This document shows positions 1-64,000 of a stretch of DNA of 64,000 nt, one piece after another (within the stretch, counting starts at the first letter, position 1; every line of letters starts with the position of its first letter). This DNA is from the human T2T-CHM13v2.0 reference genome, Homo sapiens. The stretch covers positions 36,000,001 to 36,064,000 of the forward strand of contig CP068257.2 of NCBI GenBank assembly GCA_009914755.4. The letters run 5' to 3'. Made by a program: the position numbers and the translations under genes. The notes beneath the pieces were generated by a model that was given only the letters and a program-made list of their open reading frames with translations, made no database searches and was not told where the DNA came from.

Positions 1-2489
1 TTCTGCCATTGGCCCGATGACTGAGTCTGTGCCCACGGCATCGTGATACCAAAACGTGAGACTTCCTAGAGAAAAGAGAATTAGATATGTCATGAAAAAG
101 AAAAGCACTGAGATCATCACCATGAGAAAATCAGAACTTTTGGGGATTTCCTTACCCTGACTCCATTTATTTTACTTGGACTTTCACATGGGAGGGCACC
201 CCTGTGCTTAGCAGATGCTAAAGGTCTTAATTTAGTCATCATTCCTGACCCAGGGAGGTGCTCTGTGGGGTCAAGGGTGTGGGGCAAGTTAAGCTTGAAA
301 GATACAGGGTCCCCCGGAAGATACTTCTAGGGGGTCATTGTCCAGATGGGCAAGAGCCAGACCCTGCAGGGAGAAGCTCCCCTAGAGAGACCTCAGTGGG
401 TGGGCATGGCTGAGGATTTTGTTCTGCCCAAGTCTGAGCTACGGGAGGGTATTTCTCATACCCATGCCCACAGTCAGCAATGCTGAGAGATGATGTCAGG
501 GCGATGCCCATGATGGCCGGATCTGAGGACAGTGCTCCTTCCCCTCTTCTAAGAAGACTGGCTGAAGACCCAGAGGTTTGGGTAATGCACGGCTGACCGA
601 AACTCTGATCTCTGCACTCCAGTTGATCGAGTTCTACTAGTTGTGTTTAGTGATAAGACCCAAGACTGACATACTCCATAAGGCATTCAGCCTGGACTAG
701 GCTCTTTGTAGCCAAAAGTCTGCTCCTAGGCTCCTGGAAGACCTTGCCCTTTTGCTTGAATGTTTTGTGATTTCTATCAGAGTTTTAGAAACGATGATGA
801 TTACATGTTTATTTCACTAGTGCTTGTTGGTAGCAGATATTTACATTGCCTGAGAAAAACAGCCCTTCATATTCTTATAAAGATTGGCTTAGTTGATATC
901 ACAGTATTGATGATCGGTGTTAAAACAATGGGCACTGAGCCTTAATCTTGAAATGGGCAATTACACAAAGTCGGTAGGAACATTTCATTCTCTGAAATCA
1001 AGATCTGTTTACTATGTGGCCACAATTCTCCGGCCAACCACAGTGCATGTTGGGATTTGCGTCTAGGGGGTATAGTGTCTAAAAATAACTCTATAAATAC
1101 CGTTTTCATCAGTGATAAATCTAATCTCCATCACTTAATCATGTTGACCACCCCAGTGAAATATTTTTGTGTGCCTTTAAAGTATTTTGCCTTCCTTTTC
1201 CTAGGACTCTCTTATTGAATTAGGTGGATACATGAAGCTTTCTTTTACCAAGGCAATGAGGCCAAGTAAAAGTTTGACTCCTTTTACATTTATTTAAGTT
1301 TTATGGTGTTGAACTTTGAGATTTGTTTCCTCCCACTTAGTTGTTTCCTCCCACTCTTCCATGCAGTTGAAGGGTCACAAGCTTTTTCCATGATCTATAT
1401 TGTAGATACCATTACCTACTTAGTTTCAGACGCAGGATCAAATCCATCCTTTATCTGTCGACAATATAACAACATCACAATGATTTGTTACATTGTTACT
1501 TTTTTTTCTTTCTCATCTGATTTCCAGGAAAGCACTCATAAGAGAACTTGATATGTTTTTCCATAGAACTAAAAAGATAAGGAACCTAGCTTGGCTGACT
1601 ACCTCTGGCATTAGAAATGCTTCCTTAGAAGACAAGGGAGTTCAGCTTAGTGACACAAAGAATGCCATTTAATATTGACTCATCTAAAAACCCCAAGGTC
1701 TGGACTTTTTCCATCCATTATGTCTGTAATTACCAATCTTTGTCTTTGCTTCAGACTCAGAAAGCGCAAGAAATCCAACAACCCTTTACTATACTTCCGT
1801 GTCTCCCTGAGCTCTTTTCAAAGGACCTTTTGGTTTTCCATAAGAAGCATTTAGTTCTTTAATTACACATTAAACTTCTAGCTTAGTGGCTAGAGAGAGC
1901 AAAAACTAGCGCAATTAAACATGAGCTAGTTCCAGGTTCACGTTCATCACCTTGATCAGTTGTAAACTGTAGGCTAGAGAAAACTAGCAAGAAAACAGAG
2001 GGAGACATCTGGGCCACCTATTTAACTCTCCTCCAAGAGAGCCTAAGAGAGAAGCCATGTGGAGGAGCGAGGCGGGTTTGATGTGTGGCAACCACTGCAG
2101 GTCTGGGCTGCTTTGCTGAGCAGAGACTGGCAGCCTGAGCTATGTACATCATCCAACGCCTGAGGGTGCCACTGAAGCAATATTTCAGCGGCTGGGCTGG
2201 GAATGCCCATTTCTCTGTAGTTCATTAAGGAGTAATTTTACTGTATCCACTTTCTGAGTTGACCGCTAGATCCTGGCTGGCTGTTGACTCTATTTGCCAC
2301 TCTGGAGGAATGGCATGAAAAGGAAGGATTCTTCCTTTGAGACCCTAACTGAATGACTGGGCTCTCTAAGTCTTGTGAAGCAGTTGTCTCTTTGACAACC
2401 GAAAAAAAAGAGTTATGTTATTTTGAACAGACTTATGAGTGACTTCAATAATTTATGCTAGAAAAAAAGTCATTCTTCTATATTGCCTA

Positions 2490-2610
2490 GGACTCTCTTA
2501 AGAGTACAGTACAATATTTCATAGTACTTAGTACTCTTACATACTATTATTAATAGTACTATTACTAGTACTTAATAGTACCAATAGTACTTAACAGTAC
2601 AGTACAGGGG
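2490..2610. repeat. Cryptic imperfect tandem repeat built from AGTACT/AGTAC units.
   Basis: The tract reads agtacagtacaat...agtacttagtactc...agtactattactagtacttaatagtaccaatagtacttaacagtacagtacagg. Confidence 0.6.
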
Positions 2611-2945
2611 TCAGCAAACTTTTTTTATACAGGGCCAGATAGTAAATATTTCAATCTTTGCTGGCCACACGGTCTCTGTTGTAATTACTCAGCTCTGTGA
2701 GTGCATGTGGAAGCAGCCATAGGCAATACACAGACAAATGGCTGTGGCTGTGTTCCAATAAAACTTTGTTTGTGGACATTGAAATTTGAATTTAGGATGA
2801 TTTTCACATGTCTCAAAATATTCTTCTTTTCTTTTTTTTCCCCCAATTATTAAAAAATGTAAAAATTGCTCTTAGCTCACAAGTGGTACAATAACAGGCA
2901 GCAGGCCAGATTTTTTTTTTTTTTAGCAGATTTGGTTTGCTGAAA
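2606..2945. mobile_element. Non-autonomous DNA transposon remnant (hAT-like MER-type MITE).
   Basis: The 5' end caggggtcagcaaacttttt..., the internal block ggccagatagtaaatatt...gttccaataaaactttgtttgtgg, and a degenerate 3' end ...gatttggtttgctgaaatttttt match a recalled MER-family MITE consensus with terminal inverted repeats. Confidence 0.5.
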
Positions 2946-3039
2946 TTTTTTGTAGTAAAAATAGCCCACAGCTTAGGGCCCTGTGACCTGGATTTGAGAC
3001 AAGGAGCTATGATTCACTGGCCTTTAAACTTGGCCAATT

Positions 3040-3185
3040 TGCCCAAACCCTAGTTTTCCCTCTATAAAATGTAAATTATAATACTCAACCTCTCATGGTG
3101 AATTAGAATGAAATAAGATAATTTGTACAAGTGCTCTTAATGCTCTCAAACACCACACCATGTTGGGTAAAATATTGTTGGGTTA
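3040..3185 (+). mobile_element. MIR (ancient SINE) fragment.
   Basis: ...ccctctataaaatg...aacctctcatggtgaattagaatgaaataagataatttgtacaagtgctcttaatgctct resembles the MIR core (cctcatctgtaaaatgggg...attaaatgagataatgcatgtaaagcgcttag...). Confidence 0.5.
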
Positions 3186-5970
3186 TTATTATATATTCTG
3201 TGATTTATCAAAATCTCTTAGCAGCCTTCTGACAGAATTTTGACTTCTAGATGACACTCTGCATCTAAAGCACTCAAGACATTAAAGGCAGAAATATTAG
3301 GAAGAGGCGTGCTTTACTCAATTTTAAATTAAAGGCTAACATTTTCTTAGATACCGGTTGGCCATAAAGTTCAGAAACAAGATAATGTTATTTTAGTGTA
3401 TTGTAAAGTAATATCAATGAATCATCTATTATGTATATGTTACCTATGTTTTTCAATGTTAAAGCCATCCATTGAAAGGAAATCATCCTTGAAGATAATG
3501 TTTACAATATATAGAGGACACTGAACTTTCAACTACCTTCCTGACATTTTTAAATCATACAGAGTATCACCCAAGTCAAGGAAAGAAAGACTGAAGAGTA
3601 GCCAGACTATTAGCAAACTGTTTTGGAAATGATTTACTATGAGTATTTTAATTGTATTCTCTCAGCAAATCAAATGATTTCCCATTCTTCTGGTGAGTTC
3701 AGGTAGTTTTCTAATAGCATTCTTATGCCCCCTTTCTCTGTCCACCAGTTCCCACCTTTGTAAGCAGTTTCTAAATATCCCAAAGACACTGGCTTAAATC
3801 TAAATAAAAAAGCAAAGGGGAAAAAAGTAAGAAAACTGAAATGTAAGAAAATGTAGGGATGGAAAGCATAAGAATGTTGCTCTGGAGAATTCAAAATTTA
3901 GACTATTAAATGAAGTCATGAATAATTTTTAAATTGGAGTGCAGTGAAAAATAGACATTTCAGAGCCCTAGCTTGGTTAGACCTGCAAGAGAAAATTGTG
4001 CTTAAGAAATAGGTTGACATTTGCAGCTGGATTTCTGTTAGGGAACATAAGGTACTGAACTAAAACAATAGAATTGGAACTGGAGAACCAGGGAAACAGC
4101 AAAGGATGGGGATAGATGGAAGAACGGAGTGGGGGAAGAGAGAGTTCTGCCTCATGGACATAGAGGGGATATATGCTGGAACAACCAGGCTGGAAGGCCA
4201 TGTTTGAAGGAACAGAAAAGTTGACATTTGCTATGTTAATGTAAAAGAGTATAGCTTACCCAGGGGACAGCTAAAACAGAAATGATTTTATTGGTTCCAT
4301 AAAGTTGATTTATAAATGAATGGGTGCTCTTCCAGTTGGAGAGCACGTTGGGGTGGGTGGAGGTGAGAATCCGAGGAACTCAGCAGCCTTGTGGTGGGGG
4401 GTCATGCTTGCAGCTGAACCTGCCCTTCCATCCAGGAGCACTTTGTTCTGTCAAATTGGGGTCAACTGTGGCAAACCATAACCCTTAAATTCCAAATTCT
4501 TATCTGGCTCACGGATCCCACCATGCTTTATGGAAAAATGACTCAAATACATTAACCAAACAGACCAAAGGATCTAGTTGAGAGTGATCTTCATTAGTTA
4601 TGGATACTGTTGTATTAAAAGAGACTTTTAAAAAATTCTCATTGCACTTGGTTTGCTAATGGAGTGACTGAGGGAATGAGGACTGGATATTGCGGAATAG
4701 AATGAGTGGAAATTGTGGGGTCAATTTTGTTGAGCTGTCTTAATGGAAAACACCATTCACTCACTACTCGCTGCTTAGAAAATCAGTCTCAATGAACTTT
4801 CAGTTCCAAATTTTAACAGTTGACACAAAATACACTGTTAAACTGTGTTAACAACTGTAGAAAAATAGACATGTTTGATAGGGACATTCTAGTAAAAGGT
4901 TCTTCAGGAGCATCCCCATGTAAAGATTCAGAGGCTCACATTACAAAAACGAGATTTGGTTCAAGTTCTGTCTCCAACTACATTGACAACAAAGACAGTG
5001 AGAAACAGGGAGAGACCTCACATCTGGGTGCCCGTCACAGACACAGAACTGACAGGTGCACGTGGCCAACGTGTTGTCAAGGCTCTTCGTTCAGTTGTGC
5101 TAAAGGGCAGGCAAGCAGGGATGAGGCCCTGAGCTGCTTGCTCTTCCAACCAGACACGGGGGTGTGCGCTGTCCTTTAAACCTTAGCAATGGAATTAAAA
5201 AGGCCCAGTGAGTCTTCAAGAGCTAAATTAGAAGACATTTTGCCGCCCCTATTCCATCTTGTTTTGTGCCTGCCATGGCCTGCCCTGCGACCCTGGCAAG
5301 GTTGCAGGGGAGCTCCCCAAGCCAAGAGTGCCCTTCATTAGGCTGCAGAGAGGTCAAGCCATGGCTCCTCCCCGCAGCCTCAAGGGGAGTGTATCGAGCT
5401 TCCTCCTCCCGGACCACCACCTCCTTCTTAGAGTGTGCGAAATAAAGAAATGATTCAACAGAGATTCAATGCAAAAAAGGAAATGCTGGCAAACAGGAAA
5501 GGGCTATAGCCAACAGTTTTGTTTTCCTTAAAGTCAGTGCCAAGAGGCAGTTGTCCTGATCCAAGGTCTCTGAGATGGGAGAAGAGAGGCCCCGAGGTTA
5601 TATTTAGGAGCCACTTTCCTTATCCTGGGACTTCTTTTTTAGTAGACAAGGTCCCCAGACTACACCAAAGGCCTGTGCGATCAGGTCAGGGAAGGCAAGG
5701 GAAACAAAGAGGGACAGCTAGTTTGATCTCTTTGACCTCCATGGTGCAGAGCCTCAAACTGAGCACAGCTGTAGGAGCTGAAAATAAACTTGGATCCATT
5801 CAATGAATATTTATGATGGGCAACTGTGTTAAAGAACAAACAGCTTATAAATGCAAAGTGAATGTGAAAGATCTGTAACAGTGCAAAATCTCCACCTGCC
5901 CCGGAGGTTTGATCTAAGATTTGTTTCCTTATTTTTTTCATTTTAAAATTCAGATTTCCAGTACAAATAC

Positions 5971-6017
5971 CCTTCCTTCCTTCCTTCCTTCCTCCCTCCC
6001 TTCCTCCCTTCTTTCCT
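5971..6017. repeat. (TTCC)n / (TCCC)n microsatellite.
   Basis: The tract reads ccttccttccttccttccttcctccctcccttcctcccttctttcc. Confidence 0.9.
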
Positions 6018-6899
6018 TTTTGCAGATTAAAGTGAATTAAGGCTGGAATTTTTTTATTTGTTTTCTTTTGATTGACAGACACTGGATTTGATTTCTAGCC
6101 TGTGGCATACTCTAGAGACATTTCTTAGACAATCATCAAGATTGTTGATCTAATCTTTGAATACTGAACTCTGGTCATTTCAAAATAATAAAAGATCACA
6201 ATGCAAGAAATGCTGATGGATAAGCCCCAGGGACAGGCGAGATGTCATTCTCAGAAAGCCAGATAGAGTCAAAGTGAGAGGTCGATGATTATAATGCATG
6301 CCACTCACTACATGCCTTTGTGAATTTCACGGCTTTAGACCCAAACCATCTTCTGCTAACTTACCATGTCTCATTGTAAGAGTGTAGAGAAACTACAGCT
6401 GGAGAATCAATGGTTTTGCAGAAAAGTTTCCTAAATTATTGTACTACAAAGGGCAAGAGCTCATGTGAAAAGTAAAAACATACCTTTGGTGACAGGCTAG
6501 AGAATATTTCCTTCCTGGTATTCCCCCTCCTCCAGGCCAGTTAGTGAGGCCCTTGTTATCTTTTAAAAAAAGACATCTGTTTTGTAACATTTCACAGTAT
6601 ATCAGCATATTGGTGGTGGGTTTTGCCATCTACCAGACCTCTCAATTTCCCCCAGACCTATGGCTTGTTGGATTCAATGAAAGGATCCGTGTGGGAACAG
6701 TGAGGTACCCTAACGTCTGCCAGTCTGAGACACAAACAAAGGCCATGCACTGAAGGGCCAGCCGTCAACTGGATCAAAATAACCTGGAAAACACAGACAT
6801 CAAAACAGAAATGCCTACTGCATGTTAGGAATCTTTCTTTCTTTCTTTTTTTTTTTGCTTCTTATTTCTAAAGTTATATATCTAAACCTACATTAATGA

Positions 6900-7528
6900 T
6901 ACATCTATGTACAGTATTTAGCAGTTCTGTTCTATGGTACTTTTGTACATGCTGGGTTTTATTACTAATTACAAAAAGAAAATAATTACATAAGGCATAT
7001 ATATGTACAGTGGTTTGTCTTCAGCTCACCTGGGCCCTGTAACTGCCACACCCACATGGGGGCAAGCACCTCACCCTGTAGTAGATGAAATGAATTGGGA
7101 TCCATAAAACTGAGGGCTCCACTCTGTGTCTCACTGAATGAATAAATAGGCACCAGAAACCTTGCTTGTCATATCCCAGGTAAAATCTTTGACACACCTT
7201 TTTGAGTGATCTGGTATTGTACAACACATGCAGGTAAGTAACTGAAATCTCCAGGAGTTGGATGTGTAGTATTTTGGGAGGAGACCAGGCTTGGGCCACA
7301 AATGAGGGCACTTTGCACTTTCATCAAATCCATGTCTACCTTGTCAATCTGAATAACTGAGAGAGGGCAGGTAGATATTTTACACCTTGAAGATTTGTTT
7401 TCTGGTCATGTAAAAATTAAATATAAACAAATAAAGAACAAAGCAAGAGAGACAGAAAAAGAAAGAGAATGAGAGACAAGGAAAGATTGTGTTGGGGGGA
7501 GAAGAGAAGGGTTTGCCCAGCTAGGGCA
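6900..7528 (-). other. KCNJ6: 3' untranslated region following the KCNJ6-like stop codon. It may continue well beyond coordinate 1 if the long KCNJ6 3'UTR applies.
   Basis: The sequence lies directly downstream of the stop codon on the minus strand. An AATAAA is present on the minus strand at 6963-6958. A very long 3'UTR for KCNJ6 is recalled but not verified. Confidence 0.4.
6958..6963 (-). terminator. Candidate poly(A) signal AATAAA, the first one downstream of the stop codon on the minus strand.
   Basis: Plus-strand TTTATT at 6958-6963 reads as AATAAA on the minus strand. AT-rich context means chance occurrences are frequent. Confidence 0.2.
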
Positions 7529-7915
<387 letters not shown>

Positions 7916-8452
7916 TCACAGAGAGCCAGGAGGAGTACTGCATGCAGCTGTTGAGACTGACCTGCATACGATGCCACACTTAGTAGGTGTCATTCATGTT
8001 GTAGACACATGCTAATGTGCCATGGAGATTCCAGGCCTCTTAAGGGAGTCCTGGGGAACAATGAGAGAGTCCTGGCCCACATCAAGCCACATTTGCCTGC
8101 ATGGCCATGCACATGCAAAGGAAATCAAGTGTGCAAATGCACACAAGTTTTCGCATGTGCATGGCTATGTCTGGTCCACTCTGCTCTGGGAGAACCCTGA
8201 AGCCATGACTCTGGCCTCCTACTGCTCTTGGAGGTTTAGCCTGGGTTCTAATGGGATTTGAGCTCTTTGGCCACAGACTTAGAATGAAATTTCATATATG
8301 GAACTACACTTAGGCTGCTTTTAAGCTAGAGGCCACAGATCAGTGTTACCCTCCCACCTGCCATTAACACACAGGCCATGACTGTGGCTCCAGATGCAGT
8401 TGGAAGGGTCACCCACCTGAATTTGCACTTTACTTAGGCCCAGTGGTCATAG

Positions 8453-8803
<351 letters not shown>

Positions 8804-10319
8804 ACTTTTCCCTTTTCTTAAAGATAAGAAGCCTTTTTGTAATTTGCATAAAAGCACCACGTGAGCTACCAGCAGCCCTGGAGTCAGGAAGTAGCTTTCT
8901 CTTAAATATGAAATGGCAGAATGAGGAAAAGTCCAGCCACCTCCTTGGAAAATAAAAATAGGCAACAAGTGTGGCATAAGATATGAGAAATGACACGTGT
9001 GGTTTTTTAAAATTTTTTTCTGAGGTCAAAGAAATCTTTTATACAAATTCTCAGGAAATGAAAACATTCATTCAGTCATTAATCCAGGGCTGACTTCTCC
9101 ATTAGGCAAAAAGGCGTGGTGTCTATGGCCCATGATACTTTTAGAGGCCCGTGAAAATGTTTTAACTCTTTTAAAATCAGAAAAAGATAAACTTTTAGAT
9201 GGAATGGTAATATATTTATCTTTATGCCAACACAGTTGTAAAATATAACTTAAAACATTTTTTTAATGGGGCAAGGGGCTTACAAAGGCAAGCTCACCAG
9301 GGACTCATGAATATAATACTGTGGCCCTGTGTCCATTCAGGAGAGCAGCCAGCCAGCCAGTCAGTATGTCATCTGTTAGGACCACCAATAAGTATTACGC
9401 AGCTGCTTTGTGCTGAATGCAGGTGGATTAGGGAGAAGAGAATACCTGTGAATGTTTACACAGAAGGATCCAGAGCTACACAACATTCCTGCAGCACTGC
9501 ATTTGCTCCTTGTGTCTAGAAGAAGAAACTGGGGTGCCAGGGACCTATGTGGTTGACTCAGCTACAGCTGTCAGAGCCTGAGCCAGCACCAGCCCTCACG
9601 CCAGCTCTGTGCTCTTCCTCTTAATCTCAAAACCGAAATGTGACCCTTTTTCAATGTTTCCCTGAATGACCCACAGAAGCCCCGCCTTTATGCCTCTAAA
9701 ACAAACATTGCAGGGCTTTTAGGTATTAGGAAAAAAAAGGTCAACACTGATTTGATTTTACTTCTCAAACAACGTTTCTCTTCTGAATTATTTTCTTTAT
9801 CTGTGCTTGAGGGTGGGGTGAAGACAGGTGATGGCAGTGATATGTGGGCTCAGAATGAGAAACAAACAGGAAGTCAAGAGGAAAAGGTGATCCAATAACT
9901 CTTTTTCCACCAAGGAAGTACATGTTTATGGTAAAGTGGCTAGAAAATAGGGCTGTGATAACAGTTGGGGAAAATAGCAAGCTAATCAAAGAACAAAAAG
10001 AAATTCTGGGGAAAGAGGTTCACAGGGAGCTTTGGAAAGCTCTGACATATTCCTGAGAAACTAGAAGACCACATGCATGTGTAAGGCTGTGCACATGCCC
10101 AAGAAAAACCAGAGAAGGCCCTGAGCTCTCACTTCTGGTTGACACCGAGTCTCTGTGCAAGTAGGAGGTGAAGGTTAATGCAGTTGTAAAGTGCCTGACT
10201 GAATGTTGAAGGCACGTCCCACCATGTGCATAGAGACCCTTGACAAAGACTGGGAGATTTTTGGTTACTGGCTCTTAAGAGAATCTGTCTAATTATTAGC
10301 TGATCACTAAATTAACTGA

Positions 10320-11610
10320 GCAGAGACTTTAGTGGCCATATACACAAAAAGTACAGACCTTACAAAATTAGCTCAGGAAAGTTACTAAAAAACAAATAGC
10401 AATGGCAACAAAAAACTCTGAAAAGGAGGGAGAATCTGATTTTCAGGGTTACTACATTATATTACTTAAAATGCCTGTTTTCAACAAAAATTTATGACAC
10501 ATGCAAAGAAATAAGAAAGTATGTCCCATACACAGGAAGGCAAGCAGTCAATAGAAACTGTCCTTGAGGAAGCCTAGGCATTGGATTCACTAGAGAAAGA
10601 CTTTAAATCAGCTATTTGAAATATGTTCAAAGAACTAAAAGAAGCCATGTCTAAAGAACAAAAGGAAATTAGGGAAACACTGTTTCCCCAAATAAAGAAT
10701 ATCAATAATAAAAATAAGTTACATGTAAAATCCCAACATAAATTCTGAAGTAAAAAGTATAATAAATGAAAGAAAAGAATTACTACAGGAACTTAACAGA
10801 TTTGAGCTGGCAGAAGAGAATCAGTGAGCCTGAATATAGGTCAGTTGAAATTATTGAGGTATAGAAAGAAAAAAGAATGGAGAAAAATGAACAGTGCCTC
10901 AGAGACCTGTGGGACAGAGCAAGCATACCAACGTACGCATAATAGGAGCTCCAGAAGGAGAGTATAAAGAGAAAATAGCAGAAGGATTATGTGAAGACGT
11001 AATGACTGGAAAGTCTTTAGTTCAATGAAAACCATTAATCTATACATCTAAAAAACTTAACAAACCACAAGTAAGGTGAACCCAAAGAGATTCACACTGA
11101 GACACATCATAATCAAACTGTTGAAACATGACGATGAAGGTAGAATCTTGAAGGCAGCAAAAGATAAACAACTCATTACATGCAAGTGATTTTCAATGAT
11201 ATTAATAGCTTATTCCTCATTAGAAACCATGGAAGCCAGAAGGCCATGAGAAGACATTATTAAAAGCACTGAAAGAAAAAGACTGGCAACCAAGATTCCA
11301 TATCCAGCAAAATTATCCTTCACAAATGAAGGAGAAATGAAGCCATTCCATGAACAAAAATGGAGAGACTTTGTTGCTAGCAGACTTGTACTCCAAGAAA
11401 TAATAAACGGAGTCCTTCAGACTAAAATAAAAAGACACTAGATAGTAACTCAGATGAGAACAGGTGTGTTCAGGGTGGTATGGCCATAGACTAGACCGTA
11501 ACTCAAATCCACATGAAGAAATAAAGAACACTGGAAAAAGTAACTACATAGGTAAATATAAATGTTTTTCTCCAGCATGATTTTAAGGTTATTCCATTTT
11601 ATGGCAATTA
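10320..11610 (+). mobile_element. Ancient L1 LINE fragment (ORF1 region and inter-ORF).
   Basis: Conceptual translation matches L1 ORF1 (…NEQCLRDLWDRASIPTYA-like, IIKLLKHDDEGRILKAAKDKQLITCK, ISSKIILHK*RRNEAIP). The family looks older than L1PA. Confidence 0.75.
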
Positions 11611-11739
11611 TACTATTCCATTATATGAATATATCATGGTTTTATTTAATCAATAAAACAAAGTGATCCAAAATATGTGGTGGGTCTGTTTGTTGGGGGA
11701 AATATTAATAATATTGGCTTGGTTTGTGTAGGTTGTCTT

Positions 11740-12135
11740 AAGTGTACTATTATGGGCTGAATTGTGCACCCCCACCCCCACATTCATATGCTGAAGTCCT
11801 AATCTCCGGTATTTCAGAATGTGACATGTTTGAGATGGGATCTTTAAAGAGTTAATCAAATTAAAATAAGGTCATACTGGTGGGCCCTAGTCCAATATAA
11901 TTGATGTCCTTATAAGAAGAGGAAATTAGGACACAGACACACACAGAGGAAAGATTATGTGAACAGAGGGAGGAGATGGCCATCTACAAGCCAAGGAGAG
12001 GGGTCTCAGAAGAACCAGCCCTGTTCACATTTTGTTCTCAGACATCTACCATCCAGCCTTGTGAGAAAATAAATTTCTGATGTTTAAGCCACTCAGTCTG
12101 TGGTACTTTGTTATGGCAGCAAACTCAATACACTT
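11740..12135 (+). mobile_element. Solo-LTR-like ancient interspersed repeat, probably ERVL/MaLR superfamily.
   Basis: gggctgaattgtgcacccccacccccacattcatatgctgaagtcctaat...gggtctcagaagaaccagccctgttcac...gtgagaaaataaatttctgatgtttaagccactcagtctgtggtactttgttatggcagc matches a familiar LTR consensus. The family name is uncertain. Confidence 0.5.
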
Positions 12136-12504
12136 ACTGACTTCTATAGGGAGAGGAAAATACCTTTCCGTAGTGCCATTTGAAGAGGAGTATTTAATTT
12201 ATGTAATAAGTAAGATTTAAGTAAATGCTCATGGATGCTTTTCCAATTTTTATTCATTTTTATATCAGAACTCATTTAAAAAAGGATAAAAAAGAATATT
12301 AATGTTTGCCTATCAGTAAAATATTAAAAAGTATTTCTGGGGTAAATTGATAATTTTCTTCAGAAAAATTCCTGTCTTACGTATTGACTTAGGTCCCAGT
12401 CCAGTCTTTAAAACTGTGATGTTTTACTGAATTTGGAAAAGTAGCAAAATAAAACCAACTGAGTTAGCCTCATAAGCAAGGCAGAACTGCCAAGATGACA
12501 TCTC

Positions 12505-12528
12505 TGTGTGTGTGTGTGTGTGTGTGTG
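12505..12528. repeat. (TG)n microsatellite.
   Basis: The tract reads ctgtgtgtgtgtgtgtgtgtgtgtgg. Confidence 0.95.
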
Positions 12529-12685
12529 GTGTTTATGTTCCATATCAGGGACATCATCATAAAGGCTCCCAGAACTAGGTTATTTTGTGAGTAAAGTACT
12601 TTCTGGAAAAAGAGATGCTTCATTTGGTGAAGAGCAAAACGTGGAAAACCTGATCTTGATCTCCTTTGAGCATGCAGTCATAGGT

Positions 12686-13005
12686 GTCTGTTTTTCTTAT
12701 TGTATTGTGAATGCCTTGAGGATCTATTTGTCTTGTTTATTTCCATATTCCTTAGCATTTGCACAGTGCTTCAATATTGGAGGTTCCCAATAAGTACTTG
12801 CTAAGTGAAAAGAGTGGACTTGGGGAACTATACAGAAACAGCTTAATATTGTTCGTTGGCCATGTCTGAATTTATTATTAAATAAAAAGATGGCTTGTGA
12901 GTCATTAGAAAAGAAAGTGGGAGATTTCTGCTTCCATCATCATGTCAGTCTGCATATGAAGGACCCTTAGCTAAGATATAACACAATGCTGGAAAATTAC
13001 AAAAT
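12686..13005 (+). repeat. Copy 1 of a local ~320-bp direct duplication.
   Basis: About 90% identical to 13448-13775. Shared strings include tgtgaatgcc(t/c)tgaggatctatt and ttcattggccatgtctgaa...aagaaagtgggagatt(t/a)ctgcttcca. Confidence 0.85.
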
Positions 13006-13055
13006 GTCTTACCTTTCGTTTTATGTATTTGACAAGTAAAAATTATACATATTGA

Positions 13056-13230
13056 TGGTGTACATGATATTTTGATATACGTGTATGTTGTGAAAAGGCT
13101 AAGTCTAGCTAATTAACATAGCCATTACCTCACACACTTATTTTTTTGTTGTGAGAACATTTAAAATCTACTCTTAGCAATTTTTGGGTATATAATGCAT
13201 TGTTGTTAATGGTAGTTGCCATTTGCATTT
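13056..13230 (-). mobile_element. Probable old L1 (L1PB/L1MA-like) extreme 3'-end fragment, antisense.
   Basis: gatggtgtacatgatattttgatatacgtgtatgttgtgaaaaggctaagtctagctaattaacatagccattacctcacac...gtgagaacatttaaaatctactcttagcaattttt resembles the reverse complement of the L1PB/MA 3' terminus. Confidence 0.45.
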
Positions 13231-13447
13231 CTATTTTTGTGACAGTGCTTGTCCTCTCCTTTATCTTGAATGCCCTTCCCATAGTAAAATGCTGCTCATC
13301 TTTCAAGAGCTAACTAATGTGTGGTCTCCTTTCCAAAGCACATTGTGACCAACCAGTCTCTTGCTGGAACTATCGAGTTCCAGGCCACCATAACACTTCA
13401 GTGACCTATCACAGCACTTATCAGAGTGTTTTACAGCAGTTATATGT

Positions 13448-13775
13448 GTCTGTTTTCCTTGCTGAATTGTGAATGCCCTGAGGATCTATTGGTCTTATTT
13501 CCATATTCCTTAGCATTTAGCACAGTGCTTCAACATTGGAGGTTCCCAGCAAGTACTTATGGTTAAGTGAAAAGAGTAGACTTAGAGAACCATACAGAAA
13601 CAGCTTAATATCGTTCATTGGCCATGTCTGAAATGTATTATTAATGTTAAATAAAAAGATTGCTTGTGAGTCATTAGAAAAGAAAGTGGGAGATTACTGC
13701 TTCCAGCGTCATGTCTGTCTGCAGATGAAGGACCCTCAGCTAAAATATAATACAATGCTGGAAAAGTACAAAATT
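13448..13775 (+). repeat. Copy 2 of the local ~320-bp direct duplication.
   Basis: Aligns along its length with 12686-13005. Confidence 0.85.
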
Positions 13776-14589
13776 CATAATTTGAATTAAACCTGAGTTC
13801 AATAAAAGCAAGAGATGAGCCTTCTGGGGCTGGTGAAGAGGGAATAACACGCCTATTCCTTCCCACCAAGTATAGTTGAGGCCTCTGGACAATGTACAAA
13901 ATGAAACCACCTGAAGACTCTAGAAAGTTCACAATAGCAGGACGATTGGAGAAGGGAGTCAAAACTTGAGGAATGAATCGTCTGAGGATAAATTTTTCTG
14001 CCTTCCTCTTTTATTTTCTGGCTTTAACCTGAGAGTGGCCCCAGTGTAGAACTGGGGCCCCAATGCAGAACAAGTGCTGGCAAGAAAATCTCAGAGAGAA
14101 ACCCTGCCTTTCTAACCGGAGGACCAGGAAAAGGTGCTGCTGTGAGTCAGAGACGGGAGTGGGAATCCCCGTTAATTGAGTGTGAGGACTTCCCCACCAG
14201 CCCTGAGTGCAGCCTTTGTCCTCAGCTGCTCTGCAGTGCAGCGGTGACACAGGTGCCAAAAACTGAGAGAGAGCCTGTCTTTTTGGACCGAGTATTGGGA
14301 AAGGGGAATTCCAGGGACCAGAGTTTGTGGCTGCATTTTCCTCTTTCCTCTGACTGCTTTACCCTAAGAGTGGCCCCGATTGTGTAAAACAATGCAGCAG
14401 CCCAGGTGGCTCAAATGCTGAGCAAGTCTTGGCTTTAGAGAAAGAAGTATCAGAAAAGGAGGCCCGGGAGCTGAAAGTGGGGGCCGACCGGGGGGAGGGG
14501 TGGATCTCACAGAGGAGAGAACTGGAGAAGAGGATTTCCAGATTCTGTGTATGAATTGATATAATCGTGAGCTTTGCATGCACAGGACG

Positions 14590-16475
14590 GAAAACAATAA
14601 GAAAAGATGAACTTAAAAATTACCTCGTTTTGGAATATATGACCACACTTCTAAATGTCAAAGAAGAAACCATAATGGAAATTTGATAGTACTTAGGACT
14701 GAGTGATATTGAAATTCTAAATATAAAAATTAAAGGGCATATAGAAAGTAAGAAAAATTTATATGCCTAAATGCATATATTAGAAAACAAGAAAGTCTGA
14801 ACATTAATGTTTAGAATATTCAACTGAAGACATTAGGAAATGAACAACAGAATTAATTCACGGGAAATAGGCAACAAAGATCATTGTATAAATTAATAAA
14901 ATATAAAACAAGTCAACCACAGTGAGAATCAATAAAGGCAAAAGTTGTTTTTTGAAAAGTCTAGTAAAATAGACAAATCTCTGATCAGACTGGCCAAGTA
15001 AAAGGTGTAGAAGGCAAAAATAAATGGCATTGGGAACTCAAAGGTATACATAACTTTAGAAACAGCAGAGACTGAAAACACAAAAGGAGATTATAATAAC
15101 TTAAAAATATAGACGAAATGGACAATTTTCTAAATCATATAAATTACCAATACTTATTTAAGTAAAAATAAAAAGCAGAGATACCTTATAACCAATTATG
15201 AAATTGAGCCAGTGATTAAAAACTTGCCATAAAGAAATTACAAAGCCCAGACAATCTTAAAGATGAGTTCAATGAAATATTCTAGGAAGAAATCATGATA
15301 ATTTTACATAAACTCTCCTAGGAAATAGAAGAATCATTTCCTAACTCATTCTATAAGGCAAATAATCTTGATAATAAAGTCATAAATATAGTACAAGAAA
15401 GAGAGAAAAAAAGGGAGAACACAAGCCCATATTATTCACTTGTGTAGCTACAAGAATCCTAGAAGAAATATTAGCAAACCAAATCTAACAGTTTAGAAAA
15501 AAAGACACCATGATCAAGTTGGGTTTATTCCAAGGAATGCAAGGGTGGTTTAACCTTAGAATACTGATCATATAATTTATCATGTTAAAAGATTGAAAGA
15601 TCATTTAAATATGTGCATAGAATTCATTTGATAAAATTCAAAAACCACTTATGATGAAACTTCTTAATAAACTTTGAATATGAGACCAACTGTATCTACC
15701 AAAAATCTAAACAATCATTATTTTTGATGATGATGATGATCAAAAGTTAGGATTGTTTAAAGTCAGGACCAGTGATTTTAAATACAGATGCAGTAAATGC
15801 TTGCTATCACCTTTTCTATTCAGTATTTTACCAAAGGCCTTTGCCAGTAAAAATAAGATAAATACAATAATTTGATTCAAAAATAAATGAAACTTTCATT
15901 ATTTGCAGATAATATAACTGTGTACATAGAAAATCCACAAGAGTAGTACAACTATTAGGATTACTAAGAATGTTTAGCAAGGTGGCTAGAATTTAAAAAT
16001 CTATGCAGAAAACTTATGTATCTTTTTATATACCAGCAACAAATAAAAGACATAACAGCAACCCTTCACCATTTCCTCTAGCAACAAAAAAAACCCTAGA
16101 AATCAATCTAATAATAGAAATATAAAACCTTTATGACAATTTACAAATTATACAATTTGGGAGACAGTAAGGAAGATTTAAATAAATGGAGAGATATATC
16201 ATGTTCATGGATAGGATGATTAAACATCCTAAAGATGTCAGTTTTTCCCAAGTTACTTTATAGATTCAATACAATCCCAACAAAACATTCTTAAAGTCAA
16301 AAAAAAAATGGATTTGACAAATCCTTTCTTACACCATGAGGAAGTACAAAGACTCAAAAGTCAAAACACTCCTGGAGAAGAACAAACTGTAGGGACTCAC
16401 TCTATTAGATCACAGGACATATTTAGTAAGTATGGACATGTGCAACAGGAAACACGTATGATTATGTTCATAGCA
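14590..16475 (+). mobile_element. Ancient L1 LINE fragment (ORF2 region from the Z domain through reverse transcriptase).
   Basis: Frame-shifted translation matches L1 ORF2 motifs: KSPGPDGFTGEFY-like (caaagcccagacaatcttaaagatgagttcaatg), QVGFIPGMQGWFN, FDKIQ.PFMMK, SPLLFSIL.KAFASKNK, FADNITVYIENPQE and WIGRLNILKMS.FPKLLYRFNTIPTK. Confidence 0.85.
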
Positions 16476-16477
16476 GT

Positions 16478-16885
16478 TGTTATACTTTGGATATTTGTCC
16501 TCTCCAAATCCCAGGTTGAAATTGGATCCCCAGTGTTGAGGGTGGGGCCTGATGGAAGGTGTTTGGGTCATGGGGTGCTTGGTGCCACGCCCAAGGTAAT
16601 GAGTAAGTTCTCGTTCTATCAGTTCTCATGAGAACTGACTGTTTAAAAAGAGCCTGGCACCTCCATCCCCTCTCTCTCTTCCTTTCTCTCTTGCCATGTG
16701 AGCGTCATGCACCTGCTCCCTTTTCCCCTTCTGCAATGAGTGGAAGCTTCCTGAAGCCCTCACCAGAGGCCGGGGCCATGCTTCCTGTACAGCCTGCAGA
16801 ATCAAGAACCAAATGAACCTCTTTTCTTCATAAATTACCCAGCCTCAGGTATTCCTTTATAGTAACACAATGAACTAGGACAGCA
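16478..16885 (+). mobile_element. MaLR-type solo LTR (MST/THE1-like), inserted in the old L1.
   Basis: ccccagtgttgagggtggggcctgatggaaggtgtttgggtcatgg...ttctcatgagaactgactgtttaaaaagagcctggcacc...ccatgtgagc...cttcctgtacagcctgcagaatcaagaaccaaatgaacctcttttcttcataaattacccagcctcaggtattcctttatagtaac is the characteristic MST/THE1 LTR consensus. Confidence 0.65.
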
Positions 16886-17132
16886 GTATCATTTTTAACA
16901 AATTGGAAACAACCCAACTGTCCATTGACAGACAATGGCATATATTCACCTAGTGGAATTTTAAGAAGTACTAATAAGTAAATTACACATGCAGGGTCTA
17001 ATATAGATGAATCTTAGAAACATAATATTCCACAAAAAAGCAAGTTTTATAAAATTTAAAAATATACCACTTTTATGAAGTTAAAATAAGCATAAGTGAA
17101 TAATATAGTATTTAGGAATACATACAAATCAT
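16886..17132 (+). mobile_element. Continuation of the old L1 3' region after the LTR insertion.
   Basis: caaattggaaacaacccaactgtccattgacagacaatggcatatattcacctagtggaat... matches the L1 3' ORF2/UTR region (ATIWMNLENIMLSE-like stretch). Confidence 0.6.
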
Positions 17133-17424
17133 TTTTTTTTTTTTTTCAGACAGAGTCTCACTCTGTCACCCAGGCTGGAGTGCAGTGGCATGATCTTGGC
17201 TCATTGCAGTTTCTCCCTCCTGGGTTCAAGTGATTCTTGTGTCTCAGCCTCCTGAGGAGCTGGGATTACAGGCTTGCACCACCACGGCTGCTAATTTTTG
17301 TATTTTTTGTAGAGATGGGTTTCGCCATGTTGGCCAGGCTGGTCTCGAACTCCTGGCCTCAAGTGATCTGCCCACCTTGGCCTCCCAAAGTGTGGGATTA
17401 CAGGCATGAGCCACCATGCACAGC
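17133..17424 (-). mobile_element. Alu SINE, antisense.
   Basis: Poly-T followed by cagacagagtctcactctgtcacccaggctggagtgcagtggcatgatcttggctcattgcag...gggattacaggcatgagccaccatgcacagcc. Confidence 0.95.
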
Positions 17425-17602
17425 CAAATCACTTTGTGGTTTTTTTTAAAGAAAGCAAGGGAATGTTAAAAACAAGTAGTTATATTGGGGTGAGAAAGGA
17501 ATATAGAAGTAGATATAATGGTTAGCAGTGTTCTAGCTCTTAAATTGAGTGGCCAAGTTACAAGTATTTTATATAATATTACTTTATTTTATTTATTTAT
17601 TA

Positions 17603-17887
17603 TTTTGAGATGGAGTCTTACTCTGTTGCCCAGGCTGGAGTGCAGTGGTGTGATCTGGGCTTACTGCAACCTCCGCCTCCCAGGTTCAAGAGATCCTTCC
17701 CCCAAGCCTCCCAAGTAGCTTGGAGTATAGGCGCTTGCCAGCACGCCCGGCTAATTTTTGTATTTTTAGTAGAGATGGGGTTTTGCCATGTTGGACAGGC
17801 TGGTCTCGAATTCCTGACCTCAGGTGATCTGCCTGCCTCAGCCTCCCAAAGTGCTGGGATTACAGGTGTGAGCCACCGCACCTGGCC
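17603..17887 (-). mobile_element. Alu SINE, antisense.
   Basis: ttttgagatggagtcttactctgttgcccaggctggagtgcagtggtgtgatc...gctgggattacaggtgtgagccaccgcacctggcc. Confidence 0.95.
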
Positions 17888-17896
17888 TATTATTTT

Positions 17897-18186
17897 GTTT
17901 TTTTGAGACAGGGTCTCTCTCTGTTGCCCAGGCTGTAATGCAGTGGCAAGATCTTGGCTCACTGCAGCCTCAACCTCCCCAGGCTTAGGTGATCCTCCCA
18001 CTTCAGCCTCCTGAGTAGCTGGGATTACAGGCATGTGCCACCACACCTGACTATTTTTGTATTTTTTGTAGAGATGGGTTTTTGCCATGTTGCCCAGGCT
18101 GGTCACGAGTTTCCAAGCTCAATTGATCTGTCTGCCTTAGCCTCCCAAAGTGTTGGGATTACAGGCATGCGCCACCACACCCAGCT
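17897..18186 (-). mobile_element. Alu SINE, antisense, directly abutting the previous Alu.
   Basis: tttttttgagacagggtctctctctgttgcccaggctgtaatgcagtggcaagatcttggctcactgcagcc...gggattacaggcatgcgccaccacacccagct. Confidence 0.95.
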
Positions 18187-19854
18187 AAATTACAAGTGTT
18201 TTATTATCACATTTTATAACAATATGTGAGGTACATTATTTTGTACTTATCAAGTACTATATTAAAAAATCACCTAATTCCATTTTTGTTGGAAATTTTT
18301 TGTATTACACTGCTTGTAATTATTCATGCAAAGGTCCTTCTTGTTCAGTGTTTTCAGAACCATTAACTATTCACGTATTTGGTGGTGGGTAGGGGAGAGC
18401 TACTGGTCTAAGTCCTGGGCTCTGAAGGTCTGAGAACGTGGAGTACTGATGTCTGAGGGAGAGGATGGACACCCATCTCTAGAAGAGAGAGCTGATTTCC
18501 CTTTTCCCTGCCTTTTCCCTGTTCTATCTGGGTCCTCAATGGATTGGATGGTGCCCACCCACACAGGTGAGGGCAGATCTTCTTTACTCACTTCAGATTC
18601 AAATGCCAGTCTCTTCTGGAAACACCCTCACAGACACACCCATAAATAATGTCTTATTAGCTACCTGGGTATCCCCAGCGCAGTCAAACTGACACGCAAA
18701 CTCACCCAGGACAGGAAGGCTGCTTGATTTCCACAGTGTTGTCTGAACTAAGTTATTTCTCCAAAGGGTGTGTAGGAGTGTGCGTGTGTGCGTAGCTTTT
18801 AACAATTATTTCATTCCGCAGTTTCTCCACTGAGAGCTTCTCTGTCTGGATGCCTAGTTATTCTTCCAAGAGTTAAGCTTGCAGGGACATGCATGCAAAC
18901 AACCTGTCTTTGGGTGGCCGTTTCATTCCCAATAAGACCATGTGAGAAGGAGAGCTTGGAGGGGAAGGGAGTGCGTGTTACGGGTGGTGATTGCAAAGCT
19001 CACTCTGCCTAGGATCCAGGAAAACAGACTGAAACATAGCTAAGGAATGTGCCATAGGCACTGAGCAAACACAGGGGCAGGCCCTGCAAGATGGAGATTT
19101 AACAGGCAAAGCCCTATTTTTAGATCCTGTGACAAATTATGGTGGGAGAAGTTTGTGTGCAGAATACCAATATGATGAAAGTCATCCTCATGAGAGAACC
19201 CCCTGGACAAAGCCAGAGGTATAGTCAATACATAGACAATACATGAAAACAGCCTGGAGGATATGATTCCAATAAAATTAGATGGATACAAACCACTCTC
19301 ACCACTTCTGAATACTGTAAAATGAATCTGTATTGCCAATATTCAAAAACAGAACTGATTGTAGACACTTAACCATTTTATTTCAAACACCAGGCTACAT
19401 AGATGATGTTTTCCTTTTCCTTTACTCCTGTGCCCATTCTCAATAAGAACTGTGCTGAATCAGTGCAGTAATAAAGTGTTGTGCACTTAGAAGTCAGTGC
19501 TGGGTCGCTTTTCATGTGGGAGAATGATGTTGGTGATTAACCAAGCCCAGTGTCAAAAAGAAGCAGGATAGTGTGATTTCTGGCATAATCATGGTTTTAG
19601 TTCATTAGGTTTTGCCAACTGCCGAACATTTAAATAACGATGAGCCCTGCCCTAGGCTCAGGTTAAAAATCCCTTCAATGAACAGTTGTGTTTCTTCTAT
19701 TACCCAAATATTAGAGGGCCAGTGAGGGTCACCTCCAGTTATGCAAAAACAAATGGAAGTGTGGATTTTTAAAAATGTCTAAAAAAGATCCTACATGTGT
19801 ACTCCTAATTCTATTCTCACCAAGGTCATTGATAAGTGTATAAATTAAGTATTG

Positions 19855-20030
19855 AATTAAGTAAGAAATGTTATTTATTGAGTGTTTACTGTGTGCTGGG
19901 CTCAGTGTGTGCTCGGTGTGAGCCAACCATCTGGTCCCTGAAACAGTCTTCTCAGACAGATGCTATGATCTTATGTGTGAGCAAACTAAGGCAAAGACAG
20001 ATTAAGTAACTTCTCTGGGTCACATAGTGC
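19855..20030 (-). mobile_element. MIR SINE fragment, antisense.
   Basis: ttattgagtgtttactgtgtgctgggctcagtgtgtgc...tgagcaaactaaggcaaagacagattaagtaacttctctgggtcacatagtgctg is the reverse complement of MIR 3'-core sequence. Confidence 0.6.
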
Positions 20031-20395
20031 TGTGGATTGAATATCATGCCCCAAAATTCATATTCAAAGCCCTGACCTCCAATATGACTGTATCTGGAGA
20101 ACTGGCCTTAGGGAGATAAGTTAAGTCAAATGAGATCATAAGAATGGGTATCCTTAAGAGGAAGAGACAACAGAGCATGTGTACGCTCTTTCTACATGCA
20201 CACAGAAGAGGCCGTGTGAGGACACAGCAAGAAGGTGGTTGTCCTACAAGCTAGGCAGAGAGCCCTAAGCAGAAGCCAACCCTGCTGACACCTTGATCTT
20301 GGACTTTCAGCCTCTAGAACTGTAAGGAAATACATTTCTCCTGTTAAAGCCACTGAGTCTGGTATGTTGCTGTGGCAGCCTAAGCAGACAAGTAG
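20030..20395 (+). mobile_element. Solo-LTR-like ancient repeat, same family as 11740-12135.
   Basis: ggattgaatatcatgccccaaaattcatattcaaagccctgacctccaatatgactgtatctggag...gccaaccctgctgacaccttgatcttggactttcagcctctagaactgtaaggaaatacatttctcctgttaaagccactgagtctggtatgttgctgtggcagcc. Confidence 0.5.
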
Positions 20396-20487
20396 GTACA
20401 ATAGGTAGTGGGGTGAGGGTTCTCATTTAGGAGGCCAAGCTCCAGAGTCTACGCTGTCAACCACAACACTATTATTTCTACATTTGA

Positions 20488-20817
<330 letters not shown>

Positions 20818-22056
20818 TAAATTTTGATCTTTATAACTGCTATAGTGTCTTACACCTAAAGATTGATAACATATTTTACAAAATAAAATGGAGTGCAAAT
20901 GAATGATCATAGCCAAAGGCATTCTGCACACCAGCACCTGGCCACCATTTGTCCCAAATTGCCACTCCCTTCTGCCTACCATTTCCACCCTCCGCTAGCT
21001 TTCCTTTTAAGCCTGTCCATTCTTACCTCATCTTCCACACAAATGGTGTTTATTCTCTGCCCAAATCTGGGGTCCTGGCTACCATCTTCAGAAAATTGCT
21101 TGCAGACACCAGGCAACCTTCATTTACTTTTAAGAAATCATGAGATAGCCCCAAATCAAATCTCAAACTGCAGGAAACTTCTTCAAATTCTCCCATTCTA
21201 TATTTGTATCTTCCTCCTCCAACAGTAAGAATCTGAATTCTCAACAACCTGTATATGTAGGCTCTCTCCTACAAAACATACAAAACACTTTCGGAACGGT
21301 CACATCCTTAACTCTACTGAGGAATTGCTTATGCAAGACTCAGACCTCACAGCTAAGGACCAGCAATTCCTCCAGTTGAAAAAGAAAATCCCATGTCACC
21401 TTATTTAGCCTGAGGGCTCCCAATAATGTACCAGTAGGTGATGGACCAATCACAAACTGCCCAATGCACTTGAAAGCCAATCAGAAAGCTTCCCTACTTC
21501 CAAAAATTCTACCTAATAGAACACTCACCAAGCAAAGATTATTTGTCTTAAGACTTCCTTCTTTTACTCTATAAAACCCACCCTCCTTTGACTTTTCACT
21601 AGGAGGAAAGTGATGGTAGCAGTCTTCCTTGTATGATCTCAATAAATAGCCTTTTGTTAATTCTACAGATGCACTTTGCCCTTTTGATACCAACAACTAC
21701 AAACCTCTGAGGTAAAACTAAAAATTGCTTGCAATTCTTTTAAATCCTAGAATATTCCCACGAGGTTGTACAATCAAAACACTGTGTTCAAAAGTTACCT
21801 GAACTATTTTTTTTTCTATGTGGTTATGTTATCCATTGCATAAACAGTTAGGTTCCTTTGTTTCTATTTGTGTTTCCCTTTAGGGTTTGCTTTTGTCATT
21901 CTTTTTCTATTTTGTTTTTAAACTTGTAAGCCATTTAAATGGTTCAAAAATTTAGTCAGCACAAAAAGACATATTCAGAAAAGTCTCATTCCCATCCTAA
22001 ACTCCTTCTGCCCACCTCCAATGTGAGGTCATTTTTATTCATTTCTGCTAGATCCT

Positions 22057-22425
22057 TGATATGGTTTGGATTTGTGTCCCTGCCCAAATCTCATGTTGAA
22101 CTGTAATCCTCAATGTTGGAGGTGGCCTGGTGGAAGACGACTGGATCATGGAGGCAGATTTTCCTCTTTGGTGCTGTTCTCATGAGATTTTGTTTAAAAG
22201 TGTGTGGCATTTCCCTGACTCTCTCTCTCTTCCTCCTGCTCCAGCCATGTAAGACATACCTGCTTCCCCTTCCCCTTCTGCCATGATTGTAAATTTCCTG
22301 GGGCTTCCCCAGAATCTGATGCTATCATGCTTCCTGTACAGCCTGCAGATCTGTGAGCCAATTAAACCTCTTTTCTTTATAGATTACCCAGTCTATAGCA
22401 GTGAAAGAATGAACCAATACAATCC
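22057..22425 (+). mobile_element. MaLR-type solo LTR (THE1/MST-like).
   Basis: tgatatggtttggatttgtgtccctgcccaaatctcatgttgaactgtaatcctcaatgttggaggtggcctggtgg...ccatgtaagacatacctgcttccccttccccttctgccatgattgtaaatttcctggggcttccccagaa...tgtgagccaattaaacctcttttctttatagattacccagtctatagcagtg matches the THE1/MST LTR start and end. Confidence 0.7.
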
Positions 22426-25400
22426 TTCCTGTGTCTCCTTCTGTAAAAATAAGCAAAGCAAACATATATGCATACACGTTCTTGTTTCCCAGTCTTTTCC
22501 CATGGAAACAATGTTTCAGAACAAGAAACTGAATAATAGGTTCCTTCTGCTAAAGTAATTTGAAATCACTTAATGCATTCATTTCATTTTACAGAGCACA
22601 GTCTCCTCAATGAAGCCTAGGGGCCACACTACAGGAGTGGGAGGCACACAGGCCTGGGTTTGAATCTTGGCTGCTTGGAATGGCTGTGGGACCTAGGACA
22701 GGCTACTTCACCTCTCTCACTTCCTCATCAGTCACATGGGGAAAACAATGACCAGATTATAGGTGCTATCACATCAATGTGAAGCATCACATGTGAAAGT
22801 ACTCAACACATGGCTCTGCCTGAGGACACCACTAGGGATGCTCTTAATTCCCTTCCTTTCCTTGGTCAAATGTAAAAGCAACAGCTGACCTTTCTTGTAG
22901 AATTAGCCTCATTGATCAATAGCGTTTGTCCCTTACATCATATGTTTTGTTGTTTGTTGATTCTTTCAAGTGGAATAAAAACCTCCACAGGGAAAGATCT
23001 GGTGATGCCATGTCTTGGCTTCCTATTGATGTCAGGGTTTACTTCACATATACTTGTTCTTTGGACATTTCAAAATACTCTTTGATGCGTGGTATTTAAA
23101 GAGTCGCCCTTCATTTCATTGTCCCTCATTATTCTGCATTTTTCAGGCACTGGTTCTTAACTTTTTGAGGCAAGGACCCTTTTGGGAATCTGATGAAACT
23201 CATAGATCCTCTTCTCTTAAAATATACATGCATTCCAAAGTTTCCCAATGATCAGGTGCTCATGAACTCACTAAAGCCCATAGGATCCCAGGTTCAAATA
23301 AAACAAAGGAAAGCAGAAGTAGAAGAATAAAACAACTCTTCCAGGGTTAAGTGCGTGCATGCATGTAATGGGGAGGAGGTTTAAGAAAAAGTAGGGAATA
23401 GGAAGAGGGAATTTACTTAAGCTGCAACTGGGTTATAGGAACCTCACACACTTTCACAGTATCCAGTGCTCACCCCATCAGAATCTTTTTCACCAAATTG
23501 TAACTGTCAATACTTGTCTGTATCTCTCTCAAGTCTGGGGATGGGGGTTTCTGTGGGCAGGAGCTCTGTCTTGGCCACAATTTTATCTCCATTCCATAGT
23601 ATAGTATTTGGCTATATGTCTAATAAATAATGGCTAAATGAGTAAAAAGACCCAGCTGGTAATAATTTCATTTATTTGTTCATCATGTATTTATTGAGAA
23701 TCTATTATGTGTCAGGCACTTTGATGGGTTCTGAGAACAGAATGATGACTTGGTCCTCGGATTCATTGGATGTATAGTCTACTGAGAATCCGAATAAATA
23801 TAAAGTTACTCCTGTGATAAATGCAATGAAGTAAAGGTGGATTATCCTATGAGACTGTAAAAAAGGACTGTATTTGGTCTTGTGTGCAAATTAGTAAAAA
23901 TGTCTCCCTGAGGATGTGACATTTGAGCTAAGATTTGAAGGATGGATAAGGCAACGTGTGGGGTAAGGGTGAATGCCCTACAAGCAGAGGGAACAGCATT
24001 TGCAGGGGGAAGAGCTGTTGTAGGAAGGCTCCTTGGGTGTTCAAGAAGCTGAAAGTAGACGAGTGTGTTTGGGGGATGGGCAGGGGGAGCTTTTGGTACC
24101 AAATGAAAACACTGCTCTGACTGCAGAGGAGAAAACGACTTGGAGGAGGACAAAGTAAGCAGATGTGGGGGAAATAGAAAGCTGCTTCAATTGCACAAAG
24201 AAGAAATTATAGTATTGGGACTAGAACAGAAGTGATGAAGATAGGGAGACTGAAATGGATTCAAGACATATTTAGGAGGTCAAGTAGACAGACCTCTGTA
24301 ACGAATTATTCATGAGGGCCAGTTAGAGGGAAGAGCCGAGAAGGACACCCAGGTTTCTGGCATGGGCAACAGGACGGATGGATGGTGGTGCCACTGGGAA
24401 TCTTGAATGCAGGAAGATGATACGTTTGGTTTTGGACATGTTTACATTGTTGTGGCTTTGACACATGCAAGAATATTGAGCAGGCCATCGGGATAACCAA
24501 ATCTCAGATCTACAGAAGAGGCCTTGGTTAGACATACACAGTGGGGATATCAGTGGCATATGGATGATAACAGAAGCCTGGGAGGGGGCGAGATTGCCTA
24601 GGGAGGGTCAAATGAGAAGGAAAGGCTGAGCAGGAGACAAAGCCTGTGAAAACGTAACATCTGATGGGCAGGAGAAGGGGGATGAGCCTGTCCAGGATGT
24701 TGAAAGAGAGAGGCTGGAGAGGCAGTAGAAGATCCGGAGAGCAAAGGGCGGCAGAAGCCACGTGAGGAGGATATTTCAGGAAGAGCAAGTGGTTAACGCT
24801 GTCAGAAAATGCTAAAAGAGAAAACTGCCGCAAACTGAACAATATGCATTGGATTCAAACATGGTGGTCAGAGCTGAGGGGTAAAGAGGGAGCCAGTGAG
24901 GTGGTTTGAGAAGTGTTTGAGGTGAGGAGGTGGGAAGTCAATATAGAAAAGTTTCTCAAGAATCTGACCCCGAAGATAGGGGAGAAGGCAAAAGTTAGCA
25001 AGGGATATGGGGTTGGGTGAGTTCTGAAAGCCGTGAGGCATCCGACCATGTTTAAACATGGCTGAGAAAGGCTCTGTTTGAGTGGGTGTGGCTCCATCTA
25101 CAGGTAGGGGAGGAGGTGATCAACTATTTAAGGTTCTGGAGAGATGGGTGAGGCTGGGAGAAGGAAGTTTGGCTTAAAAATTTAAAAACTTTCTACTAAA
25201 ACAAAAAAAGATACTTATAACTAAAATGTCTTCATCATGAAAGATAAAAGCAGGATCTGTGATCCTGAGCATGCCCTCTGGTGAGTTGACAAGTCTTGGG
25301 AAAGCTTATGTGATATTATTGCTCTGTGTAGCTGAAACATAAACATCTATGTCAATGGACTTTATGATTCTAGTAAAAACAGACAGACCTCCAAGTTTTG

Positions 25401-26199
25401 AGTATGATAACTGAACAATATAGAGCTATGGGTGGTGGGGGGGACAGCTTAACAAAAGACTTAGGATCTTTTTGATGGACAACAGGCATATAGTTGGGCA
25501 ATTTTCATGGATCTATGGGCTCCAGTCCTAGTATGTTTACCACTGGTGTTAAAGGCAGGTATTGTGCTTTTGAGAAGACAAAAGCTCCTAGGAAACTCTG
25601 TCTACATTGTTTCTGTAGCAGTCAAGTGGAAAAAACAGTAGAGGCAAACCCTCTATGATGGTCTCATCTTAATTACCTAGCCCTTCATGAAACCAGGAGC
25701 TCAGGGAAGCCACCCTGTGGACAGGAAACAGACTGGCCATCAGACCAAGACACTCAGAGCCAAGGGACCTGGTAAGAGTGAGTGCAGTGGTTTCAGAGCT
25801 CCTGTTGTGGGCAAACTCACTGGACTGGCCCTGCCTCTACCCTTGCTCCTGGAAAAGGAAGAATGCCTTTAGCTGGGCCCTGAAGAATGGGCAAGGGGTG
25901 GGTAGCTGGAGGGGCCAGGGAGTTGCTGCACGGGAGTCGGACCAATGTGTGTCAGGGTCTCTATCTATTGTTTGCAAACAAGCTCTGGACTAAGGTGATA
26001 CCACCCAGATGTGGACACCTGAGGAAAAGCTAAATTTGTCATCCTGTGCAAACTATTGGTCTCCCACAATCCCCTGTGACCCCTTAGGTCTCTAGACCTC
26101 CCTTTGCCACACATTTGCATCTGGGCAATTATCCAGGAAGGTGAAAGTGAATAGAAAGGTCTCCTGAAGGCAGAGGGTTACTAGAGAGAAAGAAGTTTA

Positions 26200-26762
26200 G
26201 ACCTAAAAACAGAAATATCAATCGACCCAGCAGTCCCATTACTGGGTACATACCCAGAGGAATATAAATTTTTCTGTTACAAAGACACATGCATGTGTAG
26301 GTTCATTGCAGCACTATTCACAATAGCAAAGACATGAAATCAACCTAAATGCCTATCAATTGTGGATTGGATAAAGAAAATGTGGTACATATACACCATG
26401 GAATACTATGCAGCCATAAAAAAGAATGAGATCATGTTCTTTGCAGGAACATGGATGGAGCTGGAGGGCATTATCCTCAGCAAACTCATGCAGAAACACA
26501 AAACCAAATACCACATGTTCTCACTTAAAAGTGGGAGCTAAATTATGAGAACTCATGAACACATAGAGGGGAACAACACACACTGGGGCCTGGTGGAGGG
26601 CAGAGGGTGGAGGAGGGAGAGGATCAGGAAAAATAACCAATGGGTGTTAGGCTTAATACCTGGCTAATAAAATAAGCTGTATAAAAAATCCCCATGACGC
26701 AAGTTTACCTATACAACAAACCTGCACATGTACCCCTGAACTTAAAATAAAAGTTAAAAAAA
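26200..26762 (+). mobile_element. L1 (L1PA-like) 3' end: ORF2 C-terminus, 3'UTR and poly-A.
   Basis: cagcagtcccattactgggtacatacccagaggaatataaatt...cattgcagcactattcacaatagcaaagacatg...atggaatactatgcagccataaaaaagaatgagatcatg...aacctgcacatgtacccctgaacttaaaataaaagttaaaaaaa. Confidence 0.9.
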
Positions 26763-27460
26763 GGAGAACTTTTACTGATTTGTCAAAGCATATAATGCCA
26801 TATAATACCTATTAAAACAACTTTTGGTTCCCCAAACCGAGATTTGCCTCTGTGGTATAAGATGCATGTGTCTAAGGCTTGATTTAGTAACTGGGTAATT
26901 TACTTGTTGGAAGGAAATAGAACGTGTAAACCTCTCCCCCCGACATATTTTTAGGTCTATGAATCTGACTGATATTTCACAAGTATAGAGAAACTGGAGA
27001 AATTAAACTAAAAATTAAACACAGCTTACGCCTGGCCTAGCTATAGTTCACTTTTATTGCCTTTTCATAATTGTTTACGTTCTCATTAATTTTGCACCTC
27101 GGGAGCCACATTTGATCAATTTGCAGAGTGATAAAATGTCGCCATTCTCTGAGGACCAGTTTGTACCCTGCTTTGTTAATAGCCTGTCAAAAGGAAATGC
27201 CTTGAGCGTGTTTTAAATTCTTCTTAAAGTTAAGGGAGACTGGCGAAACAATAGCCGGACTTCCTGCCCTCCCTCCTCACCTCCGCATCCTTTCTAAAAG
27301 ATTCCAAGGTGCCCTTCTCATGGGGAGGAGGGCTGATGAGCAAGGGAAGAAGAAAGGAGAGCATCACTGGTTGCAAGAAAACAGGTGGGTTTTTTTTTTT
27401 TTTGTGAAAAAACAGACTTTAAAGAATTTTGAACCAAAAGCAATAGATTTTTTAAAACAA

Positions 27461-27770
27461 GGCTGGGTATGGTGGCTCAAACTCGTAATCCCAGCAATTT
27501 GGGAGGCTGAGGCAGGAGGATCATTTGAGGCCAGAGTTAGAGACCAGCCTGGGCGACATAAAGAGACCTTGTCTCTACATAAAATAAAACAAATTTAGCT
27601 GGGTGTGGTCCCAGCTACTCAGGAGGGGAGGCTGAATAGGGAGGATTGCTTGAACCCCAGAGGTCGAGGCTGTGGTGAGCCATGATTGCACTACTGCACT
27701 CCAGCCTAGGCAATACAGCAAGACTCTGTCTTTAAAAACAAACAAATAAAAACAAATAAACAAAAAAACC
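27461..27770 (+). mobile_element. Alu SINE, sense, with an A-rich tail.
   Basis: ggctgggtatggtggctcaaactcgtaatcccagcaatttgggaggctgaggcagg...gcactccagcctaggcaatacagcaagactctgtctttaaaaacaaacaaataaaaacaaataaacaaaaaaacc. Confidence 0.95.
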
Positions 27771-29026
27771 AAACAAGCTCCTTACAGAGTGACTCACAAA
27801 TCCAGCACCAGGAAGATGATAAAATAGAGACATATTTATCGAAGCAACCACATCTTCTCGTGGGTCATCTAATGAAGGCAGTCTTAAATTGAAATAGTGG
27901 GCAAATTTGGAAAAGTAAATGTAGTTTGCATCCTCCATGTTTGTGAAGGTCTGTGGATCTTGGTGGCAGTGAAGTGTTTGAACCATGTTTAATAGGGAAG
28001 TTTTGTCCCAGAGGTTCTAAGCCATTCTGCCTAGGCTGCTCTGGGGCTGCGGTGACCCTGGAACGGGTGAGCACCCAGTGGTATCCCAGGTACCAGTGTT
28101 CCTTTGGTGGTAGCTACTAGACTAGAAAATATTACTTGTAGAGTCACGTAGCAGCCTTTTCCAGAGCTTCTTCATAAATCTGATTCATTTTTACTATTAG
28201 AGCTGTCTCAAGAGGTCCAGAGTCCAGTGCACAGCCTCTCTTGTGATCTGCTGGAAGTCCCTCACTCTTCGACTAACAGTGAACAGTTAATAAAACGGGG
28301 GTAAAAATCCACTTATGACTCTGTTAAGGAACTCTCACCCTTTCTTCACACTTGGAATCTTTCCTGACTTGTGGAAAATTTGGTTTGGTTTATAGAATGT
28401 GAGACAAGCCTTCTGAATTCGTACATCCTCGTAAATGTATGCGTAATACATTTAGAAGTCAGAGAGTCTCCTTCAGTCCAAGTCTAGTTTTGAAGTATTT
28501 ATTTCAAGTGTATATATCAACGGATCTCTACATTCCTACATTAACTGGGGTAATGTAACCTAGGAGAGTTTAGCATTTCAAATATTTTTTATATATATTT
28601 CATAAGAAATATTTTCAGGAACAAATGAAAACTTGGTGTGGCAAAATAAACCCCCACCACGCTACATCCCTTGGCTCACAAATCACCACCATGTGCCCAA
28701 GTTCTGTCCTGTGAAATTCTAGTAATAACAGGATTATCTCATCAATTTATATTCACACCTGTAGCTTGTTATTATCCCGGGGTGACATGAGATCCTTGTA
28801 GCTTAATCATTTATTTGGCTCAGGCTTTTAAAGACGAGCGGGAGCTGAGTAACAGCACTGTGTGCCTCTCTGGGCTAATCTCTGTCATCTCAACACACTG
28901 TTTTCCCTCTAGGGAGGGTTGGCATGTTCCAGTTCCAGCAGCCGGTGTGCCGGGCGATGTTCAGCAGAGCCAGAGAGCAGGAACAGCAGGTACCAGAATC
29001 CTGGGTCACGGTGCAGTTTCAGTTAG

Positions 29027-29339
<313 letters not shown>

Positions 29340-31216
29340 AAGTTTCAGTTAGTTTAGTTTCAACAGCAGCTCTTCCAAGGTGGTGGAAATAGACTGTGTG
29401 TAGGGATCAGAGCGACGGGGAGGGATGGAGCCCTTTCATCTGTCCTATTTTGAGGAAGACAAGTCATGTATTAAATGAAGTAATACATGAGGATATAGCA
29501 CAGGGCAGAACATGTAACATGTTCTTCATGACATCACTTATTATGCATGGGCTATTATTGGTATCCTTATTATAACTTGAAGGGGCTGACTTAATTCTTA
29601 CTTTTTAGCTCATTTCTTTGGATCCATGAGGTTTTTTGGTCTTACTTCTAAGAGTGTCCTATTAGACATAAAGACTTGGCCGACAGATGTGTGTATGAGT
29701 AGGGTCGGGATGGAGGGGAAGCTGTATTTTGTGTCTATGTCAGAAACGGCTTAGTTCTGGGTTAGTGTCTTAACCATGTCTTTTATTTTCTGTATTCTGA
29801 TCCTTTGACATCTGAGGCTGTGCTGACCCAATTGCCAGAGACCAGTAAACAACATTTGCCCATGGAATCACTTTTCAGATGCAAACCAATGGCTCCAGGG
29901 TCCATACCCCCAATCACTTCTCTCATGAAGCTCTCTCACTCCAGGCCATGATCCACTCACCTTAATCCCCCCCAGAGTTAGGCCTCAAACATTAGGGACA
30001 GTCTCCATGCTCCAGAGTCTGCTGAAATGATCCAAACTAGCCCATCCTAAGCCTGCTGACCAGCATCATCCATTCCTTCTCATGGAAACCATGATAAGGG
30101 GTCTTGCCCACAGCTTCCCTCCCTTGTTCCCTCCTGGCTGACAGGGTGCTTCCTCATGTGGAACACCTCTGCCCCCCCATGACATGGTGTGGCCCCGACT
30201 TTGGGAACTGTGAGTAACAAACACCTCAGCAGAGCTTTGTGGCAGCAGAGGCAGCATCTATACCTTGGTTTATGTTGATATTGCGTGGAAAATGGCACTG
30301 CTAACACTGATTGCATTTCCTGGACCTCAAGTTGGGACAAGCAGTCTGAGCTGGCAGAATGTGTCAGAAGTCATGCCTGTGATCCGTGACTGTTCTGAGG
30401 CTGCAGGAAGCCTTTCCAGCCTGGGTTAGCCAGGAGTGAGCTGGGCTGCTGCTACCACTGACCCTCATCAGACAGCCCAGGGAGGGGGACATCAGGCTGA
30501 AGCACAGCTGGTAGGGGTGGCATTTCTGAGCATGCAGGTGTAAAACGGGGGAGGAATCTACAGGGGAGGAGGCTGTGCCCCTGAGGGCATAGGCTGCAAT
30601 CACTGAGGCCAGGGAGCTCTGTCTACAGAGCTGTGGGCCGTGGAGGGGAGGAAGTCTTGCAAGTAGCTGGGCCTTGTCACTCAAACCTTCATGAATGGCA
30701 CCTGCTGGCTGAACTCTTGGACTTCTCGGAAAGATGATGGGGAAAGCTGTGGTCTGTAAGGTTTACCTTTCCTCTGGGGAATGCTACTGGCACACGTTAT
30801 AGACATCAACATTTTAGCTGCTAACCCTGGAGAGCTGGTCTGGGATCTCCATGGGATGTCATCTTGCTAATATTTAGAGTGGGGGACAAAATCCAGAATA
30901 GATTATTTCCTTTCCTGGATACTTTAATTTCACTTGTAACCAAATTGCCAATAGGTGCATTTTCTCCTAACCAAATTGCCAATAGGTGCAAGTTTAAAAT
31001 GACTTCTCTTGGAATAGACAGTCTTAATTTTATTATGCTGCTTCTTGGAGTGTGGATGCCACCTGACAAAATGATGAAAATTAACCTTCTTCCTGCTATT
31101 TCTTGGGGTCAGTCATTTGTCCAATCACATCACACTGAACTCATTACTTTGGGTTTTTAAAGTTTTTTTTAAAACTGCAGATATTTAAATCAGGTCACCT
31201 ACAGAAAGGGAGTTTA

Positions 31217-31535
31217 GGCCAGGCGCGGTGGCTCATGCCTGTAATCCCAGCACTTCGGGAGGCTAAGGCGGGCAGATCACCTGAGGTCAGGAATTCGAGA
31301 CAAGCCTGGCCAACATGGTGAAACCCCGTCTCTACCAAAAATACAAAAATTAGCTGGGTGTGGTGGCGGGTGCCTGTAATCCCAACTACTCGGGAGGCTG
31401 AGGCAGAAGAATCACCTGAACTTCGAAGGTGGAGGCTGCAGAGTGCTGAGATTGTGCCATTGCACTCCAGCCTGGGTGACAGAGTGAGACTCCATCTCAA
31501 AAAAAAAAAAAAAAAAAAAAGAAAGAAAAAGAAAG
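31217..31535 (+). mobile_element. Alu SINE, sense, with poly-A and an (AAAG)-rich tail.
   Basis: ggccaggcgcggtggctcatgcctgtaatcccagcacttcgggaggctaaggcgggcagatcacctgaggtcaggaattcgagacaag...ccagcctgggtgacagagtgagactccatctcaaaaaaaaaaaaaaaaaaaaaagaaagaaaaagaaag. Confidence 0.95.
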
Positions 31536-32140
31536 GGAGTTTATAAATCACTGTGCTTTTGCTTTCCCTCCTCCTCACTTATCTTACATTTCCTCAAGCT
31601 AACCATGGCATGTTGTGGGAGAGGCCGAGGAGTTCCGACCCAAGGAATCTTGACCTGAGATTTCTAGGAGAAGGAGGTGGTGCTGCCTCTTTCCTCTGAG
31701 GCCACCTCCAGTTGCACTAATTGTTCAATGTTGTTCCACAGACTCAGAACACATTATAATTGTATGCTTCTCAATAGGAGTTATTAATGAACATAGAATG
31801 AGAAATTGATGAAATTTTTTTTAAGTCGAAAAAGCTCTCAGCAGCAATCCCATGACGAAACCCAGGAGACAGGGCTTTCTGTAGTGGGAGGCTGTGGGCA
31901 GGAGAGTTTGTTTGCAAGAGGCTGTCTGCGGCACCACCGCGATGTAGCCAGACCCCGCATCACCTTTGCTAGGCTGTGCCTTGCTGACATTTCTGCAGGT
32001 GCTGTTTCCAGATGAACCAGCCTGGGTTCTGATCTAGCCACATTGATAATGAATGTTCCTTTTGATACCGAAGCACAAAACTGGGAGAAGCTGAGCTTCT
32101 TCACTTATTTCCTATCTGTTTGTTCTATGTCTCTAAATAG

Positions 32141-32427
32141 GTCTGTCTCGCTCTGTCGCCCTGGCTGGAGTGCAGTGGCGCCATCTCGGCTCACTGCAAA
32201 CTCCGCCTCCCAGGTTCACGCCATTCTCCTGCCTCAGCCTCCCCAAGTAGCTGGGACTACAGACGCCCGCCACCACACCCAGCTAATTTTTTTTTTTTTT
32301 GTATTTTTAGTAGAGACGGGGCTTCACCATGTTAGCCAGGATGGTCTCCATCTCCTGACCTTGTGATTCACCCACCTCAGCCTCCCAAAGTGCTGGGATT
32401 ACAGGTGTGAACCACCGCGCCTGGCCT
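32141..32427 (-). mobile_element. Alu SINE (AluY-like), antisense, 3' tail truncated.
   Basis: gtctgtctcgctctgtcgccctggctggagtgcagtggcgccatctcggctcactgcaaactccgcctcccaggttcacgccattctcctgcc...gggattacaggtgtgaaccaccgcgcctggcc. Confidence 0.95.
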
Positions 32428-35400
32428 AATTCCAGCATTTAAAAACAATCTGTCCAGTGTGTCTGCATTCTAGAAAAGCAGGGCACAATGAATGTGGCTT
32501 TGATTCTGCCTGGTCCTTAGATAATCCTGGCCACACATTAAGCCCAGGTTTAGCGTCTGGCGCCAGTTCCCTCTGCCCGCTTCCTTGAGCTCTCTGCTCC
32601 AGCAAGGTGGGGTGGGCAGATAGGGTTGTTGTAGGCTTGGGCTTTGGCAATAAGCTACCTCTGGACTGAGTCCGAGTTCTGCCTCTCACTCTCCACATGA
32701 GTTGTGACAAGCTCCATTACTTTCCTGAGCCTCAGTTTCCTTGTGTGTGAAAAAGGAATAATAATACCTCCAGGTTGTTGTCAGGTGCACATATGGTAGG
32801 TACCAGGTGTGTAGTGCGTTATAACTGCCTCGCTGTGGGCTCTCAACAAAGACGGCAACTGGATGGCCACAGCCTCCTCACTGTCCTGCGTGTCATTCCC
32901 CTGCCTGGACTACGCTTCCTCTCCCTCTGTTTATTGAAATTCTATCCAGTGGTTTTAGGAGGCCTCTCTGAGCATCTCAGCCAGCTTTCCTTCAAGAATC
33001 CTGCTTCATCTATTGTCTGAAGCACCTGCTAGGCTCTTCACACTCTGCTTATTGCTTTTCACTTGACAATTTTTGAGGTTTCATTCATTACAATTATCAA
33101 AAGAATTTTGGCATAAGTCTTCCTTCCCCAACTAGGCTGTCAGTCTCTGGCGTTTAGTAAATATGTATGCTTTGTCTGTCTTTGTACATCCACCCTCATC
33201 TCCTAATCAGATAATCTCAATGAGATTTGTATCTCTTGTATACCATAAGCTCGATAAATACTTGATAATACTCGATGACAACTCAAAAGTTCAATTCTAT
33301 TGCCACTCCTTGAATTATAATAGCACTTACTCTGTGAGACAGTTACTATGTTAATTATCAGAATGAATGAAACTAGAAACAGACCTTCTCCTCCTAAAAC
33401 TTATCGAGGCTAGGGAAATGAAAGACATTGATCATTGTATAAAACTTGTAATGAGTTTTACAAAAGAAAGGTACAGAGAGCCACAGGACCATTTAAGGGC
33501 AGGAGCTTGGTGTCACTTGGGAGTAGGGATGGCTTTCTCGATGTCACACTACAGGGGGGTGGACAGAGAAGGGTATCCCTGGACTGAAGGAGCAGTGACT
33601 GTGTTGTGGGGACAGTCATACATGAGATAATGATATGAGGTGAGGCTAAAGAGGAGAGCGGGGGCCCACATGTAGGCCTGTCGGCCACATCAATAAACCA
33701 GCCTTCCCTCTAAAAGCAGTAAGAAGGCATTGGAGAGTTTGGAGGAGATAGATAGGATCCTCCTCTCTGTGTTTTGAAAAGAGCCCTTGAGCTGCAGTGC
33801 TCATAGGGGACTGGGGCAGAGCAAGAATGAACAAACCGAGAGCAAGGAGGAGCCTTCCCAGTGGTCTGGGCAAGGGATGATGGCGGGTAGATTGGAGTGG
33901 TCATGCAGAGGAAGGGAGTGGAAGGATTCAAGACAGAGCGGGGAAGGGAAATAGACTGAGCTTAATGCTGGGTTGGAAATGGGGACAGGGAACATACAAA
34001 TTCCCTTGATGTCATCTAGGTTTCTGGACTGAGCACCTGGGTGGACAGTGGAGCTGTACACCAACATATGGACTCCTGGAGAGGACTGGATTGAGAAGGA
34101 GTGTGTGAGTTTAGTTTGGACAGGTTAAGTGATGCCCAGGCTCTAAGAGGAGCTGTCAAAGGATGGTTGGATAAAGTCTTCTGGAACTTTAGGGACAAGT
34201 CTAACTTGTCCAGCATTGATGGTGACTAGTTCACATGTCAACTTCAACCACAGTCTCCATCCTGCGGGCTTGTAACCTTATTTTCAACCTTACTGACCCA
34301 CTGATTTTACTCCATATCTCTTTAGGATGAGTCTTTAGGTTAGAGGTAAATTTGGGAGTCACTGGTGTACAGTAGCTGATGTTGTGGAACGTCAATGAGA
34401 ATTGGAGATAGAATAGAGTGAGGGGGGAAAAGAGACTAGTTAGACTGAACCTTGAGAAAATGAACCAACATTTTCATGGCTGGTTACAGGAGGTGGAGGC
34501 TGAACAACAGCTTGAGTGAATAGAGGCAGAAGAAAAACCAGGAAGCTTCAGGTCATAGGAGCCCACGGAGGAGAGTGGTTCCAGAAAGAAACAGTGGTCA
34601 ACATCAAAAACTGCTGGATGGACAAAAGAAATGGAACTAGTGTATTGGATTTAAAGACTAAAGATCATTGATGAGCTGGGCAGGGGATGTTTCAGCAGAA
34701 CAGTGGGGTCAGAAACCTGTGGGAGCCTGTTGAGTAGTGAATGGCAAAAAGAAGAGGAAGAATGGAAGTATCAACAACTCTTTTGAAGAATTTGCTTGTC
34801 AGGGGGCAGAAAGAGCCAAGGTTGATGGAGAACTGTGGAAGCGAAGGAGGGTTTTTGTTTTTTTTGTTGTTTTGTTTTAATGGGAGAGACTTGACACAAT
34901 TACATACAAAGAATTCATTGGGAAGAGAGAGGTCAAATATTTGGGAGAAAGAGGGGATTATTTATAGTGTTTTAGGGTGAGGCTATTCTGGATTGTCCAG
35001 GACTAAGAGGTACCCTGGGACACAGGACTTTTAGTGCTAAAACTGGGATAACTTTGGACAAACTGGGATGATTGGCCACTCTAGTTGTCAGATAGGCAAG
35101 AGAAGATGGGACTTAAAGCACAGGAGCTGGAATTTTCTGCAGGAAGAGGGGCATTTTCTCTTTTGCAATGGGAGGAAAGAAAAGGATGGACTCAGATGTG
35201 GAAAACACTGCAGGCTTACTTGAGGAAGCTAGGGGATTCCTGTCTGATGTTTTCAATTTCCTGAGTAAGTCCATTTGCTGAGAGGGAATGAGTGGAGAAA
35301 GTTTGAAATGCTCTTTGTGGAGCCTGGGAGAGCACATTGAACAGAAAAATTACTGGGCAGCGTTGAAGGTCCCTGTGAGGTTGGGTTGCATGAATTTAGA

Positions 35401-35518
35401 ATGATGCTCATCTGCCCGTGTGTGTGTGGGATTATTTAGCAGAGATCAGCAGCTCAAGTGCAGCTCACAGAAGGTCAATATTTGGCTACTTCTAGGGCTG
35501 ACATTTTCTCCAGTGATG

Positions 35519-35545
35519 CAACAACAACAACAGCAACACAAAACA
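35519..35545. repeat. (CAA)n trinucleotide repeat.
   Basis: The tract reads caacaacaacaacagcaacacaaaacaa. Confidence 0.8.
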
Positions 35546-37542
35546 AAGGAGTAAAAAGGGAATTAAGGAACTGGCAAGAATTTTACTGAATTCATGGACT
35601 AGAGCTGGATAAAGAAAGAAGTGAAGACAGGAAACGATAATGAATTTGGAGTAAAATCAGTGGGTCAGTAGGTTGAAAATAAGGTTACAAGCCTGCAGGA
35701 TGGAGACTGTGGTTGAAGTTGACACGTGAACTAGTTGCCATCAATGCTGGTGGCGCAGGTGTGTGGTGGCAAGGGGTGCTGGCCAGGCTGCAGAAGCAGA
35801 TGGGGAGATGTAAACATGCATTCTCTTTATGGGAAGTTATGACAAAGGAAGGGAGGGATTAAAATACTCAAGGGGGGACGTAGGGTGAATGATGATGGAA
35901 GCAAGCTTTCTAACTGTGCTTAAAAAATAAAGCAAATGCATTTAAATGCTTTAGGGAAATTGCTGTTATCAACTGCCAATATTAATTCCACAGTGCATGG
36001 TATTACAGGACTTCAGTCAATGTTTGATACATTTCATAGGCTCTCTCCATCCTGTCTTCAACCCTGTTGTAATTCTAGTTTGGTATTCTGAGCAAAGTAT
36101 TAGTTTAATTATCTTGCCTTTCTTATTCTCTGATGTACTATGTTCCATTCTTATCAGGTTGCACAAGGTAAGCATATTTGACTTGTCTTAGCCAGCAAAC
36201 CACTTTCCACAGAAAGTTAGAGATGCATTCTTAGTTAGGGCAACCTCTAGAAAAATGGAGTGAAATATGAAAGACATTACTCAAAGTGTGAGAGAGTCCC
36301 ACCCCAACAGAGACTCCAGGACCCTACGGTGGCTCAAGAAGGAGTGTGGGGACCCTAGAAAGTTCTGGAACCAGCCTGGAGAGACTCTTAGGTAGGAATT
36401 TTATAAAGGCTGCCCTTGGGCAACCCTCACTGTCTCTCAGAATCCAAGAAAAAAATTCCACTTTGTGGGTTTTTTTTTTTTTTTTTTTTTGGTGTGTGAG
36501 CATTAGGGATCATGGACGTGCAGCACCAGGCACAGTGGCTCGTTTGTTAGTTCATCCACACTTTTTCCTTTCATTCATTCACTCATGGAATCAGGAAGCA
36601 AGCATCTCTTCAGTCTCCATGTCCTGTGATCTAGGTGAAGGTGCTGGAACACAGAAAATGGACACCCACACACCTCAGTAGACTCAACAAATGGAAGCGT
36701 CTGTCAGCTCTTCTGCTACTTTCTGATTGGTCTTCTACCTTCTTGATTCGACATCTCTCTGCTGTCTTGACATTTGGTAAAAAAAAAAAAAAATGTTTTG
36801 GCATTTCCTAATAACTCTTCCCATATTGCTTTCCTCCAGTTTACTCTCACAGCCCCAAATACAGCAGTTTTAGGAGAAACAGCACCAGTCAGGGGTAGGG
36901 GCCCTGACTCATGTGTCCTTGAGTGTGTCAAGAGACCCCTCTGGCCACCATGCAGGGCCTGCCCATGCTGTTCCTTGCCATTTTAATGTCTCCGTTGAGC
37001 TTCTCAATGGCTCGGTGAAGCAGCAGGCAGGGGTGGTTCTTGCTACTTCCATTTCACTGATGAGCAAATCTATGAGATTAAATGACTGGTCCCAGGGACA
37101 GAGCAAATTCATGGAAGACCTGGGTGTCCTGGCATTTGTGGTGGCCTCCTGGCATCTGCATCTTCATCCTGTCTGCACAGCCCCTGGCTGGGTCTGGGGA
37201 TGCAGCTCTCTCCCTGGCTCTGGGTGAGGAGTGCATGACCAGCCTCAGCCAATCGGCATGGACATCCCCAAGGCCAATGGGTAGGCCTGTGGCCCGAGTC
37301 AATCACTGTGATTCTCAGAACTCATGGGAGCTATAGGCAAGTACTACAGCTCTTTCCCATTAAACTTGAACCTGAGAAGATGTGAGAGAGAGGCGGACCG
37401 AGACAGAGGCAGCACAAAGGAAGTGGAGCAGGGAGATGGAAGAAGAGAAGGTCCTGGTGACATCATTTGAGTTCCTGGGTCAAGCTCTATCCAAGCTAGT
37501 CCTGCCATGGTCTTAGAATACACTGCCTTCACACTCTAGACA

Positions 37543-37544
<2 letters not shown>

Positions 37545-37622
<78 letters not shown>
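37545..37622. repeat. Compound (GT)n(GA)n dinucleotide microsatellite.
   Basis: tgtgtgtgtg...(about 18 GT units) runs directly into gagagagagagagaaagagagagag... Confidence 0.95.
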
Positions 37623-40600
37623 TGTAACCATGAAGAGGTAATTGATACCTAGGGCCTCTGAGCTCCTCCACCAACACCCTCCCCAGAAGTGGCCAGATTA
37701 CTTTTGGAGTAATTGTATCATAGGCAAATCAAAGCTGAAATTATTTATGAAGAAGCTGAATGAACTCATTGATTGTTCTTTACAAGAATTTCAACAGACT
37801 TTTTCTTCTAAGGAAGAAGTAATACCAGGTCTTATGTGGGTTTTTATATAGGCTGTGCACTTGTGTGTGTGTGTATGTATTTGAGAAGGTAGGACATAGG
37901 AAGGTAGAATGGACAAGGGGAATGATGTGAAAATTCTTTGCAAAGTGAAAAGTCCTATTTAAGTATAAAATTATCTTCAGTTATGTTTCAGTTGGTAGTT
38001 GGCTTCTTATAATCCAGTGCTTGACTCAGGGACCTTCTCTGATTCTTAGTGGTAACCAGGGAGCTCTGTGTCAGCATGACTCCCATGCATGGGGAAGCAT
38101 TTTTCCCCAAAGGTCATAACTAGAGGCCAGCCCTGGGGCAGAAGAGGAGCAAGACGAAGCCACGGAGGTCAGGGTTTGCACTTCTGTTTCTGTATTTGGC
38201 TGACATCATTCCATGGACTTGGGTGTGGAACTTCCCCTATGTCTCTCTTGCTCTCTCTCTTTTTCTCTTTCCCACACACAGCCCTGGGAGGATGGCATAG
38301 GAGAGAGCGTGTGACACCACATGGCCATGGCCCATGGGGGGGCCTTCCTGGACCCTCATGGACTTAGGGGTTTTGCATCACCATGGTGCTGCCAGACGTG
38401 GCATGCACACGTTACATCAATGATAATGGGACATGGTGCCTGGACTCGGCGTGATGCTGCTGTGCCCTCTCCAAATGATACACCCCTGCTCCACAGGCTG
38501 GCATCAGCTGGCCACACCCCTTCTCCCTGCTGAGCAGCACAGGAGATGCTGACTCCTGGCTCTAGTGCTTTCATCCAATCATTGGGGGTTCTTCCTGCTG
38601 TGCTCAGGGTCCACAGAATCTTGACAAGCTCCTCACACAGAAGACACAGGCCTGGTCTGTGCATGCCAGCTTCAGATCCCTCATGAATGCTAAGGGGCTG
38701 CCTTGATGTCCCCACCAGCTCTCCTCTCCCTGCTGGGGCCTTCCCGGGCTGCAGCTGCAGACCCAGGCTGAGTCAAAGTGGTTGGTTTGTGGGGTAGACG
38801 ATGAGCTTTAGCATGGTGGCCCCCCACCCAGGCTCACATGTGGTACTCTAACCTCTGAGGTGGGCCGCATAGCAGCCTCCCTTGCCCGCTCCTCTCCCAG
38901 CCTCCCCATGGCTCTGCAGCCCTGCAGGGGTGGTGCAGCTGGAGCTGGAGCGGCTGGGGCTGGCATGGGACACAAGGGCGATTCTTATCTTTGTCCTTTC
39001 CCCGGCCTGCCTGAGCTGGACGGTGGCTGGAGATCAGACCCTTGGCTTGCCTTCTGTCAGGGACACTGTCCTCAAAACTTGAGGATGGAAGAGAAATTCA
39101 CATTCTACGTGGCCAAGCCTCCTGTCTCTCTTCTCTGGGGAGGGGAGGCTGCTTTTGTTTATGCTTCCTTCTCTCTGCTGGAAGAGACTATAATGAGAGG
39201 ATATTTTCTTGTCCTTTGGCCCAAGAAGTTGGCACCCCAGCGCCAGGGTACTCAATGATGCTTGTGCTTCCTTCCCACCCAAAGAAAAGTTCCAGGGGAT
39301 GTCAGTGATGGCGCTGTCCTGTTCTGCCATTGGAGGTCCTAGAAGATGCAGAGAGGTTGCTTCTTGGAGAGGAGGGAGGGGACAGGGTGTCCTGCCCTGG
39401 TACCCACATGGGCCTTCCTACACAGGGTGAGGAGTCTGAGAAGCCAAGGGGACCAGTCCACCCAGAACCCCTGCCTCACCCCCAGCCGGTCCCCAGGTAT
39501 CTGGGACCTGGGAACTCTCTCCTCCAACGGCCCTGATCCAAGGCCTGTGCTGGCTAGAGTCATGGAAGGGTGGCTCAGGGCTGCAGAGCTGGGGATGGGA
39601 CTTGGGGAGCTGGTTGGGGTGAACCTACACACGTCACCAATGACCCTCACTGGATGAGACAGGAGATAAGGGTGGGAGAGAAGAGGCATGTCCTGGGGGC
39701 CCCATTTGTGCTCTTGTTCTGGCCCTGAAAACCTTAGGGGTGGGTCTGGGGTGAGGCTCAGCAGTGGGAGCCCTGGGAACCTTCTCTGCCATAAGGACGG
39801 GGGATTCTGAGACAGGTGAGGGTCTGCCTAGTGTGCCCAGAAAATAGTTCCTGCTCTTCCTTAGTAGCACAAGCACTGAGGCTGCCTGCTCCCAGCTTGA
39901 CAGGGGTTCACTAGGACCCCTTCCTCTCCTCTCCCTCCTCTCAAAGAGATTGGGGACTCAGCTGGGATCGTTGGGTGCCTGTAACAAACCAGAGGGGTGC
40001 CCCTCACTTTCTGGACTCAGTGAAAATCAGTCTTCTAATTTTGCCCATATCATTCCTGATGAAAATTCAGTTAAGTGAGGTCTTAGAGAAGAGGTAGTAG
40101 AGAAAGTGGTAATTTCTCATAACTGACCCGCCCAGGCCACCCTCTGGTTTAGAAAAGTCCCTGCTCCATGAAGGGAATTTTCTGGGGGAGACGGCATCTG
40201 AGAAATCAGTATTTCACGACGGTGTCTTTCCAGTGATGGTTCTGCAAGCTGGTAGAGTGGTGAGTCGGGATTTGAACTCAGATCTTTGGCCACCCAGGTT
40301 TTCCTTGCCTTGCCTTGCAGGGCTGGTCTTAGGCTTCAAGATTCATTTTTGTAGTTTGTGGGTTTTCTCTTAAAACGAGGCTCTTATTCCTGCAAATATT
40401 TACAGGTTACTTTATTCTGTGTGGAACAGAATTGCTTCTAACCTGGTGGGGGCAGGGAACACTGCAGTAAGGGCTCAATTAACTGATTTCACAGTGGTCA
40501 CGACTCAGACATTCATTTTAGAGATTAAGTGGAAAATAAAAGAGATCAGAGCACCTCAAGCATACAGCAGGAACGCACAGTGAATTAAATGGAGAGATGG

Positions 40601-43600
40601 AAGTATTTGGTCCCTGAAGACGAGCATGACATTGCGATTTAGCTTGGATGAGAAAACTGAGGTTTCTTGGAAATGCCTACCCACGTGGGGGAATTTCTCT
40701 GTCAAGTTTCTGCTGCTTTGCAGCCATTTAAAATGGGTCCTGAAATATCTGCAGTGCAGAACATCTGAGAAGAGCTTTTCATTTGCTAGAATGTTGCAGC
40801 AAGCAGGCTAAGCGATGTTAGCAGGCAACTTTGTGATAGATTTAGAAAGCCCCGAAGAAATGGGTGGTGGTGATACAGAGAGATTTTTTCTTTCCTTTTT
40901 TTCCTTTTTTGGCTTGTCTGCAGAATAGATGAAAAGAGAAAATATACCCAGATACTTTGCTCACTCTCCCAAGTGCACACTAGGCAATGTAAGCTCCAGA
41001 GGCAGAGCTTACAGGAGGGGAAGGGACGCTGAGGCCAAGAGTGCTGGCTCACTGGGGTGGAAGGGACTTCAGAGGGCGTTCCTCACTCCTCTTATTGCAG
41101 GTGAAGAAACAGAGGCAGTGGTCCTTTGCCCCAGGCCATTCAGCTGGCCAGTAGCGGAGCCCAGGGCTACCCAGATCCTCCAATGCCCAGGCTGGTCCTC
41201 TTTCCTTTCTGACCCCAACACATGAAGAGTCCATCTGGAAATGTTGGCTCCCACACTTCAAAACATTAAACTCCTTGTTCTCTTTCTCCAAATGATTAAT
41301 TTGTTTTCAGTGTTTACATTAGCTGGAAGCCAAGTTGGGAACACTCCTAACTCGTTTCTCAAACAAGATGTTTTTAAAATGAAGTTTCCCAGCATGGAAT
41401 GCTTTGCTACTTTGTAAGGGCTTCAGTTGCTAAGAACTTACTGCACCTGTGTCAAAACTGTGCTCTCAGGGCCCCTGGTGGAGTCCAGAAGAAGAGTTCC
41501 ACGCAGTCCCTGTTTTTCTTTTTTTTCCAGGAACTCCTGGAAACTGAATCACAGATCAGATCATGTTGTTCCACAAGAACGATGTGTCACTGTGAGGCTG
41601 CATTCCTGACCACGAACTGAGCACCAAATAAGTCATGGACATGCACCAAAAGGTGTGACCCAAGGGAGGCAGGGTGAGCCCCATGTCTCAGAACATCCTC
41701 GCGGACAGCAAAGCCCTTGATGTGGTGGAGTAGGGGCCTGTGGCAACCCCTCACACATGGCAGGTCCTTTGCAACCCCAAGTGCTTCAGATGCTACCAGC
41801 CCTCCTTGGGCAGGTCTGAGATGTGACAGAGAAGAAGATGAGAATGGAAAAAGAGAAAGAAGAGCGGAAAACTAAAAGAGGGAAGGGCAGAGGAAAGAGC
41901 AGAAATGCAGTCTAGCTGGAGGGCAGGCTGCTGGCTCCAGCCACTGCCTCAGATCCCCCCGACCTGGGGTACTCAGGAGTCTGAGTGGGTACAGGGCTAT
42001 AGCCTCAATTTCCCCATCTGATGTGGGACTTGCCTTGACCCAATGCCTGGACCACAATCATCCCTGATACCTGAAGCCTCCATAGATATGACTCTTTCTA
42101 ACGTTTGCTGCTTCAGGATTCAACCTTGTCCACTTTTGGCTTCTTCATGCCCTCTCCAATGAGCAGTGATTCAAAACCTTTTATAAAACTACCCATCACT
42201 ATCATCTCTGGCAACATGGCTGTCTAGAGAACTCAGAAAACTGTCTCCCTCTGTAATGTTTAAAATGCTGGCTATATTTCAGAAATGTAGATGGCTGCAC
42301 ATGACAAAGTTAAAAAGAAAGGGAAGTGTTCAGAGGTCAAAAGAGGATGCCAAAGTCCAGAGAGCTGCAGGAATGCTGGAGGGAGGCTGCCCTGGGGCAG
42401 GTGCTAACCCCATGACCTCAGGTGGCTTTGGTGTGCCCACTTCCTGGGGACTTGGCACAGCAGCTTGGGTGAGACTCACGTGCAGAGCTCACTGTCCAGG
42501 CAGCTTTCCCAGGAGGCACCTGCCTGGGCACACACCTACACTCTCTTCCTTTTTTCTTTCACAACTGGTCCCCTCCAACTTGACCAAGAAAGGCCATGTT
42601 TTACCAGGATTCCTGCCACAGGGTGCAAGGCCCTAGACAAAGGGGCGAGAGATAAGAAATATCAGTGCTGTTGGACACCCTTCTAATAGTGGCATCATGT
42701 GCCCCAGGCTGGCTTCGGGGCTCTCCTTCTCTCCCATGCTCTACCCTGAATGGGAAGCACTGGTCGTGGGGTGTTCTGGCCCAGCTGTGAGGTTCTGAAT
42801 TCATTTGAGTTGTAGAGTGGGCTAGCACATGGGATGCTGATTTTCCTTTAATGACCTTGCCCTTTCCATTCCCTACTATGGCCACAGAATGCATTGTTCC
42901 CATAAGGACCAAACAAAGACTTGTAGACGATGGTAGCTCATGTCACCCAGGCAGCAAACACACACCTCACTGGCGTACCTGTGTTAGAAATAATTTGGGA
43001 TGGGGAGAAGGCGTGCTGGGACTCTCCATGAGGTTCAGAGCATGCTGCTGTCATGCTCACCACCAGGGCTGGAGGGAGCTTGTTGGAGAGCACGCTTACT
43101 GCGGGCCAGGCACTGCACCAGAGGGCACCCGTTTGGCCTTAATTGACACCGCTAATCTTGGTAAGGCCTGTCTCCCATCGGTGTCCCCGTCTGTGCCTTG
43201 GTTGGATCATTTGCATGATTTTAAGGTTGAGAAAGTGAAAATGTGCACACCTAAGCAGATTGATGGAACATCTCTGACAGAAAGTCACATAGGATAGAGG
43301 TAAGATAGTGTCTTAGTTTCTTCAACATTTACAGGGAAAACACTTTCATGATCTTTTGGCCAAAATACAATTGAATATTGTAAATCCATATTCAACTTTT
43401 TTTGCAAGGGTCTATTGAAATTCATACTATCTCTATGTTTCTGAAATTTTCACAGGATATCAGGCTAAAAGAGGCTTTTCTAACTATGAGTAACAGATTA
43501 ATAGTTATTTGATAACTGTTGATAAGACCCCCTCCCCACTCCCACCTTTTGGTATAATTCCTTGAAAGTGAGAATGTGACTGTCTATAATGACTAGTAAC

Positions 43601-43949
43601 AAATGACTAGTAACTTTTGTAAGATAGGTGGGTTCTAATTATTTGCTTTTAACAAAACGGAAACAGCTTATGGGTAATTTAAAATAACTTTCCATGATTA
43701 ATCAGCACGTGATTTTTAATAACAAATGACTCCAAAGGGGTTCATAGAACAGAGTGATGTGCTACATCAATACTCATTTCTTCCCTTTTCTGTAATTTTG
43801 AGAATAATGTTCATAAGTGCATATATCTAAACTAATAAAGATTGGAACAGAAGTAATGCTGAATCCTGCCTTAGACTACCAGTAAGTCATATTAATCTAT
43901 AGCTACATGTAAAAAAATTAGAAGCTCCACCCATTTCCTTAAGAGACAT

Positions 43950-43952
<3 letters not shown>

Positions 43953-43990
<38 letters not shown>

Positions 43991-44275
43991 AGACTGGAGT
44001 CTCTCTCTGTCGCCCAGGCTGGAGTGCAGTGGCGCGATCTCGCTCACTGCAAGCTCCGCCTCCCAGGTTCACGCCATTCTCCTGCCTCAGCCTCTTGAGT
44101 AGCTGGGTCTACAGGCGCCGGCCACCATGCCCCGCTAATTTTTTCTATTTTTTTTTTAGTACAGACGGGGTTTCACCGTGTTAGTTGGGATGGTCTCGAT
44201 CTCCTGACCTCGTGATCTGCCTGCCTCGGCCTCCCAAAGTGCTGAGATTACAGGCTTGAGCCACTGCGCCCAGCC
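43953..44275 (-). mobile_element. Alu SINE (AluY-like), antisense, with a ~40-nt poly-T and intact target-site duplications.
   Basis: (t)40 gagactggagtctctctctgtcgcccaggctggagtgcagtggcgcgatctcgctcactgcaagctccgcctcccaggttcacgccattctcctgcc...gattacaggcttgagccactgcgcccagcc. The flanking TSD taagagacata is present at 43942-43952 and 44276-44286. Confidence 0.95.
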
Positions 44276-44445
44276 TAAGAGACATAATTCTAATAAAATT
44301 TTACTATTTGTACTTAAAAATTATTTACCAAAACTTAATATATTTATGTTTTGATCATTTGCGTTCTGCTTATGTTATAATAACTATCTAGAAGAAAACA
44401 ATTTAATCCTTGCAGTCTTGTGATCAGAGAAAATTTTATTTATTT

Positions 44446-45330
44446 TTATTTTTATATTTTAAGTTCCAGGATACATGTGCAGGATGTACAGGTTTGTTAC
44501 ATAGGTAAATGTGTGCCATGGTGGTTTGCTGCATCTATCAACCCATCACCTAGGTACTAAGCCCAGCAAGCATTAACTGTTTTTCTTGATGCTCTCCCTC
44601 CCCATCCCCATCCCTGACAGGCCTGAGTGTGTGTTGTTCCCCTCGCTCTGTCCATGTGTTCTCATTGTTCAGCTTCCACTTATAAGTGAGAACATGTGGT
44701 GCTTGGTTTTCTGTTCCTGTGTTGGTTTGCTAAGGATAATGGCTTCCATTATTCCAGCTTCATCCATGTCCCTGCAAAGGACATGATCTCATTCCTTTTT
44801 ATGGCTGTATAGTATTCCATGGTGTATATGTACCACATTTGCTTTATCCAGTCTATCATTGTGGGCATTTGGGTTGATTCTATGTCTTTGTTATGTGAAT
44901 AGTGCTGCAATGAACATATGCATGCATGTATCTTTGTAATAGAATGATTTATATTCCTTTAGGTATATACCCAGTAATGCGATTGCTGGGTCATATGATA
45001 TTTCTGGTTCTAGGTCTTTGAGGAATCGTCACACTGTCTTCCACAATGATTAACTAATTTACATTCCCACCAACAGTGTAAAAACATTCCTATTTCTCCA
45101 CATCCTCGCCAGCATCTGTTATTTCTTGACTTTTTTATAATCACCATTCTGACTGGCGTGAGATGGTATCTCATTGTGGTTTTGATTTGCATTTCTTGAA
45201 TGACCAGTGATGTTGAGTTCTTTTCTCGTATGTTCATCAGCCACATAAATGTCTTCTTTTGAGAAGTGTCTTTTCATGTCCTTTGCCCACTTTTTAATGA
45301 GGTGGTTTGTTTTTGATAAGATTTTTAATA
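44446..45330 (-). mobile_element. L1 (L1PA-like) 3' end, antisense (ORF2 C-terminus plus 3'UTR).
   Basis: ttttatattttaagttccaggatacatgtgcaggatgtacaggtttgttacataggtaaatgtgtgccatggtggtttgctgcatc...tataagtgagaacatgtggtgcttggttttctgttcc...atggctgtatagtattccatggtgtatatgtaccacatttgctttatccagtctatcattgtgggcatttgggttgattc. The minus-strand ORF 45119..45463 translates to ...KKWAKDMKRHFSKEDIYVA..., a fragment of L1 ORF2. Confidence 0.9.
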
Positions 45331-45789
45331 TTTTAAATTTTGTATACATATTCTTGTTGCAGAGAGGTCTGAGAGGGTGATTAAAAAATACTTGGAAGCA
45401 AAAAAAATTTAATATATTAGGATAAAATTCTGTAGGTGAGATGAAATGGAAATAAAAGTTCAAGGAAGAAAAGGATACTCTAAAACTCCAGATGTTTAAA
45501 GAAAGGCTTGACTTGTGTTTTTTTAGTGGACGATGATGGGTATTGAATTGTTGTAAATTTATATTCCATGGGATCTATTTACATGAGTTCTGTAATTGTT
45601 TATGTCAGTATTTACAGTATGCTAGAAAAAACATCTTTTATAATTATTTAAGCTTATAATAAAAATTCTGGATGTCAAATTAAAAATATGTGAGAGGCCT
45701 AATAGTTTTCCCAAATGTTTAAGGAGTATGTGAGCAAAAAAGTTGAAGACCACTGTCTTAGAGCACTCAGCTAATTCTCTAGTTAAAAG

Positions 45790-47139
45790 ACAAAGAGAGT
45801 TTCATGAAACAAAAAAAAAAAATCCAGCTACATACTGTTTACAAGAGGCACTCCCCAAACAAAAGGGCATAGAAAAGTTGAAGCTAAAATAATAGGAAGG
45901 GATATATCAAACAAATACTAATCAAAAAGAACAGTGGTATAGCTATACTAATATGGGACAACATGGATGAAGGCAAAAGGTATTGCAAGAGATGAAAGGG
46001 TCACCATAATGATGAAAGATTCTACTCACCAGGAGAAGAATACTGATTATATACATCTAATAATACAGTTTCACAGTAGAAAAAACCAAGAGTACAAGAT
46101 GAAATGGACACAGTCACCATCATAATGACAGCTCTATCAGTAATTGAAAAATTAAATTAATAGACAAAAATCAGTAAGAATATACGCATACCTATGAAGA
46201 ACACAATTAGCAAGCTTAGCCTCATGAACACATGACAAACACTGCATCCCACAGCTGGCCTTGCATTCTTTTTAAGCACCTACAGAACACTGGATATTTA
46301 CCATGTACAACGTTAGCAAGTAAGTCTTTATAAGTCCCAAAGAAACTATCATTCAGTTCACATTATCCAATTATTATGAAATTAATTAAGAAGTCAGTAG
46401 CAAAGAAGACTAATAAAACACCATACTTTTGGAAATAAAATAAAGTTGAATCTAAATAATTTATCAGTTAATAATCCAACATCATAGGAATTAGCTCTTA
46501 GAATTGAACAATAGAATAAAAAACTACATATAAAAAGTTTTGGGGTAAAACTGACTCTTGGAAAATGAACCCTAAATTACATTAGAAAAAAAGAAGAAAG
46601 AAAAATAATGAGCAAAACACCCACTTTAAGAAATTAGAGAGAAAAAGTAACAGAATTCAGCCAGAGAAAAAGAAATAAAGAGACAATAAAGATGACAGCA
46701 GAAAGTAACCAAATAGAAAACAACTGTGCAATGGGAAGAATTAAAGTTGATTCTTTGGAGGTAAGTGAAATTGACCAATCCCTGATGAGATTAATACAGT
46801 AAAAAAATATATAATTTAAATACACAATATCTGAAATTAAAAAGTGTGCATAACAAAAGATGCAGTAAAAATATTTTAAGAAATATCATGAATTCATACC
46901 AGCAAATTGGAAACTTTATATGAAATAAACAAAGATCTAAAAAATATTACTTACAAAAACTGACTCAGTTACAAATAGAAAAACTTGAATAGTCCTATAA
47001 CTATTAAAGAAATGAAATCAGTAGTTAAAAGAGTTCATAGAAAGAAAATGCTAGATGGTGTTTTACTCTGAGTTTTCCCAAACATTTAAGGAATAGATAA
47101 TTCCAACGTTATGGAGATTGGAAAAAGAAAGAATATTCC
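45790..47139 (+). mobile_element. Older L1 fragment, sense (ORF2 endonuclease/N-terminal region). Its 3' side is interrupted by the Alu at 47140.
   Basis: aaatccagctacatactgtttacaagaggcactcc... matches the start of L1 ORF2 (IQETHLK-like). Later ...agttacaaatagaaaaacttgaatagtcctataactattaaagaaatgaaatcagtagttaaaag matches the L1 ORF2 IESVIKNLP region. Confidence 0.8.
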
Positions 47140-47440
47140 TTTTTTTTTTTTTTTTTTTTTGAGATGGAGTCTCGCTTTGTTGCCCAGGCTGAAGTGCAGT
47201 GGCGCAATCTTGGCTCACTGCAAGCTCTGCCTCCCGGTTCACACCATTCTCCTGCCTCAGCCTCCCGAGTAACTGGAACTACAGGTGCCTGCCACCGCGC
47301 CCGGCTAATTTTTTGTATTTTTTAGTAGAGACGGGGTTTCACCGTGTTAGCCAGGATGGTCTCGATCTCCTGACCTTGGGATCCGCCTGCCTCAGCCTCC
47401 CAAAGTGCTGGGATTACAGACATGAGCCACCACGCCTGGC
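47140..47440 (-). mobile_element. Alu SINE (AluY-like), antisense, inserted into the L1, with a 15-bp target-site duplication.
   Basis: (t)22 gagatggagtctcgctttgttgcccaggctgaagtgcagtggcgcaatcttggctcactgcaagctctgcctcccggttcacaccattctcctgcc...gggattacagacatgagccaccacgcctggc. The TSD aagaatattcctttt is present at about 47126-47140 and 47441-47455. Confidence 0.95.
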
Positions 47441-48749
47441 AAGAATATTCCTTTTAAGCCTTGGTTTAGTCATTTGCCAAATGGGTCAACAATGGCACAA
47501 ATCTCACTGGATCCCTGTGAAGATTAAAGCAGATAATGAATAGAAGTATCTTGCAGCAAGCAAGAGAAAGGTTCACTGGCACATAGGATGCATTAAATAA
47601 ACAGTAACTATTATTATCATTATTTATGATTATTGATGGTTCCCAAGAGAGCCTCCCTGGCAAGGCAGGCCATGGTGCCAGTCGTCTGTATAAGTCCATG
47701 CGATCATTGAAAGCATTATTTCTCCAGGAATGAGGTAGTCATTGTTCTCTGGTTTTACAATAAACATTTAGCAATTGGCAGGATGTGGACGAACCTCATG
47801 GGAATCGGAAGTAGCTCTGAATTGTAAAGAGAAACAGCCAGATCAGATAGGAAAGTAATTTTTAATTACTCCGCTGAATTTCTAGCAGGGAGATTGCAAC
47901 CTTGGTGAGTGAGTCTCCATGCTGGTATGAGGTAGAGCTGGATTTGGACAGCTCAATGCAGGTGTGCCAACCTTTCCTTCCTCTCTCAGTGGACAAGGAA
48001 GGGAGGAACAAGACTAAAATACAGTTTTAGGTCGACCAAGTGTCTGCTCGCTGACATCATTCATCCCTCCCTCAAGTATCACAGACAATTTTTGTACCGC
48101 AGCGTTGCTGCTGTTTAGTAATTCAAAGTGTATCTGAGAAACACAATTATCTCGACAGAGAGTTGGACAGCAGCTGAGGGTGATGTGTGAGCTGGTGCCA
48201 GAGGTTTGCTTGTTTAGTTACTCCAAGCAGGGAGTTGTCATAAGGCTTCCTGGAGGAGTGGAGCTGGGGGCAGAGAGTGGCCTCTCACTGGATGCAGGTA
48301 GAAAAAGGAGCCAGAAATGAGCAGGCCCAGCTAGTTGCTGGATTGGCTAGTTGCTACCATGATGTCATTTCATACCCACAGCCACCCTGAAACCTGAAAG
48401 CAAGGTTTTATCACTTCCCATGTTGCAGGTTAGAAGACATGGCTTGCACAGGTGGAGTGATCCTTCCCAAACCACAGAAGCGGGAGTGAAGGGATCCTAT
48501 CCTTGGGCAGAGGCTCAGAGGGGAGAAGATGGGTACACAGGCAGAGATCTGGGAATGGCAAGGTCAGCTTCTAGTGGCCCAAGAACCCCTAGTTCTGGCT
48601 TCCTGTTGAGTAGGACCAAGTCCTCACTCCCCTTCCCCTGGGATTCCTCAGGCTGACCTGAGGCTGAGCTGACTCTCACGGTTTGGACTGGGTGACTTGG
48701 CTCAGGGGCTCCTGTGGGATGAGCACCATGAGCTGCTCCGAGGTGCCAG

Positions 48750-48860
48750 GACATCCAACCCCAACCCTTGCTGGCTGTGCTGTCTCAGGCAAGTCACCTT
48801 GCCTCTCTGAGATGCAATTTCCCAATCTGTAAAATGGGGATACAATGCTAGTACATCGTT
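48750..48860 (+). mobile_element. MIR SINE fragment.
   Basis: ctgtctcaggcaagtcaccttgcctctctgagatgcaatttcccaatctgtaaaatggggatacaatgctagtacatcgttcattgtttt matches the MIR core. Confidence 0.55.
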
Positions 48861-48889
48861 CATTGTTTTCCCTTTAAAAATTAAATGAG

Positions 48890-49528
48890 GTACCCGGCCG
48901 CCACCCCGTCTGGGAAGTGAGGAGTGCCTCTGCCTGGCCACTGTGCAATCTTCCAAGTGTAAAGTGACAGCCTTTCTGCAGGTGTACCCAACAGCTCTGA
49001 AGAGACAGTGACCATTGAGAACGGGCCATGATGACGATGGCAGTTTTGTCGAAAAGAAAGGGGAAATGTGGGGAAAAGAAAGAGAGATCAGATTGTTACT
49101 GTGTCTGTGTAGAAAGAAGTAGACATAGGAGACTCCATTTTGTTCTGTACTAAGAAAAATTCTTCTGCCTTGGGATGCTGTTAATCTATAACCTTACCCC
49201 CAACCCCGTGCTCTCTGAAACATGTGCTGTGTCAACTCAGGGTTAAATGGATTAAGGGCGGTGCAAGATGTGCTTTGTTAAACAGATGCTTGAAGGCAGC
49301 ATACTCGTTAAGAGTCATCACCACTCCCTAATCTCAAGTACCCAGGGACACAAACACTGTGGAAGGCCGCAGGGACCACTGGCTAGGAAAACCGGAGACC
49401 TTTGTTCACCTGTTTATCTGCTGACCTTCTCTCCACTATTATCCTATGACCCTGCCACATCCCCCTCTCCGAGAAACACCCAAGAATGAGCAATAAATAC
49501 TAAAAAAAAAAAAAAAAAAAAAAAAAAA
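48890..49528 (+). mobile_element. 5'-truncated SVA retrotransposon: one VNTR unit plus an internally deleted SINE-R (HERV-K-derived), ending AATAAA and a ~26-nt poly-A.
   Basis: cggccgccaccccgtctgggaagtgaggagtgcctctgcctggcc is an SVA VNTR unit. It is followed by tgtggggaaaagaaagagagatcagattgttactgtgtctgtgtagaaagaagtagacataggagactccattttgttctgtactaagaaaaattcttctgcc...ccaaccccgtgctctctgaaacatgtgctgtgtcaactcagggttaaatggattaagggcggtgcaagatgtgctttgttaaacagatgcttgaaggcagcat...cctttgttcacctgtttatctgctgacc...ccctctccgagaaacacccaagaatgagcaataaatactaaaaaaaa. Confidence 0.75.
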
Positions 49529-49802
49529 TTAGGCAACGCAGGCAAAGTGTCCAGACCCAAACTGGATATGTAACAAGGGCCGATGAGTGTGAGTTCCTTT
49601 TGTTCCCTCTTCATATATCCAGGCCAGGGTTCCACATTTTGAATTGGAGAATTCTCTACTGTGGGGGGCGTTTAGCAACACCTTTCCCTCATCACATAGG
49701 AACTCTTGTAACAAGCCCATCCTGTCTGGACCAGGGGGATTCAGCTAAGCCTAGGGTCAGTCCAAATAATTCCAGGACTTGGAATGACTCAATAGGACAT
49801 CA

Positions 49803-50005
49803 GGGGTAGTAGGCGCCGGGGTAGCGGGAGCTGGGGTAGAGGACGCTGGGGTAGTGGGCGCCGGGGTAGCGGGGTCCGGGGTAGCGGGCGCCGGGGTAGC
49901 AGGCTCCAGGGTAGTGGGTGCTGGGGTAGCAGGAGCCAGGGTAGCGGGGTCTGGGGTAGCAGGCGCCGGGTAGCAGGTCCGGGGTAGCGGGCTCCGGGGT
50001 CGGCA
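49803..50005. repeat. GC-rich minisatellite (VNTR), about 13 copies of the 15-bp unit GGGGTAGCGGGCGCC (degenerate).
   Basis: ggggtagtaggcgcc ggggtagcgggagct ggggtagaggacgct ggggtagtgggcgcc ggggtagcggggtcc ggggtagcgggcgcc ggggtagcaggctcc agggtagtgggtgct ggggtagcaggagcc agggtagcggggtct ggggtagcaggcgcc gggtagcaggtcc ggggtagcgggctcc. Confidence 0.9.
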
Positions 50006-51879
50006 CTGCAGGGTGTTTAGCAGCATTCTCTGCCTCTGATCACAGGGTGCCAGTAGCAGAGTCCTCTCACCCCATTGTGACATCCAAAATGCCTCCATAT
50101 ATTGCCCTCTGTCTCCCGGGGGACAAAGCTTGCCCTTGACTGAGAACCACTGTCCTAGGTCCATCTCGTGCAGTTGGGCCAGAGCCTACCTCGACTCTGG
50201 GCACAGAGAAGCAAGTGCCACTCCTGGAGTGGTGGTCCTCCTCCAGGAGGCATGCCAGAGCTCCTTGGAGCTTCTTAAAAGCGCAGGGGCCTGGGCTTTA
50301 CTCCACAATTCTGATGTCATTGGATGCAGTGGACATTTGCTGAAAGCTCACGCCATGGTCTGATCAGTGGGCGCAGCTGAGAACCACTGGTGCCTGGCTC
50401 CCTTGGGGACGGAGCCCACAGCCCCAGGGCCTCAGCTCGGGTGTGTGGGGCAGTTCTGTGCATGCTGAAAGCATACCCCCTCCAGTGCTTGATGGGGGCT
50501 TCTCTGGTCTTCTGCCTCAGAGCCCTCTCCAAAACCCATAGAGGCCTTCAGACCCATGTTCAGCCCCACGTGAGGAGTTGGAGGAGTGCTAGTGCCCCAG
50601 GGGTAATGGGAGCCTGTAGGAGCTCCCCAGAACTGCCTCAAGGGAAACCACAGATGGCGCCTTAAATAACACAGTTCTCTCTCCTTGGCTTACAGATGCC
50701 CTCTCCTCCCTGGGTCCTCACAGGGTCACCCCTCTGTGTGTGTCTGTGTCTGTGTCCTAATCTCCTATTCTTATAAGGACACCAGTTAGGTTGGATGAGG
50801 GCCCACCCTAATGGCCTCGTTTACCTTAATCACTTCTTTAAAGGCCCTACCTCCAAATACAGCCACATGCTGAGGTATGGGGGGTTAGGACTTCAACATA
50901 GGCAGATTGGGAGATACACCTCGGCCCACAGCAGCATCCGGAGGCCTGTGTCTTCCTGTCTGAGCCTGGGTGTGGATGCCGCACCCGTGCTGGTTGGAGG
51001 AAGCTGGCCTGCACGGCCTCTGAGCTTCTCCACTTTCTTACTCATCTGAACTTTGGGGCACTCCAATTCTGCTGAGGAAGGAGAAGGATCCTTTTTGCAA
51101 ATTATATACTGACTCTAGTATAACATCACATGACAGGTAAAGGAGGATATCAAAATATTTTATCCCAAAATAGGTTTCTTTGCTATACTTTGAAATGGTG
51201 CTGCAAAGCTGGCTTTCGTGATGCAAAATTTGCATCTGTAAGGAATCTCTAATAATATAACTAGGTATTTCCCCTTCCAGGCCCTCCCAATCCAGAAGAG
51301 ATTAGCACCTTTAAAAGATCTAAATAGGAAACATTGCCATCTATTGTCTCAAAGGGCAGCTACCTATGAGACTTCATCTACATAACAAGAACCCTGGTCT
51401 CCACAACCCCTTATCTTAACCCAAACACTCCTTTCTATTGATTCTAGGTCTTTAGATAATAACTTAACTCTTCAACCAATTGCCAATCAGAAAATCTTTG
51501 AATCCACCTATGACCTGTAAGGCACCCCCCCACCTTCCAGTTGTCCTGCCTTTCCAGAACTAAACAATTTATACCTCACATGTATTGATTGAGGTCTTAT
51601 GTCTCCCTAAAACGTATATGACCAAGCCGTAACCCAGTCACCTTGGGCACATGTTCTCCGGACTTCTTGAGACTGTGCTTTGGGCCCTGGTCATTCATAT
51701 TTGGCTCAGAATAAACCTCTTTAAGTAGTTTACAGAGTTTGCCTTTTTTTGCTGACATACTACAAATTCAAAGCTCAATGAAAACAAAACAGGGAAGCCT
51801 CAAAGAAATCTCTGCTTGATGCCAATCAGTTCTTTGTATCTTTAGGGAGATGGTAGGTGGTGTTGGGGAGCATGAAGTC

Positions 51880-51914
51880 TGTGTGTGTTGTGTGTGTGTG
51901 TGTGTGTGTGTGTG
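51880..51914. repeat. (GT)n microsatellite.
   Basis: The tract reads tgtgtgtgttgtgtgtgtgtgtgtgtgtgtgtg. Confidence 0.95.
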
Positions 51915-52699
51915 AATGTGCATATGCATCTCTGCTATAATGCAGGGATAAAAACAACAATGCTTTGGACATTTTCATGATGCTGAATCTACTGTTTGGA
52001 GCTTACAATAAGGAAATATGCAGAGACTCTGAAATGTCTTCACAGAATTGTAGCTGGAATAACATGGTTAAGATGGATATTCAAAATATTTGAAAATAAT
52101 TTGAAAATATTTTCTCCCATTCTGTATGTTGTCTTTCACTTTCATGATAATGTATTTCAATGCATACAAGTTTTTTATTTTGATGAAGTCATATTTATAT
52201 TTTTCTTTTGTTGCCTGTACTTGTGGTGTCACAGCTAAGAATCCATTGATGAATCCGAAGTCATGAAGATTTACCCCTGTGTTTTCTTCTAAAGAGTCTT
52301 ACAGCTTTTGCTCCTCTATTTAGGTCTTGATGCATTTTGAGTTTATTTTTGCAAATGTATGAGGTAGAGTTTCAACTAATTCTTTTGCATGTATATATCT
52401 AGTTGTCCCAGCACCATTTGTTGAAAAGAGGATTCTTTCCCATTAAATGATCTTAGTGTCCTCATGAAAGTCAATTATTCTAAGGTGTGCAGGTTTATTT
52501 CTGGACTCTAAATTCTATTCCACTGGTTTAGATGTCCATCCTTATGCCTTATATTCAGTCACTGCTTTAATTACTATAGTTTTATAGTAAGTTTTGAAAT
52601 GAGGAAGTGTGAATCTTCTAATTTTGTTCTTTTTCAGCATTGTTTTGGCCATTTGGGGACCCTTGCATTTCCATATGAACTTGAGGATTGGGCTTTTTA

Positions 52700-53122
<423 letters not shown>

Positions 53123-55102
53123 CTATAAGCACAGGATGTTATTCCATTTATTTAGATATTCTTTCATTTCTTTCAGCAGGACCTTATGATTTTCAGTATA
53201 TGAGTTTTCACTTCCTTGGTTGAACTTAGGTATTTTATTTCATTTTTTGGATGCTATTGTCAATGGGCCTGTTTTCTTAATTTCCTTTTTGAATTGTCCA
53301 TTGCTAGTGTATTGTGATATTGTGAAATATATATTTGGCCTTTATCCCATTTCCTGATACATAGCTCCTAAAACCACTAGAATCTCTGGAGTGTTAAGAA
53401 TGTCTTTTGTTTGCTACTGAGATGACTGGCAGCTGCAGACCTCTAGATAGCTTCCGGGTGGGGGCTGGCCACCTGAAAGACCATGGCATGATTAGAAGGT
53501 TGAGACTTTCGGTCCCACCCCCAACCTCCAGGGAAGGGAAGGGGGTTGAAGGTTCAGTTGATCACCAATGGCCAATGATATCATTACTCATGCCTACATA
53601 ATGAAGCTTCCATAGAAAAGCAAAAGGACTGAGTTCTGGGGGCTTCTGGAAAGCTGAACACATGGATGTTCCTGGAAGGGGTTAACCCAGGGAGGGCGTG
53701 CCCCTCTTCTTGCCTCTTCTCCCACACTTTGCCCTGTACCCTTCTTCCTTCTGGCTGCTCATCTGTACCCTTAATTATATCCTTTATAATAAATGGGTAG
53801 GTGTAAGTAGAGTGGTTCCCTGAGTTCTGTGAACTGCTTTCGCAAATTAATTGAATCCCAGGATGGGGTTGCGGGAACTCCCAATTTACAGCCAGTTGGT
53901 CAGAAGCACAGGCCACAACCTGTGCTTGCGACTGGCATCTGCCGGGGTGGGGCAGGCTTGTGGGGCTGAGCCCTCACCCTGTGGGATCTGACACTGCCTG
54001 CAGGTAGACAGTGTCAGAGCTGAACTGAATTAGGGAACACACAGGGGTGTCCACTGGAGAATGACCTGCAGCACTGGTTGTTGTTGGAGAAACCCCAACA
54101 GCCCTCTGGAGTCATGGAAGTGTTATCTGTTGTAAGAGTATAGTACGAGATGCGGAGTTTGTTTCTTCCTAGGTCCTTATGTATAGAAATTCAACATTTT
54201 TTTTTGTGTTGATCTTGTACTCTACAACTTTTCTGAATTTGTTTATTGGCTCTCGTAGTATTTTTGTGGATTCTTTGGGGTTTTCTCTGTATAAGATCAT
54301 GTTATCTTTGAATAGAACTAGTTTTACTTCTTTCCAATTGGAATACTTTCTGTTTCTTTTTTTTACTTAATTGCTCTGGAGGGAATTGTGTCTTGACCCA
54401 TTCTCTACCTGTAGTCTAGGAGGGATTGACCCCATCTCTTAAGGGTGATCCCTGCTTGGCTTAAGCAAGTCCATAGAGCTCATCTGCTTGTCCCCAGTGA
54501 TTGGGTCGGAAATGGCATATGACCTCCTTAAGGACAATGAGATGCAAAGAAATATAGCTTTAGCTTCTAGGAAGGAAGCTTCTCTTTTCTGTGGAAGCTT
54601 CTGGAAGAGATCCTGACTCTTCTGCTTGTGAGAAGTTGGGGCCTGAAATGTGGTGGACACTTCTGCTACCATGAAAGAAGTAGTCTAAGGATGACGGTGA
54701 TGCAGAAGGAAGGGAAAGCAGGAGACCTGGAGAAAAGGAGCTGGGTCTGGGGGTCATCTCAGCGCCTAGGAACCGGCAGCATCGGAAGTCCTCTCCCCCT
54801 GGGTTTTTGGTTGTATGAGCTAAGACATCCTCAATTTTTTTTTCTTTTTTCATAAGTCAGTTTGGGTTCTCTGACATCTCTTTTTACTTGAAAATGTTAA
54901 AGTTCAAGATACATGGTATATCCTTAGCTTAGTATAAACTTATCAGCTATGGTTGTTTCACTTGGACTTTTTACCTAATCAAAAAGGAAATAAAGATGTA
55001 ATACACATGTAAGGAGATGGTAGGTTTTTCTCTCTTTCTCTTTTTCTCCCTTCCCCTTCCCTTCCCTTCCTTTCTCTTTCTTTCTTCTCTCTCTCTCTGT
55101 TT

Positions 55103-55300
55103 TCTTGAGATAGGATCTGGCTATGTGGCTAAGGTGGGAGTGCAGTGGTACCATCACAGCTTACTGCAGCCTCGAACTCCTGGGCTAAAGTGGTCCTCCT
55201 GTCTCAGCCTCCCAAGTAGCTGGGACTACAGGTGCATGCTGCTGTGCCCTGTTAATTATTTTATTTTTTGTAGAGACAGAGTCTTGCTACATTGTCCAGG
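55103..55300 (-). mobile_element. Older, truncated Alu (AluJ/S-like), antisense.
   Basis: ttgagataggatctggctatgtggctaaggtgggagtgcagtggtaccatcacagcttactgcagcctcgaactcctgggctaaagtggtcctcctgtctcagcctcccaagtagctgggactacaggtgcatgc...tttgtagagacagagtcttgctacattgtccaggccag. Confidence 0.85.
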
Positions 55301-56699
55301 CCAGATTTTTCTTTTAAGTGTGGTAAATGCTATAAAAGTCTCCTTTTTACATTATTCTCAAAACGTTTTTAATGAGCAATAATATTCATTATTGAATGCA
55401 AAATGAGAGAGAGAAAACAAAGGAGGAGAAGAAGAATTGAGAGGAGACGGGGACAGGTAAGACAGCATGAGGGAAAGAGGAGTGGTGGAAATGGAGCAGA
55501 GGCTGGAGGAAGAGGGTTGGGACCTGAACCATCTCTAGGGCTATGGCCGATAGGCCCAGGGGCAGCCTGCTGGAGCTAGGGAAGTGGGTGGTTGTCCATC
55601 AGCTTTCCTGGGTGGTCCCATTACTGGGAGGCTTCCATCTCCAGCTGGACTGTCCTGCAGCTTCCTTTGGCTGGGCTGCCCCTGTCCCCTCCCCCTCTTC
55701 CAGTCCTGTTTCTTTCCAGGAGCCGGCTCCTTGGAGCTCATCCATCCTCCTTCCTGGGGCTCCAGGCTTCCTTTTCTCAGGGATAGGATTTGTCTCTCAG
55801 CTTCAGAAATGAGGGTGCATCTCAGAGCAGCACTTTTCCTGGCCCAGTGGCTGGGCTCACTTGTGTCTGTGTTGTGTCCAACTCACTCATCACACACCTG
55901 TTGTGGATAGGACACAACACAGGGACACAGGGATGAGACAGAAATGAGGACACAGGCACTGACATGCATAACCAGCAGACAGATGGGTATGTTTAATTTT
56001 AGAGGTGTGTTCAGAGTTAGAGGGGGACAGGGAAGGGAGGGATTCTCTAGGCAGGACTGAAGCAGGGAAGTCTTTACAAAAGATGTGCTGGGCTTTGAAG
56101 GATGAGTAGGAGTTGATCAGGCAAACCAGTGGAGGAAAGAAGGGGAAGGGGCTCTCATTGGGGCTCATCCTGGCTGCACATCGGAGACACCTGGAGGAGC
56201 CTTGGGAGAGAAGATGGCCAAAGAGCAGGGAGAGCTGATGCTGTTCCCTCAGGGTTTACCTGTTTGCTTCCATGCTGTGACTTTGAGCCCTGTGATTTCC
56301 CTTAGTGATGACAGCATATCCCAACCATGTGAAGTCTAACTGCCCTCTAGCCAGTGTAAACAGGCTATTCTGGAGTGTGGGGCCAGGGGAGAACCTTCAG
56401 ATCCCTGAAATATGCCCCAGATATGGTTTGCGGAACTCAACGGCATCTTTTTCACCTTCAACCCAACCTGTCCCCAATGTCAGCTCTCAGCTGAGTTACT
56501 GCAGCAAACCTTTCCCCAGTTACTGGCTGCTATCTGCACATTGTGTGACCAACTAATCTCTGTTTGCCTGGGACTTACCCACATTTAGCATTGAATGTCC
56601 CACATCCCGGAAATCCCTCAGTCCCAAGCAAATGAGGACAGTTGGTCATCTACAGCTCACACGCCAACCACAGCCATCCTTTCAAAATGCATGTAATGT

Positions 56700-57240
56700 C
56701 ATGCCACTCTTTGCTCGACACCCTCCAGGGCTCCCCTCTCAGAGCAAAAGCTACACAAAGCTCTCCCTGGCCTGGTGCCTGTGACCTCACTCGCCTCCTC
56801 TCTGCCCACTCCCCTCCTCACCCACTGGGCTCCGCCGAGTCAGGCCTCCTTGATGCTTCTCCAAGCTTCCTTTCACCACAGGGCCTTTGCATGCAGGTCC
56901 TCTCTGCTTGGAACACTCTCTCCCTGATACCCACAGGGCTCACACCTCCTCTCACCCAGGATGGATCTAGTATTAGCTCTGCAGGGACAGCTTCCCTGAC
57001 TCCCCTATACCTCACGTACTTCACCCCCTCCAGAGCCGTGATTCCTTTCCTTTCTGCACGTCTCACTCCGACAGGCTTACTTTCTGGTTTAGTCTTTCTC
57101 TGCTCACTTGGATGTAAGCTTGGTTTACTCATGCTGTGTCCTGACTACCTAGAACACTGCAGAGCGCATAGCATGAGGGCAATAAACGACGAATGAATAA
57201 ATGAATGAATGAATAATGAATGAATGATTGAATGAAAGAA
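56700..57240 (+). mobile_element. MIR-family (ancient SINE-like) element ending in a (GAAT)n tail.
   Basis: ...cctcctctctgcccactcccctcctcacccactgggctcc...ctccaagcttcctttcaccacagggcctttgcatgcaggtcctctctgcttggaacactctctccc...ggatgtaagcttggtttactcatgctgtgtcctgactacctagaacactgcagagcgcatagcatgagggcaataaacgacgaatgaataaatgaatgaatgaat parallels the MIR-type consensus (...ctagaatgtaagctccatgagggcaggg...cacctagaacagtgcctggcacatagtaggtgctcaataaatatttgttgaatgaatgaa). Confidence 0.6.
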
Positions 57241-57634
57241 ATCTGGACAACTTACTCACTTAGGGTGGCTAAGGAGAGGTAAGGGCTGCTTTTCCCAGAC
57301 AGCCCACCCTGCACTGCCCCTGTCCCCAAGCCTTCCAGGTGGACTCATGCAGTCCTGCTCGGAGCTCCTCTGCTGCTCCGGGTTTGACTCAATCGACACC
57401 CTTCGCACCACTTTCTAAGTGTCTCCTTTGGACTGGGCCCTTGAGCCATGAGCTTTCTTTTATTTAATGTGATATTCCCAGCGTCTGGCAATGTAGCAGG
57501 GGCTCCGTTTTGAACTACTGGCCTGTGCAAAACCAAAAGTCTTTCCTTTAAGGATCTGGAGTTAATATGATGGCTGCGTCTCAGAGATGTAAAGGCCACA
57601 CAGATGAGACCTCAGAGAGGAAGGAATCAAGTTG

Positions 57635-57990
57635 GCGGGGATTTTTCCGCGAGTGGCTGCATTGGCTTTAAGAAACTGCGCCGGGCTGGGCAGCCGACGC
57701 ACCGCTAGGTGGCGCACGCGCTCGCTGCGTCTTTCAGGGCTGCAGGTACGGTGCGGGTTTCTGGTGGCGCTGACCGCGCTGGGGATGAGCACCACTGTCA
57801 TCGCGGGGACCCTCGGGCTGCGCCTCTGCCCCTCGGTCCCCAGCACCCCTGGGAGGAGCTGCTGCGATGACACCCAGTCCCTGGGCGCCGCCGCATCGCC
57901 CTGCCCTGAGCGGAATTCTCCGGCCCCAGGAGAGGCCGTGTGGCCATAAAAGGGCTGACCTCCTGATTCGGACTCCGCAGGTAGTCACTA
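57635..57990. promoter_or_regulatory. Short CpG island (orphan/intronic). It may act as a promoter-like element, for example an alternative or antisense-transcript promoter.
   Basis: CpG density is locally very high (ccgcgagtgg...ctgcgccgggctgggcagccgacgcaccgctaggtggcgcacgcgctcgctgcgtc...ggtgcgggtttctggtggcgctgaccgcgctgg...catcgcggggaccctcgggctgcgcc...ggcgccgccgcatcgcc...gagcgg) against CpG-poor surrounding sequence. A TATA-like CATAAAAGGG lies at 57944-57953. Confidence 0.5.
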
Positions 57991-58177
57991 GGGGCTTTCG
58001 CTGCTCCTGGAAGCAATTTCAAACCAGCAAGCAGGCTCTTATAGACTCTTACACCAAAAGAAGAATTTGGAGGTCCACCCCTAAACAGTCCATCACTGTT
58101 ACATTGACTCCCAAATTCCTATGCTAGAGTTACCTTAACGGCAAGCCAGACCCCTGACCCCAACCCATGTCAATAGC

Positions 58178-58205
58178 GGGGGTGGGGGTGGGGGTGGGGG
58201 TGGGG
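58178..58205 (+). repeat. (GGGGT)5 simple repeat with G-quadruplex potential.
   Basis: The tract reads gggggtgggggtgggggtgggggtgggg. Confidence 0.9.
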
Positions 58206-60000
58206 TGCGCCGACCCTGCTGCGCTTGTCAGCTTCTCTAACTGTGGCTTGGCTCCTCTGTCCTCATGTGAGCTCTGGACCAGCAATACCTGCACCCTTGC
58301 CAGCAGGTTGCAAATGCAGAACCCAGACCTCCTGAATCTGAGCCTGCATTTTAACAGGGTCCGTGGGAGATTCGTGGGCACCACAGAACTGCAGGAGTGC
58401 TGGCGGAGGGCAGGGCTGAGTGCGGAAAGGGAGATGGGCAGGCCCATGGCGTGGGGACTGACCTTTGGCACAGGGCACGTCTGAGTGCAGAAAGGGAGGT
58501 GGCAAGTCTGTGGCTTGGGGACTGACCTTTGGGTCAGCGGTGGAGAGGAAGGGTACAGGGGTCCTTTCTCCAGGAGGTGGTCCTGGCATGGGCCAGGTGT
58601 GAGTCCCGTGACCTCCAGAAGCACATGGTAGGACAGGCCGGGCAGGCCAGGTAGGCCCTAAGCTCCATCTATTAGTGCAGGAGGGAGGCCCTGCACTTTG
58701 CTCACCACTGAACTCTGCCGCCAGCCAACACCAGGCACCTGATGGATCTATGTTGGGTGAAGCAATGAAGTGGACAGCCCAGTGCCTTGTGGAAGGGACA
58801 CCAGGGAGTGCTGAGGCCTGTGGGTGGGCGTATGAGGTGCAGGGCAGCTGGCATTGGCCTGGGGGCTGTGCTCAAAGACAAACTCCATCCACTTCTGGCT
58901 GTGCACAGGGCCAGCTTGGGGAGGTAGCAAGTGGATGAGCAAAACCAGGGGAAAGCAAGGCACCAGCCAGAGCTGTGTTCTCAGCAGGGTTGTGTTGGCC
59001 CAAGTGGGGACAGCAGCCATGTCTGGAGACATTTTTGATTGTCAAACTGGAGGGGGTGCTACTGGCACTTAGAGGTAGAGGCCAGGAATGCTGCACACAG
59101 CTTGCAAGGCACAGGATGGCCCCTGCAACAGAGAGTGACCTGGCTCCAAATGCCAATAGTGCTGAGGTTGAGGAACCACGAGAGAAAGCAGCAGGCTCTG
59201 CAGGCACTGGTGGAGATTTCTAGTGCCAATAGCTCTATGTCCCCTTCCCCACCTCCACCAGTCCCCATTGGGACCTGAGACCTTATTAGGAGTGACTACA
59301 GTGCTGGTCCCAGTTGACTAGGAAGAGGGCTCCTGGTCAGGCTGACGTTGCACTCAGGAGTCTAACTGTCCAGTGGCAGAAATCGATAATTGGTTCCAGT
59401 TCCTCTCCCCAGGTGCCACGATGCTGGCAGTGCCCACCACTCTGCTGGCCTTGGACTGCAGGACTGGTCCCTCCTGTGGCTTAAGACAAGCTCCAGCTAG
59501 TCTGCTGCAGTGTGACAGCCTGGGGATGGGGAGGGAGAGGACTCCGGTACACAGCCTGGGAGATGGCTTTTCCATGGCAACAGCTCAGTTCCTGGTAGGC
59601 AGCCCTCACCTGCTCTGATCCTGCCACATATGTGCAGCTCCCTGTGTTCCATCCAGAGATCAACTTGGCCAAAAGAATTTATTTTCAGTTTTTTGGGGAA
59701 AACCAATAAAAACACCTCCAAATAGCCCTGCTTTGCCAGGAGTACCAAATCCTTGGGTTTGCAGAAATACTAACGAGTGCTTTTATTTGACCTTTCCTTT
59801 CTTCTCCTTTCCCTTTCTTTCTTCTTTCTCCCTTTTTGTTGTTGTTTGTATTTGAAATTTATGCTTTATGTTTCATATGAGTTCATCATGATGGGGCTGT
59901 TTTCCATAACATTTTTCTTTAGCAAATTTCTTCAAAGTATGTGTTAAAATTATTTTTGTTTGACTATTGCATAAGCTCCAAGAGATCAGAAACTGTTTCT

Positions 60001-60335
60001 CTCCATCCATTTATCCATTCATTCAATCCATCCATCCATCCACTTCCTCACCCATATACCCACCCACACACCAAACCATTTGTCCATCCATCCATCCATC
60101 CATCCATCCATCCATCCATCCATCCACCCACCCACCCACCCATCCATCCACCCACCCACCCATCCATCCATCCATCCACCCACCTATCCACCCACCCATC
60201 CAGTCATTTCAGTCATCCATCAGTTCACTCATTCACCCATTCATCAACCCATTCATCAACACACCCTTCTGTTCACTCATTCATACAGCCAGCCAACAAT
60301 CCATTCATCCATCCATTAATTCATTCATTGGCAAA
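60001..60335 (+). repeat. Long degenerate (TCCA)n/(CCCA)n tetranucleotide microsatellite tract.
   Basis: catccatccatccatccatcc...cacccacccacccatccatcc... continues over ~330 bp. Confidence 0.9.
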
Positions 60336-60989
60336 GGCAAGCATTGGAATTGCTGCTCTTTGCCTAGCCCTACAAAAGCTCTTACTGTCACAGAGATATT
60401 TCTCTAGTGGAAGGCTAGAAATTCACAAAACAAAGTGTTAAATGCATTTGAGTGTTATGCACAAAGGCCCTATGGGGCCAAACAGAAGCCGGCTAACTTG
60501 GCGGGTGGTGGTGTCAGAGAAGATTTTAAAGAGGATGGGACCTATTAGGAGAGCCTTGAAGGATAAATGCAGGGCAGTGGGGTCAGTAATTATCTAGAAG
60601 CCACAGCTAGTGAGTGATTCGTTGGGCTGCTGAAGTGAAGATGGGGACATGAGATGATACTGATCAGGTAAGGTAGCATTGTAAAAGGACTTCAATGATG
60701 TCCAAGGAATTTGCATGTTATCCTGTAATCCTGTAGACAATAGGAGTTATCCATGAATGTTATGATCGGTGCTGTTTTAGAGAGAAACTTCTGGGATTGT
60801 ATAGAGAGGTGGGGATGCTCTCCTAAGTGTCTTAACTGATTGGTTTGAAAACTCTTTTCTGGGGTCATAGGCTTCTTGCATAATTCCCAGAAATACCCAG
60901 AAAGCCTCCATGATAGGCAGTGGTGCCTGGACCTGCAGCTCTGAGGGAAGGAGCCTGGAGGAGAGGACTACCTGCACTGAGCAATAACC

Positions 60990-61112
60990 CATTGATGAAT
61001 GGATTGATGAATGTATGGGTGGGTGGATGGATGGATGACTGGATGGGTGGACAGATGGATGAATGGACAGGTAGATGAATGAATGGATAGATGGGTGGAT
61101 AAATAAATAGAA
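60990..61112 (+). repeat. (TGGA)n/(TGAA)n tetranucleotide tract, the reverse complement of the 60001-60335 tract, forming an inverted pair.
   Basis: The tract reads attgatgaatggattgatgaatgtatgggtgggtggatggatggatgactggatgggtggacagatggatgaatggacaggtagatgaatgaatggatagatgggtggataaataaatag. Confidence 0.9.
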
Positions 61113-61849
61113 AAGACTACAGAGCTTTGTACATGTGGCTGAGAGACCCACGTAAACTCAGGGAGCACCTACTGTAGTGGTGAAGCATGTAGCTGTTGGA
61201 GCCAGTCTGAGGGGGCCAAATCCCAGCTCTACTGCTTACATGGTTTAAAACAAAGGCACAAAATATTTGATGCTCCCTCTTCAAGAGATGGAGCCTACGT
61301 TCCTTCCCCTTACATGTTGGCTGGATTTAGTAACTCATTTCTGTTAAATAAAGTGGAAGTGATGGTGTGTAACTTTAGAGACTAAGTCTAAAGGGTGCTG
61401 TGGGTTTTCTCTTTCTCTCTGGAATTGTTTGCTTTGGGGAAAATTAGCTATCATGTTGTGAGGATACCAAGCAACTTATAGAGATGTCCACGTAGCAAGG
61501 AACTGAGGCCTCCTGTCAACAGCCATATTAGTGTATCATCTTGGAAGTGGATCCTCCAGCCCCAGTCAAGCCTTCAGATGACTGCAGCCCCAGCCAACAT
61601 CTTGATTGCAACCTCATAAGTACTCAGCTAAGTAGCTCCTGAATTCTAGATCTACAGAAGCTGTGAGACAATAAGTGTTGGTTGTTTTCAGCCACTAAGT
61701 TTTGGGGTAAATTGTACAGCAAGAGATAACTAATACAAAAGCTATGTGCCCTTGGACAAGTTAATTCACTCTCCTGTGCCTCTGTTTCCTTACTCATATA
61801 ATTAGGGTGGTAATAACAGAATCTACATTATAGAGGAGCAGTAAGGATT

Positions 61850-61940
61850 TTGTGAGTTAATACGTGTGAAGCACTTAGAACAGGGCTGGCATGCAGTAAA
61901 TACTCAATGAATGTTAGTTATAACTACTGTTATTGATAAT
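61850..61940 (+). mobile_element. MIR 3'-end fragment.
   Basis: gtgtgaagcacttagaacagggctggcatgcagtaaatactcaatgaatgttagttataactactgttattg matches the MIR 3' consensus gcgcttagaacagtgcctggcacatagtaagcgctcaataaatgtt. Confidence 0.5.
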
Positions 61941-64000
61941 TGCGTGATCTCAGGCAAACACAGAAAGAACAGGGAAGAAATAGAGTGCTTGCTGAATGAA
62001 GGAAAGGTGGAAATCAACACTAGTCTTAACCATTTGTCATGTACTGTCAATCCAAGCTCAGCCCAAGGGTTAGTGTGTTCATTGGCCAGTGAAGTTTGAC
62101 TGACCTTCACCGAGGGGGCCTTCTGTATGGTAGGGATTACACTCAGCCTGGCACTCTGTTTATCTCTCTAAATCCTCAGGGCCACCTTTTGTATGAATTG
62201 GTGTATCACATACTGTCGCCTTTCTAGACATGGTTGGAAAAATCTTCAACATTAACCTGGAAGAGCTTTACCAAACATCTTCGTTATTCATTTTTGAAAC
62301 AACTGAGAGTATCCATGGTCACTGGTGCTCAGGGAATCCCTAAGTCAGCAGAAGGGCTGGATACCATTGTGACCATTTTAATTAAAATTCTTATTTGACA
62401 AGAGCCAGATATTTGTATGTATATCAATGGCATAGAGCAAATCATGCCTTTTTTCCTGTCTCTCTGATACAAAAGTGAGATTTATAGATCCCACTCATTC
62501 TCTCTCAACTGGTTTCCTCTACTGGCTAGGAGTATATATGAACAACAGCTTGTTTTCAACTATTATTTACTCATTTTTTACCTTTTGGAGTGAAAAAAGG
62601 TTGTAAAGTTCCATCTCAGTGCAGAAATTCCTGAGGAAGAAAGCCCTCTCGAGACAATTCAGAGTGAAATGTTGGGCAAGACCCAGCATTATGTTTCTCC
62701 CCCAGTCCTCCCTGAGACTGAGCCAGTATCCAAGGAGCTTCACTCCTTGAGCTCACAGAACAGTTGACCAACGAACTCTCGGCTGCACGTGGCTGCTGTC
62801 AAATTCCTGGGTATCCAGACTATGATGGTTAATTTTATATATCAACTCGACTGGGCATGGGGCACCCAGATATTTGGTTAAACAACCTTCTAGATACTTC
62901 CGTGAGAGTGGTTCTGGATGAGATTAGCATTTGAATCAATAGACTGAATAAAACTGATTGCCCTTATTCAATCTGCTGAAGCCCTGAACAGAACAAAAAG
63001 GCAAAGTAAAAGAGAATCTGCTCCCTTTGCCTGACTGTACTACAGCTGGGACACTGGTCTTCTCTTCCTTTTGGACTTGGACTTGGACTAGGACTACATC
63101 ATTAGCTTTCCTGGGTCTCCAGGAAACTGCAGGTCTTGGGAATTCTGAGCCTCCATAACTGTGTGAGCCAATGCTTGTAATAAATCATGTATATTTGTAT
63201 CTGCATAGACAGATGTATATCTCTCTCTTTCTATCTCTTCATCCATCCTATTGATTATATTTCTCTGGAGAACCCAGACTACATACACACTGTATAGAAT
63301 GCAGCCACCATCACTGTGACACCCTCCTGGCGCTTCTTTAACCCATGAACCCAGTATCTAGCTGCTCGCCAGGACAGTCCATTCTCCCAAGGGACAGCGC
63401 TCAGTAGCTCTGCAGAGGTTCCCATCAAGGACACTGGGCCTGAGGATCATGTTGGTTGTGAATGTCGCTATTATCTCTAGAGCTGAATGGAAGATTTCTA
63501 ACTAATCTCAAGGAACCTGTCCATTAGATGTCAAAGAATAAAAAGGTTCGGTTCTCACGACCCTAGTCAGAAATAACAATGCCAAGGTGTAGGGTTCCTC
63601 TTTTCTCTCTAATTCTCTTCAGGGGCTGAGAATTCTTGTGTGTTGCCTTACTTGGCATTTGCCAATTGATGCTGACAACTTGAAACTCTCAAATTAGGGG
63701 AGGAATTCCCAAGGTGTAGGCAGGGATAATGAAAGATGATCTAGAAATAGTCGTGGTAATCTGATAACTTGCCAAGTTCCTCTGATGTGCTCTTCTCTTT
63801 TTCTTCTCTGGACAGCTCTTATGTTGGTTTTGGTCTAAAAGAAGAGTGACAGGTGCCTGTTGGGGAATTTAACACTGGCTCTCACATTGTCCTGGGCCGA
63901 ACATAAACCTGTAATTTGATCAAGTGCTTCTGACAGGTGTATGCACATGCTTGTTTCACTCGGATCTGTCTTGAGGGAGTTGCTTCTTAGAAATTTCTGT

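What the first reader, a model, noticed from the sequence alone, without database searches (positions are those of the whole stretch)
57635..57990. Orphan CpG island deep inside the intron with a TATA-like element and possible splice donors
About 350 bp of very high CpG density stands out from otherwise CpG-depleted, repeat-rich sequence. A CATAAAAGGG box sits at 57944-57953, and GT-containing donor-like sites lie at about 57744 (CAG|GTACGG) and about 57980 (CAG|GTAGTC). Intragenic CpG islands of this kind are often alternative promoters, antisense lncRNA promoters (a KCNJ6 antisense transcript could plausibly start here) or imprinting/regulatory elements.
Basis: partly seen in the sequence, partly recalled or inferred. 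Interest (0 to 1): 0.5.

Follow-up and report, generated by a model that had tools for sequence, protein, structure and literature searches.

The report
Small orphan CpG island in KCNJ6 intron
This is a genuine but ordinary small CpG island inside an intron of the human potassium-channel gene KCNJ6.

Summary
Window 57635-57990 has 33 CpGs in 356 bp, GC 67% and observed/expected CpG 0.82. The whole window has 0.20. It is the densest CpG spot in 64 kb and is not an Alu. The window is human. KCNJ6's last coding exon lies at 7529-7854 on the minus strand, so the island sits about 50 kb inside the preceding intron.

Orthologous contigs from an ape and two monkeys still carry 29-31 CpGs. Human CpGs inside the island survive in monkey far better than flanking CpGs (27/33 vs 14/30, p=0.004). 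Non-CpG divergence is equal inside and outside. This fits long-term germline hypomethylation without extra sequence constraint.

The promoter anatomy is only partly supported. CCATAAAAGG and the 57981 GT donor are absent in both monkeys, and the two are geometrically incompatible with each other. The 57746 donor (CAG|GTACGG) is decent and invariant. A CTCF-type motif (57699-57717) is the best in the window. Neither invariance exceeds chance.

I could obtain no transcript, methylation or chromatin evidence. The apparent spliced contigs proved to be assembly chimeras.

Best reading: an ordinary hypomethylated intragenic CpG island, most likely a weak promoter or factor-binding platform. The antisense strand is the more plausible productive direction. 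Interest is low.

The parts
57635..57990 (.). Core CpG island: 33 CpG, GC 67%, o/e 0.82. The CpG-rich zone extends to about 57577-58000.
   Evidence: Kept as an island in an ape (31 CpG) and two monkeys (31 and 29 CpG).
57454..57953 (.). Best 500-bp window, which meets the stricter island criteria (GC 0.596, o/e 0.77, 34 CpG).
57699..57717 (+). CTCF-type motif GCACCGCTAGGTGGCGCAC. The core CCGCTAGGTGGCGC has a CpG at core position 2.
   Evidence: Top-scoring site of the whole window (15.7 of 27.9 bits) with a matrix recalled from memory. 39 of 2000 shuffles of the island reach that score. The core is invariant in four primates, but chance invariance is about 0.28.
57713..57722 (.). NRF1-like palindrome GCGCACGCGC, overlapping the CTCF-type motif.
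   Evidence: Read from the sequence. Changed to GCGCTCGCGC and GCGCTGGCGC in the two monkeys, so not conserved.
57743..57751 (+). Donor-like site CAG|GTACGG, with the cut after 57745.
   Evidence: 9.0 bits with a recalled 5' splice-site matrix. 29 sites as good occur on the plus strand of the window. Invariant in four primates, chance about 0.44.
57944..57953 (.). CCATAAAAGG. It reads as a TATA-like box and also as a perfect CC(A/T)6GG (CArG) pattern.
   Evidence: The pattern occurs at chance frequency in the window. Both monkeys read CCAGAAGAGG.
57978..57986 (+). Weak donor-like site CAG|GTAGTC.
   Evidence: 5.4 bits, one such site per 263 bp. The GT is GC in both monkeys.
57459..57468 (-). 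Overlapping AATAAA and ATTAAA polyadenylation hexamers on the minus strand, about 170 bp beyond the island's left edge.
   Evidence: The sequence is identical in the ape and monkey A.
56791..57132 (-). Celera-era gene model hCG2007111 (EAX09695.1, 114 aa, partial). It lies on the KCNJ6-sense strand about 0.5 kb from the island.
   Evidence: No Pfam hit on record. A 1-bp indel allele changes its C-terminus and is seen in about 20 contigs. By eye it lies in a MIR-like element, but that element is not statistically confirmed (score 24.0 equals the null maximum of 24.0).
58178..58205 (+). (GGGGGT)n microsatellite, G-quadruplex-prone, 190 bp right of the island.
   Evidence: Its length varies among human contigs, it is shorter in the ape and absent in monkey A.
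7529..7854 (-). KCNJ6 terminal coding exon (aa 314-423 plus stop). It fixes the gene's orientation and the island's intronic position.
   Evidence: The Celera annotation shows a 423-aa IRK-domain gene spanning the locus on this strand.

Best explanation
A genuine, non-repeat, intragenic ('orphan') CpG island in the large intron before the last coding exon of human KCNJ6. It has been kept free of germline DNA methylation since at least the common ancestor of apes and Old World monkeys. Shown: its composition, its intronic position, its persistence as an island in four primates, and CpG decay close to the non-CpG rate inside it versus much faster decay outside it. Inferred: some factor keeps it unmethylated, for example CpG-binding or transcription factors, possibly CTCF at the methylation-sensitive CCGCTAGGTGGCGC site. 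Also inferred: it acts as a weak, probably tissue-restricted promoter with dispersed initiation that does not depend on a TATA box. The more likely productive direction is the plus strand, antisense to KCNJ6. A first exon would end at the invariant CAG|GTACGG donor (57745|57746), and no poly(A) hexamer follows for 1.9 kb. Minus-strand transcription would meet AATAAA/ATTAAA about 170 bp past the island. The human TATA-like box and the 57981 donor are not part of the conserved design.
For: The island is not an Alu or MIR, has no internal repeats and has no Rfam family. Searches with ORFs in three of the six reading frames found no real protein homologues. The window is human and the island is intronic to KCNJ6. 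The ape and the two monkeys keep 31, 31 and 29 CpGs, o/e 0.74-0.79. 27 of 33 island CpGs are kept in monkey A, against 14 of 30 flanking CpGs (Fisher p=0.004). Non-CpG divergence is 5.9% inside versus 6.5% outside. The CTCF-type motif is the best in the window. The donor at 57743 scores 9.0 bits and is invariant. The asymmetry of splice donors and poly(A) hexamers favours the plus strand. For general background, a review reports that unmethylated intragenic islands can carry promoter marks and act as promoters (PMC8873577).
Against: No transcript, CAGE, methylation or chromatin data were available, so promoter activity is pure inference. Non-CpG sequence in the island is no more conserved than in the flanks. 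Invariance of the CTCF core and the donor is expected by chance (P about 0.28 and 0.44). The island is small (33-36 CpGs), a size class that by general knowledge is often methylated in somatic tissue. GC skew runs + then - across the island, the opposite of the pattern typical of strong skewed promoters. No orthologue beyond Old World monkeys was found. The CTCF and splice matrices were recalled from memory.
Confidence: 0.4

Rival explanations
1. An architectural element only. The unmethylated island exists because CTCF, or another methylation-sensitive zinc-finger protein, occupies CCGCTAGGTGGCGC. It serves as an intragenic loop anchor or insulator, or as a Pol II pause site, without producing a stable transcript.
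For: It is the best CTCF-type match in 64 kb, at 15.7 bits. The core is identical in four primates. There is a CpG at core position 2, as in the methylation-sensitive sites of the H19 control region (established knowledge).
Against: The score is only marginally above two other sites in the window (15.6 and 15.4). 2% of shuffles of the island reach it. The invariance is not beyond chance. A single motif rarely explains a 350-bp island.
Confidence: 0.2
2. A poised-enhancer or polycomb-type orphan island. It would be unmethylated and H3K27me3-marked or bivalent in pluripotent cells, and would help the neuronal host gene KCNJ6 respond to activation. It would not be a promoter of its own gene.
For: CpG retention implies germline and early-embryo hypomethylation. 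The host is a neuronal gene. The review reports bivalent states and enhancer roles for intragenic islands (PMC8873577).
Against: There is no sequence-level test for this. The flanks show no conservation beyond neutral. No non-primate orthologue was recovered.
Confidence: 0.15
3. A sense-strand internal promoter. Transcription would run leftwards through the Celera model hCG2007111. It would either stop early or splice into the last KCNJ6 exon to give a truncated, non-channel product.
For: A Celera gene model lies on the KCNJ6 strand 0.5 kb from the island.
Against: The model's ORF has no Pfam hit and carries a frameshifting indel allele seen in about 20 contigs. By eye it lies in a MIR-like repeat. 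Minus-strand poly(A) hexamers lie about 170 bp past the island, before any good donor. A product starting at aa 314 would lack the pore.
Confidence: 0.1
4. A functionless CpG-rich patch. It meets the sequence criteria only, is methylated in most cells, and persists through slower CpG decay in GC-rich DNA or through GC-biased gene conversion.
For: There is no extra constraint on non-CpG sites. The island is small. The proposed promoter motifs are not conserved. No transcript evidence was found.
Against: Island CpGs decay about 3.8 times more slowly than flanking CpGs, close to the non-CpG rate (calculated). All four primates keep o/e of 0.74 or more.
Confidence: 0.15

Closest known systems
Orphan / intragenic CpG islands (as reviewed in PMC8873577, and described by Illingworth et al. 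2010 from my own knowledge)
   Same: It lies within a gene body, far from any exon found here. It meets the island criteria, is not repeat-derived as far as tested, and its CpGs evolve as if unmethylated in the germline. Islands of this kind are known to act as alternative or non-coding promoters, as enhancers, or to influence host-gene polyadenylation.
   Different: Activity was not shown here. The island is at the small end of the size range, and it was found only in catarrhine primates with the data reachable.
Methylation-sensitive CTCF sites in CpG-rich control regions (H19/IGF2 type)
   Same: The core CCGCTAGGTGGCGC closely resembles the CCGCNNGGNGGCAG type, with a CpG at core position 2.
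   Different: It is a single site rather than a cluster. No allele-specific methylation data are available, and there are no tandem repeats in the island.
Intronic-island promoters of antisense or nested transcripts (Airn in Igf2r; Mcts2 in H13; Nap1l5 in Herc3)
   Same: It is an intronic island in a large gene. An antisense direction is plausible from the layout of splice donors and poly(A) hexamers.
   Different: There is no evidence of imprinting, of a nested retrogene, or of any transcript. ORFs over the island have no real protein homologues.
TATA-box core promoter
   Same: Human and the ape carry CATAAAAG.
   Different: It is absent in both monkeys. It is positioned so that neither proposed donor could serve a TATA-directed start. 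Promoters in CpG islands are typically TATA-less (established knowledge).

Membership tests
CpG island (Gardiner-Garden & Frommer / UCSC criteria) | At least 200 bp, GC at least 50%, CpG observed/expected at least 0.6 | tested here: met
   356 bp, GC 0.674, o/e 0.82.
CpG island (Takai-Jones criteria) | At least 500 bp, GC at least 55%, o/e at least 0.65, and not an Alu | tested here: met
   57454-57953 has GC 0.596 and o/e 0.77. No Alu, B1 or MIR hit in the island.
Biological (non-methylated) CpG island | Unmethylated in the germline | tested here: inconclusive
   Indirect only. CpG retention in monkey is 27/33 inside versus 14/30 outside (p=0.004), with equal non-CpG divergence. No bisulfite data could be reached.
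Orphan CpG island | No annotated gene start at the island | not testable with these tools
   No current human annotation is available. It is about 50 kb from the nearest KCNJ6 coding exon found. The only nearby model is the Celera hCG2007111. KCNJ6-AS1 exists as a gene name, but no coordinates were found.
Active promoter | Transcription initiation (CAGE, 5' ends, H3K4me3) | not testable with these tools
   Public-assembly contigs over the island are all colinear genomic DNA. The two apparent junction contigs are k-mer chimeras. Contig counts show no enrichment at the island.
TATA-box promoter | A TATA element about 25-30 bp upstream of the start, conserved, with a usable downstream exon | tested here: not met
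   Both monkeys read CCAGAAGAGG. The box is 27-36 bp upstream of the 57981 donor and downstream of the 57746 donor.
SRF CArG box | CC(A/T)6GG, conserved and above chance | tested here: not met
   The pattern is present, but there are 5 matches against 7.7 expected in the window, and it is lost in both monkeys.
CTCF binding site | A strong match to the CTCF motif | tested here: met
   15.7 bits, the best of the window, reached by 39 of 2000 shuffles. The matrix was recalled from memory.
CTCF binding site | Occupancy in vivo | not testable with these tools
   No ChIP data. Invariance in four primates is uninformative (P about 0.28).
Imprinting control region / germline differentially methylated region | Parent-of-origin allele-specific methylation | not testable with these tools
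   No methylation data. The 21q allelic-methylation survey (PMC327100) is not held. No KCNJ6-specific report was found.
Known structured RNA gene | A match to an Rfam family or a tRNA | tested here: not met
   No gathering-level hit in the window and no tRNA. The only weak hit is mir-544-like, outside the island.

The most novel reading that the evidence does not exclude
The island may be a methylation-sensitive switch inside KCNJ6. When unmethylated and bound (by CTCF and/or an initiating polymerase firing antisense), it could obstruct sense elongation through the intron before the last coding exon. That could favour premature or intronic polyadenylation and C-terminally altered GIRK2 isoforms, in the way intragenic islands act at H13/Mcts2 or Herc3/Nap1l5. 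It could do so allele-specifically on chromosome 21.
Probability: 0.06. Interest if true: 0.6.

Novelty: already known. Interest (0 to 1): 0.2.

Why it matters
KCNJ6 (GIRK2) is a dosage-sensitive neuronal channel gene in the Down syndrome region, and it has C-terminal isoforms. An active island in the intron before its last coding exon could start an antisense RNA or alter how the host transcript ends. As it stands, this is one of thousands of small intragenic CpG islands in the human genome. It meets the standard criteria, so it is almost certainly already listed in public CpG-island tracks. Public CAGE, ChIP and bisulfite tracks would settle its activity in minutes. The useful result here is negative: the TATA box and the second donor are lineage-specific features and should not be used to build a transcript model.

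Tried and rejected
1. Repeat origin. BLAST with recalled Alu, B1, B2, MIR and other SINE consensi gave no hit in the island. Local alignment to MIR was no better than shuffles. There are no internal direct, inverted or tandem repeats.

2. RNA gene. Rfam and ARAGORN found nothing. A relaxed Rfam scan gave only a sub-threshold mir-544-like hairpin outside the island.

3. Coding exon or retrocopy. ORFs in three of the six frames gave only orthologous spurious ORFs from primates. The weak hit P0024 is a tandem-repeat artefact.

4. Splice evidence from public assemblies. Contigs L011 and L012 join foreign sequence exactly at 58175-58177 with ...CAG|CGGGG, which looks like an acceptor. The foreign locus (L019, L020) natively carries the same 33-nt AGC(GGGGGT)n string, so these are k=31 assembly chimeras. 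L013 is a low-coverage chimera.

5. Enrichment of this locus among public contigs as a proxy for open chromatin or expression. Counts range from 3 to 265 and track ORF length, not the island.

6. Deeper orthologues. The protein-word search, the full HMMER search and a JGI metagenome scan returned only an ape, two monkeys and human contaminants.

7. Literature. Nothing specific to this island turned up. KCNJ6-AS1 was found only as a gene name. LOC105372798 lies between DYRK1A and KCNJ6, outside the window. Searches by guessed coordinates were empty. The chromosome 21q allelic-methylation paper is not held.

8. SRF/CArG and NRF1 readings. Both are at chance level and/or not conserved.

Full report
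**What is there.** Window 57635-57990 contains 33 CpGs in 356 bp, with GC 67.4% and CpG observed/expected 0.82. The window as a whole has o/e 0.20, with 622 CpGs in 64 kb.
- The island accounts for the nine 200-bp windows richest in CpG. The kilobase that holds it has 48 CpGs, against 1-29 elsewhere.
- The best 500-bp window (57454-57953) has GC 0.596 and o/e 0.77. Both the loose and the strict island definitions are therefore met.
- The other stretches that pass o/e 0.6 are Alu copies. One more CpG-rich spot, 49803-50000, is a 15-bp minisatellite.
57944-57953 reads CCATAAAAGG, and the GT dinucleotides of the two donor-like sites start at 57746 and 57981.

**Where it is.**
- The window carries about 14 Alus.
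- It is 99.8-100% identical to many human-derived contigs in public assemblies, including a human-gut-metagenome contaminant. It is 99.2-99.6% identical to two human chromosome 21 assemblies.
- The last coding exon of KCNJ6 (aa 314-423, ending ESKV, stop) lies at 7529-7854 on the minus strand, behind a canonical acceptor.
- The Celera annotation shows the 423-aa IRK-domain gene spanning the locus on that strand.
- The island is therefore about 50 kb inside the intron that precedes the last coding exon.

**What it is not.**
- It has no Rfam family at gathering score and no tRNA.
- It has no Alu, B1, B2, MIR or other SINE match. A local alignment to MIR is no better than shuffles.
- It has no internal repeats.
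- ORFs in three of the six reading frames have no relatives apart from the orthologous spurious ORFs of other primates.

**Evolution.** Spurious ORFs over the island are present in the public protein collection. This let me pull orthologous DNA from three other primates.
- One is an ape-like contig, L015, 98.1% identical.
- One is a monkey contig, L016. It has 6.7% mismatches, a level I take as typical of an Old World monkey.
- One is a second monkey, L031-L033, about 4-5% diverged from the first.
- All three keep the island, with 31, 31 and 29 CpGs and o/e 0.74-0.79.
- 27 of 33 human island CpGs are intact in monkey A, against 14 of 30 CpGs in the 2.5 kb of flanks (Fisher p=0.004). Non-CpG sites diverge equally, 5.9% inside and 6.5% outside.
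- Island CpGs therefore decay at close to the ordinary rate, while flanking CpGs decay several-fold faster. This is the signature of long-term germline hypomethylation. It is not a signature of purifying selection on the sequence.
- No orthologue outside catarrhine primates was recovered. This is weak evidence at best, because those searches depend on open reading frames.

**The proposed promoter anatomy.**
- CCATAAAAGG is both TATA-like and a perfect CC(A/T)6GG pattern. That pattern occurs at chance frequency in the window, 5 matches against 7.7 expected. Both monkeys read CCAGAAGAGG.
- The 57981 donor scores 5.4 bits with a recalled matrix, and such sites occur every 263 bp. It reads GC in both monkeys.
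- The box lies 27-36 bp upstream of that donor, so a TATA-directed start would leave almost no exon. The other donor lies upstream of the box. The TATA box and the donors therefore do not form a coherent unit.
- The 57746 donor (CAG|GTACGG) is respectable at 9.0 bits, one per 2.2 kb, and is invariant in four species.
- A CTCF-type motif at 57699-57717 is the best in the window. It scores 15.7 bits and 2% of island shuffles reach that score; the matrix was recalled from memory. Its core is also invariant.
- With 91% of island columns invariant, such runs are expected by chance (P about 0.44 and 0.28).
- An overlapping NRF1-like GCGCACGCGC is broken in both monkeys.

**Direction.**
- On the plus strand, the island contains the 57746 donor. 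Further donors follow at 58594 and 58648, and the first AATAAA is at 59705.
- On the minus strand, overlapping AATAAA and ATTAAA hexamers lie at 57459-57468, about 170 bp past the island, before any good donor.
- By the established splice-donor/poly(A)-signal logic of promoter directionality, the antisense (plus) direction is the more plausible productive one. This is inference only.
- A Celera-era model, hCG2007111, lies at 56791-57132 on the sense strand. Its ORF has no domain hit and carries a frameshifting 1-bp indel allele seen in about 20 contigs. By eye it lies in a MIR-like repeat, which is not statistically confirmed. I give it little weight.

**Transcript evidence.** None could be obtained.
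- Two contigs (L011, L012) appeared to splice foreign sequence onto 58177 after a ...AG. The foreign locus natively contains the same 33-nt AGC(GGGGGT)n string (L019, L020), so these are de Bruijn-graph chimeras.
- Another contig (L013) is a low-coverage chimera.
- All other contigs are colinear genomic DNA that ends at repeats.
- Contig counts show no enrichment at the island.
- The literature searches found nothing specific to this island.

**Verdict.**
- This is an ordinary small intragenic CpG island that has behaved as unmethylated in the germline for tens of millions of years.
- General knowledge of such islands says they can be non-coding or alternative promoters, enhancers, or modulators of host-gene polyadenylation (PMC8873577).
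- On that basis the most likely role is a weak TATA-independent promoter or factor-binding platform, with antisense the better-supported direction (confidence about 0.4).
- The alternatives are a CTCF-only element, a poised-enhancer island, a sense-strand internal promoter and a functionless patch.
- The kind is well known, and the element almost certainly already appears in public island tracks. Interest is low, and public CAGE, ChIP and bisulfite tracks would decide the matter.

Noticed in passing
window 49803-50000: A GC-rich 15-bp minisatellite, GGGGTAGCGGGCGCC x 13.3 copies, 76% matches. It is the second most CpG-dense spot of the window (17 CpG in 200 bp, GC 74%) and lies about 8 kb from the island.
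   Followed up: partly
window 58178-58205: A (GGGGGT)n microsatellite, G-quadruplex-prone. Its length varies among human contigs, it is two units shorter in the ape and absent in monkey A. It shares a 33-nt string with an unrelated human locus, and this produces chimeric contigs in public assemblies (L011, L012).
   Followed up: yes
window 58288-58371 (minus strand): A sub-threshold match to the mir-544 precursor family (38.9 bits against a gathering score of 66.5, E=7.6e-6). It may be a decayed copy of a repeat-derived hairpin; the repeat origin was not tested.
   Followed up: no
window 58407-58532: A tandem duplication of a 64-bp unit (2.0 copies, 83% matches) inside a GC-rich but CpG-poor block that runs from about 58300 to 59600.
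   Followed up: no
window 56791-57132 (minus strand): The Celera gene model hCG2007111 (EAX09695.1, 114 aa, partial) on the KCNJ6 strand. A 1-bp deletion allele that extends the ORF is present in about 20 public contigs. By eye the ORF lies in a MIR-like element that ends in the (GAAT)n array at 57191-57240.
   Followed up: partly
window 58122-59207 (minus strand); L014 10001-11089: One human chromosome 21 assembly (CP034500.1) carries an uninterrupted 362-codon ORF here, and the collection lists it as a protein. In the window the same frame is broken by stops. The sequence is Pro/Ser/Gly/Ala-rich, so this looks like a chance ORF in GC-rich DNA.
   Followed up: partly
window 60002-60202: A long (TCCA)n microsatellite, 50 copies at 77% matches, with extreme C-over-G skew. 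Many public contigs break here.
   Followed up: no
window 7529-7854 (minus strand): The KCNJ6 terminal coding exon (aa 314-423, PDZ-binding ESKV end), behind a canonical acceptor. It confirms the gene and its orientation.
   Followed up: yes
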